NCBI GenBank assembly: GCA_965202665.1
Contig: OZ241841.1
Span: forward strand, 1,824,001-1,888,000
Length of the DNA: 64,000 nt
DNA from: Candidatus Spongiisociaceae bacterium
GTDB lineage: Bacteria; Actinomycetota; Acidimicrobiia; Spongiisociales; Spongiisociaceae
Direction of reading: 5' to 3'
How positions within the stretch are numbered: position 1 is the first letter of the stretch; the number at the start of each line of letters is the position of its first letter. The notes under the pieces are model-generated. The model saw only the letters and a program-made list of their open reading frames with translations. It was not told the DNA's origin and made no database searches. The position numbers and the translations under genes were made by a program. Below are positions 1 through 64,000 of the stretch, piece after piece.

Positions 1-1
1 A

Positions 2-163
2 TTCACCGTGCTGCCCATACAAATCTTTCAGTGGACCAGCCGACCGCAAGACGAGTTTCGCAACATCGCGGCGGCGGCGATTGTAGTGTTGTTGGTATTG
101 TTGCTTACCCTGAACGCCGCGGCGGTGATACTTCGCAACCGCTACTCAAGGAGGGCCGGGTAA
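2..163 (+). CDS. pstA: Phosphate ABC transporter permease PstA, C-terminal fragment (5' truncated by window)
   Basis: Frame 2 reads [31 protein letters not shown]...LRNRY, a typical PstA C-terminus; TAA abuts the pstB ATG. Confidence 0.85.
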
Positions 164-1021
164 ATGGAGCCCGCGACTTTGACATCGGAAACCGAGGTTG
201 ACGTGACCGTTGCCGAAACCGTCGTCGCCGGGCCGGAGGCTCCGTCCGCCGGGGAGCGGGTGTTCGCCATGGAAACCAACGGGCTGGCCGTTTTCTACGA
301 CCAGTTCCGGGCGGTGCGGGATGTTTCCCTGTCTTTCATAGACCGCAACATCACCGCCCTCATCGGGCCGTCGGGGTGCGGCAAAAGCACCGTGCTCCGC
401 TCCCTGAACCGGATGAACGACCTGATTCCCGGCACCCGGGTGGCGGGGGAGGTGATGTTCCACGGCGAGAACATTTACGGGGAGGGGGTGGATCCGGTGG
501 AGGTGCGCCGCCGGGTGGGGATGGTGTTTCAAAAACCCAATCCGTTTCCGAAGAGCATCTACCAGAACGTGGCCTGGGGGGCCAAGATCAACGGAATGAA
601 GCACGACTTGGACGAATTGGTGGAAGGTTCCCTGCGGGCGGCCGCCCTGTGGGACGAAGTGAAGGACAAACTGGACCAAAGCGGCTATTCCCTGTCCGGC
701 GGCCAACAACAGCGCCTGTGCATCGCCCGGGCCATCGCCGTCAAACCGGAAATCATTCTGATGGACGAGCCCACTTCCGCCTTGGACCCGGTGGCCACCC
801 TCCGCATCGAAGAGTTGATACAGGAGCTGAAAGTCAACTACACCATCATCATCGTCACCCACAATATGCAACAGGCGGCGCGGGTCGCCGACCATACCGT
901 GTTCTTCAATATGGACGAGGAGCGGGCCGGATACGTGGTGGAGTCGGGGGTGACCGGAATTATGTTCACCAACCCGTCCAAGAAGGAAACCGAGGATTAC
1001 ATAACGGGGCGGTTCGGATGA
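164..1021 (+). CDS. pstB: Phosphate ABC transporter ATP-binding protein
   Basis: GPSGCGKS Walker [15 protein letters not shown] signature, MVFQKPNPF, ends YITGRFG. Confidence 0.97.
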
Positions 1022-1704
1022 CCGAAACCCGCAGTCATTTTCACGCCGCCATGAACGAATTGGAGGTGCTCCTGCTGGACATGGGGGAGGCCGCCTCCCG
1101 GCAGATCGCCGACTCCATGACCGCTCTCACCACCGACGACGCCCACCTGGCCGGGCAGGTGGTGGAAGGGGATAAGAACATCGACCATCTCTATCTGGAA
1201 GTGGAACGGCGCTGGCACGAAGTGATGGCCTTGCAAACCCCGGTGGCCTCCGACCTGCGCCTGATGTCCCTGATTCTGAACAGCAGCCACAGCTTGGAGC
1301 GGGTGGGCGACCAGGCGGCCAACATCGCCCGCATCGTGGAAACCACCGCCCGCCTGCCCCACCAGCGGACCATCATCCTCCATCTGCAGGAGATGAGCAA
1401 CATCGTGGTGCCCATGCTGGGGGCGGCCATGGAGTCGCTGGTGAAACGGGATTTGAACATTGCCCTGCGGCTGCCGGAAATGGACGACCCGGTGGATCGC
1501 ATCAACCGCAACATGTGGAGGGAGGTGTCCGCCTGCCGCCCCGACCCGGAACTGCTGGAGTGGGCCATTCACATGATGCTGGTGTCGCGGGCTTTGGAGC
1601 GGGTGGGGGATCGGGCGGTGGACATCGGCGAGCAGGTGGCTTTCCTGTTGACGGGCGAATTCCGCGAGTTCCCCGAAGCGTGGGCCCTGCCGGTGCGGTC
1701 CTAG
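1018..1704 (+). CDS. phoU: Phosphate signalling complex protein PhoU
   Basis: Starts MTETRSHF (ATGA overlap with pstB); two PhoU repeats with Q.PVASDLR and LERVGD motifs. Confidence 0.93.
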
Positions 1705-1716
1705 GTCGCGGCGGTT

Positions 1717-2406
1717 ATGACCTCCATCCTGGTAGTCGAAGACGAGGAAACCTTGGCCGAGTCGTTGCGCTACACCCTGACCCGGGAAGGATACGAGGTG
1801 GCGGTGGCGGCCGACGGACGTTCCGCCCTGGAGCGGCTGGCCCCCGTCCCGCCCGACCTGGTGGTGCTGGATTTGATGTTGCCCGGCCTGGGCGGGTTGG
1901 ACGTGTTGCGCCACATCCGCTCTTCGTTGGCCATCCCGGTGGTGGTGGTGACCGCCAAAGACGCCGAAGCGGACGTGGTGGCCGGGCTGGAACTGGGGGC
2001 CGACCATTATATGACCAAGCCTTTTTCCATGCGCGAACTGGTGTCGCGCATTTCGGCCATCCTGCGCCGGGCCCCCGCCTCCGCCAAACGCGACCGCTCC
2101 CGGGTGTTGAACGGCGGTCCGGTCGTCCTGGACATCGACCGGCACGAGGTGGCCGTCAACGGGGAACCGGTGGAGATGCGTCCCAAAGAGTTTGAGCTGT
2201 TGGAGGCGTTGCTGGCCCGCAAAGGGAGGCTGGTAGAGCGGGATACGCTGTTGGAGGAAGTGTGGGAGTCGCCGTTTTTCGGAGACGGCAAAACTTTGGA
2301 TGTGCATATCGGCCGGTTGCGGGAAAAAGTGGAGGAAGATCCCCGTTCCCCGCAGTGGATAGTGACCGTCCGGGGGATGGGTTACAAGTTCTCCGACCGC
2401 GGGTAG
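1717..2406 (+). CDS. OmpR/PhoB-family response regulator (RegX3-like)
   Basis: Receiver domain (VVEDE, LDLMLP, KPF) plus wHTH (TLDVHIGRLREK, TVRGMGY); in pho operon. Confidence 0.93.
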   Translation: MTSILVVEDEETLAESLRYTLTREGYEVAVAADGRSALERLAPVPPDLVVLDLMLPGLGGLDVLRHIRSSLAIPVVVVTAKDAEADVVAGLELGADHYMTKPFSMRELVSRISAILRRAPASAKRDRSRVLNGGPVVLDIDRHEVAVNGEPVEMRPKEFELLEALLARKGRLVERDTLLEEVWESPFFGDGKTLDVHIGRLREKVEEDPRSPQWIVTVRGMGYKFSDRG

Positions 2407-3576
2407 ATGGCGGACCGGGTTCTGCCCGCGTTTTCCGGTGCGGCGGTGGCCGCCGCCCTGGTTTTCCCGGCGCCTTGGCGGTGGCTCGCCGGGTTGGCCG
2501 CTTTGGCCGGGTTGTCCCTTTTTTACCGCCGGGTGCGCCGGGGACGGAAGGAGGCGGCGGCTGCGGCGGAGGAGTTGCGGGCCGAAGCGGGGGGGCTGGC
2601 GGAGCGGGGGAGCCTGCAGGCGGCTCTGTTGGAAGTGTTGCCGGTGGGGGTGATGGCGCAACGGGACGGACGTACGGTGTTCGCCAACCGGATGGCGGCG
2701 GAGGTGCTGGGGGGGAGGGTGATGGAGGAGGGGGCCCCGTTGCCCCGCGAAGTGCGGGAGGCGCTGGCGGCGGCGGCCGCCGGTGAGTTCGCCGCCCGGG
2801 AATTCGAACGGCATCCGGGGCGGGTGATTCAGGTTACGGCCCATCCTTCCGAATCGGACGATTTGCAAGTGGCCGCGGTGGAGGACGTAACCGAACGGCG
2901 CCGGGCGGAAACCATGAACCGGGATTTCGTCACCGCCGCCTCCCACGAGTTGAAAACCCCGGCGGCGGCCATCCGGGCGGCGGCGGAGACGGTTTTGATG
3001 GCTTTGGAGGACGACCCGGAGGCGGTGCGGGATTTCACCGGGCGCATCCTGGACAACTCGGTCCGTTTGTCCCGGATTATGGCCCACCTGCTGGACCTGT
3101 CGCGGTTGGAGTCGGGGGGGTTTCAGCCGGAGCCGTTCGATTTGTCCGACCTGTGCCGGGAGGAGGCCCTCCGGTTCGCTTCTTCGCAACCCCCGATCCT
3201 GTTGGAGGCGGAGCCGGCGCCGATGATGGGCAGCGAGGCCGATGTGGCTTTGGCGGTGCGCAACTTGTTGGACAACGCCCTGCGCCACACGCCGGAGGAC
3301 GGCCGGGTGCGGTTGACGGCCCTGTCCGCCAACGGGGAGGCCGCGGTGGAGGTATCCGACACCGGGTCGGGCATTCCGGCCGCTGATTTGCCGCGGGTGT
3401 TCGAACGTTTCTACCGGGTCGACGAGGCCCGTTCGCGGGCGATGGGGGGAACCGGCCTGGGGTTGGCCATAGTAAAACACGTGGCCGACATGCACGGCGG
3501 CCGGGTAGAGGCGGAAAGCGCCCTCGGAGAAGGCTCCACGTTCCGCATGCGCCTCCCCACAGCCCCCCGCCCCTGA
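2407..3576 (+). CDS. Sensor histidine kinase (SenX3/PhoR-like)
   Basis: N-terminal TM, SHELKTP H-box, NLLDNA, DTGSGI, FERFYRVD, GTGLGL. Confidence 0.93.
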   Translation: MADRVLPAFSGAAVAAALVFPAPWRWLAGLAALAGLSLFYRRVRRGRKEAAAAAEELRAEAGGLAERGSLQAALLEVLPVGVMAQRDGRTVFANRMAAEVLGGRVMEEGAPLPREVREALAAAAAGEFAAREFERHPGRVIQVTAHPSESDDLQVAAVEDVTERRRAETMNRDFVTAASHELKTPAAAIRAAAETVLMALEDDPEAVRDFTGRILDNSVRLSRIMAHLLDLSRLESGGFQPEPFDLSDLCREEALRFASSQPPILLEAEPAPMMGSEADVALAVRNLLDNALRHTPEDGRVRLTALSANGEAAVEVSDTGSGIPAADLPRVFERFYRVDEARSRAMGGTGLGLAIVKHVADMHGGRVEAESALGEGSTFRMRLPTAPRP

Positions 3577-3607
3577 ATTCCGCCGCCGGTCGGATACTCC
3601 GGTTTAG

Positions 3608-4342
3608 TCAGTTTCGCGTCGACTCTAGTTGGTCCCGTAACTGGTAATAAACAGGCAATGTACTACGATCTTTGGGACGGTTCGCCGCCTCTTTGCTGTC
3701 AATAATAGCTTGGAGATGGGCTATTCTGATATTCAGACCTCCTATAACCCATATCTCGGATCGGGGCAAAATATCTTCATAATTGCCTATGCCGGTTGCT
3801 GAAAACAAAATGTTACAGGGGCCGTATTCAGTCATGAGATTGACAACTTCGCGCAATCGGAAGAGTTCCGGATCGTTCCATTCAATATTTACGCCATAAG
3901 GAGGTTCGGAGATGCGGAGTTGGACTTTTTCGGCCTGCAGAAAGTTCATCAACCGTTGGATGGTTTCATCGTTCTGGGGGACGACTATGTCTACATCGTT
4001 GGTTCCACCGCTGTAACCGTGCGTAATGCCCGCTAAGCCGCCCACCAAAATAAAGTCCAAGCGGTGGGCCGTCAGCCGAGATAAGATTTTATCAGGGCTG
4101 AATGGGATCACGGCGGAGGGTCCTTTTCTTATCGCGTTACCGAACAGGTTGGCTATGTTGGCCGCCGACTGAATCCGGTCTTCCGGAGACAACTTCTGAA
4201 ATATTCCGAGCAGGCTTCGCGTATCCTCCTCCTCGGTGAGATCCGGATACTTCAAATACCACGGTTGCGGTGTTTCCCCCGAACCAGTTTCGGCCCCAGA
4301 TTCAACATCTTGAGAAAGGCGGGGCTCTTGTCCAGATTCCAT
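3608..4342 (-). CDS. Nucleotidyltransferase-fold protein with N-terminal extension
   Basis: FILVGGLA..HG...TNDVDIV motif and C-terminal SKEAANRPKD; AT-richer than neighbours; SD before ATG at 4342. Confidence 0.7.
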   Translation of the reverse strand: MESGQEPRLSQDVESGAETGSGETPQPWYLKYPDLTEEEDTRSLLGIFQKLSPEDRIQSAANIANLFGNAIRKGPSAVIPFSPDKILSRLTAHRLDFILVGGLAGITHGYSGGTNDVDIVVPQNDETIQRLMNFLQAEKVQLRISEPPYGVNIEWNDPELFRLREVVNLMTEYGPCNILFSATGIGNYEDILPRSEIWVIGGLNIRIAHLQAIIDSKEAANRPKDRSTLPVYYQLRDQLESTRN

Positions 4343-4355
4343 ACCGCCCTCCGCT

Positions 4356-4613
4356 TTACTCGGAGAATTCACGCGTCTCGACTGCCAAAGGGTTGCTCCG
4401 AGCCTGTCTGAACAGATTTTCTAAGCCAGGATTGTGCTCGGGTGGGGAGTCCAAGTAACGTTGCAAAGATTCGAAGTCCTCGGGCGGTATTTTGAAAACG
4501 CAACGGAACCCCTCGTCAATGTCGTAGCCGGGTTCCTCATTCAGCGAGGGGTCGTAGTCGGGTTCCTCGCCAAGGTAGGCGTCGACCGCTCGGGCGGGCT
4601 CGGCGTCCGCCAT
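4356..4613 (-). CDS. Small acidic protein with DUF1778/TacA-like C-terminal segment
   Basis: IPPEDFESLQRYLDSPPEHNPGLENLF resembles the DUF1778 antitoxin tail; SD ACGGAG upstream of ATG. Confidence 0.5.
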   Translation of the reverse strand: MADAEPARAVDAYLGEEPDYDPSLNEEPGYDIDEGFRCVFKIPPEDFESLQRYLDSPPEHNPGLENLFRQARSNPLAVETREFSE

Positions 4614-4676
4614 CGGCGACTCCGTTTTCGTTGGCGTGCGGCGGGGGGCGTTCCTTGGGGGTTCCATATGATATTT

Positions 4677-6077
4677 TCAAGCGTCGCTCGCCGCGGGCGG
4701 GGCGGCGGCTTGTACCGCTTTGGCTACATGCTCCGCCACATCCGGGTTGAATACCGAGGGAATTATGTAGGAGGGGTTGAGCTGGTCGTCCCTCACTACG
4801 GAGGCGATGGCCCGGGCGGCGGCCACGTTCATCTCCCCGGTCACCTGCGACGCCCGGGCGTCCAACACTCCCCGGAACACGCCGGGGAAGGCCAGCACGT
4901 TGTTGATCTGGTTGGGCAGGTCGGACCGTCCGGTGGCCACCACCGCCGCGTAGTCGCGGGCCTCCGCCGGGTCGAACTCGGGGTCGGGGTTGGCTAAACC
5001 GAACACGATCGGGTCGGAGGCCATCCGTTTCATCTCCCGGGTCGGGAAAAGGTCGGCGGCGCTCACCCCGATGAACACGTCGGCCCCGTTCAGGGCTTCC
5101 AGGATTCCCCCGGTGAGCCGTTGCGGGTTGGTGTGATCCCTCAACCAGATTTTGGAGGAATGGGAGGCTTCCCGGTGCGGCCCGATGATGCCCCCCCGGT
5201 CGCACACCGTGATGTCGGCCACCCCGGCGGTGAGCAGCAGTTTGGCCACCGCCACCCCGGCCGCCCCCGCCCCGCTGATGGCCACCCTCAGGTCGGCCAT
5301 GCGTTTGCCGACCACTTTCAGGGCGTTGGTGAGGGCGGCCAGCGTCACGATGGAGGTGCCGTGCTGGTCGTCGTGAAAAACGGGGATGTCCAGGGAGGCG
5401 CGCAGCCGTTCTTCAATGTCGAAGCAGCGGGGGGCGGAGATGTCCTCCAGGTTGACGGCCCCGAAGCCGGGGGCCATCATTTCCACCGCCCGCACGATTT
5501 CGTCGGTGTCGGAGGAGTCCAGGCAGATGGGCCATCCGTCCACTCCGGCGAACCTTTTCAGCAGGGCCGCTTTGCCTTCCATCACCGGCAAGGCCGCCAC
5601 CGGGCCGATGTCGCCCAGCCCCAGCACGGCGCTGCCGTCGGTGACGATGGCCACCGTGTTGCCTTTGACGGTCAGGTTGCGGGCCGCTTCCGGGCGGCGG
5701 GCCAATTCCATGCTGACCCGGGCCACGCCCGGGGTGTAGGCCATCGACAGCTGGGCGCGGGTTCGCAACGGCACTTTCAATCTCACTTCCAGTTTGCCTC
5801 CCAAGTGGAGCAGAAAGGTGCGGTCGGACACGTTGCGCACCGTCACGCCCGCCAAGGCGTTCACCGCCTCCGACAGTTCGGCGGTGTGGTCGCTGTCCCG
5901 GGCGTTGGCGGTCAGGTCCACCACCAAGCGGGCCGCCTCCGATTCGACGATGTCCAAGGCGGTGACCGTTCCCCCCGCCTCGCCGATGGCGGTGGCGATG
6001 CGCCCGATGGCCCGCTGGTCGTCGGGCGCGATGTAGAGGCGCATGGTTACCGAATATCCGGCGCTGGTGATGGCCAT
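4677..6077 (-). CDS. NAD(P)-dependent malic enzyme with N-terminal ACT domain
   Basis: AYTPGVA, VTDGSAVLGLG, PVMEGKA, NLEDISAP, FHDDQHGT, GAGAAG, QINNVLAFPG. Confidence 0.95.
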   Translation of the reverse strand: MAITSAGYSVTMRLYIAPDDQRAIGRIATAIGEAGGTVTALDIVESEAARLVVDLTANARDSDHTAELSEAVNALAGVTVRNVSDRTFLLHLGGKLEVRLKVPLRTRAQLSMAYTPGVARVSMELARRPEAARNLTVKGNTVAIVTDGSAVLGLGDIGPVAALPVMEGKAALLKRFAGVDGWPICLDSSDTDEIVRAVEMMAPGFGAVNLEDISAPRCFDIEERLRASLDIPVFHDDQHGTSIVTLAALTNALKVVGKRMADLRVAISGAGAAGVAVAKLLLTAGVADITVCDRGGIIGPHREASHSSKIWLRDHTNPQRLTGGILEALNGADVFIGVSAADLFPTREMKRMASDPIVFGLANPDPEFDPAEARDYAAVVATGRSDLPNQINNVLAFPGVFRGVLDARASQVTGEMNVAAARAIASVVRDDQLNPSYIIPSVFNPDVAEHVAKAVQAAAPPAASDA

Positions 6078-6178
6078 GGTGAAACTCCGTGAGAATGGGG
6101 GACGGGTTCTTTATAGACTACCCAATCCTCCTTTTGGTGACACAGGCGGTCGAGGGGCGGCGGTGATACCCTGGGTTT

Positions 6179-7933
6179 ATGGTTTCCAACTTGGAGTTGG
6201 CGGAGGCGTTTACGGAGTTGGCGGACTTGACCCGGATAGCGGACGGGAACAACCATTCGTTTCGGGCCCGGGCCTATGACGCGGCCGCCCGCATCGTGGA
6301 AGGATTGGCTTCCCCGGCGGCGGAAATGACGGAGCCGCAGTTGCGGGAACTGGACGGCATCGGCGGGGCCACCGCCGCCCGCATCAGGGAATACGCCGAG
6401 TCGGGGAAGATAGCCAAGCTGGAAGAGTTGCGGGCCGAGTTTCCCCCCGAATTCGTGGAGTTGACCCGCATTACCGGCTTGGGGCCGAAAACGGCTTTGG
6501 CGCTGCGGGAGCGGTTGGGCGTGGCGTCGGTGGCCGATTTGGAGGAGGCCCTGGCCGGGGAGCGGCTGCGGGACCTGCCCGGCTTGGGGGCGAAAACCGA
6601 GGAGAACCTGCGCAACGCGGTGCGGCGGCTGGGGTTGTCCGGCAAGGAGCGGCGCATCCCGATCTTGGAGGCGCAACGTCTGGCCCGCCGGTTGGCGGAG
6701 GCGGCGCGGGCCGCCCCCGGGGTGGAGCGGGCGATGGTTTGCGGCAGCCTGCGCCGTTTCCGGGAGACGGTGGCCGATTTGGACATTTTGGTTGCGATCG
6801 CCGCAGGCGACTCGGAGGGACGGCGGGCGTTGGAGGGGGCCTTGGCGGCGGCCGCTCCGGTGCGGGAAGCGGTGGCGGCGGGGGAGACGAAAACCACTTT
6901 CATCACCCATTCCGCCCTGCAAGTGGATGTGCGGGTGGTGCGTCCCGACCAGTGGGGGTCGGCCGCCCTTCATTTCACCGGTTCCAAGGAGCACAATGTC
7001 CGGTTGCGGAGGTTGGCCATCGAGCGGGGATGGGCGTTGAACGAGTACGCCTTGGCGGAGTCCGAGTCGGGGCGGGTGGTGGCGTCGGAAACCGAAGAGG
7101 AGGTGTACGCCGCCCTGGGCTTGCCGTGGATCCCCCCTGAGTTGCGGGAGGACCGGGGGGAAATCGAGGCCGGCCAAGCCGGGGGGTTGCCGGAGATGGT
7201 GGAGGAGGGCGACCTGCGGGGGGATCTGCATGTGCACACCGACCTGTCCGGAGACGGGGAAGATTCTTTGGAAGCAATGGTTGCCGCGGCGGCCGGGCGG
7301 GGTTTGGAGTACGTGGCGATCACCGACCACGCCGAGAACCTGACCATAAACGGGGCGAATCGGGGGCAAATGCTGGCCCAGCGGGAGCGCATCCGGGAGT
7401 TGCAGGAGGACTATCCCCGGATGCGGATTCTGCACGGGACGGAGTTGAACATCGCTCCCGACGGGTCGTTGGACTACGACTTTGATTTCCTGATGGGCTA
7501 CGACTGGTGCGTGGCGTCGGTGCACAGCCATTTTGACCTGCCCGCCGCGCAGCAGACGGAACGGTTGCTGGCCGCCCTCCGTCATCCGGCGGTGAACGTG
7601 ATCGGGCATCCGACCGGGCGGCGCATCGGGAGGCGGCCGGGAATAGAGTTTGACGCGGAGGCGGTGCTGGCCGCGGCCGAGGAAACCGGCTCCGCTTTGG
7701 AAATCAACTCCAACTTGGAACGCTTGGACGCGCCGGCGGAGTTGCTGTGGGAAGCGCGGGGCCGGGATGTCCTGTTCGTGATCAGCACCGACGCCCACCG
7801 GGTAAAAGAGTTGGATAAGAGCAGATGGGGAATCCGCTGGTCCCGCCGCGGCTGGGTCCCCAAAAAGCAGGTGGCCAACACCCGGCCCGCCGCCCAGTTT
7901 CTGGAATGGGCCGCCTCCGTCCGCCGAATCTAG
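6179..7933 (+). CDS. polX: DNA polymerase X / PHP 3'-5' exonuclease
   Basis: HhH motifs, GSLRR..ETVADLD, HFTGSKEHN, PPELRE; PHP motifs HVHT, TDH, HPTGR, STDAH. Confidence 0.95.
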   Translation: MVSNLELAEAFTELADLTRIADGNNHSFRARAYDAAARIVEGLASPAAEMTEPQLRELDGIGGATAARIREYAESGKIAKLEELRAEFPPEFVELTRITGLGPKTALALRERLGVASVADLEEALAGERLRDLPGLGAKTEENLRNAVRRLGLSGKERRIPILEAQRLARRLAEAARAAPGVERAMVCGSLRRFRETVADLDILVAIAAGDSEGRRALEGALAAAAPVREAVAAGETKTTFITHSALQVDVRVVRPDQWGSAALHFTGSKEHNVRLRRLAIERGWALNEYALAESESGRVVASETEEEVYAALGLPWIPPELREDRGEIEAGQAGGLPEMVEEGDLRGDLHVHTDLSGDGEDSLEAMVAAAAGRGLEYVAITDHAENLTINGANRGQMLAQRERIRELQEDYPRMRILHGTELNIAPDGSLDYDFDFLMGYDWCVASVHSHFDLPAAQQTERLLAALRHPAVNVIGHPTGRRIGRRPGIEFDAEAVLAAAEETGSALEINSNLERLDAPAELLWEARGRDVLFVISTDAHRVKELDKSRWGIRWSRRGWVPKKQVANTRPAAQFLEWAASVRRI

Positions 7934-8108
7934 AAAACATCCTCGGTCATACCGGCGGCGGACCGCAATCGGGGGAGGGGGAGGGGGGGACGGCATGGGG
8001 CTGAGGGCGCCCGACCGGCTGAGATACCCGATTACCTGTTCAAGGCCATGCCCCGGCGGCGCCGGGTAGCCTGCCCGTTTATGTCACAGGCGGGGTGTAC
8101 CGTGGGCG

Positions 8109-9731
8109 GTGCACTCCGGAGGAAGGAAACAATTGACTGAAACAAAGAAGCGGTCGGCCGTTGGGCGGTTGCATACGTTGATGGGGCTGGCGGGTTTGGG
8201 TTTGCTGGCCGTTATCGGGGCCTGTTCGGATTCCGGGGCGGAGGATGTCCTACGGCAGAGCCTGTCCGCTACGGAGTCGGAGCGCGATGTTGTTGCGTCC
8301 CAACGCGATGAGTTGCGGGGCGATCTGGCGGCGGCGGAGGCGGAGCGGGATGGACTGCGCGGGGATTTTGCTTCCGCGGAGTCGGAGCGCGACAGCCTGC
8401 GGGCTGAGTTGGATTCCGCCGTGGAGGAATGGGATGCGTCGCTGTCCAAGTTGGATGCGGTCCGCGCCGAGCGCGACGGCCTGTTGTCCTCCAACGAGGG
8501 TCTCAACGCCCGTATTGCCGACCTGGAAGACGATTTGGACGATGCGCAAGACGATCTCAGCGAGGCTCGCGCCTCCTTGTCGGACTCCGAAGGCCGGGTG
8601 CGGGAGTTGCTTGCCAAATACGATGAGGAGATACGCGCTGATTTGCGGGCGGAGGCTGATGCGGAAATTGAGCGGGCCTGCGGGGAGGCCGTACGGCGTT
8701 ACAAAGACACGGTGGAATCGAGCATCCAGTGGAATGATTCCTGGTCCCCGGTAACGGCGCGCGCCGAGTTGACCGCGGCGGTGGAAGAATGCGCCGGTCC
8801 GGGTCGCTCCAATGCGGCCGATGTGGATATGGAAATTGAGCGGGCGTGCGACGCGGCTGTGGAACGGTACGACCTGCCGGTTGCCTCGGTCGTGGAGTGG
8901 AAGTCGGCTTGGTCGACGGTTATGTCCCGGGATGCTTTGACGGCGGCGGTGGAAGAATGCGCTGAGCCGCAACGTTCGCGGTCGTTGGAGTTGCGAGCCG
9001 AAGCTGATGAGGAAATTGAACGGGCCTGCGGGGCGGCGGTGGAACGGTACGACTCGCCGGTGGAGTCGGTCGTCCGCTGGAACAACAATTGGTCTCCGAT
9101 CACCTCCGAAGCCGACCTGACGGCCGATGTCGCAAAATGCGCCGAGCGGGGGCGCGCCAACGCAGCGGCGGTCGAGGCCGAAATTGAACGGGCCTGCGGC
9201 GCGGCGGTGGAGCGTTACCGCACCTCCGTGTCGTCTCTGATTCGTTGGAGGTCGGCATGGTCATCGGTGATGTCGCGGGACGAGATGGTTGCGGAGGTGG
9301 AAGACTGCGCCGAGCCGGAACGGGCCGAAGCGGCGGAACGGGCCGACTTCCTTGATAACTGTGAGAGAATTAGCGTCGACCAAGTGGAGAAAAACCCCGA
9401 CGGCCTGAGTGGACAATGCTTTGTATTATATGCCTACATAGTGCAATTTGATTCAGCAACCGGCCCCTGTGCTTTCCATGCTGAAATTTCCCGTAATCGA
9501 TCTACACGTTGGTATGATTTTGATGTTCGTAGCGCTTTTGGATATGGTAGTAGATGGGAGGGCTCCGTTTTGAGAACTGATTGTCCGGAATTGGATAACA
9601 TTGATGGTGATGACTATATCAAGGCGTGGGCGACAGTTCTGGGTACTCACAATTATGAATCAACTGCTGGATGGGATGTCACGGTCCCTTCCTTCAAGAT
9701 AGAGAAAGTAGAACTGGTGCGAAAGGACTGA
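8109..9731 (+). CDS. Putative lipoprotein: coiled coil, four Cys-paired repeats and C-terminal OB-fold-like domain (true start probably downstream, e.g. MGLAG)
   Basis: Lipobox-like LAVIGAC; (A/S)ERD coiled-coil repeats; EIERAC...W...W...C repeated four times. Confidence 0.75.
   Translation: MHSGGRKQLTETKKRSAVGRLHTLMGLAGLGLLAVIGACSDSGAEDVLRQSLSATESERDVVASQRDELRGDLAAAEAERDGLRGDFASAESERDSLRAELDSAVEEWDASLSKLDAVRAERDGLLSSNEGLNARIADLEDDLDDAQDDLSEARASLSDSEGRVRELLAKYDEEIRADLRAEADAEIERACGEAVRRYKDTVESSIQWNDSWSPVTARAELTAAVEECAGPGRSNAADVDMEIERACDAAVERYDLPVASVVEWKSAWSTVMSRDALTAAVEECAEPQRSRSLELRAEADEEIERACGAAVERYDSPVESVVRWNNNWSPITSEADLTADVAKCAERGRANAAAVEAEIERACGAAVERYRTSVSSLIRWRSAWSSVMSRDEMVAEVEDCAEPERAEAAERADFLDNCERISVDQVEKNPDGLSGQCFVLYAYIVQFDSATGPCAFHAEISRNRSTRWYDFDVRSAFGYGSRWEGSVLRTDCPELDNIDGDDYIKAWATVLGTHNYESTAGWDVTVPSFKIEKVELVRKD
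8664..9320 (+). repeat. Four intragenic tandem repeats of about 56-60 codons
   Basis: gaaattga(g/a)cgggc(c/g)tgcg recurs near 8664, 8832, 9012 and 9180. Confidence 0.85.
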
Positions 9732-9762
9732 TTTCATCCCGCCGGGCGGTAGGCTGGAGGTT

Positions 9763-10299
9763 ATGGAGGGTATCAACGTGGCCGTGTTCGGTTCGTCGCG
9801 GGCTGTGCCCGGTGATGGGGATTATGAGACGGCGGCGGAGGTGGGGCGGTTGCTGGCCGAAGCCGGGTTCGGGGTGGTCAACGGGGGTTACGACGGGTTG
9901 ATGGCCGCCGTCTCGCAGGGGGCGGCCGAGGCGGGGGGACGGGTGATCGGAGTGACGGCGCCCGCTTTCTTCCCCGGCCGGTCGGGGGCCAACCGGTTCG
10001 TCGCCGAAGAAATCCAAACCGCCTGCCTCACCGAACGATTGCATGTGATGTCGCAACGCACCGCGGCGGCCATCGTTTTGCCCGGCTCCATCGGCACCTT
10101 CACCGAGCTGGCCGTCTACTGGAACGACGCCTACCTGGCCCCCCTGCGGGAAGCTCCGCCCCGACCGGTGGTGGCCTTGGGAGGGAAGTGGCGGCCCCTG
10201 TTGGAACATTTGGAAGCCGCCCTGTCCGTTCCCTCCGGGCTGGTGAGTTTCGCCGCCGCCCCCCAGGAGGCGGTGTCCATCATCAAGGCCCGAACCTGA
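9763..10299 (+). CDS. LOG family protein (nucleotide monophosphate nucleosidase / lysine decarboxylase-like)
   Basis: VAVFGSS, NGGYDGLM, LPGSIGTFTEL. Confidence 0.85.
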   Translation: MEGINVAVFGSSRAVPGDGDYETAAEVGRLLAEAGFGVVNGGYDGLMAAVSQGAAEAGGRVIGVTAPAFFPGRSGANRFVAEEIQTACLTERLHVMSQRTAAAIVLPGSIGTFTELAVYWNDAYLAPLREAPPRPVVALGGKWRPLLEHLEAALSVPSGLVSFAAAPQEAVSIIKART

Positions 10300-11165
10300 T
10301 GACCGACCAGTTGATCGAGTTGGCCGCGGGCGGCGTGCTGTGGCGGGTCAAAGACGGCAAAACGGAGGTCCTGATGGTCCACCGCCCCGCCTACGACGAC
10401 TGGACTTTCCCCAAAGGCAGACTGGAGGAAGGCGAAAGCCTCGTCCAATGCGCGGCCCGGGAGGCGGAGGAGGAAACCGGCCTGCCCGTCGTCATCGGCC
10501 GCTTCCTGGGAGTGACCAGCTACATCAAACGTTCCGGTCGTCACAAAGAGGTTTCCTACTGGGCTATGCGGGCGGGCAAAGGCAAATTCCGGCCCGGCCG
10601 GGAAGTGGACCGGGTGCGCTGGGTCCGCCCCGGCAAACTGGCCAAGCGCCTCACCCATCAGGTGGACCGGGACTTTGCGGCCCGCCTGCCCGGCGACTGG
10701 AACGATCCCCCGGACCGCATCCTGCTCACCCGGCACGCCCACGCCGGGGTGCGGGGAACCTGGGACGGCGACGACTCTTTGCGCCCCCTGTCCAACAAGG
10801 GCCGCCGTCAAGCGCAGGGGATAGTGGAACAACTTGCCGGATTTGAGATCGACCGCATTCTCACCAGTCCGGCGGTGCGATGCCAGCAGACGGTGGACCC
10901 GTTGGCGATGGCCCGCGGTTTGGACCGCGTCGTAACCCGCAGTCTGTGGGAGATGGCCGGACCGGGGGAAATGGCCGCCCTGCTGGCCGACCGCCGACGG
11001 GGAACGACCCTTCTCTGCTCGCACGGCCCCAACCTGATCAACGCCCTGCGGGAGATGCTGGGGGACTGGGCCGGTTTGCCCGTTCAGAAAGGTTCAACCT
11101 GGGTGTTCGACTTGGCGGAGGAGAAGACGGCCACCTCCAACTATCTGGCCCCGCCCTCCTCCTGA
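10299..11165 (+). CDS. NUDIX hydrolase fused to a histidine phosphatase domain (MutT1-like)
   Basis: HRPAYDDWTFPKG, Nudix box REAEEETG, RHA motif, SPAVRC.QT, CSHG. Confidence 0.88.
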   Translation: MTDQLIELAAGGVLWRVKDGKTEVLMVHRPAYDDWTFPKGRLEEGESLVQCAAREAEEETGLPVVIGRFLGVTSYIKRSGRHKEVSYWAMRAGKGKFRPGREVDRVRWVRPGKLAKRLTHQVDRDFAARLPGDWNDPPDRILLTRHAHAGVRGTWDGDDSLRPLSNKGRRQAQGIVEQLAGFEIDRILTSPAVRCQQTVDPLAMARGLDRVVTRSLWEMAGPGEMAALLADRRRGTTLLCSHGPNLINALREMLGDWAGLPVQKGSTWVFDLAEEKTATSNYLAPPSS

Positions 11166-11209
11166 CCCCCGGCGGCCCCCCACCGGCCCCCCCGTAGAAA
11201 CTGAAAGAT

Positions 11210-14200
11210 TCAGAGGGAGAAAAGTTCGTCCATCAAACGGGCCTGCTCCTGGTTGTGCCGGCGGTGGCTGCCGGCGGCGGGGGAGGCGCTTTCCGGACGG
11301 CACACCACCGTTGTCTCCCGTCCCGCCAAACGGGACAGGCGGGGCTGCATGTAGAAGGCGGGTCCCATATTGGCCGGTTCCTCCTGCAACCAGGCCACCC
11401 GCGCCCCCGGCGAGGAGTTCAGAAGGTCGCGCAGGTGGGACTCGTCCAACGGATACAACTCTTCGATGCGGTGCAGGGCCATCCCGGAAACCCCCCGTTC
11501 CTCCCGCAACCGGGAAGCCTCGTAGAACACTTTCCCCGAACAGAACACCATCACCCGGATCGGGGCGGGCGGCTCCGGGTCGGGGATGACCCTTTGCAAT
11601 CCGCCATGCGTGAAATCGGCCAGCGGGCTGAACGAAGCCTGGGTGCGCAACAACGACTTGGGGGAGAAGACGATGGCCGGCCGCGACGGGCGGGCCAGCA
11701 CCTGGCGGCGCAAAAGGTGGAACATCTGGGAGGCCTGCGACGGGTACAGGATGTGCATGTTGTCCTCGGCCCCCATCTGCAGGTAGCGCTCGATGCGGGC
11801 CGAAGAATGCTCCGGCCCCTGCCCTTCGTAGCCGTGCGGGAGCAGCACCACCAGCCCCGAGGCCAAGCCCCATTTGTCCTCCGCCGCCGACAGGAAAGTG
11901 TCGAAGACGACCTGGGCGCCGTTGGCGAAATCCCCGAACTGCGCCTCCCAGGCCACCAGGCTGTCCGGCCTTTCCAGGGAATATCCGTATTCGAAGCCCA
12001 TGGCCGCGAACTCCGACAACAGCGAATCCACAAACCGCACCCGGGCCGTATCGAAAGTGCGTTGCGCTAAGGCCATCCATTCCTCGCCGGTTTCGAAGTC
12101 CACCAGCGAAGCGTGGCGGTGGCTGAAAGTGCCCCGCGCCGAATCTTCGCCCGCCACCCGCACCCAGGTTCCCTCCTCGGCCAAGGAACCGAAGGCGAAA
12201 TATTCGGCCATCGCCCAGTCGGCCGAACCCTGCTCGAACAGTTTGAGGCGGTTGGTCAGCACCCGCCCCAGTTTGGGGTGGACGGTGAAACCGGTGGGGG
12301 GCGTGTTCACGTACTCGTTCAACTCCGACAGCAACTCCAAGTGGACGGCGGTCGGCGGGTCGGAAATCTCCTGCTCCGCCTCCTCCAAGGCGGTCTGCTC
12401 GGCGGCCGCGTCCTGTTCGAACTCGGCCCGCAGCCGGGAGGCGGCCATGAAACGGCGGGGCCGGTCCTGCTCGGCGGCGGCGTCTTTTTCAAATTCGGCC
12501 TGCAACAGATTATGGAAATCGGCGGCGATGCGGTCCGCATCTTCTTCGGTCAACTCCCCGGTGTTCACCAGCCGCGACAAGTACAGCTCCCGCACCGAGG
12601 GGCGTTCGTCGATCCGCCGGTACATCAGCGGCTGGGTGAAAGACGGCTCGTCTCCCTCGTTGTGCCCCCGGCGGCGGTAGCCGATCATGTCGATGATCAC
12701 GTCTTTGGCGAAAATCTGCCGGTAGGTGAAAGCCAAGCGGGTGGCCCGCACCACCGCCTCCGGATCGTCGGCGTTGACATGCAGGATGGGCGCCCCCACC
12801 GCTTTGGCGGCGTCGGTGGCGTAATGGCTGGAACGGGCGTCCACGGTGGAAGTGGTGAAACCCACCTGGTTGTTGACGATGATGTGGATGGTCCCCCCGG
12901 TGCGGTAGCCGTCCAGCTGCGACAGGTTGAGGGTTTCCAGCACCACCCCCTGCCCGGCGAAGGCGGCGTCCCCGTGCATCAGCACCGGCAGGATCTGGGT
13001 GTAGCCCAGTTTGCCCAGCCGTTCCTGCTTGGCCCGGGCCATTCCTTCCAGCACCGGGTCCACCGCCTCCAGATGGCTGGGGTTGGGAATCAACTGCACC
13101 GTCACCTCGTTCCCGTCCCCCGCCCGGTAAAGGCCCACCGCTCCCAGATGGTGGCGGACATCCCCCGAACCTTGGATGGTTTCCGGGTCTTCGTCCTCGA
13201 ACTCCCGGAAAATGCGGGAATGGCTTTTGCCCGCCACGTTGGCCAGCACGTTCAGCCGCCCCCGATGGGACATCCCGATGATCACCTCCAAAATGTCGTC
13301 TCCGGCCGCTTGGTCCAGCAGGGAAGTCAACAGCGGAATCAGGCTTTCCACCCCTTCCAACCCGAACCGTTTCTGTCCCACGTATTTGGTATGCAGAAAC
13401 GTTTCGAAGGCCTCCGCTTGGTTGAGCCGGGTGAGGATTTCAATTTTTTCCTCGGAGGAGGGGGGCGGGATGCGCCGTTCCAACCGGTGCTGCAGCCAGG
13501 TTTTCTCGTCCTGGTCTTGGATGTGCATGTATTCGATGCCGATGGTGCGGCAGTAGGCGTCGCGCAACCGCCCCAGCAGTTCCCCCAAAGTGAGAATGCT
13601 TTCCCCGCCCACCCCGTTGGTGGCGAACTCCCGGTCCAGGTCCCAGATGGTCAGCCCGTAGGTGAGGGGGTCCAGTTCGGCGGGCATGGAAGGCGGCTCC
13701 TGCATCAGCGGGTCCAACTGGGCGATGAGGTGCCCCCGCACCCGGTAGGCGTTGATCAGGCTGAACACCTGCGCCTGTTTCTCCGCCCAAGCGGGGGTGC
13801 CGAAGGGGGGATTGTCGTCCACCGCCCACTGGGCCGGGGTGTAGGGCATGCGGGTGGAGTGGAAAATGCCGCCGTAGAAGTTGCGTCCCCCCCGCAGGTA
13901 TTCGTTGACCAAAGAAAGGAACCGCCCCGACTGCGCCCCCTGGATGACCCGGTGGTCGTAGGTGCTGGAAATGCTGATCACTTTGCCGATGCCCAGCCGG
14001 GCGATGGTTCCCTGGTCGGCCCCCTGGTATTCGGGCGGGTGTTCGATGGCCCCCACTCCCACGATCAGGCCTTGGCCTTTCATAAGCCGGGGCACCGAAT
14101 GCACCGTCCCCACCGTGCCCGGGTTGGTGAGGGTGACGGTGGTGCCCGCGAAGTCGTCGGGGGTGGCTTTCCCGCTCTGCACCCGCCGCACCAGCGACTG

Positions 14201-14887
14201 GTAGGCCTGCCAGTAATCCTCGAATTCCATGTCTTGCACGCCTTTGATGTTGGGCACCACCAGTATGCGGCCCCCGTCCCGGCCTTCCATGTCCATGGCC
14301 AAACCCAGGTTCACCTGCTTGTGGACCGCCCGGCCCGGGGCCCCCTCCGTTTCCTGATAGGAGACGTTCATTTCCGGCATTTCCCGCAGGGAACGGATCA
14401 CCGCCCAGCCGATCAGATGGGTGAAGCTGACTTTGCCCCCTTTGATACGCCGTTGCAACTGGTTGTTGAGGATGCGCCGGTTGACTTCCAGCAGTTTGGC
14501 GGGCATGTTGCGCACCGAGGTGGCGGTGGGCACTTCCAGGCTGGCGTCCATGGCCTCCGCAATGCGGCCCGGGATTCCCACCAGCTTTTCCACCCCCGCC
14601 TCTTCTCTATCGTCCCCTGGTTTCCCCGCGGCCGGGGCCGGGCCGTCGGGGGGCGGGGGAGCGGCCGTTTCCGGCGGGGCGGCGGCCGGGGCCGCCACTT
14701 CCGCATCCCGGATGGCCGGCCCGTCCAAGTCGGGGGCGGCGGGGGCGCGCCCCGCAAAAAATTCCCGCCAGGCGGGATCCACCGAGTCGGGCGCGGTTCG
14801 GTAGCGGTGGAGCATTTCCTCCACCATCCACTGGTTGGGGCCGAAGTCCAGCCCGGGGGCGGTTTCCGTTCGTCCGGCGTCTGCCAT
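11210..14887 (-). CDS. kgd: Multifunctional 2-oxoglutarate decarboxylase/dehydrogenase (E2-like plus E1o)
   Basis: FGPNQWMVEEM, YDHRVIQGA, GQKRFGLEG, HGDAAFAGQG, WEAQFGDF, PHGYEGQGPEHSSAR. Confidence 0.95.
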   Translation of the reverse strand: MADAGRTETAPGLDFGPNQWMVEEMLHRYRTAPDSVDPAWREFFAGRAPAAPDLDGPAIRDAEVAAPAAAPPETAAPPPPDGPAPAAGKPGDDREEAGVEKLVGIPGRIAEAMDASLEVPTATSVRNMPAKLLEVNRRILNNQLQRRIKGGKVSFTHLIGWAVIRSLREMPEMNVSYQETEGAPGRAVHKQVNLGLAMDMEGRDGGRILVVPNIKGVQDMEFEDYWQAYQSLVRRVQSGKATPDDFAGTTVTLTNPGTVGTVHSVPRLMKGQGLIVGVGAIEHPPEYQGADQGTIARLGIGKVISISSTYDHRVIQGAQSGRFLSLVNEYLRGGRNFYGGIFHSTRMPYTPAQWAVDDNPPFGTPAWAEKQAQVFSLINAYRVRGHLIAQLDPLMQEPPSMPAELDPLTYGLTIWDLDREFATNGVGGESILTLGELLGRLRDAYCRTIGIEYMHIQDQDEKTWLQHRLERRIPPPSSEEKIEILTRLNQAEAFETFLHTKYVGQKRFGLEGVESLIPLLTSLLDQAAGDDILEVIIGMSHRGRLNVLANVAGKSHSRIFREFEDEDPETIQGSGDVRHHLGAVGLYRAGDGNEVTVQLIPNPSHLEAVDPVLEGMARAKQERLGKLGYTQILPVLMHGDAAFAGQGVVLETLNLSQLDGYRTGGTIHIIVNNQVGFTTSTVDARSSHYATDAAKAVGAPILHVNADDPEAVVRATRLAFTYRQIFAKDVIIDMIGYRRRGHNEGDEPSFTQPLMYRRIDERPSVRELYLSRLVNTGELTEEDADRIAADFHNLLQAEFEKDAAAEQDRPRRFMAASRLRAEFEQDAAAEQTALEEAEQEISDPPTAVHLELLSELNEYVNTPPTGFTVHPKLGRVLTNRLKLFEQGSADWAMAEYFAFGSLAEEGTWVRVAGEDSARGTFSHRHASLVDFETGEEWMALAQRTFDTARVRFVDSLLSEFAAMGFEYGYSLERPDSLVAWEAQFGDFANGAQVVFDTFLSAAEDKWGLASGLVVLLPHGYEGQGPEHSSARIERYLQMGAEDNMHILYPSQASQMFHLLRRQVLARPSRPAIVFSPKSLLRTQASFSPLADFTHGGLQRVIPDPEPPAPIRVMVFCSGKVFYEASRLREERGVSGMALHRIEELYPLDESHLRDLLNSSPGARVAWLQEEPANMGPAFYMQPRLSRLAGRETTVVCRPESASPAAGSHRRHNQEQARLMDELFSL

Positions 14888-14997
14888 AATCTTTAATAAT
14901 ACCGGGATAACGCCGCGCGTTACCGCGTTTGCCCGGTTGGCCCCCGGTGGGGCGCGCTTGGCCCTATGTCCGCCCGCCCCGGCTAGTTTGGAGGACG

Positions 14998-16332
14998 ATG
15001 GCCAAAGTCGCCGCCCGCGCCGTTCCGCCCCTCCTGTTGCTGGTCTGGGCGGCGGTTGCGTGCGGCTCTTCCGCCCCGGCGACATCCTCTACTTCCGCCG
15101 CCGCGGAGGAACCCGTCCCGGCTCCTGTTTCTTCTTCCCCCGCAACTTCCTCCGCCGTTGCGGATACTGCGGTGGAAAACCCGCCCTCCGATTCCCGCTC
15201 CGCCGATACCGCCGTTGCTGCAACATCCCCCGCAACCACCGGCGCCGAGTTGGATATCGGCCGTTTGCATCCGTCGGTGGAGTCGGTTACCGCTGACTGG
15301 CCCACCGACTGGAGCCGCAGTTCCATCGACCTGGGCGAGTTGCAGGTGGGGATTCCGGCCATGGACCCCCGGGACGCCATCCCCCCGTTGGACGACCCGG
15401 TGTTCGAAACGGTGTGGGACGCCGCGGTGTGGCTCGACGACCGGTCCCCGGGAGTGCTGGTGCTGGCCGGGGGCGAAGCCCGTTTCTACCCGTTGGGCAT
15501 CCTGCACCGCCACGAAATCGTCAACGACCGAATCGGCGATGTTCCGGCGGCGGTCACCTACTGCCCGCTGTGCAACACGGCCTTGGTTTTCGACCGGCGC
15601 GTGGACGGGGCGGAGATCCGGTTGGGGGTGTCCGGCCTGTTGCGCCACTCCGACCTGGTGATGTGGGACGACCGCACCGTTTCCCTGTGGCAACAGGCCA
15701 CCGGGGAGGGAATCGTGGGCGACTATCAGGGGGTTTCCCTGGTCCGGCTCCCCTCCGCCATCGTCTCCTTCGAAGACTTCGCCGTTCACTATCCGCACAA
15801 CGGCAAGTCCCTGTCCCGCGCCACCGGCTACGGGTCCGGTTATGAAACCAACCCCTACGTCGGTTATTCCAGCCAACCCCGCCCTTACGGTTTCTTCACC
15901 GGGGAAATCGACCCCCGTTTTCCGGCTTTGGAGCGGGTGGTGGGGGTTTCCGCCGGAGGCGAGGAGCGGGCCTATCCTTTTTCGGTCATCTCCCGGGCGG
16001 GGGCGGTCAACGACGAGGTAGGCGGGGCGCCGGTGGCGGTGTTTTGGGGCGGGGAAACCGCCGACCCCTTGGATCGGGGGAATATCGCCGACAGCCGAAC
16101 TATCGGAACCGGGGTCGCCTACCTGGCCGAAGCGGAGGGCCGGGTCCTCACTTTCGCCAAAGAAGGGGATCGGTTTCGAGACGCCGAAACCGGCAGCACC
16201 TGGACCCTGCTCGGCTGGGCGATAGACGGTCCGTTGGCCGGGAACCGCTTGCGCTTGGCCGACCATCGGAACGAATTCTGGTTCGCGTGGGCGGCCTTCT
16301 ACCCGGAGGGGACGGTTTACGAAGGCCCCTGA
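14998..16332 (+). CDS. DUF3179-family lipoprotein
   Basis: Lipobox AAVAC, Ser/Ala-rich linker, DAIPPLD, HEIVND, TYCPLC, GVSGLL, FWFAWAAFYP. Confidence 0.85.
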   Translation: MAKVAARAVPPLLLLVWAAVACGSSAPATSSTSAAAEEPVPAPVSSSPATSSAVADTAVENPPSDSRSADTAVAATSPATTGAELDIGRLHPSVESVTADWPTDWSRSSIDLGELQVGIPAMDPRDAIPPLDDPVFETVWDAAVWLDDRSPGVLVLAGGEARFYPLGILHRHEIVNDRIGDVPAAVTYCPLCNTALVFDRRVDGAEIRLGVSGLLRHSDLVMWDDRTVSLWQQATGEGIVGDYQGVSLVRLPSAIVSFEDFAVHYPHNGKSLSRATGYGSGYETNPYVGYSSQPRPYGFFTGEIDPRFPALERVVGVSAGGEERAYPFSVISRAGAVNDEVGGAPVAVFWGGETADPLDRGNIADSRTIGTGVAYLAEAEGRVLTFAKEGDRFRDAETGSTWTLLGWAIDGPLAGNRLRLADHRNEFWFAWAAFYPEGTVYEGP

Positions 16333-16353
16333 AACCCGCCTCGGAAAATCCGC

Positions 16354-17361
16354 TTACCAGAGGTCCTGTTCGCGGATTCCGAAGGAGGGGTGGCGCAACC
16401 GGCACAAGGCCAATTTTTCCAGTTGGCGGATTCGTTCCCGGGTCAGGTTGAACTGCTTGCCGATTTCCTCCAAGGTGAGGGGATGTTCGCCGTTGAATCC
16501 GTAGCGCATGGACAGAATTGTCCCTTCCCGGTCCGGCAGGCGCCGGATGGATTTGAGCAACGCCCCGTACACGTCTTGGTCTTCGGTGTGGCGCAACGGG
16601 TCCACCGCTTCCTCGTCTTCGATGAAATCGCCCAACAGGGCCCCGTCTTCGCCGATCGGTTTTTCCAACGAGGCGGTGTCGGAGACGCTCAGGGCCAGCT
16701 CCACTTTTTCCTCCGTCACCCCCGCCTCTTGGGCGATCTCCGGGATTTTCGGATCCCGTCCCAACTCCGCTTTCAGGCTGGCCTGGGCGGCCCGCACCGA
16801 AGCCAGCGTGTCATGCAGATGGACGGGGATGCGCACCGTGCGCGACTTGTCGGCGATGGCCCGGGTGATGGCCTGGCGTATCCACCAAGTGGCGTAAGTG
16901 GAGAATTTGAAACCTTTGCGCCAGTCGAACTTCTCCACCGCCCGGATCAGCCCCAGGTTGCCTTCCTGAATCAGATCCAGCAGGTCAATCCCGGACGTGT
17001 TGGAATACTTGCGGGCGTTGGACACCACCAGCCGCAGGTTGGCGGTCAGGAAATTGTCTTTGGCTTCTTGGCCTTTGCGCACTTTGCGCTCCAAAGCGGT
17101 CCGCACTTTGGTGTTGCGCCGCGGATTTCTCTCATCCAGTTCGCGAGTGGCTTCATGCCCGGCTTCTATCTTCTGCGCCAACTCCACTTCCTGGTCGGCG
17201 GTGAGCAACTCATATTCGCCGATGCCGGTCAGATACTGGCCCACCAGATCAGTGGTGAGGCGGCCGCGCTCGTCGGTGAGGCGGTTCAGTTCACGGGCGC
17301 GCCCGTTAGCCGCTTCCCCGTTCCCCGTTTTAACTTGTACCGCGTTGCCGGTGGTCGCCAT
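16354..17361 (-). CDS. Sigma-70 factor, group-2-like (SigB/HrdD-like)
   Basis: [48 protein letters not shown]; no region 1.1. Confidence 0.9.
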
Positions 17362-17519
17362 GGATCCCTCCAATCCCTACGATACATCCTACAGCCTTTG
17401 ACGCGGACAGGCGGGGCAGTGCGCCGCCTGCGCGCGACCGATTCCAAAGGCCGCAGGTTCCTGGTACCGTTCCTATTACGCTACGCGCGTTTTTTCTTTC
17501 CGGATAGGTCCTGCTACTA

Positions 17520-17546
17520 CAACCTAATTGAAGCCGTTTGTATTCC
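17520..17546 (-). promoter_or_regulatory. SigR/SigH/SigE-type ECF promoter upstream of the sigma gene
   Basis: Minus strand GGAAT-N18-GTTG. Confidence 0.55.
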
Positions 17547-17712
17547 ATCGGAACTTGCCCTTTCGTTTAGGATACCCCTGTTACGGGGAAACGCGCGCCA
17601 TTCGGACTTTTGCCCGAACCCCTCCCTTAGACTGGCGCAACCGATCGGGGGTTGCCATCCTTTCCACCATATCAAACTATCCGGGGCCTGTGACAAGTTT
17701 GCGGCGGGGGAA

Positions 17713-19734
17713 ATGATGCTGCTGCGCGACGCCGACCCCCGGGGTTTGTCCCCCTACCTGTTGCAACATCGGGACAACCCGGTGGACTGGTTCTCCTGGG
17801 GGGAGGAGGCTTTGGCTTTGGCCCGCCGCGCCGACCGTCCCATTTTGCTGTCGGTCGGTTACTCCACCTGCCATTGGTGTCATGTGATGGAACGGGAGTC
17901 CTTTCACGACCGGGACACCGCCCACTTTATGAACGGCCATTTCGTGTCGGTGAAAGTGGACCGGGAGGAGCGGCCCGACATCGACTCCGTATATATGGAT
18001 GCGGTGACGGCCATGACCGGCCGGGGCGGATGGCCGATGACCGTGTTTCTGACCCCCGGCGGGGAGCCCTTCTTCGCCGGAACTTATTTCCCCGACCGGG
18101 AGCGGCACGGGATGCCGTCTTTCCGGCAAGTTTTGGAGGCCATCGCCCACGCTTGGAAGAACCGCCGTCCGGATGTGGAGCAACAGGCGGCCGCCCTTAC
18201 CAAGTCCATCGGCCCGGTCCTGCCCGTTTCCCCCGATTTGCCGGACGGTTCCGACTTGGCCCGCGCCTATCACGCCATAGCCCATCAGTACGACCGGGAG
18301 CACGGCGGCTTCGGAGGGGCCCCCAAGTTCCCGCAGGCCCCGGCGTTGGAGTTTCTGTTGCGGGCGGCGGGGCGGCCTTGGGCGCCGGAGGCGGAGGAAA
18401 TGCTGACCGGAACGTTGCGCCGAATAGCCCGGGGGGGCATCTACGATCATTTGGGCGGCGGGTTCGCCCGCTATGCGGTGGATCGTATTTGGCTAGTGCC
18501 CCATTTTGAGAAAATGTTGTATGACAACGCCGACTTGGCCCGCCTGTCGGTGCGGGCTTGGCAACTGACTTCCGAGCCGGAGTTTCGGCGGGCGGCGGTG
18601 GAAACTTTGGATTACATCTTGGGGGATATGACCGCGCCGGAGGGAGGTTTCCACGCGGCTGAAGACGCCGACTCGGAGGGCGCGGAGGGCAAGTTCTACG
18701 TGTTTAGGCATGAGGAGTTCATGGAGGCGGTCGGGCCGCGGGACGGCGAGTTGGCGGCCTTCTATTTCGGGGTAACGGCGGAGGGCAACTTCGAGGGGGC
18801 CAACGTGTTAAGTCAGGCGGCTTCCCTTCAATGGACGGCCTCTCGTTTTGAAACTTCGGAGGCGGAGGCGCAGGCGGCGGTGGAGCGGGCCAAACGGGCG
18901 TTGTTGGAGGTTCGCAATCGCCGGGTTCGCCCCGGTTTGGATCGCAAAATCATTACGGCGTGGAACGGGTTGGCGGTGCGGGCTTTGGCGGTGGCGGGGA
19001 CGGTGTTGGGGGAGGACCGTTACCTGGAGGCGGCCCGGCGCAACGCCCGGTTCGTGCTGGACCGGATGCGCCGTTCCGATGGCCGACTGTGGCGCGTTTG
19101 GAGCGACGGTTTGTCCCCGGTGGGCGGTTTTTTGGAGGATCACGCCGCCTACGCGCTGGGGTTGTTGGAGTTGTATCAGGCCACCGGCGAGACGGAGTGG
19201 TTTATCGCCGCCCGCCGGATAGCGGACTTGTTGGAAGGGCATTTCGGAGGGGAGCGGGGAGTGGTGTTCGCGGCGGCGGCGGACGAAGCCAAACTGGTGG
19301 TGCGTCCCGTCGATCAGCAGGACAACCCCAGCGCCTCGGGGGCGTCGCTGGCCGCTGAATGCTTTCTGCTGATGGGCCATCTGACCGGCGATTTCTCATA
19401 CCACGACAAATTCGAACAGATAGTAAAGGCCGGCTCCCGGCTGATAGAAGCCGCCCCTCTAGCCGCCGGCCACCTGCTAGCGGTCCTGGCCACCGCCCGA
19501 ATGGGTTATAAAGAGGTGGCGATAACCGGCCCCGAAGCACTGGATTGGGCCCGCCGCCTGTCCCAAACTTACCGCCCCAACGTAATAACGGCCCCCTCAA
19601 CAACCCCCAACGAGCAAATACCCCTCCTCTCAGGCCGTCATAAAGAGGGCGCAACCCTAGCCTACGTTTGCGAAAAAGGAGTATGCCAAACCCCAGTAGA
19701 CTCCTATGACGCCATGGTGTCGCTGCTCAGCTAA
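17713..19734 (+). CDS. Thioredoxin-domain protein YyaL/SSP411 (DUF255)
   Basis: [42 protein letters not shown]. Confidence 0.93.
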
Positions 19735-19747
19735 ATGATAGCTGAAT

Positions 19748-19777
19748 TTGACTTGCAGAGCGATTGATATTTATTAT
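19748..19777 (+). promoter_or_regulatory. Sigma-70-type promoter, possibly near-leaderless
   Basis: TTGACT-N18-TATTAT, 8 nt before the ATG at 19786. Confidence 0.4.
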
Positions 19778-19785
19778 GACCAGGC

Positions 19786-20829
19786 ATGCGCTACTTTAAA
19801 TGGGATAAGTACCATCTTCTCGTCAAGATAATAGCCATAGCTTTGGTTATTGCTCTTGCCATTGTAATAGTGGTTTTCCTATGGCGGAGCCTGTCGGTGG
19901 TGGAGTCGGAGCGCGCAAACCTGCAGGTAGAGTTGAATAATGCTACGGCGGAAAGAGATGCTTTACAGTCTAAGGTGTCCTCTATAGAAAGATTCTCTGC
20001 TAAAGAAAAATGGGAGGAGGCGGCCACCGCTTGGGAAGCAGTTGAAGCACCCCTGAATGCTTGGCGAGAAGCATGGGAGGTTACGAATACTAGTCCGGAT
20101 CTAGATGTTGACCTCTTCGATCCGGTTGCTTTATATGACTGGACGGAGAATACGAAGGATTGGTTGGTAGATTTTGAAAATACTATAGATGCTAGAGATA
20201 GAACACTCGAATTATTGGAGGTTGCTTGGGAAACTACCGCGGTTGCTTGGGATGTTTCTGCTCTGTTGTGGGATATAGAAGAAAAAGATATAGCTGCCAT
20301 AGCTGCTAAATCTGCCGCTTTACAAGCTAATAAAGCCGCTATTGCTAGGAGAAATGCTAGATTAGCAACGACGGATTTGATATCCTCCATGACACTTGAC
20401 TTGAATGTAAGGCTGGATGTTCTAAATGTTATCTCGCGAATACTTATCGAGAACCAAGATTTAGAGAGCCGGGTGAGGAACCTAGATGTCGCAACAGAGA
20501 TATTAGATGTTGTTGTGCAGTCTACTGACAAAATTGTATCTACCAAGAGGGCAATCTTTGATACTGCGGGAGATACCGCGTGGGAAGCTGCAGGTGATAC
20601 GGCAGCATATTTCGCTCAGGCTAGCGATTCTTTAGCTGACGTTTATGAAGGTTTTCATTGGCAAAATGTTAGGGATATCTGGACGGCGGTAGCTAATTCT
20701 TACCAATTGGTTGCAGAAGAAAATACTGGTGCCATGGAGGCTAGAATTTCTGCAGTGAACGCGATTAAGGAAACCCGGGATGCCTACAACGCAACCGCTG
20801 GTTCGGAAGAAAGCGAGGGAGGGACGTGA
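19786..20829 (+). CDS. AT-rich membrane-anchored alpha-helical hypothetical protein
   Basis: N-terminal TM (IIAIALVIALAIVIVVFL), coiled coil, recurrent AWE/AW motifs. Confidence 0.7.
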   Translation: MRYFKWDKYHLLVKIIAIALVIALAIVIVVFLWRSLSVVESERANLQVELNNATAERDALQSKVSSIERFSAKEKWEEAATAWEAVEAPLNAWREAWEVTNTSPDLDVDLFDPVALYDWTENTKDWLVDFENTIDARDRTLELLEVAWETTAVAWDVSALLWDIEEKDIAAIAAKSAALQANKAAIARRNARLATTDLISSMTLDLNVRLDVLNVISRILIENQDLESRVRNLDVATEILDVVVQSTDKIVSTKRAIFDTAGDTAWEAAGDTAAYFAQASDSLADVYEGFHWQNVRDIWTAVANSYQLVAEENTGAMEARISAVNAIKETRDAYNATAGSEESEGGT

Positions 20830-21776
20830 TACGCGAGAACGCGGTTGATGCTGTTGGGGGGACTCCCTTGGTGCGGCTGGGACGGTTGCATCCGGCGGGG
20901 AATCTGGCGGCCAAAGTGGAATACATGAACCCGGCCGGGTCGGTCAAGGAGCGGATCGCGGTCAATATGATCGACCGTGCTGAACAGCAGGGACTGCTCG
21001 GTCCGGGCGGGACCATCGTGGAACCCACTTCGGGCAACACCGGGGCCGGGTTGGCCATGGTGGGGGCGGTGCGGGGCTACCGGGTGATCTGCACCGTGCC
21101 CGACAAGGTTTCTCCTGAAAAAATCGCCCTGCTGCGGGCCTACGGGGCGGAAGTGATCGTCACCCCCACCGAGCTGCTGCCGGAAGACCCCGACTCCTAC
21201 TACGGGATCGCCCGTCGCCTCACCGCCGAAATCGACGGGGCTTTCTCACCCGATCAGTACTCCAACCCTTACAACCCGGAGGCGCATTATCTGACCACCG
21301 GTCCGGAAATCTGGGAGCAGACCGGCGGGGAAGTGGATGTGTTCGTGGCCGGGGTGGGCACCGGCGGCACCATCACCGGGGTGGGACGTTACCTGCGGGA
21401 GCGCAAACCGGAGGTGGAAATGGTGGGGGCCGACCCGGAGGGCTCCATTTTTACGGCGGCCCGCGAGGAGGACATCCATCAGTACCGGGTGGAAGGAGTG
21501 GGGGAGGACTTTTGGCCGGCCACCCTGGAACGGGAAATAGTCAGCCGCTACATAATGGTTGACGACCATCAGTCGTTCGCCGCCGCCCGCCGTTTGGCGG
21601 AAACCGAAGGGTTGCTGGTGGGGGGGTCGGGGGGGATGGCCGTCCACGCCGCCCGGCAAGTGGCCGAGGAGGACGACCGGCTGGTGGTGGTGTTGCTGCC
21701 CGACTCCGGCCGGGGCTACCTGTCCAAGATCTGGAACGAAGAGTGGCTGGCCGAACACGGCTTCGCCCCGTCCTGA
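20826..21776 (+). CDS. PLP-dependent cysteine synthase / cystathionine beta-synthase family
   Basis: NPAGSVKER, EPTSGNTG, GVGTGGT, LPDSGRGYLSK. Confidence 0.92.
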   Translation: MIRENAVDAVGGTPLVRLGRLHPAGNLAAKVEYMNPAGSVKERIAVNMIDRAEQQGLLGPGGTIVEPTSGNTGAGLAMVGAVRGYRVICTVPDKVSPEKIALLRAYGAEVIVTPTELLPEDPDSYYGIARRLTAEIDGAFSPDQYSNPYNPEAHYLTTGPEIWEQTGGEVDVFVAGVGTGGTITGVGRYLRERKPEVEMVGADPEGSIFTAAREEDIHQYRVEGVGEDFWPATLEREIVSRYIMVDDHQSFAAARRLAETEGLLVGGSGGMAVHAARQVAEEDDRLVVVLLPDSGRGYLSKIWNEEWLAEHGFAPS

Positions 21777-21799
21777 CCGGCATCCCCCGCCCAAATTGA

Positions 21800-21838
21800 A
21801 AGAGAGCCCCCGGTAATCCGAGGGCCCTCTTCACTTTT
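21800..21838. terminator. Intrinsic terminator-like hairpin, possibly bidirectional
   Basis: gagagcccccgg-taat-ccgagggccctc flanked by A-rich and T-rich tails. Confidence 0.65.
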
Positions 21839-21978
21839 CAACCCGCCCCGTGCTTCGCCGTTATCGGGGGCGCCTCATGAGGACTTGGCATGAGGTGGGG
21901 AGGACCGGGTGGTCCGAGTTGGAGTCGCTACCTGGCACAAACCGAAAAACGGTCCGTGAAAGCGACCCTTGTGGCCGC

Positions 21979-22023
21979 TTAGCGCTCGGCCACCTCCAGA
22001 GTCCTGCGTAAACCAGTTGTCAA
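21979..22023 (-). CDS. sORF MTTGLRRTLEVAER (TTG start)
   Basis: Follows an exceptionally strong SD; ends in TAA. Confidence 0.45.
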   Translation of the reverse strand: MTTGLRRTLEVAER

Positions 22024-22145
22024 GTTGGACCACCTCCTTTCTCTGGTAGCCCCCAGGTTAGCGCGCCCCGCCCCCGGCGCCAAATCTTTGGGGATGAAAA
22101 GACGACGCCTTGGGCAATAGCGAGGCGGACATCTAGGATGGGGAC

Positions 22146-22358
22146 ATGCCGGCCCGGACAAGGGGCATTTCGCCTGATGAGGAAGAATTTCTGCAACGGT
22201 TCGACCGGGGCGATTATGACCGCATTCGCCGGGAGGCGTTGCGCGAGGCGGCGAATTTGCGGGGAAACGGAACTCCGTTTGGGCCGTCCCGCCCGTCGCC
22301 GGGGTCAGCCGAGGGCGGCGCGGAAGGCGCTCCACAGGTCGGCCAAGGCGGAGGTTAG
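22146..22358 (+). CDS. Small hypothetical protein, possibly an antitoxin N-terminal remnant
   Basis: DEEEFLQRFDRGDYDRIRREAL; the 3' part overlaps the convergent gene. Confidence 0.3.
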   Translation: MPARTRGISPDEEEFLQRFDRGDYDRIRREALREAANLRGNGTPFGPSRPSPGSAEGGAEGAPQVGQGGG

Positions 22359-22886
22359 GCCTCCCAAAGCCCAGCGGAACAGCAGAATCAGAATGAGGAC
22401 GCCGGCGGTGGTGAACACCATCCGCGCCCGGTAAGTGACCACTTGGTCGGGGTCCTCCAGGTAGGAGGGGACGGCGGAGGGGGCTTTGGCCAGGCGGCGG
22501 CGCTGGGCGAAGGCCGCACCCGCCCGGTTGAAGACGGAACTGATCCGCAACCGGGCCGAACCGGAGCGGGAAACCGGCGGCGGCTCGCCGGAATCGGCCG
22601 GGGAAGGCTCCCGGGGGGCGTCCAGTTCCGGTTGGTAGGGCGGGGGCGGGACGGTTTCCGGCAACCCCCCGGACACCCGGATCGCCTCCCGCAACAGCGA
22701 AGCGGGAAGGGAAACGGCGGTGGCCACCGCCGTCACATCGGCGGCCCCGGGAACGGAAACGCCGTTTTCCCATTCCTCCACCGCCTCCTCCGGCCATTGG
22801 AGGCGCCCGGCCAGCCCCTCCCGGGACAAACCCAGCTCCTCCCGTCGTTGGGCCAGCAACGAGGCGAACCCGGTTTCCTCCGTCAT
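22305..22886 (-). CDS. XRE-type HTH protein with C-terminal TM helix
   Basis: LAQRREELGLSREGLA...VEEWENG..VP; hydrophobic C-terminus. Confidence 0.7.
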   Translation of the reverse strand: MTEETGFASLLAQRREELGLSREGLAGRLQWPEEAVEEWENGVSVPGAADVTAVATAVSLPASLLREAIRVSGGLPETVPPPPYQPELDAPREPSPADSGEPPPVSRSGSARLRISSVFNRAGAAFAQRRRLAKAPSAVPSYLEDPDQVVTYRARMVFTTAGVLILILLFRWALGGLTSALADLWSAFRAALG

Positions 22887-23284
22887 CAGTGGGGCGGGTT
22901 TTCCGGGACGCTGTCCGGCTCCGGCCCGTCGGTCAGGCGCAACGTCCCCACGTCTTTGACGTTCCAGCACAGGGTGCGTCCCTGCGGGATGTTCAACCTG
23001 ATGGACCCCCCGGCCGCCTCCCCGTCTATCAGCAGTTCCCCGCGGGAGGCCTCCGCCAGCGGGATGGAAGCCGAATAGTCCCCGGCGGAGTTGACCACCG
23101 TCACATGCGAAGCCTCCGGTTCAGGGAGGCAGGCGTCCAGCACCGCCCCCACTCCCACCGCCGCGCCTCCGGCGGGGGAGGGGCGGGCCAGGCAACGCAA
23201 AGCCTCTTCGCCCCAAAGGCCGGGCCGGGCGGCCAAGCCGGTGATTTCCAGCCGGGCCGGGCGGGCGGGGCGGGCGTGCGTCAT
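22886..23284 (-). CDS. Hypothetical protein, molybdopterin-oxidoreductase-like fragment
   Basis: HVTVVNSAGDYSASIPL, IRLNIP..TLCWNVKDV; coupled to the downstream gene. Confidence 0.55.
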   Translation of the reverse strand: MTHARPARPARLEITGLAARPGLWGEEALRCLARPSPAGGAAVGVGAVLDACLPEPEASHVTVVNSAGDYSASIPLAEASRGELLIDGEAAGGSIRLNIPQGRTLCWNVKDVGTLRLTDGPEPDSVPENPPH

Positions 23285-23432
23285 ATCCCCAAGCTAGCCA
23301 ACCAAGGCCCTAACCTGCGACATATCGCCGGGCGGAGGCGGGGCGAAAACAAGGGGGTTGAAAGTCGTCTGAAAATTCATATCTTAACCATTAGGAACGC
23401 AACCGACCCCGCCGGGGTCCCGAAAGGGAGGT

Positions 23433-24194
23433 ATGAACCTGATGGAAAACGCCAACCGCCGCGACCGGGTGAACTACGGCGACGCCGTTATTGAGTACGA
23501 GATACGGCGCAGCGCCCGGCGCCGCAAGACCGTGGAGGTCAAGGTGGAGGGGGGCGATGTGCGGGTGGCCGCCCCGGCCGCCGCCACCGACGACTACCTG
23601 CGCCGGTTCGTGCTGTCCAAAGCCCCGTGGATAATGCGCACCATCCACCAGTCGCCCCCGCTCCAGCCGGAAACCTTCCCCCAGCGTTTCGCCGACGGCG
23701 CCGCCCTGCCCTTTCTGGGACGGGACTACCCGATGTTGACTTGCGCGCCCGACCCGCTCCGGCCGCCGGTCGCTTTGGACTGGGAGATGGAGACGTTCCG
23801 CATCGTCCTCCCCGAAGGCGAGTTCGACCGGTTCGCCTACCAGCGGGTCAGCCGGGCGGTCATGGACTGGTACACGGAGCAGGCGGAAACCTATCTGGAG
23901 CAACGACTGGATTACTGGCGGCCCCGTTGCGGGATGGGCTGGGACTCCCGCATGGAAGTGAAAAACCACCGCAGCCAGTGGGGGAGTTGCGCCCCGGACG
24001 GAACCCTCCGTTTCAACTGGCGGCTGATGATGCTCCCGCCGGAAGTGGTGGACATGGTGGTGGTGCATGAGTTGTCCCACCTGCGGGTGCGCAATCATTC
24101 CTCGGATTTTTGGAAGGTGGTGGAGGAGCACATCCCTGACTACCGGGCGTTGCGCAAACAGTTGCGGGAGTGGGAAAAAACCCTCACCCTGTAG
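23433..24194 (+). CDS. YgjP/DUF45 (M48-like) zinc metalloprotease-fold protein, standalone copy
   Basis: IRRSARRRKT, WGSC, FNWRL, VVVHELSH...NHS..FW. Confidence 0.9.
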   Translation: MNLMENANRRDRVNYGDAVIEYEIRRSARRRKTVEVKVEGGDVRVAAPAAATDDYLRRFVLSKAPWIMRTIHQSPPLQPETFPQRFADGAALPFLGRDYPMLTCAPDPLRPPVALDWEMETFRIVLPEGEFDRFAYQRVSRAVMDWYTEQAETYLEQRLDYWRPRCGMGWDSRMEVKNHRSQWGSCAPDGTLRFNWRLMMLPPEVVDMVVVHELSHLRVRNHSSDFWKVVEEHIPDYRALRKQLREWEKTLTL

Positions 24195-24212
24195 CGCCGG
24201 GCGGGGCGGGCC

Positions 24213-25070
24213 TTATTCGGTCGGGCGGGCTCCGGCGGTGGGCAAAGTCATGCGCCCGTCTTCCCAGTCATCGTGGATCCACTCGTAATCGGGATGGAAA
24301 TGGGGGCCGCGGGCCCGTTCCTCCCCGACCGGTTCCCCGGCCAGATAGTTGAGAAACCACATATTGGTTCCCGGGCAGGCCGCCGAAGAATGGAAGCCCT
24401 GCGGGACCAGGGCGGTATCGCCGTCCCCGCACACCATCACCTCGTCGAAGTCGGAGTCCTCCCGCCAGTTGCGATGCAGGGCGAACCCGGCGGCGGGTTG
24501 CAGGCGGAAATAGTAGACCTCCTCCAAATAGGGGGAGCCGGCGTATCCGTCGTGGCAGTGGGGGGCCCAGCCCGACCACATCCCGCGCGGCACGTACACC
24601 TCGTACAGTATCAGCCGCTCGGCGGGCAGAGGGTGGGAGAGAATGTGGGAAATCTGCCGGTGGGAGGCCCCGCCGCCCCGCAACTCGGTGCGCATCTCCC
24701 GCGGTTGGAACAGCCGCACCGGCAGGCCGCCCTCCGCCGGGGCGCCCCCCACCGCGCACAGGAAATCCCCGTTGGATGCCACCGTTATCCGGCGGCCGGG
24801 CGGCGCGTACAGCACCTGCGGGACCTCTTCGAACACGCCGGAGCGGGACAGGTCGACGAGGTCGTCGCCCACTTTCACCTGACCCGAACCTTGCAACGGG
24901 GTCACCGCCGTCTCCCGTCCCGGGGCCGAATGATGATATTCATCCCCGTCCCCCAGCGACACCACCCGAAAGTCCAGATAGGACCAGCCGGCCGACTCGG
25001 GGGTGACTTCGATCACCGTCCCCGGGCCGGGGCGGGCTTTGATCAGCGAACCGGGGCGGGGGGCGCTCAC
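24213..25070 (-). CDS. iolB: 5-deoxy-glucuronate isomerase
   Basis: VTPESAGW.Y, GMWSGWAPHCHD, YLEEVYYF; GTG overlaps the iolD stop. Confidence 0.88.
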   Translation of the reverse strand: MSAPRPGSLIKARPGPGTVIEVTPESAGWSYLDFRVVSLGDGDEYHHSAPGRETAVTPLQGSGQVKVGDDLVDLSRSGVFEEVPQVLYAPPGRRITVASNGDFLCAVGGAPAEGGLPVRLFQPREMRTELRGGGASHRQISHILSHPLPAERLILYEVYVPRGMWSGWAPHCHDGYAGSPYLEEVYYFRLQPAAGFALHRNWREDSDFDEVMVCGDGDTALVPQGFHSSAACPGTNMWFLNYLAGEPVGEERARGPHFHPDYEWIHDDWEDGRMTLPTAGARPTE

Positions 25071-26908
25071 ACCCCCACCCTTTGATGCTTCTTCTCCGCC
25101 TCCCAGGCGGCCCGGGCCACTAGCACGTCGGCCCGGTCGCTCACTTCGGGTATCCCCACCTCCCACCAAGCCCCGCCCTCCGTCCAGGAGTACTGGTGGA
25201 TGTCCATCACGATGGCGTAGCTGCGGTCGGAGGCTTTGGCCCGCCGCCAGGCGCCTGGCAGGTCCTCCAGCCGTTCCACCTTCTCCGCCGCCGCCCCCAG
25301 GGAGGCGGCGTGGGCGGCGAAATCCACGCGGCGGTAATCGGTGTGGCGGGTGGTGCGCAACAGGTTGTTGAACTCCGCCCCGCCGGTGTTGACCTGCAAC
25401 CGGTTTATCACCGCGAAGCCCTCGTTGTCCATCACCATGAAAATCACTTTGTGCCCGGTCATCACCGTGGACAAGATGTCGGTGTTCATCAGCAGGTAGG
25501 AGCCGTCCCCCACCCAGGCGATGACATCCCCCTCCCGGGCCATCGCCGCCCCCCAGGCCCCTCCGATTTCGTAGCCCATCGTGGAATAGCCGTATTCCGA
25601 GTCGAAGCTCCCCACCGATTTGCAGCGCCATCCCATGGACAGCTCCCCGGGCAGGCCCCCCGCCGCCGACAGGCAGTAGTCGTCGTCGTCGCACAGTTCG
25701 TTGATAACCTGGATCACCTGGGCGTAGGCCGGTTTGCCCTCCACCGGACGGGTTTTCCACGAATCCAGGTACTCGTGCCAGTTTTTGATGTGGGACTGGG
25801 CGGAGGCCAGCCACTCTCGGGGGGCCCGGTAATCTTCCAGCAGCCGGTCGATGTCCCGCAACGAAGTCCGGGCGTCGCCGATCACCGGAACCGCCATCTG
25901 TTTGTGGGCGTCCCAGCGGGCGGTGTTTACGGAAACGAACCGCACCTTGGGGTTTTTGAACACCGACCAGGAACCGGTGGTGAAATCCTGCAGGCGGGTT
26001 CCCACCCCCAGCACCAAGTCGGCGTCTTCGGCCACCGCGTTGGCGGCCGCGGAACCGGTTACCCCGATGGGCCCGGCGTAGTTGGGATGATCGTGCGTCA
26101 AGGTCCCTTTGCCGGCTACGGTTTCCACCACCGGAACCCCCCGCCGCTGGGCGAAGTCGGTCAGGGTTTCCACCGCCCCCGAATAGTGGACTCCGCCCCC
26201 GGCGATGATCAAAGGCCGGGAGGAGGCGGCCAGCAAACCGGCGGCCCGTTCCGCGTCGCGGGGGTCCGCCCCCGGGCGGCGGATGTAATGGGTGCGGGGT
26301 TCGAAGAAAGCGACCGGATAGCCGTAGGCTTCAGCTTGAATGTCCTGGGGGAGGGCCAAAAAGGCCGGTCCGCGGCTGGCCGGATCCAGCATCACCGCCA
26401 AAGCCTGGGGCAACGATTGGATGATCTGCTCCGGGCGGGTGATGCGGTCCCAGAACCGGCTCACCGGTTTGAAAACGTCGCATACGGTGACGGTCGGGTC
26501 GGAGAACACCTCCACCTGTTGCAACACCGGGTCCACGATGCGGTGCTGATAGGTGTCGCCCGACAAAATCAGCAGCGGTAGCCGGTCGGCGTGGGCCACC
26601 GCGGCCGCGGTGACCATGTTGGTGCAACCGGGGCCGATGGAGGAGGTGGCGATCATTATCCGCCGCGCCCGCATGGCTTTGGCGTAGGCCACCGCCGCTA
26701 AAGCCATGGACTGTTCGTTGTGGCCCCGCCAAGTGGGGAGGCGGTCCTGCACCGGCTCCAGCGCCTCGGCCAGGCAGGTTACGTTGCCGTGGCCGAAGAT
26801 GCCGAACGCCCCGGCGAACACCGGAACCCGCTCCCCGTCGATCTCGGTGTACTGGTTGATGAGCCATTTGACCATGGCCTGAGCGGCGGTGAGCCTGACA
26901 GTTTCCAC
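25067..26908 (-). CDS. iolD: 3D-(3,5/4)-trihydroxycyclohexane-1,2-dione acylhydrolase
   Basis: RLTAAQA, GIFGHGNV, HNEQSMA, SSIGPG, EYGYSTMGYE, WWEVG. Confidence 0.95.
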   Translation of the reverse strand: METVRLTAAQAMVKWLINQYTEIDGERVPVFAGAFGIFGHGNVTCLAEALEPVQDRLPTWRGHNEQSMALAAVAYAKAMRARRIMIATSSIGPGCTNMVTAAAVAHADRLPLLILSGDTYQHRIVDPVLQQVEVFSDPTVTVCDVFKPVSRFWDRITRPEQIIQSLPQALAVMLDPASRGPAFLALPQDIQAEAYGYPVAFFEPRTHYIRRPGADPRDAERAAGLLAASSRPLIIAGGGVHYSGAVETLTDFAQRRGVPVVETVAGKGTLTHDHPNYAGPIGVTGSAAANAVAEDADLVLGVGTRLQDFTTGSWSVFKNPKVRFVSVNTARWDAHKQMAVPVIGDARTSLRDIDRLLEDYRAPREWLASAQSHIKNWHEYLDSWKTRPVEGKPAYAQVIQVINELCDDDDYCLSAAGGLPGELSMGWRCKSVGSFDSEYGYSTMGYEIGGAWGAAMAREGDVIAWVGDGSYLLMNTDILSTVMTGHKVIFMVMDNEGFAVINRLQVNTGGAEFNNLLRTTRHTDYRRVDFAAHAASLGAAAEKVERLEDLPGAWRRAKASDRSYAIVMDIHQYSWTEGGAWWEVGIPEVSDRADVLVARAAWEAEKKHQRVGV

Positions 26909-26934
26909 TTGCCTCCTCCTTATCTATTGCGCAA

Positions 26935-28110
26935 CTAATCTATCCGCAGCGATTCTACGCTTTCCCATCGTTCGCTGTTCCAGGAACGTTTCATGGCCGC
27001 GGCTACGGAGCCGTTGGCCAAGGCGTCGTCGAATCCGGGGCGGTGCGGCTTTTGGGAGGCTACCGAGAGGAGAAACTCGTACGCCTCGAAGATTTTCATG
27101 TCTTCGAAGCCGACCGAGTTGCCCCCGCCGGGCACGATGTTCGCCTGACGGTAGAAGTCGCCGCCCGCCAACACCTCGATGAAGCCGTCGTCGGGCTGTT
27201 CCTCCGGCAGGTAGAGGCGCAACTGGTTGAGTTTTTCGTGATCCCAGTAGGCGGCCCCCCGGGAGCCGTTCAGTTCGAAGGCCATCTGGCTTTGCGGGCC
27301 GAAAATGGAGCGGTCCGCCTCCAAGGTCCCCCGGGCCCCGCAGGCGAACTCCACCAGCGCCCCCACGTAGTCTTCGTTGGTCACTTTCCCGGTCGGATCC
27401 CCGGGCGACCCCCGGGCGTAATGGGAGGCCCCCGGCTGGGGGAGGGGGCGTTCTTTGACGAACACTTCTTTGGCGGCCACCACCCGCGTGATGGGCCCGT
27501 ACAGGAACTGGGCCATGTCGATGGCGTGCGTCATGATGTCGCTCAGCGCCCCGCATCCCGCCTTCTCCTGCAGGAAGCGCCAGGTGAGCAGGCCCAGCCG
27601 ATCCCGCCCGTACATGGTGAAAAAGCGCCCCCGGTAGTGGGTGGGCCGGCCGATCCGCCCCTCTTCTATGAGCTGTTTGACGTATTGCACCATCGGAGCC
27701 CACCGATAGTTGTATCCGCAACCGGTGATTACGCCCGCCCGGCGGGCGGCCGCCTCCATGCGGGCGGTGGCCTCCGGGGCGATGCCCACCGGTTTCTCGC
27801 AGAAAATGTGCTTGCCGGCCGCGGCGGCCGCTTCTCCGATTTCCTGATGGAGGGTGTTGGGGGCGGTGATGTCGATGACGTCGATGTCGGGGCGCCCCAC
27901 CACTTCCCGCCAGTCGTCGGTCCCGGATTGGTAGCCGAAGTCGGCCATGGCCCGTTCTATGCGGTCCCGGTGCGGTTCGGCCACCGCCGCCAGAACGGGC
28001 CGCACCGGGGCGTCGGGGAAATACATGGGAATGGAGCGGTAGGAGCGGGAGTGGGACTGTCCCATCCATCCGAACCCGATCAGCCCGATGCGGAGCGGTT
28101 TTTTTGTCAT
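26935..28110 (-). CDS. Gfo/Idh/MocA oxidoreductase (inositol dehydrogenase-like)
   Basis: IGLIGFGWMG, KHIFCEKP; in iol operon. Confidence 0.88.
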   Translation of the reverse strand: MTKKPLRIGLIGFGWMGQSHSRSYRSIPMYFPDAPVRPVLAAVAEPHRDRIERAMADFGYQSGTDDWREVVGRPDIDVIDITAPNTLHQEIGEAAAAAGKHIFCEKPVGIAPEATARMEAAARRAGVITGCGYNYRWAPMVQYVKQLIEEGRIGRPTHYRGRFFTMYGRDRLGLLTWRFLQEKAGCGALSDIMTHAIDMAQFLYGPITRVVAAKEVFVKERPLPQPGASHYARGSPGDPTGKVTNEDYVGALVEFACGARGTLEADRSIFGPQSQMAFELNGSRGAAYWDHEKLNQLRLYLPEEQPDDGFIEVLAGGDFYRQANIVPGGGNSVGFEDMKIFEAYEFLLSVASQKPHRPGFDDALANGSVAAAMKRSWNSERWESVESLRID

Positions 28111-29102
28111 CCCCTTTCCTCCCGGCGCATTTTCTCCCAGCGGGAGCGAATCTTCCCCCAGGATTCGCCGTTGACCAGGTTGGGGGGGCGTTCGCCGTCC
28201 AAGGCCAGCAAAACCTGTCGCAAGGCGATTTCAAAAATTCGCCTGCGCCCCTCGGTGGTGCTGGAGGCGATGTGGGGGGTGACTATCACGTTGGGCCGGT
28301 GCAGGAGCGGATGGCCGGGGGGGAGGGGTTCGGGGTCGGTTACGTCCAATCCGGCTCCAAACAGGCGGCCCCCGTCCAGGGCGTCCAACAGGGCTTCTTG
28401 GTCCACCAGCGACCCGCGGGCGGTGTTGACGAAAACCGCCCCCGGTTTCATCAGGCCGAAGGCGCGGGCGTCGAACAGGCGAAGGTTGCCGGGGGAGCCG
28501 GGGATGTGCGCCGAGATCACATCGCCGGTGGTCAGCGCCTCGTCCAGGTCCGCGGCCCGGCGGACCGGGGTGGGGAACTGGCGGTCGTCCAAGAAAGGGT
28601 CGTAGGCGACGGTTTGCATGCCCAGTCCCGCTCCGGCCTGCGCCACCCGCCGGGCGATCCGCCCGAACCCGACCAGGCCCAAGGTTTTGCCGTCCAGTTC
28701 CATCGCCTGGTGCTTCTGGTAGTAGTCGCCGCATTCGTTGCGCAGGCGGTTGCCGGACTGCACGATCCGCTTGGAGGCGGCTAAAATCAGGGCCACCGTA
28801 TGTTCGGCGGTGGAGACGGTGGGGCCCTCCGGGGCGTTGCACACCGCGATTCCCCGGCGGGCGGCGGCTTCCACATCCACCGTGTCGTAACCGATTCCGG
28901 TTCTGCATATCACCAGCAACTCCGGGGCTTGGTCGAACTGCTCTTCGCCGTAGCGGTGGGAGCCCGCCAGCACCGCCTGTGCCTCCGCCAGTCCCGCATA
29001 AGGATCGTTTTCCCGGCCCGGACTCAAAACTTTCACTTCCGGCGGCGCCAGCGGTAAAAGGTCGGCGGAGGGCGATCGTTCAAACCAAATCCGGTATTCC
29101 AC
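28107..29102 (-). CDS. D-isomer-specific 2-hydroxyacid dehydrogenase
   Basis: GLVGFGRIA, VNTARG, LDVTDPEP, TPHIAS. Confidence 0.9.
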   Translation of the reverse strand: MEYRIWFERSPSADLLPLAPPEVKVLSPGRENDPYAGLAEAQAVLAGSHRYGEEQFDQAPELLVICRTGIGYDTVDVEAAARRGIAVCNAPEGPTVSTAEHTVALILAASKRIVQSGNRLRNECGDYYQKHQAMELDGKTLGLVGFGRIARRVAQAGAGLGMQTVAYDPFLDDRQFPTPVRRAADLDEALTTGDVISAHIPGSPGNLRLFDARAFGLMKPGAVFVNTARGSLVDQEALLDALDGGRLFGAGLDVTDPEPLPPGHPLLHRPNVIVTPHIASSTTEGRRRIFEIALRQVLLALDGERPPNLVNGESWGKIRSRWEKMRREERG

Positions 29103-29124
29103 GCCGCCTTCTTTCCTAGCGGGG

Positions 29125-29967
29125 TTACGGGACGGTTATCCGTTCGTATATTTCCGGGCGGCGGTCGCGGTAGAACGACCAGTGATGCCGCACCTCTTCG
29201 ATCAGGCTCATGTCCAGATCCCGTATCACCACTTCGTCTGCGGAGTCGGAGGCGGGGCCGCCCAGGATTTCCCCCCGGGGGGTGGCGAAATAGGAGCTGC
29301 CGTAGTAGTCGGCGCCGTCCAGGTCTTCCCGCCCCACCCGGTTGATGGCCCCCACGAAATACTCGTTGGCCACCGCCGCCGCCGGTTGCTCCAACTCCCA
29401 CAGGTATTTGGAGTGGCCGCGGGTGGTGGCGGACGGGTTGAACACGATCCGCGCTCCGGCCAAGCCCAGTTCCCTCCACCCTTCGGGGAAGTGGCGGTCG
29501 TAGCAGATGTAAACGCCGATTGTTCCCACCGCCGTGTCGAACACCGGGTAGCCCAGGTTGCCGGGCCGGAAATAGAATTTCTCCCAGAATCCCAGCACCT
29601 GCGGGATGTGGGTTTTGCGGTATTTGCCCAGGTAGGTTCCGTCGGCGTCGATCACCGCCGCCGTGTTGTAGTAGTGGCCGATGCCTTCCTGTTCGAAGAC
29701 GGGAACCACTATCACCATTCCGGTCGCTTCGGCCAGTTCCGCCATTTTGGAGACGGTGGGACCGTCGGGAACGGACTCGGCGTAGGCGAAGTTGGAGTTT
29801 TCTTGAACGTTGCAGAAGTAGGGGCCGTTGAAAATTTCCTGGAAGCACAGCGCCTCCGCGCCCTGCTCGGCGGCCTGCCGGGCGTAGCCAATGTTTTTGG
29901 CCACCATGGATTCTTTGTCGCCGGTCCACTCGCTTTGGACGAGGGCGGCGCGCACGATGTTGTTCAT
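29125..29967 (-). CDS. Nitrilase-family carbon-nitrogen hydrolase (beta-ureidopropionase-like)
   Basis: CFQE, YRKTHIP, FWEKFYF, ICYDRHFPEG (E-K-C triad). Confidence 0.9.
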   Translation of the reverse strand: MNNIVRAALVQSEWTGDKESMVAKNIGYARQAAEQGAEALCFQEIFNGPYFCNVQENSNFAYAESVPDGPTVSKMAELAEATGMVIVVPVFEQEGIGHYYNTAAVIDADGTYLGKYRKTHIPQVLGFWEKFYFRPGNLGYPVFDTAVGTIGVYICYDRHFPEGWRELGLAGARIVFNPSATTRGHSKYLWELEQPAAAVANEYFVGAINRVGREDLDGADYYGSSYFATPRGEILGGPASDSADEVVIRDLDMSLIEEVRHHWSFYRDRRPEIYERITVP

Positions 29968-30225
29968 TCGGCTCTCCCGTCCCGGGGCGGGCGGAACCGA
30001 GGATTGCCTGTCGCCCGCGGCGTTGTCCATAGGGTTCTCCTGTTCTTTGCGTATTCGCCGGTTGCCGGGCCCGGCCGGCCCGGCGACTCCGAATATTAGC
30101 CGAACCGCCCGCCCGCCTTCTCCGTCCGCCCGTCGCGTCGGCGGGTCCGGCGCCTGTTGCGCTCGGGACGGGCGGCGGGAGGCGGGGCGGCGGGGCGGTG
30201 ATGGTTTCGCCCCCGCCGGTTGTTT

Positions 30226-30582
30226 TTACGCTCCGATGAGGCGGGCGGCGGCGGAATGGCGGTGGGTGAACAGCAGGTGGGTTTCGTCGCGGCGCACCCA
30301 CAGGCCGTCGGCGGCCCGCCACCAGCGGCCGACGGGTAGGACGCGCAGTGAGATTCGGGCTTCAGGGCGGGGGGCTGAGTAGACCAGCGCTTCCCGGCCG
30401 GGGGCTCCCGCGGCGGGCAGGACCGCCGTCAGGCGGAACTGCCCGAACAGTTCGGCGAGGGCCGCCAACGGGGACATCGTCCCCCGCCGGTCGCGGAACC
30501 GCAGTTCGGAGCAGGAGCCGCAGGCGACGACCCGCACGCCGTTATGTTCGGCCCGGTCGGGATGGGGATGCCGGCATTCCAT
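30226..30582 (-). CDS. Hypothetical protein with CxH...CxxC motif
   Basis: ORF fills the gap between recQ and the nitrilase gene on the same strand. Confidence 0.45.
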   Translation of the reverse strand: MECRHPHPDRAEHNGVRVVACGSCSELRFRDRRGTMSPLAALAELFGQFRLTAVLPAAGAPGREALVYSAPRPEARISLRVLPVGRWWRAADGLWVRRDETHLLFTHRHSAAARLIGA

Positions 30583-30636
30583 ACGGCCATTATCACCGCC
30601 CGGTGCGACATTTTCGGTTTGCCCGGCCGCGGGCGG

Positions 30637-32481
30637 TCAGCGGGGACCGTCCCCCTCTTGCCGGTGGGCGGCGATTTCCGCTAGGAACGGTTCGGCGAAG
30701 TCCCGCAGTTTGGCGGCCCCGACGCCGGGGATGTCGGCGAATTGGGCGGGGGTGGCCGGGCGGCGGGCGGCCATTTCGGTCAAGGTTCGGTCGTGGAAGA
30801 CGACGAAAGCGGGCACTCCCCGCTCCCGGGCGATGGACAGGCGCAACCGCTTCAACCGGTCGAACAGGTCCCCGTCTCCTTCGGCCAACACCGCCCGTTC
30901 CGGGGCCGGGTCGCGCTTCCGGGCGGCGGTCCGGGCGGGTTTTTCGGGCGGGCGGCGGAAGCGGAACCCCAGATCCCCCCGCAACAGGCCGCCCCCCTGG
31001 GGGGTGATGCGCAGGCCGCCGTAGTCGTAGTCGATGTCCAGAAAACCGCCCGCCACCATCTGGTGGATGATGGAGCGCCACTGCCATTTGCTGAACTCCT
31101 TGCCCGTTCCGTAGGAGGGCAGGCGGTCATGTTGGAACTGACGGACTTTGGCGGTTTCCACCCCGGTCAGCACATCCACGATATGCCCCTGCCCGAACCT
31201 TTGGCGGGTGGCCATCACCGCCTGCAACACCCGCTCCGCCGCCTGCCGGCCGTCCTCCACCTGCGGCGGGTTTTCGCACAGGTCGCAGTTCCCGCACGGC
31301 TCCGCTTTCTCCCCGAAGTAGCCGAGCAGCACCTGCCTCCGGCACTGCACCGACTCGCAAAATCCGATTAGCGCATTAAGCCGCTGATGCTCCCGCCGCC
31401 GGTGCTGTTCGTTGTCCTCCCCGTCTTGGTCGATCATGCGGCGGCGGGCGGGGATGTCGCCCAGCCGGTAAAGCATGAGGGCTTCGGCCGGTTCGCCGTC
31501 CCGACCCGCCCGCCCCAGTTCCTGGTAATAGGATTCCACGCTGCCGGGCAGGGAAGCGTGCAGCACGTAGCGAATGTCGGGCTTGTCGATTCCCATTCCG
31601 AAGGCGATGGTGGCCGCCATGACCATCCCGGGGCGGGTCATGAACTCATCCTGCACTTCGGTTCGTTCGCCGGTGGGCATACCGGCGTGGTAGGCGGCGG
31701 CGTTTATTCCCGTTTTCCGCAACTGTTCGGCGGTCTGTTCGGTGTCTTTGCGGGACAGGCAGTAGACGATGCCGCTCTGCCCGGCCCGGGCCCCCGCGTA
31801 TTCCGCGATCCGTTTGCGGCCTGCGGTTTCCTCCACCGCCAGGTGGATGTTGGGCCGGTCGAACCCGTAGACGAACACCCGGCATCGGTCGTTGAACAGT
31901 TTGTCGGCGATGTCGCGGCGGGTGGTTTCGTCGGCGGTGGCGGTGAAAGCCCCGATGGCCGCCCCCGGCAAGAGCCGGGACAGGTCGGCCAGGGCTTCGT
32001 ATTCGGGGCGGAAAGCCGGTCCCCATTTGGAGATGCAGTGGGCTTCGTCCACCACCGCCAGTTTCACTTCCACCGGTTGCAGCAGGTTCATCATATGGTT
32101 TCCCATCAGCCGTTCCGGGGACAGGTAGAGCAGGAAAGGTTCGCCCTGTTGGGAGGCGTATTGGGCTTGGTTCCAAATGTTGCGGTTTTCCTCCCGGGGA
32201 TGGGAGGAGTTGATGGCCCCGGCCGGTATTTCGGCCAAGCGCAGGCCCGCCACCTGGTCTTCCATCAGGGAGATGAGCGGCGACACCACCAAGGTCAAAC
32301 CCCGCAACAGCAGGGTGGGTATCTGGTAGCAGAGGGATTTGCCCGCCCCGGTGGGCATCACCGCCAACACGTTTACGCCGTCGGACAGGGCGCCGATCAC
32401 TTCTTCCTGCCCCGGACGGAACGAGTCGAACCCGAACACTTCCCGCAACGCCCGCCGGGCTCCGTTCTGCGCCCCGTTCAT
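30637..32481 (-). CDS. recQ: ATP-dependent DNA helicase RecQ
   Basis: MPTGAGKS, DEAHC, AFGMGIDK, QELGRAGRDG, Zn-binding CRR...CGNCD.C, RQC and HRDC domains. Confidence 0.96.
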   Translation of the reverse strand: MNGAQNGARRALREVFGFDSFRPGQEEVIGALSDGVNVLAVMPTGAGKSLCYQIPTLLLRGLTLVVSPLISLMEDQVAGLRLAEIPAGAINSSHPREENRNIWNQAQYASQQGEPFLLYLSPERLMGNHMMNLLQPVEVKLAVVDEAHCISKWGPAFRPEYEALADLSRLLPGAAIGAFTATADETTRRDIADKLFNDRCRVFVYGFDRPNIHLAVEETAGRKRIAEYAGARAGQSGIVYCLSRKDTEQTAEQLRKTGINAAAYHAGMPTGERTEVQDEFMTRPGMVMAATIAFGMGIDKPDIRYVLHASLPGSVESYYQELGRAGRDGEPAEALMLYRLGDIPARRRMIDQDGEDNEQHRRREHQRLNALIGFCESVQCRRQVLLGYFGEKAEPCGNCDLCENPPQVEDGRQAAERVLQAVMATRQRFGQGHIVDVLTGVETAKVRQFQHDRLPSYGTGKEFSKWQWRSIIHQMVAGGFLDIDYDYGGLRITPQGGGLLRGDLGFRFRRPPEKPARTAARKRDPAPERAVLAEGDGDLFDRLKRLRLSIARERGVPAFVVFHDRTLTEMAARRPATPAQFADIPGVGAAKLRDFAEPFLAEIAAHRQEGDGPR

Positions 32482-32569
32482 ACGCCGGTTCCGTTATGTA
32501 AAATGTCGTAGTATAATGTTATCATCATAGTTCTTAAACAATCAAACCTTACCTTTTAGGAGGTTGCCT

Positions 32570-32884
32570 ATGAAAATATGCTACATAGACGAAGCAGGCG
32601 ACGGCCGCCGTCCGGATCAGCGGGAGGCCGACGTTCCGCCGGTGTTCGTCATCTGCGGCCTGGTGTTGGATAGTAGCAACCTCCCCGACCTGACGGTCGG
32701 CCATCTGGCGGCCAAAGCGCGTTTCCGCCCGGCGGCGGGATCACAAGCGCCCGACGGCAACATCCGCAAAGGCGCCCGGGAGTTTCAGTTCCTCCGGTCC
32801 TTGGATGCGGTTATGGATTTGCTCGAACGTATTTTCGACGAGCGGTTGGTGCGATTTGATACGGCTATTTTGATGGCGTTATAA
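32570..32884 (+). pseudogene. Truncated DUF3800-family (RNase H-like) gene
   Basis: MKICYIDEAG...VFVICGLV N-terminus; only about 104 aa with no C-terminal catalytic motif; SD AGGAGG. Confidence 0.65.
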
Positions 32885-32885
32885 T
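32856..32885 (+). promoter_or_regulatory. Sigma-70-type promoter ahead of repeat copy 1
   Basis: TTGATA-N18-TATAAT. Confidence 0.55.
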
Positions 32886-32898
32886 GCAAATCAGTTTG

Positions 32899-33009
32899 TT
32901 ATGGCAGAAATTGCCGCAGTCGGCCTCGCCTGGTGCGTGGTTCGGCGGGTTCTACGGCCACCGTGAATTCGGTAGCCGTAGTTCCTTTTTCGGAGGGTTT
33001 GGGATGCGG
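32899..33009 (+). ncRNA. Putative sRNA copy 1 (DUF3800-associated), ends in terminator
   Basis: 83-nt core repeated at 33148-33230; hairpin CTACGGCCACCG/CGGTAGCCGTAG followed by TTCCTTTTT. Confidence 0.55.
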
Positions 33010-33133
33010 AAAGGGTGGTTTGGTGGTCCGTGATTTTGGTTCACAGGAGGCATGGCGGTCTACTCTTCCGGTGAGCCATCTCAGTGAAATATGACTTAAT
33101 CTTTTGGCATGGGTAGATTGCAAGGCAGTTATC

Positions 33134-33245
33134 TTATGGCAAGCAATTTGCCGCAGTCGGCTTCGCCTGGTGCGTGGTTCGGCGGGTTCTACGGCCACCG
33201 TGAATTCGGTAGCCGTAGTTCCTTTTTCGGGGGGTTTGGATGCGG
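33134..33245 (+). ncRNA. Putative sRNA copy 2
   Basis: Core has one mismatch to copy 1; divergent 5' leader; same terminator. Confidence 0.55.
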
Positions 33246-33298
33246 GGATGTTTAGGGGCGGCGGAGGCTGGGCGGTCTCGGAGGGAGGGATACCGGGC

Positions 33299-33826
33299 TT
33301 AGTCGGGCAGGTCGGGGTCGGGAAGGTATTCGCCTTCGGAGTCGGCGGGGACGGCTTGGGCGGGGATGAGCAGGATGGGCAGGTTGACGGCCTCCGCCAC
33401 TTTCATGGAAACGCTTTTCCAGGCCGATTCGGTGAACAGGCTGCGGGTGGCCCCCATGATGATGGCCTCCGCCCCGGCGCTGGCCGCGGTTTGCACGATG
33501 GCCTGCGCCACATCGTCGGCTTCCACGAACGCCGTCACCGGGCGGATTCCCCGCTTGCCCAGGGCGGCCAGCATCGGCTCCACCCGGCGGTTCCCCAACT
33601 CTTCTATGTAACGTTCCACCTCCCCGGGCTGGCCGGCTTCCGCCCCCTCCTCCCCGTCTTCGCCTTCAAAAGGCTGCCACCGCCCTCCGGCCAGGTCCAT
33701 CGGCAAATCGCGGGGGGCTTGGACGACGCTCATCACCGTAACCCGGTCGGCTCCGGCCAACCTTCCCGCAAACTCCGCTACCGGCTCCGGGGGCAGCACT
33801 CCGGCGGTGCAAACCAGAATATGCAC
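33299..33826 (-). CDS. Universal stress protein
   Basis: MHILVCT.G, AQAIVQTA, IIMGAT, SVSMKVAEAVNLPILLIP. Confidence 0.85.
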   Translation of the reverse strand: MHILVCTAGVLPPEPVAEFAGRLAGADRVTVMSVVQAPRDLPMDLAGGRWQPFEGEDGEEGAEAGQPGEVERYIEELGNRRVEPMLAALGKRGIRPVTAFVEADDVAQAIVQTAASAGAEAIIMGATRSLFTESAWKSVSMKVAEAVNLPILLIPAQAVPADSEGEYLPDPDLPD

Positions 33827-33954
33827 ATGGTCATTTTAGTTGCCGGAGGGGCTTCGGCGTCTCTCAAAACGGCAAAATCCTCCCGCTCGCGGGCCGGGTA
33901 ACATTGGGGGAGGAACCGACCCCCGCCCGACCGGCGGCCCACAGGAGGTGGATT

Positions 33955-34464
33955 TTGGTAGAACCGGAGATCGCCAACCGGGTGACTTGGATGATCCCCA
34001 ACGCCTTGGCCCTGATCGGCTCCCGGGCGGGGGAGGAATGGAACGGAATGACCGCCTCTTGGATCACGCAGCTGTCGATGGAGCCGGTGATGATCGGCGT
34101 GGGAGTGGACAACGCCGCCGTGACGCACCGGCTGATTGCCGCCGGAGGGTCTTTTACGGTGAATCTGTGGCCGCCGGAGGACACCCGGGTGTTCGTCAAA
34201 TTTTCCAAACCGGCCCGCAAGGAGGGTATGGCTTTGAACGGGCGGGCCATCCGGGAGGGGGCGACCGGGGCTCCCATATTCGAGGAGGCGGCGGCTTGGA
34301 TGGAATGCGAAGTGCGCCGGGCCATCGACTTCGGCACGCACACCCTGTTCGCCGGGGAGTTGGTGGCGGCCGGGGCGCCGGAGGAACCGGTGAGGGTTGC
34401 GGCGATGAGCGACACTCGGATGAAATACGGGGGGGTGCGGCGGGGCGGCCACCACCCCCGCTAG
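33955..34464 (+). CDS. Flavin reductase family protein
   Basis: NGMTASWITQLSMEP, TGAPI, GTHTLFAGE; SD AGGAGG before TTG. Confidence 0.88.
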   Translation: MVEPEIANRVTWMIPNALALIGSRAGEEWNGMTASWITQLSMEPVMIGVGVDNAAVTHRLIAAGGSFTVNLWPPEDTRVFVKFSKPARKEGMALNGRAIREGATGAPIFEEAAAWMECEVRRAIDFGTHTLFAGELVAAGAPEEPVRVAAMSDTRMKYGGVRRGGHHPR

Positions 34465-34489
34465 TTTCAAACGACGGGAGGTGTGAAAG

Positions 34490-35251
34490 ATGGAAGTTTC
34501 GGCAGACGGCAAAACGGCGGTGGTGACCGGGGCTTCGCGGGGCATCGGGGAGGCGGTGGCGGCCGGGTTGTTGGCGGCCGGGGCGCGGGGGGTGGTGATC
34601 ACCGGCCGCAAACCGGAGAACCTGGCGGAGGCGGCGGAGCGGCTGGCCGAACCGGGGCGGGTGGAGGCGGTGGCCGCCCGGGCCGACACGGAGGAGGGAG
34701 CGGAGGCCGCGGTGGCGGCCGCCATCGACCGTTTCGGCTCCTGCGACATCCTGGTCAACAACGCCGGAACCAACCCGGCCTACGGTCCGCTGGCGGAAGT
34801 CGATCTGGGGGCGTTGGACCGCACCTGGCATGTCAATCTGCGGGGGCCGCTTCTCTACGTCCGGGCCGCTTGGGCCCGCTGGATGAAAGAACACGGGGGG
34901 GTGGTGTGCAACAACGCCTCGGTGGGGGGGCGGACCCCCGCCCACGGCCTGGGGGCTTACAACGTTTCCAAAGCGGGCCTGATTTTCATGACCAAGCAGT
35001 TGGCCTACGAAATGGCCCCGGCGGTGCGGGTGGTGGGGGTGGCCCCGGGGGTGATAAAAACCCGGCTGTCGGAGTTGCTGTGGAAGTCGGACGAGCAGGC
35101 GGCTGGCGACAACCACCCCATGCGCCGCCTGGGAGAACCGCAGGATGTGGCCGGGGCGGTGGTGTTCCTATGCTCGGAGCAGGCCTCCTGGATAACCGGA
35201 GTAACCCTGGACGTAGACGGCGGCCTGACCAACGCCACCGGCTACCTGTAG
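34490..35251 (+). CDS. Short-chain dehydrogenase/reductase
   Basis: TGASRGIG, NNAG, YNVSK. Confidence 0.92.
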   Translation: MEVSADGKTAVVTGASRGIGEAVAAGLLAAGARGVVITGRKPENLAEAAERLAEPGRVEAVAARADTEEGAEAAVAAAIDRFGSCDILVNNAGTNPAYGPLAEVDLGALDRTWHVNLRGPLLYVRAAWARWMKEHGGVVCNNASVGGRTPAHGLGAYNVSKAGLIFMTKQLAYEMAPAVRVVGVAPGVIKTRLSELLWKSDEQAAGDNHPMRRLGEPQDVAGAVVFLCSEQASWITGVTLDVDGGLTNATGYL

Positions 35252-35635
35252 CCGCTGGCCGCGAACCCTCCCGTCCGCCTCGACCGGCAAGATCGAAAAA
35301 CGGCCTCTGACCTGCGGAAACACCCCAATTTGACATCCCCGTTCCCGGTATGGTAACTTGACGCCTAATGGCAGGGTTGCGCCCTATGGGCTAATTGGCA
35401 CTGGAGGCCCAGGGCGTAAAAAATAAGCGAAAAAATTTATGAAAAAAATGACGAATTGTCAAATCTCAGAATTTTGAGATTTTTGCGTTTGCGGAGAAAC
35501 CAAATTTTCTTCATTTTTAGGAGAATTTTTGGGAAGAATTCTGAGGGAAATATTTCCCGCAGAGATTTCTAGAGCAGAAAGGAGGTACATTATGTACATC
35601 CCTCCGTAATACTCAAACGAAATGAAAAATAATAC

Positions 35636-35671
35636 GAAATGTTGGGGGCTCGTCAGAGCCCCCAACATTTC
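35636..35671. terminator. Perfect 16-bp stem-loop
   Basis: GAAATGTTGGGGGCTC-GTCA-GAGCCCCCAACATTTC. Confidence 0.65.
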
Positions 35672-35795
35672 TCCACGATTGACAAATGGAGTGAAAAATA
35701 AACTTAAGAAAACGCCAAGTTATATAATAACGGAAAAGGCGCAGGCTCTACGTCGGAGCTGATCGTTAAATTACTAGCAGAACGGAGGTTCTGAT

Positions 35796-36101
35796 ATGAC
35801 GGAGGAAAGAGACTTTCTGCAGGCTGTTTTTAAGCGGACTGCTAAGCCTCTTAGGCAGATTGCCCGACTGATGGAAGTGATCTCTGAAGAAGAGAACGCT
35901 GACGAACAAGACCTCCTGGAGGCTTTGGTGAACCTGGGTCACAGTTTGCACGACCTGGGTGAAAGCTTCCTGGAGTTTATCGACGCTCACAACTCCAAAG
36001 CGCAAATCATAGAGGATAAAGCCGAGAAGCTGTCAAAGCTGTCTTGGAAAGACCGCCGGTGGTTAAAGCAGGCGGGCATCGACTTCGGAAAGGACAAATA
36101 A
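35796..36101 (+). CDS. Hypothetical helical protein
   Basis: SD GGAGG; 101-aa ORF. Confidence 0.7.
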   Translation: MTEERDFLQAVFKRTAKPLRQIARLMEVISEEENADEQDLLEALVNLGHSLHDLGESFLEFIDAHNSKAQIIEDKAEKLSKLSWKDRRWLKQAGIDFGKDK

Positions 36102-36256
36102 TGAAACCTTATACAGAACCGTTTACGTGAGCGAATTGTGGCGATGTTTTCGATATGATTAGTCAGCGATGGCCGTACCGTACCTAAAAGTTTCTGAATC
36201 AGGTTTGTGTTAGATGCGGTGAGACCCTTTTTGAAGCAAGAATTATGGCTGATTGA
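36101..36256 (+). pseudogene. Zinc-ribbon-like ORF interrupted by in-frame TGA and TAA
   Basis: MKPYTEPFT*ANCG...RT*KFLNQVCVRCG; TAATG coupling and SD. Confidence 0.45.
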
Positions 36257-36336
36257 GCAAGTAAGACAGTTCCAGGTACGGGTTGTGAACCCGGACCTGG
36301 GCGACGACCCCTCTTTGAGGGAGAAAGGAAGACACT

Positions 36337-36699
36337 ATGTCTTCAGAAAAAGAGTTCCCTGATGTGGAATTAGCTATAAACAATAACTTGAAATTGTGGA
36401 AGGATCTGGATGAAGCCAACTACTACCTGAATCGATTACAGAGAGTGATACGACACTGCTCCGCGAGGGCAGTAGCCACTGAAAATCAGTATGCGCTCAT
36501 TGATGATTTAGCGAGACAGGTGACTTTCTACAGAAATCACGCTCGTAAAGTTGAAACGAAACTCAAGGAGGCGGAAGCCCGTGCGCGGGTTGCCGAATCG
36601 GCGGTTCGGTTGTACCGGTATACCCGTGTGGAACGGTTTGTGCTCCTTGGTGTCCGTCTAATATTTATAACAAGTCTGATGCTTAGAATTTGTTGCTGA
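36337..36699 (+). CDS. Hypothetical coiled-coil protein with hydrophobic C-terminus
   Basis: SD AAAGGA; 120-aa ORF. Confidence 0.65.
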   Translation: MSSEKEFPDVELAINNNLKLWKDLDEANYYLNRLQRVIRHCSARAVATENQYALIDDLARQVTFYRNHARKVETKLKEAEARARVAESAVRLYRYTRVERFVLLGVRLIFITSLMLRICC

Positions 36700-36752
36700 T
36701 TGAAATGGAACCCGCAGACTGAAAGCCCTACGGGTAGAAAAGAAAATACTTG

Positions 36753-36797
36753 ATATCCGGGGAACCCGTATTTGGGTTCCCCGGATATTTCTTTTTC
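36753..36797. terminator. Intrinsic terminator, likely bidirectional
   Basis: ATATCCGGGGAACCC-GTATTT-GGGTTCCCCGGATAT followed by TTCTTTTTC, with an A-rich upstream flank. Confidence 0.75.
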
Positions 36798-36915
36798 GTG
36801 GAGGAAATAATGAGCAATAAGTCAAATAAAGAAACAAAGCGGGTGGAACGGGTTATCAATCTGTCCCACTCAGACTGGCGGCTGACCGCTGGCATAGAGA
36901 AAAGAGGAATTTCAA

Positions 36916-37140
36916 ATGTTGTACATAATTATAGATAATGGAAAATGGATAACGGAGGCCTGTTCAGCGACGCAAGCGTTCAAAAATACATTCGGATTGT
37001 TTCCGAAACAGGTAAAAAACGCTGAAGATTTAGGGAAACCGCCCGCCGAAGTGGTCAGTTGTATGGACTTTGGACAGTTTACGAAACTGTCATTCGCGGA
37101 CGGTACCATAGTTCGGGTTGTTCTGAGGAATAATCGCTGA
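36916..37140 (+). CDS. Hypothetical protein
   Basis: SD GAGG; 74-aa ORF at the end of the cassette. Confidence 0.55.
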   Translation: MLYIIIDNGKWITEACSATQAFKNTFGLFPKQVKNAEDLGKPPAEVVSCMDFGQFTKLSFADGTIVRVVLRNNR

Positions 37141-37206
37141 CCATCTTGTCATTTCGTCGTCTGGCGATGGACGTTGCGAGGGCGGCGGAAAGTCGGGCTT
37201 CGACGG

Positions 37207-40200
37207 TTATCGGTGGGGGCGGCGGGGGGCGGGGCGGGGGTGGCTTGGGTGGGGGGCCGGGGGGCGGTAGGCCAGGCCGCGGGGGGTGGGGGCGAAGCCT
37301 CCTTCGGTTAGGAGTTTGCCCAGGGGGTGGGCGTCGGCTGGTTGGCCGTCGATGGTTTCCAGGCGGAGCCTCCGGTTGCGTTCCCCTATTTCGGAGAGGG
37401 CCGCCGCGGCTGCCGGGTGCAGGTCCGGGTCGGAGGCGAGCAGGGCGGCCCGGCGGCCTCCTTTTTCCAGGAACAGCAACGGGTCCCCGCCGTGCAGTAT
37501 CACGTAAGCCCCGGCGGAGCGGGAAGCCCGGCTTTGGGACTCCTCCGGCCAGGGGAGCAGGGTTCCGTAGGGGTTGGCCGGGTCGGAGGCGGCCAGCACG
37601 GTCGTTTCCGGGTCGGAGGGGGGAGCCCGCAGCCGGTCCACCGCCCCCGCCGACGCGAACTGCAGGCCGCCCATCCCTTCCACGAAATACCCCCGCCGCA
37701 CCTGCCCTGCTCCCTCCATGGCGTCCAAAACGGGAAACAGGGCGGTCAGCCCCCCAGGGATGTTTTCGGCCAGGGCGGCCGCCCGGGTCAGCACGCCGTA
37801 TCGTTCCAGCAGGACATCGCACCAGGCTTTCGCCCAAACGGCGTCGGGGGCCGGTTCGGCCGGCAAATCGGAGACCGGCCACCACCGCCCGGAGGAGGAA
37901 GGCGGAAAACCGGCGGGCAGGCGGGGGCGGCCTTTCGCCGGGCGGCGCACTTTGCCCAGCAACCGGGCCCGCAACGGGGCCAGGGTGTCGTTGGTCACTT
38001 CCCCCGCCCACACCAGATCCCACAGGGCGTTCAGCGTCTCCTCCAATCCCCCCGCCCCGGCTACGGCGGAACAGATGTCCCGGAAAAAAGAGGCCCCCCG
38101 TTCGGCCAGGCACCCCCGGACGGCCTCATGCAAGGCCGCGTCGGGCCGTTCCCCGGCGGGGGGGCGGTGCAGCAGGGCCAGTTGTTCCCGGCGGTAAAGG
38201 GCCACCCGCCCGTCCCGGGGGCCCAGGGAGCCGCATCCCACCCACACTATTTCCCCGGCGGCCATCAACCGGTCCAGCGACTCCGGGGAAAAGTCGCATC
38301 GGGCGGACAGCACGTCCCGTTCCAGAACAGAGGCGGGGATGGCGGCCCCGGTCAGGGAGGCTATCGCCTCCCGCAACGCCCCGGCGGAGCGGCGGCCGGT
38401 GAGGCCCACCCCCTGCCAGGCGGGAAGGAACCGCCCCAAAACCCGTTTTTCCACCGCTTCTATCTCCTGGCGGAGGGCGGCCAGGCTGCGGCGTTTCAGG
38501 CGGCGCAGCACCTCCGCGTCCGCCCACTCCGGACGGCGGGCGGGGCTGAACGACCCTTTCACCACCCGGCCCCGGGTTTCCAAAACACCCAGGGCCGCCT
38601 CCACCGCCCCCGTAGGCAGGCCCAAGCGGCGGGCGGCCTCCCCGGCGGTGAACGGCCCCCGGGTGCGGGCCAGCCGGCCCACCACTTCCAGCAGCGGTTC
38701 GGCCGTCGGTTCCAGAAAAGCGGCGGGGATGCCCGGCGGGGGGGAAACCCCCAAAGCGTCCCGCAGGCGCCCCATGTCTTCGACGGCCGCCCATTGGGGA
38801 CGGCCCGCCACTCGGACGGGAACCGCCCGGCGGGCCGCCTCCAACCCGGCTAGGATGCGGCGGGCGTCGCCCTCCCGCAACCGGGCGGCCACTTCTTCTT
38901 CGGCGAGGGGCCCCAAGGCGGCCAAAAGGTCGGCCACGCCGTCTTCGCCCCGCACCCGGCGGCCCGGGGCCAGCCGTTGCAACTCCATCTCCACCGAAGC
39001 CACCGCCTCCTGGTCCAGCAGTTCCGCCAGTTCCCCTTCCCCCAGCAGCTCCCGCAGCAGGTCCCGGTCCAAGGCGAGGGCGGCCGCCCGCCGTTCGGCC
39101 CGGGGGGCGTCCCCCTCGTACAGGTAGGAGGCGGCGAATTCGAACAGGAGGGAAGAAGCGAACGGCCCGGCCCGTTCCGTTTCCACCTCCACCGTGTGGA
39201 TTTTGCGGGAACGGACATCGGTCAGCGTTTCCACCAAGGCGGGCACGTCGAACGCGTCCTGCAGGATTTCCCGGTAGGTTTCCAACACGATCGGGAAAGA
39301 ACCGTATTGGACGACCGCCGACATCAGGTCGGCCGCCCGCCTCCGTTGCAGCCACAGCGGGGTGCGCCCGCCGGGGTAGCGGCGGGGCAGGAGCAGGGCG
39401 CGGGCGGCGGCCGCCCGGAACAGGGCCGCGAACAGGGCTGTGTCGGGCAGTTCCTCCCACAGCAGGGACTCCGCCTCTTCCGGGTCGATGAGCAGATCGT
39501 CCAAAGAAGGCAGTTCTTCGGCGTCTGCGAAACGGAAAGTGATGCCGTCGTCGCTCCACACGATGTCCATGTCCCGCCCGTAGCGCTCCCGCAGCCGGCG
39601 GCCCAGGGCCATCGCCCACGGGGCGTGCACTTTCGCCCCCCGCGCCGACAGCAGAACGATTCGCCAGTCGCCGATTTCGTCCCGGAAACGCTGCACCACC
39701 AGGGTGCGGTCGGTGGGCAGCGCCCCGCTGGCCTCTTTTTCCTCGGCCAGGAAGGAAACCAGGTTGCGGGCCGCCCATTCGTCCAGGCGGTAGCGCCCCC
39801 GCAGTTCCGCCTGCGCCGCCTCCGGCTCCAAAGCGGAAATTTCGGCTACGAACCGGCCGATGGCCAAACCGGTTTCCAAAGGCCTGCCCTCCCGGTCGCC
39901 CCTCCAGAAAGGCATCCGCCCGGCCGCTTCCCCCGGGGCGGGAACCACCTCCACCCGGTCGGGGGTGATGTCGGTGATGCGCCAGGCGGAGGCGCCGAGG
40001 ATGAACGCGTCCCCCGGCCGGGACTCGTACACCATCTCCTCGTCCAACTCCCCCACCCGGGCCCCGTCCGGCAGGTTGACGCTGAACAGGCCCCGGTCGG
40101 GGATGGTCCCCGGATTGGTGACCGCCAGCCGGTGGGTTCCGGAACGGGCGGTCAGGGTTTGGCTCAGGCGGTCCCACACCAGGCGGGGGCGCAGTTCCCC

Positions 40201-41733
40201 GAACAGTTCCGCCGGGTAGCGTCCGGCCAGCATGTCCAGAACCGACTCGTAGGAGGCCCGCCCCAGATCCCGGTAGGGGGCGGCCCGGCGCACCAGCCGG
40301 AACAGCTGGTCGGCGTCCCAAGGTTCCATGGCCGTCATGGCCGCGATTTGCTGGGCCAGCACGTCCAACGGGTTGCGGGGGACGGACAGCGACTCCACCC
40401 GCCCGGCCAGGCAGCGGTCGGCCACCACCGCCGCCTCCAGCAGGTCGCCCCGGTATTTGGGGAATATTTTGGCGACGCTGACCGCCCCCGCCCGATGCCC
40501 GGCCCGGCCCATCCGCTGCAGGCCGGAGATGACGCTGGCGGGCGACTCGATTTGGATCACCAGGTCGACCGCCCCCATGTCGATTCCCAACTCCAAGGTG
40601 GAGGTGGCTACCACCGCCGGCAGCCGCCCCTGTTTCAGCGCTTCCTCGATTTGCAGGAGCTGCTCCCGGGAAACCGACCCATGGTGGGCGCGGGCTATCT
40701 CCTCCCCTGCCAACTCGTTCAATTCGGCGCATAATCGTTCCGCCAAGCGGCGGGAGTTGGCGAACACGATGGTGGAGCGGTTGGCCCGGATCAGTTCCAG
40801 CACCTTCGGGTAGACGGAAGGCCAGATGGAGCGGAAGCCGTGGTGGGAGGGGTCCGACCGCAAAGGGTCGGGGGGAGCGGGGGCGGCCATGTCCTCCACC
40901 GGCACCACCAGTTCCAAATCCAGGTTGCGGTCGCCGGGGATGTCCACGATGGCCACCGGGCGCGGCTCCCAAACGTCCCGTTCGCCTTCGCCCGGCGGCG
41001 CCGGCTCTTCGGGGGCGGGGCCGGGGGCGTCCCGGGGGGCGGTCTGGCCGGCCGGGGGCGGGGGAGGGGCGGGGCGGAGGACGCCCCCTCCTATAAATTC
41101 GGCCACCGCCGACAGGGGGCGCTGGGTGGCGGACAGGCCGATCCGTTGCGGCGGCCGTTCGGTCAGTTCCTCCAAACGTTCCAGGGACAGGGCCAAATGC
41201 GATCCCCGTTTGGCGGCGGCCACCGCATGGACTTCGTCCAGGATCACCCACCGCACCGAACCCAAAACGGCCCGGGCGGCGCTGGTGAGCAGCAGGTAGA
41301 AGGATTCGGGGGTGGTGATGAGGATGTCGGGCGGGGCGCGCCGCATCCGCCGCCGTTGGTCGGGCGGGGTGTCGCCGGTGCGGATGGCGGCCGTTACCTC
41401 CGCCAGCGGTCCCAGCCCGTCCCGTTCGGCGGTGCGGCGGATGCCGGCCAGCGGGGCCCGCAAGTTGCGTTCCACATCGTGGGCCAGGGCTTTCATCGGG
41501 GAGATGTAGAGGGCCCGGCAACGGCGGGCGGCGTCCGGTTCCGGCTCGGTCAGCAGGCGGTCCAAGGCGTAGAGGAAGGCGGCCAGGGTTTTGCCCGACC
41601 CGGTGGGGGCGTGGATAAGGGTGTGCCCGCCGGAGGCGATGACCGGCCAACCCCGTTCCTGGGCCGGGGTGGGCGCGGCGAATGCCTCCGAAAACCAGGC
41701 GGCTGCGGCGGCGGTGAACATTTCCAGTCCCAT
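37207..41733 (-). CDS. lhr: Lhr-family ATP-dependent helicase (long actinobacterial form)
   Basis: APTGSGKT, TTPES, DEVH, LSAT, HHGS, TSTLELGID, QRMGRAGH, RRGYFVEGMGG.QF. Confidence 0.95.
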   Translation of the reverse strand: MGLEMFTAAAAAWFSEAFAAPTPAQERGWPVIASGGHTLIHAPTGSGKTLAAFLYALDRLLTEPEPDAARRCRALYISPMKALAHDVERNLRAPLAGIRRTAERDGLGPLAEVTAAIRTGDTPPDQRRRMRRAPPDILITTPESFYLLLTSAARAVLGSVRWVILDEVHAVAAAKRGSHLALSLERLEELTERPPQRIGLSATQRPLSAVAEFIGGGVLRPAPPPPPAGQTAPRDAPGPAPEEPAPPGEGERDVWEPRPVAIVDIPGDRNLDLELVVPVEDMAAPAPPDPLRSDPSHHGFRSIWPSVYPKVLELIRANRSTIVFANSRRLAERLCAELNELAGEEIARAHHGSVSREQLLQIEEALKQGRLPAVVATSTLELGIDMGAVDLVIQIESPASVISGLQRMGRAGHRAGAVSVAKIFPKYRGDLLEAAVVADRCLAGRVESLSVPRNPLDVLAQQIAAMTAMEPWDADQLFRLVRRAAPYRDLGRASYESVLDMLAGRYPAELFGELRPRLVWDRLSQTLTARSGTHRLAVTNPGTIPDRGLFSVNLPDGARVGELDEEMVYESRPGDAFILGASAWRITDITPDRVEVVPAPGEAAGRMPFWRGDREGRPLETGLAIGRFVAEISALEPEAAQAELRGRYRLDEWAARNLVSFLAEEKEASGALPTDRTLVVQRFRDEIGDWRIVLLSARGAKVHAPWAMALGRRLRERYGRDMDIVWSDDGITFRFADAEELPSLDDLLIDPEEAESLLWEELPDTALFAALFRAAAARALLLPRRYPGGRTPLWLQRRRAADLMSAVVQYGSFPIVLETYREILQDAFDVPALVETLTDVRSRKIHTVEVETERAGPFASSLLFEFAASYLYEGDAPRAERRAAALALDRDLLRELLGEGELAELLDQEAVASVEMELQRLAPGRRVRGEDGVADLLAALGPLAEEEVAARLREGDARRILAGLEAARRAVPVRVAGRPQWAAVEDMGRLRDALGVSPPPGIPAAFLEPTAEPLLEVVGRLARTRGPFTAGEAARRLGLPTGAVEAALGVLETRGRVVKGSFSPARRPEWADAEVLRRLKRRSLAALRQEIEAVEKRVLGRFLPAWQGVGLTGRRSAGALREAIASLTGAAIPASVLERDVLSARCDFSPESLDRLMAAGEIVWVGCGSLGPRDGRVALYRREQLALLHRPPAGERPDAALHEAVRGCLAERGASFFRDICSAVAGAGGLEETLNALWDLVWAGEVTNDTLAPLRARLLGKVRRPAKGRPRLPAGFPPSSSGRWWPVSDLPAEPAPDAVWAKAWCDVLLERYGVLTRAAALAENIPGGLTALFPVLDAMEGAGQVRRGYFVEGMGGLQFASAGAVDRLRAPPSDPETTVLAASDPANPYGTLLPWPEESQSRASRSAGAYVILHGGDPLLFLEKGGRRAALLASDPDLHPAAAAALSEIGERNRRLRLETIDGQPADAHPLGKLLTEGGFAPTPRGLAYRPPAPHPSHPRPAPRRPHR

Positions 41734-41906
41734 GCCCGCAAGCGTAACCGCCCCCCGTGACAAAACCCCCGCCCCCTTCCCGCTTTGGGAGGGCCCAGGC
41801 TAGTTCGAAGGAGCGTCCAAGCCGCGTCCTCGCCAACGAAGAACTTCCCGTAGTCGCGGGCTGGCCGCCCCCGGATCGAACCGGGGGACGGACCCAGCCT
41901 CTCCCC

Positions 41907-42227
41907 CTAAGCCGCCAGCCTTTTCGGCAGATTGCGCCGAACCCGAACCGCCGAACCATTGTCGAATCGCAACAACACCAGGTAGTTGTTGACGATGCTC
42001 TTATCCAACCGGGCGGGCGGCAAGCCCAGTTCGGCGGCATCCGCCACCCAGTTGGGGAACGTGCCGTAATGGCCCTTGAACGCCAACGACGCCGTGTGCC
42101 CTACGACCACCACCTCGTTCGTCCCCTCAAATATTGTATAAAGTATTGTTGTCTCCTTCCCTCGTTTGCCGACAAGTTGCATCGACCCGCAATTTGTCCT
42201 TCCCCCTATATAAGGAAGGAAATTCAC
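41907..42227 (-). CDS. Hypothetical protein at island edge
   Basis: ORF only; no recognisable motif. Confidence 0.35.
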   Translation of the reverse strand: MNFLPYIGGRTNCGSMQLVGKRGKETTILYTIFEGTNEVVVVGHTASLAFKGHYGTFPNWVADAAELGLPPARLDKSIVNNYLVLLRFDNGSAVRVRRNLPKRLAA

Positions 42228-42438
42228 TATTCATTGCAAGATTTTCTGTCTTCTAAACATCCCGAAACTCTTACAGAATTTAAACCAATATAAAAGGAGA
42301 TAAAAACGCTTCAGAAAAAATTTGTCTAACAAGAAAATTGCAGTGTGGACTTACTATGCTTCGTCGTCCCTTAGCCCGCCGTAACCCGAAAGGCGTCAGG
42401 ACATCAACGCTCAACGTCGTTTGGCGGAGGGCGCGGCG

Positions 42439-43098
42439 TCAGGTTCGGGTTTCATATCGGTCGGGGTCGTCTGTTGCTTCTGCGGGGTTGACAACGGTGG
42501 GAACGGGCCAGGGCTGGTCGTTGACTCCGTCATCTCGGATTGTGATGGTGTCGGGCAGGTCGGGGTCGAAGCGTACTATCTGGTCTTCTCGGCGGTCGTA
42601 GGCGTAGCCGTCGGGCAGTTGGTCGGTGATGAGCCTGATGGCCTCTTGATGTAGGGGGTAGAATACGCTGTCGTAGAGGCCGTTTTCTGCGTCTTGCCAT
42701 ATTTGCGCTACTCGGCGGAGGTGCGCCTTCCAGTATTTGCACTCGGGAGCGGGCGCGGGTTCGGTTTTGGTCTCAAATCGGTCGGGGTCGGCTTCGGCCT
42801 CTGCGGGGTGGAGGACGGTGGGGGCGGGGATGGGCAGGTCGTTGCCCGCTTCGCCTTTGATGATGAAGGTGTCGGGCAGGTCGGGGTCGAAGCGCACGAT
42901 CCGGCTTTCGTCGTAGTCGAAGGCATAACCATCGGGGAGTTGGTCGGTGATGAGTCGGATGCCCGCTTCGCGTTGGGGGCCGAGCACGTCGTCGTAGAGG
43001 CCGTCGTCGACATCCTGCGACATCTGCGTCATCCGCCGGATGCGCTCCTCCCAGCAGGCTTCCTCGGAGACGGGCCCCGGGTTAGGTTCGGGTTTCAC
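42439..43098 (-). CDS. Two-module repeat protein (paralog 2)
   Basis: Two copies of W...GLYD...IRLITDQLPDGY.YD....IVRFDPDLPDT...DPDR. Confidence 0.75.
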   Translation of the reverse strand: MKPEPNPGPVSEEACWEERIRRMTQMSQDVDDGLYDDVLGPQREAGIRLITDQLPDGYAFDYDESRIVRFDPDLPDTFIIKGEAGNDLPIPAPTVLHPAEAEADPDRFETKTEPAPAPECKYWKAHLRRVAQIWQDAENGLYDSVFYPLHQEAIRLITDQLPDGYAYDRREDQIVRFDPDLPDTITIRDDGVNDQPWPVPTVVNPAEATDDPDRYETRT

Positions 43099-43183
43099 GG
43101 CCAGCGAGGAGTCGGTGCCGAGCCCTGTGGATTTGAGGACAGCGGGTTAGATGTCACCTTTGACGGCGAGAGCGGGCGCGGCG

Positions 43184-43861
43184 TCAGGTTCGGATTGCAT
43201 ATCGGTCGGGGTCGGCTTCGGCTTCTGTCGGGTGGACTATGTCGGGAACTGGCTCGGGCTGGTCAGTTATTCCATTATATCTGATTGTGATGGTGTCGGG
43301 CAGGTTGGGGTCGAGGCGCACGATCCGGCTTTCGTGGTGGTCGTAGGCGTAGCCGTCGGGCAGTTGGTCAGTGATGAGTCTGATGGCCTCTTCCGATAGG
43401 GGGTCGATTAGGTTGTCGTAGAGGCCGTTTTCTGCGTCTTTCCATATTTGCGCTACTCGGCGGAGGTGCGCCTTCCAGTATTTGCACTCTGGGGCGGGCG
43501 CGGGTTCGGTTTTGGTCTCATATCGGTCGGGGTCGGCTTCGGCCTCTGCGGGGTGGAGGACGGTGGGGGCGGGGACGGGCAGGTCGTTGCCCGCTTCGCC
43601 TTTGATGATGAAGGTGTCGGGCAGGTCGGGGTCGAAGCGCACGATTTGGCATTCGTCGTAGTCGTAGGCGTAGCCATTGGGCAGTTGGTCGGTGATGAGC
43701 CTGGTGGTCGCTTCGCGGAGGGGGCCGAGCACGTCGTCGTAGAGGCCGTCGTCGACATCCTGCGACATCTGCGTCATCCGCTGGATGCGCTTTTCCCAGT
43801 AGGCGGCCAGGTCGGCTTCCTCTTTCAACATTTTGGTGGTCATGATGCTATACTCTACCAC
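43184..43861 (-). CDS. Two-module repeat protein (paralog 1)
   Basis: Same A-B module pair; start overlaps the toxin-like gene. Confidence 0.75.
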   Translation of the reverse strand: MVEYSIMTTKMLKEEADLAAYWEKRIQRMTQMSQDVDDGLYDDVLGPLREATTRLITDQLPNGYAYDYDECQIVRFDPDLPDTFIIKGEAGNDLPVPAPTVLHPAEAEADPDRYETKTEPAPAPECKYWKAHLRRVAQIWKDAENGLYDNLIDPLSEEAIRLITDQLPDGYAYDHHESRIVRLDPNLPDTITIRYNGITDQPEPVPDIVHPTEAEADPDRYAIRT

Positions 43862-44172
43862 AGGTTCCGTCTTCTTGATGACCTACGACTTTTTCGTTGT
43901 TGGCGTGCCTTGTCGATGTGGAATACAACTTTCTGCCCGCCTGGCCTGTACTCATATCCTACCTCAATGTGATCAAGTCGTTCTATGGCGAATCCCTCCA
44001 TCCACAAGGCCCGCTTCCCGGCGGTTCGCTTGCCGGATTTCTGAAAGGGGCCTACGTAAGGCCGGTCGAATACTGCTTCGGCGTCGGCTGGACCGTATCC
44101 GTGCTTGAAAGCCGACGGCAGGTACCAGACGCCGTTTTCTTCTACGATCCCAGGGGGTGCCTGATCCGTCAT
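43855..44172 (-). CDS. BrnT/RelE-fold-like toxin
   Basis: SAFKHG...D, IEVGY, VVFH...R pattern of small actinobacterial TA toxins. Confidence 0.6.
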   Translation of the reverse strand: MTDQAPPGIVEENGVWYLPSAFKHGYGPADAEAVFDRPYVGPFQKSGKRTAGKRALWMEGFAIERLDHIEVGYEYRPGGQKVVFHIDKARQQRKSRRSSRRRNLW

Positions 44173-44203
44173 CGGCAATCTGTCATACTATTTAGTTTTG
44201 AGT

Positions 44204-44236
44204 TTGACATTCTTGTGACCATAGTGTTATTATAAT
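44204..44236 (+). promoter_or_regulatory. Promoter of the R-M operon, near-leaderless
   Basis: TTGACA-N18-TATTAT with overlapping TATAAT just before the ATG at 44242. Confidence 0.55.
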
Positions 44237-44241
44237 ACACC

Positions 44242-44853
44242 ATGATTACATTAATAACGCGCCTGTCCGAGGTGGCGGAAGTTTCGCAGGGGTTGGCCCT
44301 GTCGGGGCGGGGGGTGGGCGCGCAGGCCGGGGATTGGCGGTTGCGGATGGTGGAAAGCCGGGACGTGTCCGACGACCGGCTCCGCTTGGACGGCCTGCGG
44401 GAGGTTGGTGTGGTGCGGAGCGTGCGCACCGAACGGCATCTGCTCCGTCCGTTCGATGTGCTGGTCACCGCTCGGGCCGGGCGGCCGGAGGCGGCCCTGG
44501 TGCCCCCCCGGGTGTCCCGCACCGTGGCGGGGATTACGCTGTTGGCGGTGCGTCCTCGCCATCCGGAGTCGGGGATGGGGCAGTACCTGTGGTTCTATCT
44601 GACATCCGCCGACGGGCGAGCGCAGCTGGCTCGCAAAACCCGCCCCGGTATCACGTTCACGTCCCTGTCGGCCCGCGACTTGGGGGAGATGGTGGTTCCG
44701 ACTCCGCCTCCCCGCATCCTGGACAGGGTGGCCCGCCTGGTCGGGTCGTCGGAGCGGGCCTACGCGGCGGCGACGGAGGCGGCCCGTCTGCGACGGACGA
44801 CCCTGCGGGACGCCCTGGTCCGCCGAATATGTCACACGGCCCTGCCAAACTAG
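44242..44853 (+). CDS. Single-TRD HsdS-like protein
   Basis: RLSEVAEV.QG, LRPFDVLV..R.G, YL.FYLTS, L...VP.PP plus coiled coil. Confidence 0.75.
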   Translation: MITLITRLSEVAEVSQGLALSGRGVGAQAGDWRLRMVESRDVSDDRLRLDGLREVGVVRSVRTERHLLRPFDVLVTARAGRPEAALVPPRVSRTVAGITLLAVRPRHPESGMGQYLWFYLTSADGRAQLARKTRPGITFTSLSARDLGEMVVPTPPPRILDRVARLVGSSERAYAAATEAARLRRTTLRDALVRRICHTALPN

Positions 44854-44869
44854 ATTAAGAGGTGAGACG

Positions 44870-46399
44870 ATGCCATTAACTCAACAAGAACTGGAGTCGA
44901 AACTCTGGCAGGCGGCGGACATCCTGCGCGGCCAGATCGACGCCGCCGATTACAAGAACTACATCTTCTCCATCCTGTTCCTGAAAAGACTGTCGGACCG
45001 CTTCGAGGAGGAGGTGGAGGCGGCGGTAGCGCAGGGCGTGCCCCGGGAGGCCGCCCTGTACGATACGGATGAACACGAATTCTTCGTCCCCGATGAGGTC
45101 CGCTGGGCGGCCTTGGCCGGGGCGTCGATGAACCTGGGGGAGAAGTTGAATGTGGCCGGCCATGAGATTGAGTACGAGAACACGCCCCGTCTGGACGGGG
45201 TGCTGACGTCGGTGAACTGGAATGACGAGTCCAAGCTGGGCTCCCCGGCCAACCGGGAGAAGATCATCCGCAACCTGCTCAACCATTTCAGCGATCTGGA
45301 TCTGTCGGACCGCAACCTGGCCCCGGACGGCGGGGGCGGGGCGGGCAACGTGCTGGGCGACGCCTACGAATATCTGATTCACCGGTTCGCCGACGATGCG
45401 GGCAAGAAGGGCGGCGAGTTTTACACCCCCCGGGCGGTGGTGCGCCTGATAGTGGAATTACTGCGCCCGCAGGAGGGGATGCGCATCTGCGATCCGACGG
45501 CCGGTTCGGCCGGAATGCTGATTTACACCGCCCAATATGTGAAAGAGCAGGGGGGCGACCCGCGCAACCTGGTGTTGCACGGCCAGGAACGCAACCTGGG
45601 GACGCTGGCCATCGGCCGCCTGAACCTGCTCCTGCATGATCTGCGCGCGGCCCGTTTGGAGGGAGGGGATGTGATCGCCGAGCCGCAACTGCTGGACGAC
45701 AAGGGATGGTTGATGCTCTACGACCGGGTAATAGCCAATCCCCCATTCAGTCTAAAAAACTGGGGTTTCGAGTCCGCCCCCGACGATCCCCACTCCCGCT
45801 TCAACCGCTACGGGGCCATACCGCCCCGCGCTAAAGGAGATTTGGCCTTCGTGTTGCACATGCTGGCGGTAACAAATCACACAGGGATGCTGGGGGTGGT
45901 GTTGCCGCACGGGGTGCTGTTCCGAGGTGGGGCGGAAGGCAAAATACGCAAAGGGATGGTGAAGGAGGATCGTTTTGAGGCGGTAATCGGTTTGACGCCC
46001 AACCTGTTCTTCGGGGCCGCCATCCCGGTTGCCATCTGTGTATTCAACAAACAGAAACCTCCGGAACGGAAAGGAAAGGTGCTTTTCATAGACGCCGACC
46101 AGGAGGGCTACTTCCGCCAAGGCAAAGCCCAGAACCATTTAGATGGTGAGCACATCCAGAAGATAGCCGAGGCCTACCACAATTTTGAGGAGGTGGAACG
46201 GTTCGCCCACATAGCCGATTTGGAGGAAATAGAGGAAAACGACTACAATCTTAACATCAGCCGCTACGTAGACAAAACGGAACCGATAGAAATCATAAGC
46301 GTAGAAGAGGCCTTGGCCCAGCTGAGAGAAGCTGAGCAACGGAGAGACGAAGCAGTAGCCAAAATGAACGAACACCTGAAAGAGTTAAGATATGTCTAG
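44870..46399 (+). CDS. hsdM: Type I R-M methyltransferase subunit
   Basis: LWQAADILRG, GEFYTP, DPTAGSAGML, ANPPF, PHGVLFRG, YNLNISRY. Confidence 0.96.
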   Translation: MPLTQQELESKLWQAADILRGQIDAADYKNYIFSILFLKRLSDRFEEEVEAAVAQGVPREAALYDTDEHEFFVPDEVRWAALAGASMNLGEKLNVAGHEIEYENTPRLDGVLTSVNWNDESKLGSPANREKIIRNLLNHFSDLDLSDRNLAPDGGGGAGNVLGDAYEYLIHRFADDAGKKGGEFYTPRAVVRLIVELLRPQEGMRICDPTAGSAGMLIYTAQYVKEQGGDPRNLVLHGQERNLGTLAIGRLNLLLHDLRAARLEGGDVIAEPQLLDDKGWLMLYDRVIANPPFSLKNWGFESAPDDPHSRFNRYGAIPPRAKGDLAFVLHMLAVTNHTGMLGVVLPHGVLFRGGAEGKIRKGMVKEDRFEAVIGLTPNLFFGAAIPVAICVFNKQKPPERKGKVLFIDADQEGYFRQGKAQNHLDGEHIQKIAEAYHNFEEVERFAHIADLEEIEENDYNLNISRYVDKTEPIEIISVEEALAQLREAEQRRDEAVAKMNEHLKELRYV

Positions 46400-47588
46400 T
46401 TTCGTCTCCCCCCCCCCCATTGGAAGATAGTTAAATTGGGTGATGTAGCCAATGTCGAATTCAGCAGTGTTGACAAAAAGGCGGTGGATGATGAAATTCC
46501 GGTGGTGCTTTGCAATTATCATGATGTGGTGAGCAATTATCGTATTCGGTCCGGTATAGATTTTATGCCTGCAACTGCTACAGCCAAGGAAGTTGACAAA
46601 TGGACGCTACAGCAAAATGACGTTGTCTTCACCAAGGATGCTGAGATAGGAAAGGTTTCCTTGGTGGAAGAGAACATACCAAATCTGGTGTGCGGCTATC
46701 ACCTAGGACGTGCTCGACCTAAACAAGATATAGTTTTTGGGCCGTTTTTGGCGGAAGCTCTCAAAACTCCCGTTACGCAAAAACAAATTACACGTTTACA
46801 AACAGGTCTTACTATCTCTGGGATCCGTCTAGGAGATATGCGATCTGTACAATTACTGTTACCTCCATTTGAAGAGCAAAAACATATAGCATCTGTTTTA
46901 GGTAGTGTTGACGAAGCGATAGAAAAAATGGAAAATGTAATAGTCAAAACAGTGCAACTACGCGATGCGCTACTACACGAACTGTTAAGCCGAGGAGTCC
47001 CCGGACACCACAAAGAAGGGGTAGAAGTACCCGGCGAGGCGTGGCCCCCCCCCCCCATGGAAGGTAGTCATCTTGGGTGATATAGCCGAAGTCCAAAAAG
47101 GCACTAGCTTTACTAGCAAGGATTTGGTGCTCGGAGACATTCCTGTAATTGCAGGAGGCCGCGAACCGGCCTATTATCATAAGTATTCTAACCGGCCACC
47201 TAATACGATCACGGTGAGCGCATCGGGTGATGCTGGCTACGTTTCTATTCATCGTAAGCCCATTTTCGCTTCAGATTGCATAACAGTCCGTCCTAAACCG
47301 GAAATATCGGTGACCAACTATATTTATTATTTTTTGAAACATAATCAGAACAAGATATACCGTCTCAGAACTGGTTCGGCGTTGCCACATGTATATCGGA
47401 AGGATATTGCCAGATTCATAGTAATACTTCCTCCGTTAGAGGAGCAGATATCCATTGCAAGATATTTAGACAGTGTGTCTGAGGTTATAGACCATAATAG
47501 ACAAGTAATGAACAGACAGAGTAGACTACGAGATGCACTACTACACGACCTTTTAACCCGAGGTCTTCCGAATAATCACAATGATTGA
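46392..47588 (+). CDS. hsdS: Type I R-M specificity subunit, frameshifted at two poly-C tracts (phase-variable or assembly error)
   Basis: ATG at 46392; C11 at 46408-46418 before WKIVKLGDV; C12 at 47045-47056 before WKVVILGDI; two LPP.EEQ..IA conserved regions. Confidence 0.85.
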
Positions 47589-47607
47589 TTTAGCAGGGAG
47601 GTAATGT

Positions 47608-50600
47608 ATGGATATTGAATTAGCGCAGGTGGAGCAACCGGCGCGGGAGTTGCTGGAGCGGTTGGGGTGGTCTTACCTTTCTCGTTCCGAACTTTCGCGG
47701 GAGAGGGGGGATGAGCGGGAGGTATTACTCAAGGGGCGGTTGCGTTCTGCTTTGCTTCGGCTTAATGAGTGGATGGACTCGGAGCAGGCGGACCGGGTAA
47801 TTTACGCTTTGGAACACCTGGAAGAATCTGGGATGGGGCGTAATAGGCGGGTGCACGAGTATCTTACCTATGGGATGCCTTTGGATGTGGACCAGCCGGG
47901 CGGGCGGCGTGCCCGTACTGTCCGGTTTTGTGACTTTGAGTATCCGGAGGGTGGGCGCAACGAATTCGTCGTCACCACCCAGTTCCGGGTTTCACGCGGG
48001 GAGAATGTTGTTCCTGATTTGGTGTTGTTCGTCAACGGCATTCCCCTGGTGGTGATGGAAGCCAAACGGCCCGACTTGTTGTGGCGGCGGGAGGAGGCTG
48101 TTAAGCAGTTGCGCCGTTATCAGGAAGCTGACCTGAATTTTCGGGGGAGGGGAGCGCCGGAGCTGTTTCATTACAACCTGTTGTGCGTGGCTCACTCTGG
48201 GGCGGAAGCGTCCTACGCCGGACTGTACGCCCCCGAAATAGACTATTTTGAGTGGAAAAGCATCCATCCTTTCCACGAAGACGAGGTGCGTAGCCGGTTC
48301 GGGGTCGAACCTCGGGGGCAGGCTCAGCTCATTATCGGCCTTTTGTCCCCCTCCGTCCTGCTGGACATTTTGCGCGATTACGTGGTTTACGAGCATCGGG
48401 GCGGGAAACTGGTTAAAAAGCTGCCCCGTTACCAGCAGTATCGGGCGGTTCGGGAAGCTTTGGGGCGCATCCGGCGGGGCGGGAGCCCCCAGGAGCGGGG
48501 CGGGATTGTTTGGCACACCCAGGGGTCCGGCAAGTCTTTGACCATGCTGTGGCTGGCCACCAAACTGCGCCGTTCCGCCCGCCTGGGCGACTTGGACAAC
48601 CCGGCCATTCTCATCATCACCGACCGCACCCAGCTGGACCGGCAGATTACCGACACTTTCAACCGGTGCGGCTTCTCCGCCCCCGAACAGGCTAAAAGCA
48701 CCCGGGATTTGCGCCGTCTGCTCACCAGCGGGGTGGGGCGTACGGTGATGACCACCATCCAGAAATTCGAGGAAGTCCTGCAGGAAGACGACGGGCGGGC
48801 GGAGGCTCTCAACCCGGCCGCCAACGTGGTGGTGATGGTGGACGAAGCCCACCGCACCCAGTACGGAATCCTGGCCGCCCGCATGTCGCAGGCCCTGCCC
48901 AACGCCGTCCTCATCGGCTTCACCGGCACCCCCATCGACAAAGGGTTCGAACGTAGCACGCGGCGGCGGTTCGGGGAACTGATCGACTCCTACACCATCC
49001 CCCAATCGGTTGCCGACGGGGCCACCGTCCCCATCCGCTACGAGTTGCGCAAACCGGAACTGTCCGTCGTCGGCCCCGACGCTTTGGACCGGCTGTTCAA
49101 CCGGCTGTTCGGCGATCTCACCGACGATGAGCAGGCGCAGATTCGCCGCCGTTACGCCAACCGGGAAAGCTTGGCCGAAGCCGAACGGCGCATTCAAATG
49201 ATCGCCGAAGACATCGCCGGCCATTTCATCGACCACATCCGGCCCAACCGGTTCCGGGGGCAGGTGGTGGCCCCCAGCCGGGCGGCCGCCCTCCAATACG
49301 CCCGGCATCTGCGGGACTTCGGAATACCCGAAACCTATCCGATCATCACCGTCACCCCCGGCGATGGGGCCGAATATAACCAGGTGCGGGATCTGAACCA
49401 GGAACAGTTGGTGAAAGCCTTCGTGGAAGACGAAGACGGGCCGGGGGTGCCCGAAATTCTGGTGGTGGTGGACAAGTTGCGCACCGGGTTCGACGCCCCC
49501 CGGGAGCAGGTTCTCTATTTGGACAAAGGAGTGCGGGAACATGATCTGCTGCAGACCATCGCCCGCGTCAACCGCCGCTTCTCCCACCATGCGGATGGGG
49601 TTTCAACTGAAAAAACCTACGGGTTGATAGTGGACTATCACGGGGTTTCCCAAGAGTTGGAGAAAGCCCTGGCCGGGTTCGAATGGGGGGAGGTCAGCGA
49701 GGCGATGGAGCCATTGGAAACCGGGGATGAAATCGGGGAGGTGATTGAAGAAGCGGCCGCCCGGGCGGAAAGATGGTTCCGGGGGAAGGATTTGGATGAC
49801 ACCTGGGAGTGCGTGTTGATGTTCGCCCCCGACGCCGAAACCGAAGGGGAATTCAAGATAGACCTTTATCAGCGGTTCAATCAGGACTACCGGCATTTCG
49901 CCTATCTGATGGACCGGTTCCTTCCCGACCCGCGGGCTTTGGCCTACCGGGACCGGTTGTCGCGGCTCACCGTCGTCCGCTCCTATGTGAGGGCGCAGTA
50001 TATGCGGGAAGACGCCGAACTGGACTGGACTGACATCGGGGCGAAAGCCAAAAAACTGGTGGACGAGCGGATAGACGCCGTCGTGAAGGAACTGATGAAA
50101 CCCATCTCCATCCTCCACCCCGACTTTGAGCGGACGATGGCCGGGTTGCCGGGGGAGCGGGTTCGGGCTTCGCTGATGGAACACGCCCTGCGGGCGGAAA
50201 TCAACCGTCGGTTCGGGGAAAATCCGGCTTTCTACCAGAAACTGTCCGAGTTGTTGAAAGAAGTGATCGGCCAGTTGCGGCAGGGCACGCTGGACGACTT
50301 GGAAGCCTGCCGTCGGATGGGGGAAATGGCCGGGCGAATGGAAGAGGAGGGGGACATCGCCGCCCGGCTGGAACTCACCCGGCGCGGATACGCCTACTAT
50401 GGGTTGTTGCTGGCGGAACCGGACGAACCCACCCGCGCCGCCGGGGACCTGGGCGAACATCAGGAAGAATTCGAGGAGGAGATGGTGAAACTGGCCGGAA
50501 GATTGGATGAAGCGGTGGAAAAACATGCGGCGATCATCGAATGGCGGGACAAGCCGGACGTGCAACGGGAAATGCGCCGGGACGTGAAGCGGATTCTGCG

Positions 50601-50697
50601 GGAAAGCGGGGAATACTCCCAGGAGCATCTGGACGAACTGAGCCGCCGCCTGGTGGAAATCGCCCGGCGGCAGGGGGACGCCGGTGCGGACGCGTGA
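47608..50697 (+). CDS. hsdR: Type I R-M restriction subunit
   Basis: PDLVLFVNGIPLVVMEAK, WHTQGSGKS, DEAHRTQYG, FTGTP, RTGFDAP, QTIARVNR. Confidence 0.96.
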   Translation: MDIELAQVEQPARELLERLGWSYLSRSELSRERGDEREVLLKGRLRSALLRLNEWMDSEQADRVIYALEHLEESGMGRNRRVHEYLTYGMPLDVDQPGGRRARTVRFCDFEYPEGGRNEFVVTTQFRVSRGENVVPDLVLFVNGIPLVVMEAKRPDLLWRREEAVKQLRRYQEADLNFRGRGAPELFHYNLLCVAHSGAEASYAGLYAPEIDYFEWKSIHPFHEDEVRSRFGVEPRGQAQLIIGLLSPSVLLDILRDYVVYEHRGGKLVKKLPRYQQYRAVREALGRIRRGGSPQERGGIVWHTQGSGKSLTMLWLATKLRRSARLGDLDNPAILIITDRTQLDRQITDTFNRCGFSAPEQAKSTRDLRRLLTSGVGRTVMTTIQKFEEVLQEDDGRAEALNPAANVVVMVDEAHRTQYGILAARMSQALPNAVLIGFTGTPIDKGFERSTRRRFGELIDSYTIPQSVADGATVPIRYELRKPELSVVGPDALDRLFNRLFGDLTDDEQAQIRRRYANRESLAEAERRIQMIAEDIAGHFIDHIRPNRFRGQVVAPSRAAALQYARHLRDFGIPETYPIITVTPGDGAEYNQVRDLNQEQLVKAFVEDEDGPGVPEILVVVDKLRTGFDAPREQVLYLDKGVREHDLLQTIARVNRRFSHHADGVSTEKTYGLIVDYHGVSQELEKALAGFEWGEVSEAMEPLETGDEIGEVIEEAAARAERWFRGKDLDDTWECVLMFAPDAETEGEFKIDLYQRFNQDYRHFAYLMDRFLPDPRALAYRDRLSRLTVVRSYVRAQYMREDAELDWTDIGAKAKKLVDERIDAVVKELMKPISILHPDFERTMAGLPGERVRASLMEHALRAEINRRFGENPAFYQKLSELLKEVIGQLRQGTLDDLEACRRMGEMAGRMEEEGDIAARLELTRRGYAYYGLLLAEPDEPTRAAGDLGEHQEEFEEEMVKLAGRLDEAVEKHAAIIEWRDKPDVQREMRRDVKRILRESGEYSQEHLDELSRRLVEIARRQGDAGADA

Positions 50698-51421
50698 CCG
50701 GGTGCGTTACGGCGGGTCGGTCATCGAATACGAGATCCGGCGCAGCCCCCGCCGCCGTAAAACTATCCAGTTGGCGGTTGACGGGGGCGGGGTGTCGGTG
50801 ACCGCCCCGATGGAAGCCGGCGACGAATATCTGAAGGCGTTCGTGCGGCAACGGGCCGACTGGATCATCCGCCGCTCCTCGGACGCTGCGGCTTTGCGGG
50901 CCGCCCCCAAGCGGTTCGTGAGCGGGGAAACCGTGCCCTACCTGGGGCGGAACATGCGGATGATCGTGTCGGAGGCGGAGGAAGGGGAGCGGTCGCCGCA
51001 GGTGCGGTTCGACCATTGGAGGCTGCGGATAGCGGTTCCCCCCGGTTGGGAGGGGGAGGAGCGGACGGAGCGGGTGCGGTCGGCGGTGACCGACTGGTTT
51101 CGGGGGCGGGCGGAAGCGCGGGTGCCGCCGGTGGTGGACCGCTGGTGGCCGCAGTTCGGGCGGGGGGAGCGGTCGGCGGTGCTGATCCGCAACCAGCGCA
51201 AACGGTGGGCCAGCTGCGGGGCGGACGGCACGTTGCGTTTCAACTGGCGGGTGGTGATGGTCCCCCCGCCGCTTCTGGAATACGTGGTGGTGCACGAGTT
51301 GGCCCACCTGGTGGTCCGCAACCATTCCGCCGACTTCTGGAACCTGGTAACCGGAGCCATCCCCGACGCCCCCGCCCGCCGTCGCCGCCTAAGGGAAACC
51401 ACCCCCCACCTCCCCTTCTAA
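50684..51421 (+). CDS. YgjP/DUF45 (M48-like) metalloprotease-fold protein coupled to hsdR
   Basis: WASC, FNWR, YVVVHELAH...NHS..FW; overlaps the hsdR end. Confidence 0.9.
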   Translation: MRTRDRVRYGGSVIEYEIRRSPRRRKTIQLAVDGGGVSVTAPMEAGDEYLKAFVRQRADWIIRRSSDAAALRAAPKRFVSGETVPYLGRNMRMIVSEAEEGERSPQVRFDHWRLRIAVPPGWEGEERTERVRSAVTDWFRGRAEARVPPVVDRWWPQFGRGERSAVLIRNQRKRWASCGADGTLRFNWRVVMVPPPLLEYVVVHELAHLVVRNHSADFWNLVTGAIPDAPARRRRLRETTPHLPF

Positions 51422-51467
51422 ACCCCTAAGGTTTCCGTTATTTCTGGGAACGGTCTAGAGTGGGGAC

Positions 51468-52679
51468 ATGAGCACCTACACAAGCTACCTTCCCAAGTTG
51501 GATAGCCGCGAGTCGTACATGGACTATCTGGAAGGCTATTTGACGCTGGAAACTTTTGGGCAACCCGAGGCGGGGCGAAGCCCTCTTAAAACGTATATGT
51601 TGGAAACCGCTCGCGGCGAGCGGAGGGAGCGTTCCTTGGCGGAATCCTTTTCTAACGGTATACGTCTGGATGCTATCGACGAAGCGTTGTACGAAGTCTG
51701 GGATAATGAGAACCATCCAGGCGAAATAGTTGGGCTAATTGAGGTTGCAGAAGAGCGCCATCCTGTGTTCTATACTGCTTTTAAATCCGATGAAAGCAAT
51801 AATTGGATAAGTAAAAATGTGGATCAAACCCCTTGGCTTGACAGAATGTGGCTATCTTCGCACATTTTATCCCATATATGGAATCATACACGGAAAGTAT
51901 CTGATCCTGCACGCTATGTTGGATTTGGCTTCGAGCACGAATCTAAATACGAAATGTTAAGTGATGCATCACAATATGAAGATATGGAGATAGGTGAAGG
52001 ATATGAATCACCAGCACCAGATCGTCGAAAAGCAAGGGTATATATCACTGAAAGGCTTGATGTTTTGTCTGACAAATTAGAAAAATTTACTAAATTGTAT
52101 GATCCCTTGCATTCTTTAGTGCAGCTACAAATACCCTCCGATAGTAAAGGAGGTCATCGCTTACATTACGATGGTAGGGCCATAAATCTTAGCGACTCTT
52201 TTTTGGAACATCGTTCTAAAATTATGAGTATAGTGAAGTTGTATAAGAATCTAACAGAAACGGCAGAGGACAAACTGTGGCTAGGCACTACTGATGTTGA
52301 TGGCGGTGGTTTTAGGATGGATGGTGAGCCTATAACAATTCAATTTGAACAAGAACTGTCAGAAGAAACATTCAATAAATTTATAACCTATGGATTACAA
52401 CGCAGGAATAGCATTTTGAGAATAGGTGGTTATCTTCATAATCGCGGGCCGAGGAAAATTCATATGTCTGCTATCGACAGACATTTATGGCAACCTTTTC
52501 TCCTCGAAGCAACAACAAAACATATTATGGTTTTATTACCGCGAGGTACGTGTGGTAACACTATTCACCGTCTTGTTACATATGTGCAACGTTTCATATC
52601 GCCCAAAATAAGCGTGTGGTTGGGAGGCGAATCATATAAAGATGCAGTTGGTTTAGCTAGTAAAGGAAACAGAAAATGA
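51468..52679 (+). CDS. AT-rich hypothetical protein (candidate defence gene A)
   Basis: 403-aa ORF; C-terminal LPRGTCGNTIHRL; no family recognised. Confidence 0.8.
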   Translation: MSTYTSYLPKLDSRESYMDYLEGYLTLETFGQPEAGRSPLKTYMLETARGERRERSLAESFSNGIRLDAIDEALYEVWDNENHPGEIVGLIEVAEERHPVFYTAFKSDESNNWISKNVDQTPWLDRMWLSSHILSHIWNHTRKVSDPARYVGFGFEHESKYEMLSDASQYEDMEIGEGYESPAPDRRKARVYITERLDVLSDKLEKFTKLYDPLHSLVQLQIPSDSKGGHRLHYDGRAINLSDSFLEHRSKIMSIVKLYKNLTETAEDKLWLGTTDVDGGGFRMDGEPITIQFEQELSEETFNKFITYGLQRRNSILRIGGYLHNRGPRKIHMSAIDRHLWQPFLLEATTKHIMVLLPRGTCGNTIHRLVTYVQRFISPKISVWLGGESYKDAVGLASKGNRK

Positions 52680-53773
52680 GCGATTCTATTCAGTTGATTG
52701 ATGATCCTGCTCAATTGCTTAGTGATCCTGTTTTTCAACTAAATATGGTTATTTGGTCTGTGAAAGATTTACCTAAAGATGGTAACTCACAGATAAACCC
52801 ATTTCTTAAGGAGGCAGGTTATTATATCGTTGCCCTTAACCGGAGAATTCTACTAACGGAGATTGGTGATAGGAGTTCTTTTTTTGAATTAGTACCAGAT
52901 TGGAGTCCTCCTGTTCCAGATGTATGGTTGAGGCATGAAAGTGATAATTTTGATCTAATATTAGAATTAAAGTCGCGTGGTTTTGGAGAAAAATCTTCAA
53001 AAAAAATAAAGCAAATTTATAAAATGTTGGCTGCGTCGTTCGACCTGTCCTCTTCTATTGGTATCAAAGATAGGAAACCTGGATTTTTTATTATTATGAC
53101 TTTACATAAAGATGCCGACAAAATGACAGACACTCTAAATTTGTTGAAGTCGACATTAGAGGAAGTGCAGATTTCGTCCGCGCCTGTAGCTGTTATAGGT
53201 CTTGATCATAGTCAAAATAATTGGCTGTGGAATAGTCTTAATCCTTCCACTTTACCTAAACCTTTATGCAAGGGTTTATCCCAACCTGTTACTGTACTGA
53301 GATCCATGGGACATATAGAAGATATCATTCCAATGTACTTTATACCTTGGCTTCCAGAAGTTGATGACGAATCTTCACCCCTTATTTCAGATGGTTTGGC
53401 TGTATTGACTGGGCGCGTGTTATCTTATGTTCAAAAGGAAATAAAAAATGCCGAACCTCCTGTCATGCTATCATTGAGAGCAGATTCTCTGCTCCAAGAA
53501 GCCACTTATGGTGTATTTAACCATTGGAAAGGTAAGGATAGAAAAAATTTTACAAAAAAGGTAATAAATATTATATCAAAAAATATTAATGCCATTAGTA
53601 TTTCCTATAAGAGCGATAAGGAAGTAGGTATTGAAATTAAAACAGAATCTATCCGTGAAGATATTTTGAAAGAATTGGAACGCGTTGAAATTAATAGCTT
53701 TGATAAGAACCTTGAGGGTGCTAGCTCGTCTGTACAGCCACATTTATTTGGTAGCATGGAATGGGAGGGATAG
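52676..53773 (+). CDS. AT-rich protein with PD-(D/E)xK-like motif (candidate defence gene B)
   Basis: ATGA overlap; PDVWL...LELKS...KQ. Confidence 0.75.
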   Translation: MSDSIQLIDDPAQLLSDPVFQLNMVIWSVKDLPKDGNSQINPFLKEAGYYIVALNRRILLTEIGDRSSFFELVPDWSPPVPDVWLRHESDNFDLILELKSRGFGEKSSKKIKQIYKMLAASFDLSSSIGIKDRKPGFFIIMTLHKDADKMTDTLNLLKSTLEEVQISSAPVAVIGLDHSQNNWLWNSLNPSTLPKPLCKGLSQPVTVLRSMGHIEDIIPMYFIPWLPEVDDESSPLISDGLAVLTGRVLSYVQKEIKNAEPPVMLSLRADSLLQEATYGVFNHWKGKDRKNFTKKVINIISKNINAISISYKSDKEVGIEIKTESIREDILKELERVEINSFDKNLEGASSSVQPHLFGSMEWEG

Positions 53774-53825
53774 TGGAGTGGATGATTTCTGCTAGTTGGG
53801 TTAGTTGGCAAGGAGGCGAAGCGAT

Positions 53826-54119
53826 ATGACAACTTCAGCAACTAGGTCGGAGGTGCGGACTATTACGGCCTCTGAGTTCCGAGCCAAGTGTTTGGCCTTG
53901 ATAGATGAGGTGGCGGAGACCGGTGAGGAGATACTGATCACCAAGCGGGGTAAACCGGTGGCGCGGCTGACCGCCTATTGGGAAAGGCCCAAAACTCTCT
54001 ATGGTAAATATCGAGGTCAGATCAAAATCTATGGCGACCTTGATGAGTTGGATGATGAAGGTTGGGAGGAGGAGGTCCTGAGCAAATGGGATGAACGGCT
54101 TGCCTCGCCATCCCCCTAA
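53826..54119 (+). CDS. Phd/YefM antitoxin (orphan copy)
   Basis: ASEFRAKCLALIDEV..TGEEILITKRGKPVARL; SD AAGGAGG. Confidence 0.9.
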   Translation: MTTSATRSEVRTITASEFRAKCLALIDEVAETGEEILITKRGKPVARLTAYWERPKTLYGKYRGQIKIYGDLDELDDEGWEEEVLSKWDERLASPSP

Positions 54120-54120
54120 T

Positions 54121-54149
54121 TTGACTATGGTCATGACCATGGTTATAAT
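54121..54149 (+). promoter_or_regulatory. TA promoter containing two tandem palindromic operators
   Basis: TTGACT-N17-TATAAT overlapping TGACTATGGTCA and TGACCATGGTTA. Confidence 0.75.
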
Positions 54150-54183
54150 ATAGATAGTCGGCACAGAAGCGAAAGGAAAACGA

Positions 54184-54465
54184 ATGACAACTTTAACCGC
54201 TGAGTCGCAGGTTAGGACCATCTCGGCCTCTGAGTTTAAGGCCAAGTGCTTGGGGTTGATGGACGAGGTGGCGGAGACCGGTGAGGAGATCGTGATCACC
54301 AAGCGGGGCAACCCGGTGGCGCGGTTGGTCCCGTCGCGGGAAAGGTTCAAGGCTCCGTTCGGTTTTTACAAGGATCGGATGGAAATTCTAGGAGACATCA
54401 TAAGCCCGATTGACGACATGGAATGGGAGGAGGAATGGCTCAAGCAATGGGATGAATTGATGTGA
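54184..54465 (+). CDS. Phd/YefM antitoxin
   Basis: ASEFKAKCLGLMDEV..TGEEIVITKRGNPVARL; overlaps the toxin gene. Confidence 0.92.
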   Translation: MTTLTAESQVRTISASEFKAKCLGLMDEVAETGEEIVITKRGNPVARLVPSRERFKAPFGFYKDRMEILGDIISPIDDMEWEEEWLKQWDELM

Positions 54466-54863
54466 CCCTGCTAGACACGCATGTTCTTCTTTGGTTGATG
54501 TCGGATAACCCTAGGCTGGCCCAAGATGTTCGAAAGATGATTGAACGGTCTTGGAGTGAGGGCGAGGCAGTTGCATCGGCGATATCTTTTTGGGAGATGG
54601 CGATGTCGCAACAAAAGGGGCGACTCAGAATAATGGTTGAAATTGGACAGGTCCGCGAGAATTTTTTGCGGCAGGGGCTGAAGGAGATTGCCGTGAGCGG
54701 TGAGATCGGCATTAGGGCCGTGTCGTTGCCTGATTTTCATAAAGATCCGGCTGACCGGCTGATTGTCGCCACTGCGTTGGAGGGGGACCATCGGCTGGTT
54801 ACGGCGGATGGGAAGATTCTGGCTTGGCCGGGGCCGTTGCGGCGTTTGCCCGCCGGGGTTTAG
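54462..54863 (+). CDS. vapC: PIN-domain toxin (VapC)
   Basis: LLDTHVLLW, SAISFWE, HKDPADRLIVATA, LVTAD. Confidence 0.92.
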   Translation: MTLLDTHVLLWLMSDNPRLAQDVRKMIERSWSEGEAVASAISFWEMAMSQQKGRLRIMVEIGQVRENFLRQGLKEIAVSGEIGIRAVSLPDFHKDPADRLIVATALEGDHRLVTADGKILAWPGPLRRLPAGV

Positions 54864-56497
54864 CGGGCGGGGGCGGAAAGCAGGACTCCGGTGGTGTCCG
54901 GGAAGGTGGGGACGGCGTCCGGGTCTCCCTGGTCGCCGAGGCGGGTGTCTATTTCTATTACCGGGAACTCGTCGAAGACGCCGGGGCGGGGGCGGAGGTA
55001 GAGCGTTTCCACATCGCCCGGGAACTCGAAGTCCAAGGATCCGCGTAGCGGTTCGCCGGGGGAGAAGTCGCCGGACAGAATCCCCAGCGGGAAAAAACAT
55101 TGCGAATGCTTGAACTCGCACAGTTGGAATACGGGCCAGCCGTCGAAGAAGCCGCTTTGGCCGTCGGCCGACTCCACCAAGGCGTAAATCGAAACAATCC
55201 GAAAATCGGGGACGCCCTCCTCCATTTCCTCAGTCGAATCGAAGTAGATCACCGATTCGATGGAAAACCGCAACCGGTCGTTGACCAGGACATCGTCCAC
55301 TCCCGCCACTGACAGGCTGGGGTAGCCGGCGGTTTTTCCCTGCGCGCCCCGCCGGGCGTCGAACTCAAAAATCCCGTAGAAACCGTTGAAGGTGTTTTCC
55401 ACGGTCAGATAGACGATGGAAGCCTCCTCCGGAATCAGAAACCCGGCGGTGCCGCGAAACGGTTGGCCGTCGCCGACTTCCCCATCCAGGCCGGTTCCCG
55501 CAAACGACTGTTCCTGCCAGCGGAAGCCGTCCGGGGTGCGCGCTTCGATGAACAGGTCGTCCAAGTTTTCCAGAAAGCCGGAAGTCACCTCCGCCGATCC
55601 GAAAACTTTCAGATGCCGCATGCCGGGCGGGGGCTTATTGCCCAAATCGTCCACCTCCGGGAAGTCCGCTCCCTCCATGGCGAACCGCAGGCTGAAATCA
55701 AAATCCTCGACTATGAACGAATCCCCCACCCGAAACGTTTCACTGGGAACGAAGACGGGGTCGGAGCCCGGCTCTCCGAACGGGCCCCGTTCGGGGCGGA
55801 CCATGAACCGGCGGCGCCGCACCGGAATGTCCCGGTCGGGAATGACCGGTTCCAGATTCACCGACAACACCACTTCGTCCGCCTCCTCTGGAATCTGGAA
55901 CCCGGCGGTCCCCCTCACCGGCAGGCCGGGCAACAACGAACCGTCCAGGGAAGAATCGTAGGGGTCGAAAGTGTCGTACCAGCGTTGCCCGCCCCCGGTG
56001 GTCACCTCCAAATCTTGCCAGGGCAGGAAAACCTGCGGGGAGTCGGTGAGGTTCTCCACCAGCAGGTGAAACCGGATGTGCCGCAGGCCGGGGCGGGGAG
56101 GGTCGCCGTTTACGTCCGACTCCGGGTAGGTGACCGCCTCCAGTTGCACCCGCACCACCGGGCCTCCGTCGGACGGCGCCGCGGGGAGAATCAGGGTCTC
56201 CGGCGGGGGCTCCAGCGGAACCTCTTCCGGCGGGATGGCGGAGGAGGAGGGCGGGCCGTCCGGTTCGGCGCCGGTCGGGGGCGGGTCGGACGGTTCGGGG
56301 GCGGCGGAGGGCGGTGAGGTTCCGCCGGGGCCGGGATCGGCTCCCGGGTTTTCCGCCGTCGCCGGCGGGGCGGGCGCCTCCGTTGCGGCCGGGTCGGCGG
56401 CTTCCCCCCCGCACGAGGCGACGGACAGGGCCAGCAACCCCGCAAGGGCCGTCCCCATCGCTACTCTGGCGGCGGCGGATGCGGTCACCCCCCGCAT
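54860..56497 (-). CDS. Lipoprotein with Pro-rich linker and three DUF4352-like Ig-fold repeats
   Basis: Lipobox SVASC; three G..(L/F)..G.P.RG...F..P motifs. Confidence 0.7.
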   Translation of the reverse strand: MRGVTASAAARVAMGTALAGLLALSVASCGGEAADPAATEAPAPPATAENPGADPGPGGTSPPSAAPEPSDPPPTGAEPDGPPSSSAIPPEEVPLEPPPETLILPAAPSDGGPVVRVQLEAVTYPESDVNGDPPRPGLRHIRFHLLVENLTDSPQVFLPWQDLEVTTGGGQRWYDTFDPYDSSLDGSLLPGLPVRGTAGFQIPEEADEVVLSVNLEPVIPDRDIPVRRRRFMVRPERGPFGEPGSDPVFVPSETFRVGDSFIVEDFDFSLRFAMEGADFPEVDDLGNKPPPGMRHLKVFGSAEVTSGFLENLDDLFIEARTPDGFRWQEQSFAGTGLDGEVGDGQPFRGTAGFLIPEEASIVYLTVENTFNGFYGIFEFDARRGAQGKTAGYPSLSVAGVDDVLVNDRLRFSIESVIYFDSTEEMEEGVPDFRIVSIYALVESADGQSGFFDGWPVFQLCEFKHSQCFFPLGILSGDFSPGEPLRGSLDFEFPGDVETLYLRPRPGVFDEFPVIEIDTRLGDQGDPDAVPTFPDTTGVLLSAPAR

Positions 56498-56588
56498 ACT
56501 ATGAAGTCAAGCGTAAAAAGACGGCCCCTCCGCCAGCGGGCTTTCGCCCGTGGAGATTGGACGGCGGAGGGGCCCGGCGTGCGGGCGG

Positions 56589-57770
56589 TCAGACGGCGTG
56601 TTCGTACACCGCCTTCTCGAAGTCCAGGTATCCGCCCACCGAAGTCGGGTCGGCGAAGGGGAAAATCTGGGTGGCCCAGAATCCCCCCACGCCGTTGCTC
56701 CGGTCAATCCAGTAGTAAAGGTTGGCCAAACCCGCCCAAGCCAGCGAACCGGCCAGGCGGCCGGTGGGGGCGTCCTCCTCGTTGATCATAAAAGTCAACG
56801 CCCAAGACTTGGGCATGCCCGGGAAAAACTCGGCGTAGTTGGAAAGGGTCGGGATAACCCCGGGGAGTCCTTTGATTTTCATATCCCCTTCCAGGCCGTT
56901 GCGCTCCGCCATCTCCACGGTTTTCCCGTCCAGCACCGGTCCCTTCGGCCCCATCCCGTCGTTCAGCCACATCCGGATGAAACGGCAATAGTCTTCGGCG
57001 GTGGAATAGAGGCCGTGGCCGGCCATATGCACCTCCGGGTCGGACGGCAGTTCGAAGCCCATCGGCTCCAACGACCCGTCATCCCCGCGCTGGTGAATGT
57101 CGGCCAGGCGGCTGCGCATCTCCCCGTTGAGGGTGAAAGAAGTGGAGTTCATTCCCAACGGTTCCAGAATCCGCTCGCTCATCACCTCCCCCAGCCTTTT
57201 GCCGGCGATCCCCTCCACCACCTGCCCCGCCCAGTCGATGTTGGAGCCGTACTCCCACTCTTCGCCCGGATCGAACAGCAACGGGGTGGTTAGGGAAGCC
57301 TTGGAGGAGGTTATCACGCTCGGCTGGCCGCGCTCCTCCGCCAGGCGGTTGTAGGTTTCATTGAAAAAGTCGTAACCGAACCCGGCGGTGTGCAGAAGCA
57401 ACATGCGGGTGGTCACATCCCGTTTCGGCGGGCGCAACATCGGGTCGCCGTTCTGATCGAACCCGTCCAGAACCTGCAAGTCGCCGATTTCGGGAGCGTA
57501 GTTTTTAGCGGGGGCGTCCAAGTCCAGCGAACCGTCCTCCACCAGTTGCAGGCAGGCCGTGCCCGCGATGGCTTTGGTGGTGGAGAAAATGGCGCACACC
57601 GTGTCGGAGGTCATAGCCTCCTCCCCGCCCAAAACCCTCGTCCCGGCCGCTCCCCGGTAAATGTCCCCTTCCCGATCGGCGGCCACCGCCGTCACGCCGG
57701 GAACCCGGGGATTTGACTCAACCACCCCCCGCAGGATCGCATCCGCCGCCGTCTGCAAACTGTCGCTCAT
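56589..57770 (-). CDS. Beta-lactamase-family serine hydrolase (esterase)
   Basis: FSTTK (SxxK), [23 protein letters not shown]. Confidence 0.9.
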
Positions 57771-57883
57771 TGCTTCCTCCTTACTCCGAACAAATAGCGC
57801 ACCGCTCAAAATACCAGCCGGATTTCCGCCGCGCCCCGAAAAAGGCGATTTTTGCAGGGCGGCGGAACGGGGGGCCGGGGGAG

Positions 57884-57978
57884 TGGCGGAGGCGGACGGG
57901 AATCGAACCCGCCGGGGCACTTACGTACCCCCACTGGTTTTGAAGACCAGGGAGCCCACCAGGCGCTCGTTCGCCTCC
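57884..57978 (-). tRNA. selC: tRNA-Sec (anticodon UCA)
   Basis: 95 nt: GGAGGCGA...CTGGT-CTTCAAA-ACCAG, long variable arm, GTTCGATTC, 3' GCCA. Confidence 0.93.
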
Positions 57979-58086
57979 GCTCACAGGATACCGCCCCGGC
58001 GGGCGGCCCGTCCGCGCCTACTAACCTGTTCCCCAGGCCGCCCGGCGCGGGGCGGAACCGGAACGACCAAAGGGGTTTCATCAACA

Positions 58087-58395
58087 GTGACCGCGGACAA
58101 CCGTGACGCAATCGAATCCAACGGCTATCGGATACTGCCCGGCTGGCGGGTGGGGCGCCTGCGGGAAGAGTCGGCCACCCGCTCCGGGTTGCTGGTGCCC
58201 GCCGGAACCGAATCCACCACCGACGCCTTGGCCCTGGTGGACATTGTCACCGGGTTGCGTTTTTGGGCGGTGCCGACCGGGGCGTGGCGGTTTCTGTGGC
58301 CGGACAGCGGACGGGTGGCGGTGGCGGTGCGCGAATCCCAAATCATCGCCGAAGAGCAGGACGGCTCCCCCGCCGATGAGAACTCCTATCTGTAA
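58087..58395 (+). CDS. Small protein with GroES-like motifs
   Basis: EESATRSGLLVP and VRESQIIA; GTG start; 102 aa. Confidence 0.55.
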   Translation: MTADNRDAIESNGYRILPGWRVGRLREESATRSGLLVPAGTESTTDALALVDIVTGLRFWAVPTGAWRFLWPDSGRVAVAVRESQIIAEEQDGSPADENSYL

Positions 58396-58419
58396 GGGCC
58401 CGCGCCGGACGGTGCCCGC

Positions 58420-59739
58420 TTGAGCGCGGCGACCGCCGGGGAAGGGGGGCGGGGGCGCCGCCGCCTCACCGCCACCGTAACCGACTTGGAGGTTCCCCGG
58501 CAACGGGCTTTTCTGGTGGGCGTCGATTTCACCTCCGGCCGGGGGGCCGCGGAGCGGTCGCTGATCGAACTGGCCCTGCTGACCGACACCGCCGGTTCCA
58601 CCCCGGTGGGGGAGGCGATCGTGAAACGGGCCAAACCGGATCCGGCTACTTTCATCGGGGCCGGCCAGGCCGGGGAGGCAGCCCGGGAGGCGGCCGCCCT
58701 GGAAGCGGACGTGGCGGTGTTCGATCATGACCTCACCCCCGGCCAGCAACGCAACCTGCAAGGCCTGTTTAAATGCGACGTGGTGGACCGGGTGGCGGTG
58801 ATCCTGGATATTTTCGCGCAGCACGCCGCCAGCCGGGAAGGGATGCTTCAAGTGGAGTTGGCCCTGTTGCGCTACCACCTGCCCCGGTTGCGCGGCAAAG
58901 GAACCGCCCTCAGCCGGCTGGGGGCGGGCATCGGAACCCGGGGGCCGGGGGAAACCAAACTGGAAACCGACCGGCGGCGGATAATGAGCCGCATCTCCCA
59001 TTTGGAACGGCAGTTGAAAAAAGTGCGGGGGGCGCGGGCCGTGCAACGCAAATCGCGGTCCGCCTCCAGTTTGCCCGTGGCCGCCCTGGTCGGTTACGCC
59101 AACGCAGGCAAATCCACTCTGATGAACGCCCTCACCGACGCCGATGTGAAAGTGGAGGACCGGCTGTTTTCCACAGTGGATTCCACCATCCGCCGTTGCC
59201 CGCTGCCCGGCGGGGGGCGGATTTTGCTGTCGGACACGGTCGGGTTCGTGGAGCGCCTTCCCCACCAGCTGGTGGAGGCTTTCGGAGCCACCCTGTCGGA
59301 GACGGCGGGCGCCGACCTGCTGATTCACGTGGTGGACGCCTCCCATCCCGGGGCGGAGCGGCAGATGGCGGCGGTGCGGGAGGTCCTGCAGGACATCGGG
59401 GCCTCCTCCGTTCCCGAGTTGGTGGTGTTCAACAAGGCCGACGCCGCCGCCGAAGCCGACCTGGGCCGGTTGGAATATCACTTTCCGCAGGGAACGGCCG
59501 TTTCCGCCCGCTACGGAACCGGGTTGGCCGGGTTGCGGGAACTGATCGTCTCCTATCTGGCCAGGGGCTCCGCCTTGTTGGAACTGCTGGTTCCCTATCG
59601 GAACGGGAGCGCCCTGGCCCGGTTGCGCCGCGATGGGGAGGTGCTGAAAGAAAACCATTCGGAGGAGGGAACCAGGGTCAGCGTCCGCCTGCCGCCCGCC
59701 GCCGCCGGCCGCTACCGGCAATACGAAATCAGGGACTGA
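58420..59739 (+). CDS. hflX: GTPase HflX
   Basis: ILDIFAQHA, RGPGETKLETDRR, GYANAGKS, SDTVGF, NKAD. Confidence 0.95.
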   Translation: MSAATAGEGGRGRRRLTATVTDLEVPRQRAFLVGVDFTSGRGAAERSLIELALLTDTAGSTPVGEAIVKRAKPDPATFIGAGQAGEAAREAAALEADVAVFDHDLTPGQQRNLQGLFKCDVVDRVAVILDIFAQHAASREGMLQVELALLRYHLPRLRGKGTALSRLGAGIGTRGPGETKLETDRRRIMSRISHLERQLKKVRGARAVQRKSRSASSLPVAALVGYANAGKSTLMNALTDADVKVEDRLFSTVDSTIRRCPLPGGGRILLSDTVGFVERLPHQLVEAFGATLSETAGADLLIHVVDASHPGAERQMAAVREVLQDIGASSVPELVVFNKADAAAEADLGRLEYHFPQGTAVSARYGTGLAGLRELIVSYLARGSALLELLVPYRNGSALARLRRDGEVLKENHSEEGTRVSVRLPPAAAGRYRQYEIRD

Positions 59740-59787
59740 CGTCCGCTCCCGTCCGGACGCCGCCCGGCGGGGGTTTATCATTGGAGG

Positions 59788-60936
59788 ATGGGACGGCCGA
59801 TGGATTCCGCCGATGTGATCGTGGTCGGGTTGGGCGCGCACGGCTCCGCCGCCGCCTCCGCTTTGGCCCGGCGCGGGCTGACGGTGCTCGGCTTCGACAT
59901 GGACGCCCCGCCCCACGCCCTCGGCTCCAGCCATGGGGAAACGCGGGTTATCCGGGAGGTGTACGGGGAGCATCCCGCCTACGTGCCGGTCGTGCAACAT
60001 GCCTACCGGCTGTGGAGGCGGCTGGAGGAAGAAGCCGACCCGCCCGCGCAACTGCTGCGCGTCACCGGCGGTATTTCCATCGGACAGCCGGGGAGCGAAA
60101 CGTTGGCCGGCGTGGAACGTTCCTCGCAGGAGCACGGCCTGCCCTACGAACTGCTGGACGCCGACGAAATTGGCGCCCGCTGGCCGCAGTTCAACCCGGC
60201 GCGGGAGATGGCGGGGGCGTACGATCCCAACGCCGGGGCGTTGTTCGTGGAGCCCTGCCTGCGGGCCATGTTGGACGACGCCGCCCGGCGCGGGGCCCGG
60301 CTTCGCATGCGGGAGCCGGTGCGCAAATGGCATCCGGACGGGGAAGGGATCCGGGCGTACACCGACGAGGGGGAATATTCAGCCGGGCGCATCGTGTTCG
60401 CCGCCGGGGCCTGGAACCGGCGTTGGCTGTCCAAACTGAATCTGCCGTTGCGGGTGGAAAGGCAGGTGCTGGTTTGGTTCCAGCCTCTCCAACCGGAACT
60501 GTTCGGGCCCGACCGGTGCCCCAACCACGCTTGGGAGTGGAAACCGGGCGCATGGCTGTACTGCCAGCCCGACTACGGGAGGGGGGCGAAAACCGCTTTC
60601 CACCACGACGGGGAAATGTACGACGACCCCGAATCTTTGGACCGGGAGGTGCGTCCCGCCGACGAGGGGAACCTGCGCGCCGCCGTCTCGGATATCTTGC
60701 CCGCGATGGGCGGGGCGGTCCTCCGTTCGGCGGTTTGCATGTACACCGACACCCCCGATGAGCATTTCCTGCTGGACGTCCATCCCGGTCATTCCAACGT
60801 GGTTATAGTCAGCGCCTGCTCCGGGCACGGGTTCAAATTTTCGCCCGCCATCGGGGAGATAGCAGCCGACTTGGCCGTCGGTCGAAAACCCCCGTACGAC
60901 ATTTCCATGTTCGGCATCGGGCGGTTGTTAAAATAG
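59788..60936 (+). CDS. solA: N-methyl-L-tryptophan / monomeric sarcosine oxidase
   Basis: GLGAHGS, GSSHGETR, CMYT.TPD, CSGHGFKF. Confidence 0.88.
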   Translation: MGRPMDSADVIVVGLGAHGSAAASALARRGLTVLGFDMDAPPHALGSSHGETRVIREVYGEHPAYVPVVQHAYRLWRRLEEEADPPAQLLRVTGGISIGQPGSETLAGVERSSQEHGLPYELLDADEIGARWPQFNPAREMAGAYDPNAGALFVEPCLRAMLDDAARRGARLRMREPVRKWHPDGEGIRAYTDEGEYSAGRIVFAAGAWNRRWLSKLNLPLRVERQVLVWFQPLQPELFGPDRCPNHAWEWKPGAWLYCQPDYGRGAKTAFHHDGEMYDDPESLDREVRPADEGNLRAAVSDILPAMGGAVLRSAVCMYTDTPDEHFLLDVHPGHSNVVIVSACSGHGFKFSPAIGEIAADLAVGRKPPYDISMFGIGRLLK

Positions 60937-60966
60937 GCGGCCGCCGGCGGGCGGGAGGTCGGGTTG

Positions 60967-61671
60967 ATGGTTGAATGGGGTTATTCCGGGGCCGGGGCCC
61001 CCGCCAACTGGGCGGACCTGTCGCCCGAATATGAGAAATGCGGGTCGGGGGAGCGGCAGTCCCCCATCGACATCACCGGTTACGCATCGGCCGACCCGCC
61101 GCCGCTTCGTTTCTCCTACGGGGGCGCGGCCCCGAACGAGTTGACCAACAACGGGCACGCCGTTTACATCAACTACGCGGAGGGCAACCGGTTTGAGTTC
61201 TCCGGCCGCAATTACGAGTTGACGCAGGCCCACTTTCACACGCCGGGCGAGCATTTGCTGGACGGGGAGTCGTTCGCCGCCGAACTGCATCTGGTGCATC
61301 GGCGGGCGTCGGGCGAGTTTGCGGTGGTCGGTTTCCTATACCGGCTGGGGGAACCCGATCCGATGTTGGAAGAGTTGCTGAACCGGGCTCCGGCGGCTGG
61401 GGAGGCGGCGCGCAACGAAGAGGGTTCGCTGGACGGGCTGGGCGCGGCCGTTCTGGTTCCCGAAGACAAAGGTTTTTACATGTACGGGGGTTCCACCACC
61501 ACCCCGCCCTGCTTTGAGCCGGTGGAATGGTTCGTGATGGCGGAGGCGCGGTCGGCATCGCAGGGGCAGGTGGATCGTTTGGAGGCGAAGACGGCGGGCG
61601 GACCCACCAACCGCCCCGTTCAGCCCCGCAACGGCCGGGAACTGATTTTCACCGGCTCCCGTCTTGCTTAG
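60967..61671 (+). CDS. Alpha-class carbonic anhydrase
   Basis: WGY, QSPIDI, HFH, EH, ELHLVH, GS.TTPPC, RPVQP. Confidence 0.92.
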   Translation: MVEWGYSGAGAPANWADLSPEYEKCGSGERQSPIDITGYASADPPPLRFSYGGAAPNELTNNGHAVYINYAEGNRFEFSGRNYELTQAHFHTPGEHLLDGESFAAELHLVHRRASGEFAVVGFLYRLGEPDPMLEELLNRAPAAGEAARNEEGSLDGLGAAVLVPEDKGFYMYGGSTTTPPCFEPVEWFVMAEARSASQGQVDRLEAKTAGGPTNRPVQPRNGRELIFTGSRLA

Positions 61672-61689
61672 CGGCGGGCGGCCGGTCGG

Positions 61690-62433
61690 TCAGCCGTCGG
61701 GGAGGGCGGCCCACATGGCGGCCCCTATGATGCCCGCCCGGTTGCGCAAAGCGGCGGGGACTATTTCGGCCCGGCTGCGCAGCAACCGACCGAATTGATC
61801 GAACTGTTGGGAGATGCCGCCGCCGATGACCAGCAGGTCGGGGGAGAACAGGCGGTCCAGCAAGGCGAAGAAGCCGTTGAGGCGGTCCGCCCACTCCGCA
61901 AAAGACAATCCTTCCCGTTGGCGGGCCCGGTTGGAGGCGATTCGCTCCGCGGCCGTCCCGTCCATCTCCAAGTGGCCCAGTTCGGTGTTGGGAACCAGTT
62001 TTCCGTCCAGCAACAGGGCCGAGCCGATGCCGGTTCCCAAAGTGATCACGATCGTCGTCCCCCGCCGTCCGGCGGCCGCGCCCGACCGGGCTTCGGCCAG
62101 GCCGGCCGCGTCGGCGTCGTTCAGCACCGCCGCCGGACGGCCGCAGGCTTCGGAGAACAACGTTTGGGCGTCGCCCCCGATCCAGGAGTCGTCCACGTTG
62201 GCCGCCGACAGGATCAGGCCGTTGCGGACGATGGCCGGGAAGGCGACGCCGATGCGCCCGGTCGTCTCCGGGAAACGTTCCGCTACCCGCCGCACCGTCT
62301 CCGCCATCGCCGTCGGATGCGACGGACGGGGGGTTGCCAGACGGAACCGGTCGGCCAGCATAACCCCCTTTTCGACGTCCACCGGGGCCCCTTTCACGCC
62401 GCTGCCCCCGATGTCTATTCCCAAAACGGCCAT
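61690..62433 (-). CDS. ppgK: Polyphosphate glucokinase (ROK family)
   Basis: GIDIGGSGVKGAPVD, NDADAAG, LGTGIGSA, PNTELGH. Confidence 0.93.
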   Translation of the reverse strand: MAVLGIDIGGSGVKGAPVDVEKGVMLADRFRLATPRPSHPTAMAETVRRVAERFPETTGRIGVAFPAIVRNGLILSAANVDDSWIGGDAQTLFSEACGRPAAVLNDADAAGLAEARSGAAAGRRGTTIVITLGTGIGSALLLDGKLVPNTELGHLEMDGTAAERIASNRARQREGLSFAEWADRLNGFFALLDRLFSPDLLVIGGGISQQFDQFGRLLRSRAEIVPAALRNRAGIIGAAMWAALPDG

Positions 62434-62455
62434 GGTCGCCTCCGGCCCGGGCGGC

Positions 62456-62536
62456 CTACGCCCGTTCCCGGCGGCCCCGCTCTCCGGCTGTCATCTGAGA
62501 GCGCCCGGCGTTGCGCACGCACGCGAACAGCGCCAT
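62456..62536 (-). pseudogene. ArsC / LMW-PTP active-site remnant
   Basis: LFACVRNAGRSQM (CX5R motif) followed shortly by a stop. Confidence 0.5.
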
Positions 62537-62642
62537 GGGGAGGCCGGGGAGGGACGAAACGCTCATTGTTCCATCATAACGGACGGCCCGGGCGCGCCGG
62601 TGCGGTAGATTTTGCGGGCGCCGTACAACGGAAGGAAAGACC

Positions 62643-64000
62643 ATCGCCGACATAGGTTTGATCGGGTTGGCCGTGATGGGCCAGAACCTGGCTTTGAACA
62701 TCAGCGACCGCGGCTACCGGGTGGCCGTCTACAACCGCACCGGGGCCCGCACCCGTCGGTTTTTGGACGGGCCGGCGGCCGGCTCGCAAGTGGCCGGGGC
62801 CGAAACTTTGGAGGAACTGACGGGGATGCTGACCCCGCCCCGGAGGGTAATGCTGATGGTGAAAGCCGGACGGGCGGTGGATGAGACCATCGCCGCCCTG
62901 CTTCCCCTGCTGGAGGCGGGCGACATCATCATCGACGGGGGGAACTCCTATTTCATGGACACCATCCGCCGCACCCGGGAAATGTCGGAGCGGGGAATCC
63001 TGTTCGTGGGGGCCGGGGTGTCGGGCGGTGAGGAAGGGGCCCGGCGCGGTCCGTCCGTAATGCCCGGCGGAGATGAGCGGGCATGGCCCTGGGTGCGGGA
63101 AATCCTGCAGGCGGCGGCCGCTAAAACATCCGATGGAACCCCCTGTTGCGACTGGGTGGGGGCGGATGGGGCGGGACACTACGTGAAAATGGCCCACAAC
63201 GGGATCGAATACGGCGATATGCAGGTAATCGCCGAGGCCTACCACATTATGGGGGCCGGGCTGGGGATGTCCAACCGGGAGATGGCGGAGGTTTTCAGGG
63301 AATGGAACGGGGGGGCGCTGGACTCGTTCCTGATCGGGATCACCGCCGACATTCTGGATTTCACCGACTCGGACGGGGAAGCGACTTTGGATGCGATCCT
63401 GGACGCGGCCGGGCAGAAAGGGACCGGCAAATGGACCGCCGTCTCCTCCTTGGAGTTGGGGCAGCCGGTTACGTTGGTGGCGGAGGCGGTGTACGCCCGG
63501 ATTGTCTCTTCGTTGCGGGAGGAACGGCAGGAGGCGGCCCGCGTCTTGGGGGAAAGGGAGGCCGGGCGGGGGGGCGCCGGGCGGGATCTGGCGCCCGCCG
63601 TGCGCGACGCCCTCTACGCCTCCAAGATCGTGTCCTACGCGCAAGGTTTCATGCTGTTGCGGGCGGCGGCCGCCGAATACGGGTGGGAGCTGGATTACGG
63701 GCGCATCGCCGGGCTGTGGCGGGAAGGGTGCATCATCCGGGCCGCTTTCTTAGACGACATAACCGCCGCTTTCCAAAGGCGGCCTGATTTGCCCAGCCTG
63801 CTTTTGGATGACTTTTTCGCGGGGGCGGTGCGGCGGGCGGAGGCCGGATGGCGGCGGACGGTGGGGGAGGCGGTGCGGTTGGGAATCCCGGTTCCCGCCT
63901 ACAGTTCGGCTTTGGCCTTCTACGACGGATACCGCAGCCGGCGCCTGCCCGCCAACCTGATCCAGGCGCAACGGGACTTTTTCGGCGCCCACACTTACGA
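62643..64000 (+). CDS. gnd: NADP-dependent 6-phosphogluconate dehydrogenase (3' truncated by window)
   Basis: ADIGLIGLAVMGQNL, DGGNS, VSGGEEGA, VKMAHNGIEYGDMQ, QKGTGKWT, QAQRDFFGAHTY. Confidence 0.95.
   Translation, partial: MADIGLIGLAVMGQNLALNISDRGYRVAVYNRTGARTRRFLDGPAAGSQVAGAETLEELTGMLTPPRRVMLMVKAGRAVDETIAALLPLLEAGDIIIDGGNSYFMDTIRRTREMSERGILFVGAGVSGGEEGARRGPSVMPGGDERAWPWVREILQAAAAKTSDGTPCCDWVGADGAGHYVKMAHNGIEYGDMQVIAEAYHIMGAGLGMSNREMAEVFREWNGGALDSFLIGITADILDFTDSDGEATLDAILDAAGQKGTGKWTAVSSLELGQPVTLVAEAVYARIVSSLREERQEAARVLGEREAGRGGAGRDLAPAVRDALYASKIVSYAQGFMLLRAAAAEYGWELDYGRIAGLWREGCIIRAAFLDDITAAFQRRPDLPSLLLDDFFAGAVRRAEAGWRRTVGEAVRLGIPVPAYSSALAFYDGYRSRRLPANLIQAQRDFFGAHTY

Follow-up and report, generated by a model that had tools for sequence, protein, structure and literature searches.

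The 64,000-nucleotide window that was analyzed here (contig OZ241841.1, positions 1,824,001 to 1,888,000, from a Candidatus Spongiisociaceae bacterium) harbors what is likely a type II toxin-antitoxin (TA) locus, in which one gene for a RelS-like putative RNase is followed by four diverged copies of a small module. The four copies are proposed to block the RNase, and the diverged ones are probably kept as a panel of variants, a reading that is held, as a whole, with about even confidence. Its starting point is formed by what is observed directly: the gene layout, the tandem origin of the copies, the linkage of toxin and module, and the independent arrays. The antitoxin family and its recurrent amplification are likely new. 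Within the open literature covered, no tandem antitoxin array behind one type II toxin is described.

Gene layout and tandem origin

Three open reading frames on the minus strand (43855-44172, 43184-43861, and 42439-43098) were confirmed. The first encodes a putative RelS/BrnT-like RNase toxin of 105 aa, assigned by a profile match and by its catalytic residues. Genes 1 and 2 follow on the same strand; both code for 219 aa and are composed of two ~105-aa modules each, A-B and then A'-B'. Module A (43508-43843) is the predicted cognate antitoxin on the basis of a fold model and co-folding. Module B (43184-43507) is fused to A in frame and takes on an interface helix unlike that of A (e.g. S27 to W). 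Behind a spacer carrying the junction motif (43099-43199), gene 2 contributes A' (42763-43098) and B' (42439-42762), which are 85% and 75% identical to A and B, respectively. The remaining identities are 51% for A-B, 58% for A-B', 52% for A'-B, and 56% for A'-B'. The modules make up a repeat family (D1) of four copies of 300 nt with spacings of 321, 424, and 321 nt, which gives a unit of 745 nt; a first-pass annotation of this DNA had rightly described a near-duplicate gene about 745 bp further on. Both module motifs that it quoted, the helix and the IRLITDQLP-type stretch, are present, and the junction sequence that it saw recurring at a gene start and a module end is found at three sites (repeat D2; 42429-42454, 43072-43097, and 43174-43199). 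Among 34 proteins scanned, two modules are present in 26, one in 6, three in 1, and four in 1.

The toxin gene had also been described as overlapping a gene of two modules. The two modules stand, but the overlap does not, unless gene 1 starts at GTG 43861. Database homologs of gene 1 mostly start at the methionine equivalent to that of the MTTK sequence (43843), and with ATG 43843 as the most likely start, the toxin gene is followed by an 11-nt gap. The proteins P0014 and P0034 carry an upstream leader that is out of frame in the window strain, which leaves the start of gene 2 uncertain (GTG 43098 or ATG 43032); gene 2 is without a clear start signal. Whether neighboring modules form one gene or two is decided at their ends by stop/sense or one-nucleotide changes, as seen in a TGA/CGA change in the sister species G001 and in a one-base shift in the window.

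The genome consists of one 2.77-Mb contig, and short-read contigs from three studies bridge the junction between genes 1 and 2. Contigs X1 (43007-43368, possibly from the source sample itself) and X4 (43042-43368) show 0 differences each, and X5 (42989-43203) shows 8 differences and 1 gap. Since the contigs of three studies cross the junction, the duplication is real and no product of assembly, an origin that the first-pass annotation had itself raised.

Upstream of the toxin gene, 69 nt (44173-44241) separate its ATG (44172) from the divergent ATG (44242) of a type I restriction-modification (R-M) operon, matching the ~70 bp given previously. A sigma-70-like site on the plus strand (TTGACA-18-TATTAT, 44204-44233) faces the operon, which lies outside the TA unit (44242-51421, plus strand) and comprises a half-size hsdS-like gene, hsdM, hsdS in two pieces, hsdR, and YgjP. 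The link to the R-M operon that had been drawn is common to the sister species, but the other toxin-module loci examined lie in varied neighborhoods, so that it is a local one. The reading frame of the hsdS gene (46392-47588) is broken at each of two C10 tracts (46409-46418 and near 47046-47057), and in the sister species an (AC)n tract lies in the middle of hsdS. The contig of one sequencing run matches the window exactly, and another run of the same sample differs by one gap within 43752-47700; phase variation at the hsdS tracts is possible. Further open reading frames flank both units: one of 106 aa downstream of the array (41907-42227, minus strand) and two of low GC content after the R-M operon (403 and 365 aa, 51468-53773, plus strand), all of them free of Pfam or PADLOC matches.

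The putative toxin

Membership of the toxin in the RelS/BrnT-like family is well supported by sequence comparison, and the earlier description as BrnT/RelE-like is upheld by the match of its family profile to RelS. The profile of the 37-member family (A6) matches RelS from Mycobacterium tuberculosis (PDB 9sdc_C) with E=6.6e-7, and profile A4 does so with E=0.044; with the narrow profile of close homologs (A1), no toxin was matched in the PDB. Residues S20, K23, H24, and H85 are the counterparts of S6, K9, H10, and H64 in RelS. The positions of K23, H24, and H85 are retained in 30, 33, and 37 of the 37 family rows, and R61 of RelS is not retained (V82). RelS is a BrnT-like enzyme that cleaves 16S rRNA inside the anti-Shine-Dalgarno sequence, and its toxicity is hurt most by the loss of K9, H10, and H64 (PMC13284704, excerpt). 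Judging from the conserved residues, the toxin is very probably an active RNase of the RelE superfamily that acts on translation. By analogy, it might also cut the 16S anti-Shine-Dalgarno sequence as RelS does, although this substrate assignment is tentative; the anti-Shine-Dalgarno core at the 16S end of the host is intact.

The toxin is unnamed by Pfam, NCBIfam, and PADLOC. The Pfam BrnT model matches 0 of the 37 family members, and DUF4258 weakly matches 2 of them (best E 0.029). Its own structural model is poor (pLDDT 47.5) and shows a strand-helix-helix-three strands arrangement with weak matches to 7vd7, RelE, and ParE at E values above 1. Identity among close toxin alleles of relatives is 61-83%. 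Two sequencing runs of one study yielded a contig in which unlike sequence takes the place of the 1-kb toxin block, with the array and hsdM kept. Two other RelS-like toxins of this genome are 13% and 18% identical to the toxin and have partners of their own. Residues of the toxin interface are no more variable than the rest (0.65 versus 0.71 bits). A scan for the toxin gave one match of 21 residues.

The putative antitoxin module

The model that was built from an alignment of 60 modules (pLDDT 94.5) consists of a helix (2-31), a second helix (36-52), five short strands, and a short helix. Strands, not helices, come after the VR.DP motif, and the modules had accordingly been called RHH-less with good reason: no RHH domain is found by Pfam, and the hhalign probability against the RHH partner of a related toxin is 3.9%. 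The module is unnamed by Pfam, NCBIfam, and PADLOC. Its profile does not match 9sdc, and its fold is unlike the all-helical HTH protein RelI. Structure searches with the module model gave nothing at E<=0.001 in Foldseek and a best Z of 3.5 in VIA-align, with none >=5 among 48,161 chains. To go by the model, in which the β domain was folded as part of the whole module, the module is a putative antitoxin of apparently new fold.

The first helix of the module ends in EAEAG[AE][YF]D in relatives. In the outgroup genome G028 (locus L061), a toxin of the same family is followed by a gene with an 'EE.A.YD' helix and RHH-type matches. Both observations bear out the likeness to the 'AE.GYD' helix of antitoxins that had been noted, and they support the module helix as its counterpart, with homology backed for the helix part only. 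The idea that the module arose from the RHH strand found no support, as only a short VR.DP.L stretch aligns at the hhalign probability given above.

A search of genomes with the module profile, which the first-pass annotation had called for, was positive in 15 of 28 other genomes of the family and in 0 of 16 genomes that represent the remaining families of the order. A further 400 genomes of Actinomycetota gave two weak partial matches (E 3e-4 and 6e-4), which were discarded as they lie inside longer open reading frames and look like chance. The module is thus found only in Ca. Spongiisociaceae, and its range so far is a minimum. A pattern scan found it in one other genome, that of the sister species G001 in the same genus, and a narrow two-pattern scan of viral contigs and JGI metagenomes found none.

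Pairing and predicted complex

A module lies at most 300 bp 3′ of 35 of the 47 toxin hits, in tandem in 18 cases and convergent (tail to tail) in 17, and the other 12 are without one. Of the 20 seeds of the toxin profile, 10 were picked beside modules, but no seed came from the 17 convergent cases. The original 49 toxin rows were reduced to 47 by dropping two second fragments of broken genes, and the 84 module rows to 80 by dropping one weak row and three fragments that overlap. One of the 12 unlinked toxin rows, on which no conclusion depends, is from an unpublished genome (G039). Among 69 module clusters, 23 are single modules without a toxin hit nearby. At L004:2141-2963, in the same genome as the locus, the toxin domain is fused to a module and followed by a second module copy. 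A conserved adjacent gene pair, as is characteristic of type II systems, is therefore at hand (35 of 47 linked, one fusion). The tail-to-tail pairs occur in G008, G012, G015, G018, G019, G020, and G023, with up to 7 per genome; they carry CANNNT before the module ATG and represent a dispersed, inverted form of the pair.

The complex of toxin and module, whose prediction had been proposed as a check, was co-folded for module A and scored 0.82 against 0.26 for the best control. The runs agree in at least 80% of the contacts, and the pLDDT of the partner is at least 88. In a calibration that is roughly applicable here, 116 of 157 solved pairs attain the mark used for co-folding, compared with 2 of 215 mismatched ones. 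The best predicted contacts join M23, T24, M26, S27, and V30 of the module to L18, S20, F84, and H85 of the toxin, which puts the helix residues 23-30 of module A on S20/F84/H85. The β domain also makes predicted contacts to the toxin (62-66 and 82-93). With good confidence, this model of module A suggests that the module occludes the active site, its acidic helix lying over K23/H24/H85 much as RelI covers RelS, but with an unrelated fold.

Proposed promoter and expression

The last Trp codon and the stop codon of the toxin gene form an extended -10-like motif (TG-n-TAGAGT, 43852-43860, minus strand) that lies 8 nt before the ATG of gene 1. Both arrays of G001 carry TG-n-TAGCAT, likewise 8 nt before the ATG. 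Of 51 module genes that come first or stand alone, 20 have TANNNT 6-9 nt before the ATG. The same holds for 0 of 9 downstream copies and for 173 of the 923 long genes in this genome, where leaderless genes are common anyway. When CANNNT is also allowed, the count rises to 39 of the 51 first or single module genes, many of which are from one clade. Gene 1 likely possesses its own leaderless promoter that is built on the toxin stop codon, as far as such motifs can indicate. A promoter of this kind would explain the tail-to-tail and the solitary modules and would replace autorepression. In the absence of a DNA-binding domain, the excess of antitoxin would then stem from this promoter and the extra copies instead of autorepression, a step that is moderately favored. 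If the toxin removes the anti-Shine-Dalgarno sequence, an antitoxin mRNA without a leader might nonetheless be translated. The translation of leaderless mRNA by clipped ribosomes is described as unclear, and an earlier claim for E. coli did not hold up (PMC12274833, excerpt).

Arrays in relatives and divergence of the copies

At the same locus in G001, 12 module hits are spread over single- and double-module genes, and the array decays toward its far end, where the distal copies are frameshifted or cut. A second G001 locus contains 7 hits. The tree that was computed for 60 modules, which has few columns and many open forks, resolves separate clades for the B pair (100/100), for six downstream modules of G001 (99/97), and for the second array of G001 (100/100); the expansions are therefore locus-specific. 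Outside this genus, the module almost always occurs singly. RelS-like toxins are also followed by several copies of other short partners, four at L097:4002-5400 (G013) and two at L073:1933-2810 of this genome (G000), whose acidic helices end in AGEF.D or SGALD. The partner is thus duplicated at each of the three RelS-like loci in this genome.

The dN/dS ratio, determined by simple counting, is below 1 for all 66 pairs of 12 modules (0.09-0.69) and is relaxed inside the window (0.52-0.69). The interface was compared in 63 modules from protein hits, of which 44 are A-type and 19 B-type. Helix 22-36 is near-invariant within each type (0.29 bits in A, 0.13 bits in B). Between the consensus sequences of A and B, differences are found at 24 of the 39 positions in the predicted interface versus 14 of 59 others (Fisher p=2.7e-4, with burial and kinship ignored), including the exchange of S27 to W at the center of the interface. 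A-type copies vary at a second patch of the interface (1.27 bits), and over the whole A-type interface the variability only just exceeds that of the other positions (0.85 versus 0.75 bits). Long identical tracts are shared between modules, and gene conversion can mimic conservation. The change in B, seen on the predicted interface, suggests a shift in specificity toward another toxin allele; a target for B is not evident in this genome, whose two other RelS-like toxins are the distant ones mentioned above. On the same grounds, the idea of the first-pass annotation that the modules neutralize several toxin variants is plausible. In the proposed mechanism, B-type and variant A-type copies would neutralize other toxin alleles that replace one another at the locus, for which the chances are put slightly below even.

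Alternative explanations

The copies could also result from a ratchet in a lineage prone to duplicating DNA, in which extra toxins are purged while extra antitoxins are tolerated or serve dosage only, and B has drifted without gaining a new specificity. This is unlikely, but several findings speak for it. The genome holds 116 tandem-duplication clusters of all kinds, and at C1:2471410-2475076 whole units are duplicated, with the toxin-like copies truncated and most partner copies intact. The decay of the distal G001 modules, the lack of an own -10 motif in all 9 downstream copies, and the relaxed dN/dS inside the window point the same way. Drift does not fit well, however, with a B helix that is near-invariant in 19 modules of many assemblies and yet unlike A at the predicted contacts, nor with dN/dS values that are all below 1. 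Duplicates are also not retained at random across genes: 832 candidate small ORFs of this genome give 17 tandem clusters, 2 of which are antisense shadows, and 10 of the remaining 15 are TA or TA-like (5 by library or profile, 5 provisionally).

The modules had further been proposed as multiple sensors of phage triggers. Each β domain would then detect a different phage protein and free the toxin upon infection. PADLOC (2023 library) gave no match to a known defense model. In both species the array has the type I R-M operon as its neighbor, the β domain is without a known fold match, and defense and TA genes are reported to be enriched in sponge actinobacteria (PMC12008989 and PMC11706023, excerpts). 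Against this stand the position of the A/B divergence at the predicted toxin interface instead of a free surface, the predicted toxin contacts of the β domain itself, and the dampening of toxin release that would be expected from spare antitoxin copies; most toxin-module loci examined do not lie beside defense genes. The sensor idea is left without support and is very unlikely. That the module is an unrelated small repeat protein near these genes, or that the toxin is inactive, has only a slim chance: 23 single modules lack a toxin hit nearby, 17 linked pairs have a tail-to-tail arrangement that TA operons seldom show, and neither protein is named by any library, but 35 of the 44 toxin hits of the family are linked to a module, one pair is fused, co-folding places the module on the active site, and the catalytic residues are intact. 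An assembly artefact as the source of the second gene is next to negligible. No single short-read contig spans the whole stretch, but differences between the two units are many and scattered, contigs in runs of three studies cross the junction, and longer arrays exist in another single-contig genome.

Comparison with known systems

BrnA, the partner of BrnT, is an RHH repressor. BrnT-BrnA differs from the locus in this respect, as RHH is absent here and none of the 37 toxin-family members matches Pfam BrnT. BrnT-BrnA shares with it the RelE-superfamily fold, which is presumed here, the essential K/H pair, and the order of toxin before antitoxin (PMC13284704, excerpt). RelS-RelI (Rv2663-Rv2664, M. 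tuberculosis, PDB 9SDC) shares the toxin family, the toxin-first order, and the S/K/H...H residues, and it resembles the locus further in an acidic helix over the active site, which is predicted here, and in the lack of evident autorepression (PMC13284704, excerpt). RelI, however, is all-helical and single-copy (PMC13284704, excerpt), whereas an unrelated helix-helix-β module is present four times and partly fused here, and unlike RelI, the antitoxin gene has a leaderless-type promoter motif of its own. As its antitoxin is that of neither system, the locus is neither RelS-RelI nor BrnT-BrnA. The L061 system comes close with the same toxin family and a similar acidic helix ending in YD, but it has an RHH domain where the window module has its β domain.

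Polymorphic toxins are countered by poly-immunity arrays with several inhibitors per toxin. In phage T4, the toxin inhibitor gene tifA undergoes segmental amplification (PMC9391042, excerpt). Both share with the locus that inhibitors are amplified or outnumber their toxin; they target the toxin of another organism, whereas the present case is a chromosomal, intracellular pair with old, diverged, and fused copies. Orphan antitoxins have been proposed to neutralize incoming related toxins (anti-addiction; PMC7354431, excerpt). Here, the spares are paralogs stacked behind their own toxin, and the word 'tandem' is absent from that review.

Through the locus, the newly characterized RelS toxin family gains a likely antitoxin whose fold is apparently new. 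The natural series of paralogous antitoxins, from 1 to ~12 per toxin and with near-constant, type-specific interface residues, offers a test of anti-addiction versus mere accumulation, and a leaderless antitoxin beside a possible remover of the anti-Shine-Dalgarno sequence makes the question of translation by clipped ribosomes testable. The most far-reaching version is an 'antitoxin accordion' in Spongiisocius-like sponge symbionts, in which new-fold antitoxins would be amplified, fused, and diversified behind RelS-like toxins that cut the anti-Shine-Dalgarno sequence (and behind other TA toxins), panels would cover different alleles, and the leaderless lead antitoxin would be made by clipped ribosomes and reverse the arrest. 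This combination is improbable as a whole.

Other tandem copies in these genomes

Loss of mismatch repair as the cause of the duplications was rejected, as NucS is present. Elsewhere in the window (53805-54845), two tandem genes for Phd-family antitoxins (~80% DNA identity) are followed by one PIN toxin gene. At L099:897-3029 (G000 C1:2198397-2200529), five tandem copies of a 108-aa acidic protein lie behind a gene of 125 aa; the latter (array at C1:2198787) bears a loose, non-significant resemblance to the toxin family (0.45%). A protein of ~100 aa is present in 5-6 copies at L101:610-4276 and in 2 copies at L102:658-1841, next to genes that we take to be PIN-like (no library match), and the extra toxin-like copies are truncated. 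Three tandem copies of a 195-aa gene stand behind an HD-domain gene at L007:7982-11297, adjoining the G001 array. At a PemK/MazF locus (L098:1017-2795), three toxin hits are accompanied by a duplicated neighbor gene, so that the toxin is amplified as well.

What the first reader, a model, noticed from the sequence alone, without database searches (positions are those of the whole stretch)
46392..47588. hsdS with two poly-C switches, one before each target-recognition domain
Seen: ATG at 46392 then C11 gives MSSFVSPPPIGR*, whereas C12 or C9 restores ...HWKIVKLGDV. The second tract, C12 (47045-47056), truncates the protein after TRD1, whereas C11 restores ...PWKVVILGDI. Both tracts sit at equivalent positions. 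With the present tract length the TRD1 frame is also continuous with hsdM across its TAG. Known: a single mid-gene homopolymer switches specificity in Neisseria NgoAV. Inference: a multi-state phasevarion (off, TRD1 homodimer, full length), expandable with the upstream half-HsdS. Caveat: homopolymer lengths are error-prone in long-read assemblies, although the tracts themselves are real features.
Basis: partly seen in the sequence, partly recalled or inferred. Interest (0 to 1): 0.7.

Follow-up and report, generated by a model that had tools for sequence, protein, structure and literature searches.

The report
Two slippage switches in one hsdS
The DNA-targeting gene of a restriction-modification system in an uncultured, likely sponge-dwelling bacterium carries two runs of 11-12 C's whose lengths differ between public assemblies; they likely act as two slippage switches, one turning the gene off and one predicted to change the DNA sequence recognised, a new arrangement of a known trick.

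Summary
Confirmed. C11 (46408-46418) and C12 (47045-47056) each sit in a repeat just ahead of one target-recognition domain of a type I hsdS. Contigs of public runs, without substitutions around them, show tract 1 at 11 or 12 and tract 2 at 9, 11 or 12, covering all three predicted states: off, half-size, full length. Two deep runs of one sample disagree. These are contigs, not reads, so platform error is not excluded. The genome has 75 C/G runs of 11 or more (about 2 expected at most): 28 in defence/methylase genes, 23 in one promoter motif. Related alleles carry either switch alone, so the pair looks like two modules joined by domain shuffling. Read-through of the hsdM stop is rejected. The upstream ORF has a half-HsdS fold, but binding to HsdM has only weak support. 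Precedents: NgoAV (mid-gene switch), H. pylori type IIG HpyAXVI/Hpy99XIV (on/off plus specificity switch), Xylella XfaII (two poly-C in hsdS). I found no paper with a 5' plus mid-gene pair in a type I hsdS. This scan earlier noted single-tract hsdS in other genomes and this genome's poly-G promoters. Gene regulation (phasevarion) is untested.

The parts
44204..44233 (+). promoter-like site (TTGACA, 18 nt, TG-TATTAT) just ahead of the first gene
   Evidence: 11 of 12 consensus matches, best of 6 sites (2.8 expected in shuffles); function inferred
44242..44853 (+). conserved stand-alone half-HsdS-like ORF, 203 aa (one TRD-like head plus one long helix)
   Evidence: no Pfam hit; weak PADLOC Specificity_I hits, best E 2e-8; AF2 pLDDT 79, Foldseek top hits Esub1 then HsdS chains; 556 homologues
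44870..46399 (+). hsdM, 509 aa, intact, NPPF motif
   Evidence: Pfam N6_Mtase 325 bits and HsdM_N; TIGR00497 236 bits, just under its cut-off 243
46392..47588 (+). hsdS, split by two poly-C tracts; 398 aa when both are in frame
   Evidence: public full-length allele P0121
46408..46418 (+). tract 1, C11 here (out of frame); likely on/off switch
   Evidence: 11 in runs X1 and X6, 12 in X2 and X3
46403..46459 (+). repeat x, copy 1 (holds tract 1)
   Evidence: D2
46418..46933 (+). TRD1 (Methylase_S match)
46957..47016 (+). repeat y, copy 1 (end of the first conserved helix)
   Evidence: D1, 75% identical to copy 2
47040..47096 (+). repeat x, copy 2 (holds tract 2)
   Evidence: D2
47045..47056 (+). 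tract 2, C12 here (out of frame); likely full-length versus half-size switch
   Evidence: 12 in X1 and X2, 11 in X3, 9 in X5; one base shorter somewhere in 46634-47087 in X4
47055..47504 (+). TRD2 (Methylase_S match)
47525..47584 (+). repeat y, copy 2 (end of the gene)
   Evidence: D1
47608..50697 (+). hsdR, 1029 aa, intact
   Evidence: TIGR00348 484 bits, cut-off 285; HSDR_N, SWI2_SNF2
50684..51421 (+). YgjP-like metallopeptidase gene overlapping the hsdR end
   Evidence: Pfam PF01863, 176 bits

Best explanation
This is the specificity gene of a type I restriction-modification operon with a poly-C run ahead of each of its two DNA-recognition domains, and the runs likely slip during replication so that the first would turn the gene on or off and the second would choose between a full two-domain protein and a half-size protein predicted to dimerise and recognise a palindromic site. 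Shown: the anatomy, the frames, and different tract lengths in contigs of different runs. Inferred: slippage is frequent because the genome has NucS and no detectable MutS, and NucS does not repair 1-2 base indels in mycobacteria. Inferred: the half-size product keeps its whole conserved helix and works as a homodimer, as in NgoAV (about 55% likely). Inferred: each tract grew from the proline codons of the conserved Pro-x-x-Trp motif, and the two switches are separate modules brought together by recombination at the x and y repeats. The likely purpose is bet-hedging in defence against phage and mobile DNA and in gene uptake; effects on gene expression are untested.
For: Tract lengths differ with no substitution in 1901 flanking bases: X1 C11/C12 (depth 156), X2 C12/C12 (depth 87, same sample), X3 C12/C11 (depth 3.3), X5 tract 2 C9 (depth 2.1); X6 tract 1 C11, X4 one base shorter across tract 2. 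Full-length allele P0121 is in a public assembly. Genome-wide excess of 11-13 runs with a gap at 9-10; 28 of 75 in or at the edge of defence/methylase ORFs, 23 of 75 in one promoter motif. Among 16 close alleles (65% or more identical to either TRD, out of 241 proteins examined) 4 have the poly-Pro leader, 3 the poly-Pro linker, 3 a (Thr-His)n linker; the congener G001 has (AC)12 at the same mid-gene spot, an independent repeat type. With C11 the linker has the same 17-residue length as tract-free alleles. TRD1 relatives occur first (69), second (28) or in both positions (17). No MutS_V match, one NucS match (genome 94% complete). PMC11551767, PMC3936762, PMC6789123.
Against: P0121's contig has the same length as that of P0004, which has a frameshift at a short C run in the upstream ORF, so that assembly may be indel-prone. 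DNA of the other poly-Pro alleles was not seen, so their tracts are inferred from protein. Of 9 orthologous loci in the family only G001 has a repeat in hsdS, and none of 80 GTDB loci has a C/G run of 9 or more ahead of a TRD. In H. pylori JHP1422, TRD1 alone did not methylate. In N. gonorrhoeae the NgoAV poly-G states cluster by lineage, suggesting little switching. No RNA or methylation data.
Confidence: 0.68

Rival explanations
1. Both tracts slip, but both are just on/off switches: the half-size product is inactive, so the gene has two states and the second tract only raises the off rate.
For: TRD1 alone was inactive in H. pylori JHP1422; Xylella XfaII frameshifts at its poly-C tracts went with fewer methylated motifs.
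Against: The truncation falls after the whole first conserved helix, at the point equivalent to the natural end of the gene (D1); NgoAV HsdS200 and H. pylori JHP0785 half-proteins methylate palindromes; 17 natural HsdS carry this TRD family in both positions; repeats of two kinds arose at exactly this linker.
Confidence: 0.17
2. The gene is fixed in frame (C12/C11) in nature and the other lengths are homopolymer errors of sequencing or assembly.
For: Long homopolymers are error-prone (established knowledge); only contigs were seen; low-depth contigs are flagged as possibly wrong; the second hsdM of this genome has a frameshift away from any long run.
Against: The two deepest contigs (156 and 87) both have tract 2 out of frame and differ at tract 1; a 258-nt contig in X6, another study whose 151-nt records suggest short reads, also has C11; error cannot make 75 long runs concentrated in promoters and defence genes.
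Confidence: 0.08
3. The runs are neutral mutational hot spots: any C/G run reaching 9 expands to 11-13 in a repair-poor genome, and the gene is decaying.
For: The gap at 9-10 fits expansion bias; no MutS found; most orthologues lack the tracts; 24 of 75 long runs were not assigned to either class.
Against: 51 of 75 runs fall in two functional classes; hsdM, hsdR and both TRDs are otherwise intact; the leader and linker motifs recur in alleles with different TRDs; a different repeat, (AC)n, sits at the same linker in the congener.
Confidence: 0.07

Closest known systems
NgoAV hsdS of Neisseria gonorrhoeae (PMC6789123; bioRxiv 10.64898/2026.01.10.698759; passages read)
   Same: Type I hsdS with a mid-gene homopolymer giving full-length or half-size protein with different specificity; three product classes exist there too (62, 200, 400 aa).
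   Different: Its off state is a single T insertion, not a repeat tract; it has LEAT spacer repeats, absent here; poly-G rather than poly-C; here a second long tract sits at codon 6-9.
Hpy99XIV / HpyAXVI (JHP1272, HP1353-1354) of Helicobacter pylori (PMC3936762; passages read)
   Same: Two poly-C tracts in one R-M gene; the first turns it on and off, the second changes specificity; shown by experiment.
   Different: Type IIG single polypeptide; the second switch adds a small C-terminal domain, not a second TRD of an HsdS; tracts not at symmetric positions.
XfaII hsdS of Xylella fastidiosa (bioRxiv 10.1101/2022.09.01.506293; section 13 read; its supplementary figure not seen)
   Same: Two variable poly-C tracts in one type I hsdS, one per half, causing frameshifts between strains.
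   Different: Tracts are 7-9 long and lie after each TRD, at the start of the conserved regions, so they seem to inactivate; phase variation not shown.
REBASE survey of repeat-bearing hsd genes (PMC7383803; parts 2-3 of 7 and first part of one supplement read)
   Same: 7.8% of hsdS carry such repeats; mid-gene tracts give full or truncated HsdS; environmental species included.
   Different: It states that hsdS tracts always lie between TRDs and that 5' on/off tracts belong to hsdM; tract 1 here is an exception. The supplement part seen lists names only, so exceptions in its data cannot be excluded.
Domain movement (DoMo) in hsdS (PMC3077401; abstract and passages read)
   Same: x-TRD1-y-x-TRD2-y layout; the same TRD at either position; duplicated-TRD alleles.
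   Different: Here the x repeat itself holds the slippage tract.
Esub1 of Streptococcus pyogenes, PDB 8VSQ/8VSR (PMC11754733; passages read), for the upstream ORF
   Same: Natural half-HsdS fold; best structural match of the 203-aa ORF.
   Different: Esub1 lies far from hsd genes and was not shown to bind HsdM; the ORF here is the first gene of the hsd operon.

Membership tests
Type I R-M system | hsdR with nuclease and helicase domains | tested here: met
   TIGR00348 above cut-off; Pfam
Type I R-M system | hsdM with HsdM_N and N6 methylase domains | tested here: met
   TIGR00497 7 bits under its cut-off
Type I R-M system | hsdS with two TRDs, each followed by a conserved helix | tested here: met
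Type I R-M system | bipartite methylation and ATP-dependent restriction | not testable with these tools
   no methylation data available
Repeat-switched hsdS (NgoAV-like) | run of 9 or more between the TRDs, after the conserved helix | tested here: met
   C12 at 47045-47056
Repeat-switched hsdS (NgoAV-like) | tract length differs between otherwise identical copies | tested here: met
   contig consensus only, several at low depth
Repeat-switched hsdS (NgoAV-like) | reversible switching within one population | tested here: inconclusive
   two runs of each of two samples disagree (X1/X2 at tract 1, X3/X5 at tract 2), but no raw reads
Repeat-switched hsdS (NgoAV-like) | half-size protein gives a palindromic specificity | not testable with these tools
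   anatomy fits; activity unknown
Repeat-switched hsdS (NgoAV-like) | four-residue spacer repeat (LEAT/TAEL type) of type IC subunits | tested here: not met
   no such repeat in the linker of P0121; so not filed as type IC
Two-switch R-M gene (HpyAXVI/Hpy99XIV) | two homopolymers in one gene, first on/off, second altering the recognition part | tested here: met
   anatomy only
Two-switch R-M gene (HpyAXVI/Hpy99XIV) | type IIG single-chain enzyme | tested here: not met
   separate hsdM, hsdS, hsdR; works like it, is not a member
DoMo-type hsdS | direct repeats x and y flanking both TRDs | tested here: met
   57 nt at 79% and 60 nt at 75%
DoMo-type hsdS | same TRD found at both positions in related alleles | tested here: met
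   TRD1 family 69 first, 28 second, 17 both; TRD2 family 71 first, 9 second
Phasevarion | switching changes expression of other genes | not testable with these tools
   no RNA holder listed; not evidence either way
Functional half-HsdS partner (as H. pylori JHP0785), for ORF 44242-44853 | one TRD plus helix fold | tested here: met
Functional half-HsdS partner (as H. pylori JHP0785), for ORF 44242-44853 | binds HsdM | tested here: inconclusive
   weak support, 0.56 against best control 0.00; may be from likeness to solved M-S complexes

The most novel reading that the evidence does not exclude
One operon gives an uncultured sponge symbiont a dial of methylation identities: a conserved half-HsdS, shared across phyla of symbionts, supplies HsdM with a constant default specificity, while two mobile slippage modules riding on the TRD-shuffling repeats switch the variable subunit among off, half and full states and let halves pair in new combinations. 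It would be one of some 28 such switches in the genome's defence genes, a pathogen-style phase-variable defence repertoire in a marine symbiont.
Probability: 0.17. Interest if true: 0.72.

Novelty: new variant of a known kind. Interest (0 to 1): 0.46.

Why it matters
It is an exception to the published rule that hsdS repeats lie only between the TRDs, and it puts the H. pylori two-switch logic into a type I specificity gene. Related alleles carry each switch alone, which gives a rare view of how a multi-state switch is assembled. The organism appears to be a sponge symbiont with dozens of such tracts in defence genes and surface-protein promoters, a pattern mostly studied in pathogens. Long-read data with kinetics could link allele to methylation motif on single molecules without culture. 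The parts of the mechanism are all known, so the surprise is moderate.

Tried and rejected
Read-through of the hsdM TAG: rejected. 9 of 9 orthologous loci have an ATG overlapping the end of hsdM; in-frame public alleles start at that ATG; no CTA-anticodon tRNA among 52 found, and the one 'tRNA-Stop' call is a poor cloverleaf antisense to a long ORF. Expression: no RNA holder listed. Broad conservation of the tracts: not found; 0 of 80 GTDB loci have a C/G run of 9 or more ahead of a TRD (L051's C9 is at the last codons of hsdS; L117 has an A9 inside a TRD), and none of 20 metagenome loci has a repeat in hsdS, though only 8 of them reach it. Exact look-up of the two split ORFs: not in the collection. 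DNA for P0134, P0141, P0255, P0256, P0266, P0267 was not obtainable, so whether P0266 (poly-Pro linker, called from an internal start) is a second two-tract allele is open. Re-initiation at TTG 46436 or TTG 47073 (the latter overlaps the truncating stop and has GGAAGG upstream) could leak N-terminally short halves; not testable. Runs X7 and X8 hold other strains and gave no tract lengths; X8 has a TRD2-like domain right after hsdM. Papers checked without a matching case: PMC10123105 (passages), PMC9465063 (passages). The original NgoAV paper was not held and is known here only through PMC6789123. Literature searches for a 5' plus mid-gene pair in type I hsdS; for sponge symbionts: (none of the 20 listed of 76 contains the term). 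Most subscription papers are not in the library.

Full report
1. Observation. The window has C11 at 46408-46418 and C12 at 47045-47056, its only C/G runs longer than 7. They lie in an operon of a 203-aa ORF (44242-44853), hsdM (44870-46399), hsdS (46392-47588), hsdR (47608-50697) and a YgjP-like gene, behind a near-consensus promoter-like site at 44204-44233. From ATG 46392 the present sequence gives 12 residues. Varying the lengths in silico: tract 1 is in frame at 9 and 12 of 9-14; then tract 2 at 11 gives the full protein and 9, 10, 12, 13 give 223-229 aa ending shortly after the first conserved helix. Each tract sits in a 57-nt repeat (79% identical) ahead of a TRD, and a 60-nt repeat (75%) closes each half.

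2. Organism and background. The window lies in a single-contig 2.77-Mb genome with five WhiB matches, one NucS and no MutS_V match (94% complete), which points to an actinobacterium. Named runs that hold part of the locus are mostly sponge metagenomes, so sponge association is inferred. C/G run counts are 96 at length 8, 1 at 9, 0 at 10, then 24, 28 and 14 at 11-13 and 9 longer; 75 against 0.15-2.3 expected. 23 of 75 are in a TTGAC-N-G11-13-TAG promoter-like motif, mostly ahead of very long ORFs. 28 of 75 lie in or at the edge of ORFs with methylase, type ISP, Eco57I-like, DUF1156, DUF4007 or helicase matches, or in their out-of-frame continuations (my hand assignment; list). 24 are unassigned. 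26 of 29 genomes of the family have at least one C11 or G11. Mycobacterial NucS does not repair 1-2 base indels (PMC11551767, passages).

3. Do the lengths vary? Contigs of four runs from two samples and two studies were laid on 46000-47900 with no substitution listed: X1 C11/C12 (depth 156; may be the window's source), X2 from the same sample C12/C12 (87), X3 C12/C11 (3.3), X5 from X3's sample tract 2 C9 (2.1; tract 1 not bridged). Four more runs: X6 has a 258-nt record across tract 1 with no gap (C11) and a 151-nt record with no gap that ends 4 bases past tract 2 (not bridging); X4 has a record one base shorter over 46634-47087, place not listed; X7 and X8 gave no lengths. A full-length 398-aa allele is in a public assembly (P0121), which may be error-prone and may come from the same sample as X3. 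So off, half-size and full-length alleles all appear. Against: these are consensus contigs of unknown platform, five of the calls are at depth 5 or less, and no raw reads were available.

4. Related alleles. Of 241 HsdS-like proteins from two searches, 16 are 65% or more identical to one of the TRDs. Four have the poly-Pro leader (P0121, P0134, P0141, P0256); three of these have an ordinary linker. Three have the poly-Pro linker (P0121, P0266, P0267), always before this TRD2 family, with three different first domains. Three have a (Thr-His)n linker (P0143, P0272, P0275); for P0143, the congener G001, the DNA shows (AC)12 in frame. Only P0121 shows both motifs; P0266 and P0255 are called from an internal start, which fits an out-of-frame leader or a gene-caller choice. 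For all but P0143 the tracts are inferred from protein. Both TRD families occur at either position, and 17 proteins carry the TRD1 family twice; G008, G015 and G019 have two identical halves. This is the DoMo layout (PMC3077401), and suggests (inference) that the two switches are modules combined by recombination; the equal position follows from the shared Pro-x-x-Trp motif. Further out the tracts vanish: 1 of 9 orthologous loci in the family has an hsdS repeat, G009 has a frameshifting G13 in hsdM instead, and 0 of 80 GTDB loci have a C/G run ahead of a TRD. The closest of those 80 are Dehalococcoidia/SAR202 and one Aldehydirespiratoraceae genome at 71-77% HsdM identity, so the operon moves between phyla while the switches are lineage-specific.

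5. hsdM read-through. Rejected: 9 of 9 orthologous loci have an ATG overlapping the end of hsdM, public alleles start there, and no amber tRNA was found.

6. The upstream ORF. It has no Pfam match, weak PADLOC HsdS matches and 556 homologues of similar length. It is about as conserved as HsdM (82% to the congener against 83%), unlike a shuffling TRD. The model (pLDDT 79) matches Esub1 best, then HsdS chains. Esub1 is a half-HsdS homodimer that could not be shown to bind HsdM (PMC11754733); H. pylori JHP0785 is a half-HsdS that works with its HsdM. Two copies folded with HsdM scored 0.56 against a best control of 0.00, partner pLDDT 82, runs agreeing in at least 80% of contacts: weak support. 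The tool's counts are 116 of 157 solved and 2 of 215 mismatched pairs over the mark, but only 18 solved and both mismatches at 0.60 or under, and the pass may reflect known M-S structures.

7. Mechanism. Likely: slippage at tract 1 removes or restores the variable subunit, silencing restriction and methylation at its site together; slippage at tract 2 selects a full subunit (asymmetric site) or a TRD1 half with its whole helix (palindromic site if it dimerises). For: NgoAV HsdS200 and JHP0785. Against: JHP1422 TRD1 alone was inactive, and NgoAV poly-G states cluster by lineage. How cells survive a switch to a new specificity with an intact hsdR is not addressed by my calls. Confidence 0.68; rivals: two on/off switches 0.17, sequencing error 0.08, neutral decay 0.07.

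8. Comparison and novelty. Mid-gene switches are common (7.8% of hsdS carry repeats; PMC7383803), and that survey says hsdS tracts always lie between TRDs. The on/off plus specificity pair of poly-C tracts is shown for H. pylori type IIG enzymes (PMC3936762). Two poly-C tracts in one type I hsdS are described for Xylella XfaII, shorter and after the TRDs (its supplementary figure was not seen). Searches gave no type I hsdS with a 5' plus a mid-gene tract; the library lacks most subscription papers and the REBASE supplement part I read has names only. Earlier notes of this scan list single-tract hsdS in other genomes and this genome's poly-G promoters; none of the 8 listed has two tracts. Verdict: real, probably functional, a new variant of a known kind; interest 0.46.

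Noticed in passing
G000 whole genome: 75 C/G runs of 11 or more with none at 10; 23 form the spacer of a repeated TTGAC-N-G11-13-TAG promoter-like motif, many ahead of ORFs of 3.5-13 kb.
   Followed up: partly
L172 (G000:C1:1212500-1232499): Three tandem type ISP genes, each with one internal tract and 2-3 more in or behind the C-terminal specificity domain (11 tracts in all); one is fully in frame (1613-aa open frame), two break at the first 3' tract. A richer multi-switch case than the hsdS.
   Followed up: partly
L166:1555-4113 (-), L183:3136-4803 (-): Two N6_N4 methylase genes with two tracts each: near residues 10 and 99 of the open frame in one; near residue 17 and at the junction to a C-terminal frame in the other.
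   Followed up: partly
G000:C1:140296-143206: Second type I locus: hsdM has an in-frame C13 and a separate frameshift near 141030 that is not at a long run; its hsdS is intact.
   Followed up: partly
G000:C1:699889 and 464909: (GA)28 just ahead of a methylase match at 700019, and (TGTTG)12 in a weak methylase match: other repeat types also sit at methylase genes.
   Followed up: no
L126:2337, L028:5023, L037:3407, L039:5257, L040:3375, L140:498, L141:1781: Type I hsdM genes of other family members carry G10-G14 runs, and heptamer arrays lie at or near the 3' end of two more; some runs shift the frame.
   Followed up: partly
L026, L029-L032, L034: A small two-gene pair that looks like HicA/HicB (name recalled, not tested) is inserted between hsdM and hsdS and takes over the overlapping ATG.
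   Followed up: no
window 51468-52679 and 52676-53773 (+): Two ORFs (403 and 365 aa) behind the R-M operon with no Pfam, NCBIfam or PADLOC match; candidate defence genes.
   Followed up: partly
window 42439-43098, 43184-43861, 43855-44178 (-): Two tandem paralogous acidic ORFs with internal repeats and a 107-aa ORF, divergent from the R-M promoter; no Pfam match.
   Followed up: partly
window 53805-54863 (+): Two similar Phd/YefM-like ORFs followed by a PIN-like ORF (names recalled from sequence, not tested).
   Followed up: no
window 57092-57186 (+) and 57888-57976 (-): ARAGORN calls a tRNA-Gly and a tRNA-SeC.
   Followed up: no
P0134, P0255, P0256: HsdS alleles of 659-673 aa with an extra C-terminal region of about 250 residues after TRD2.
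   Followed up: no
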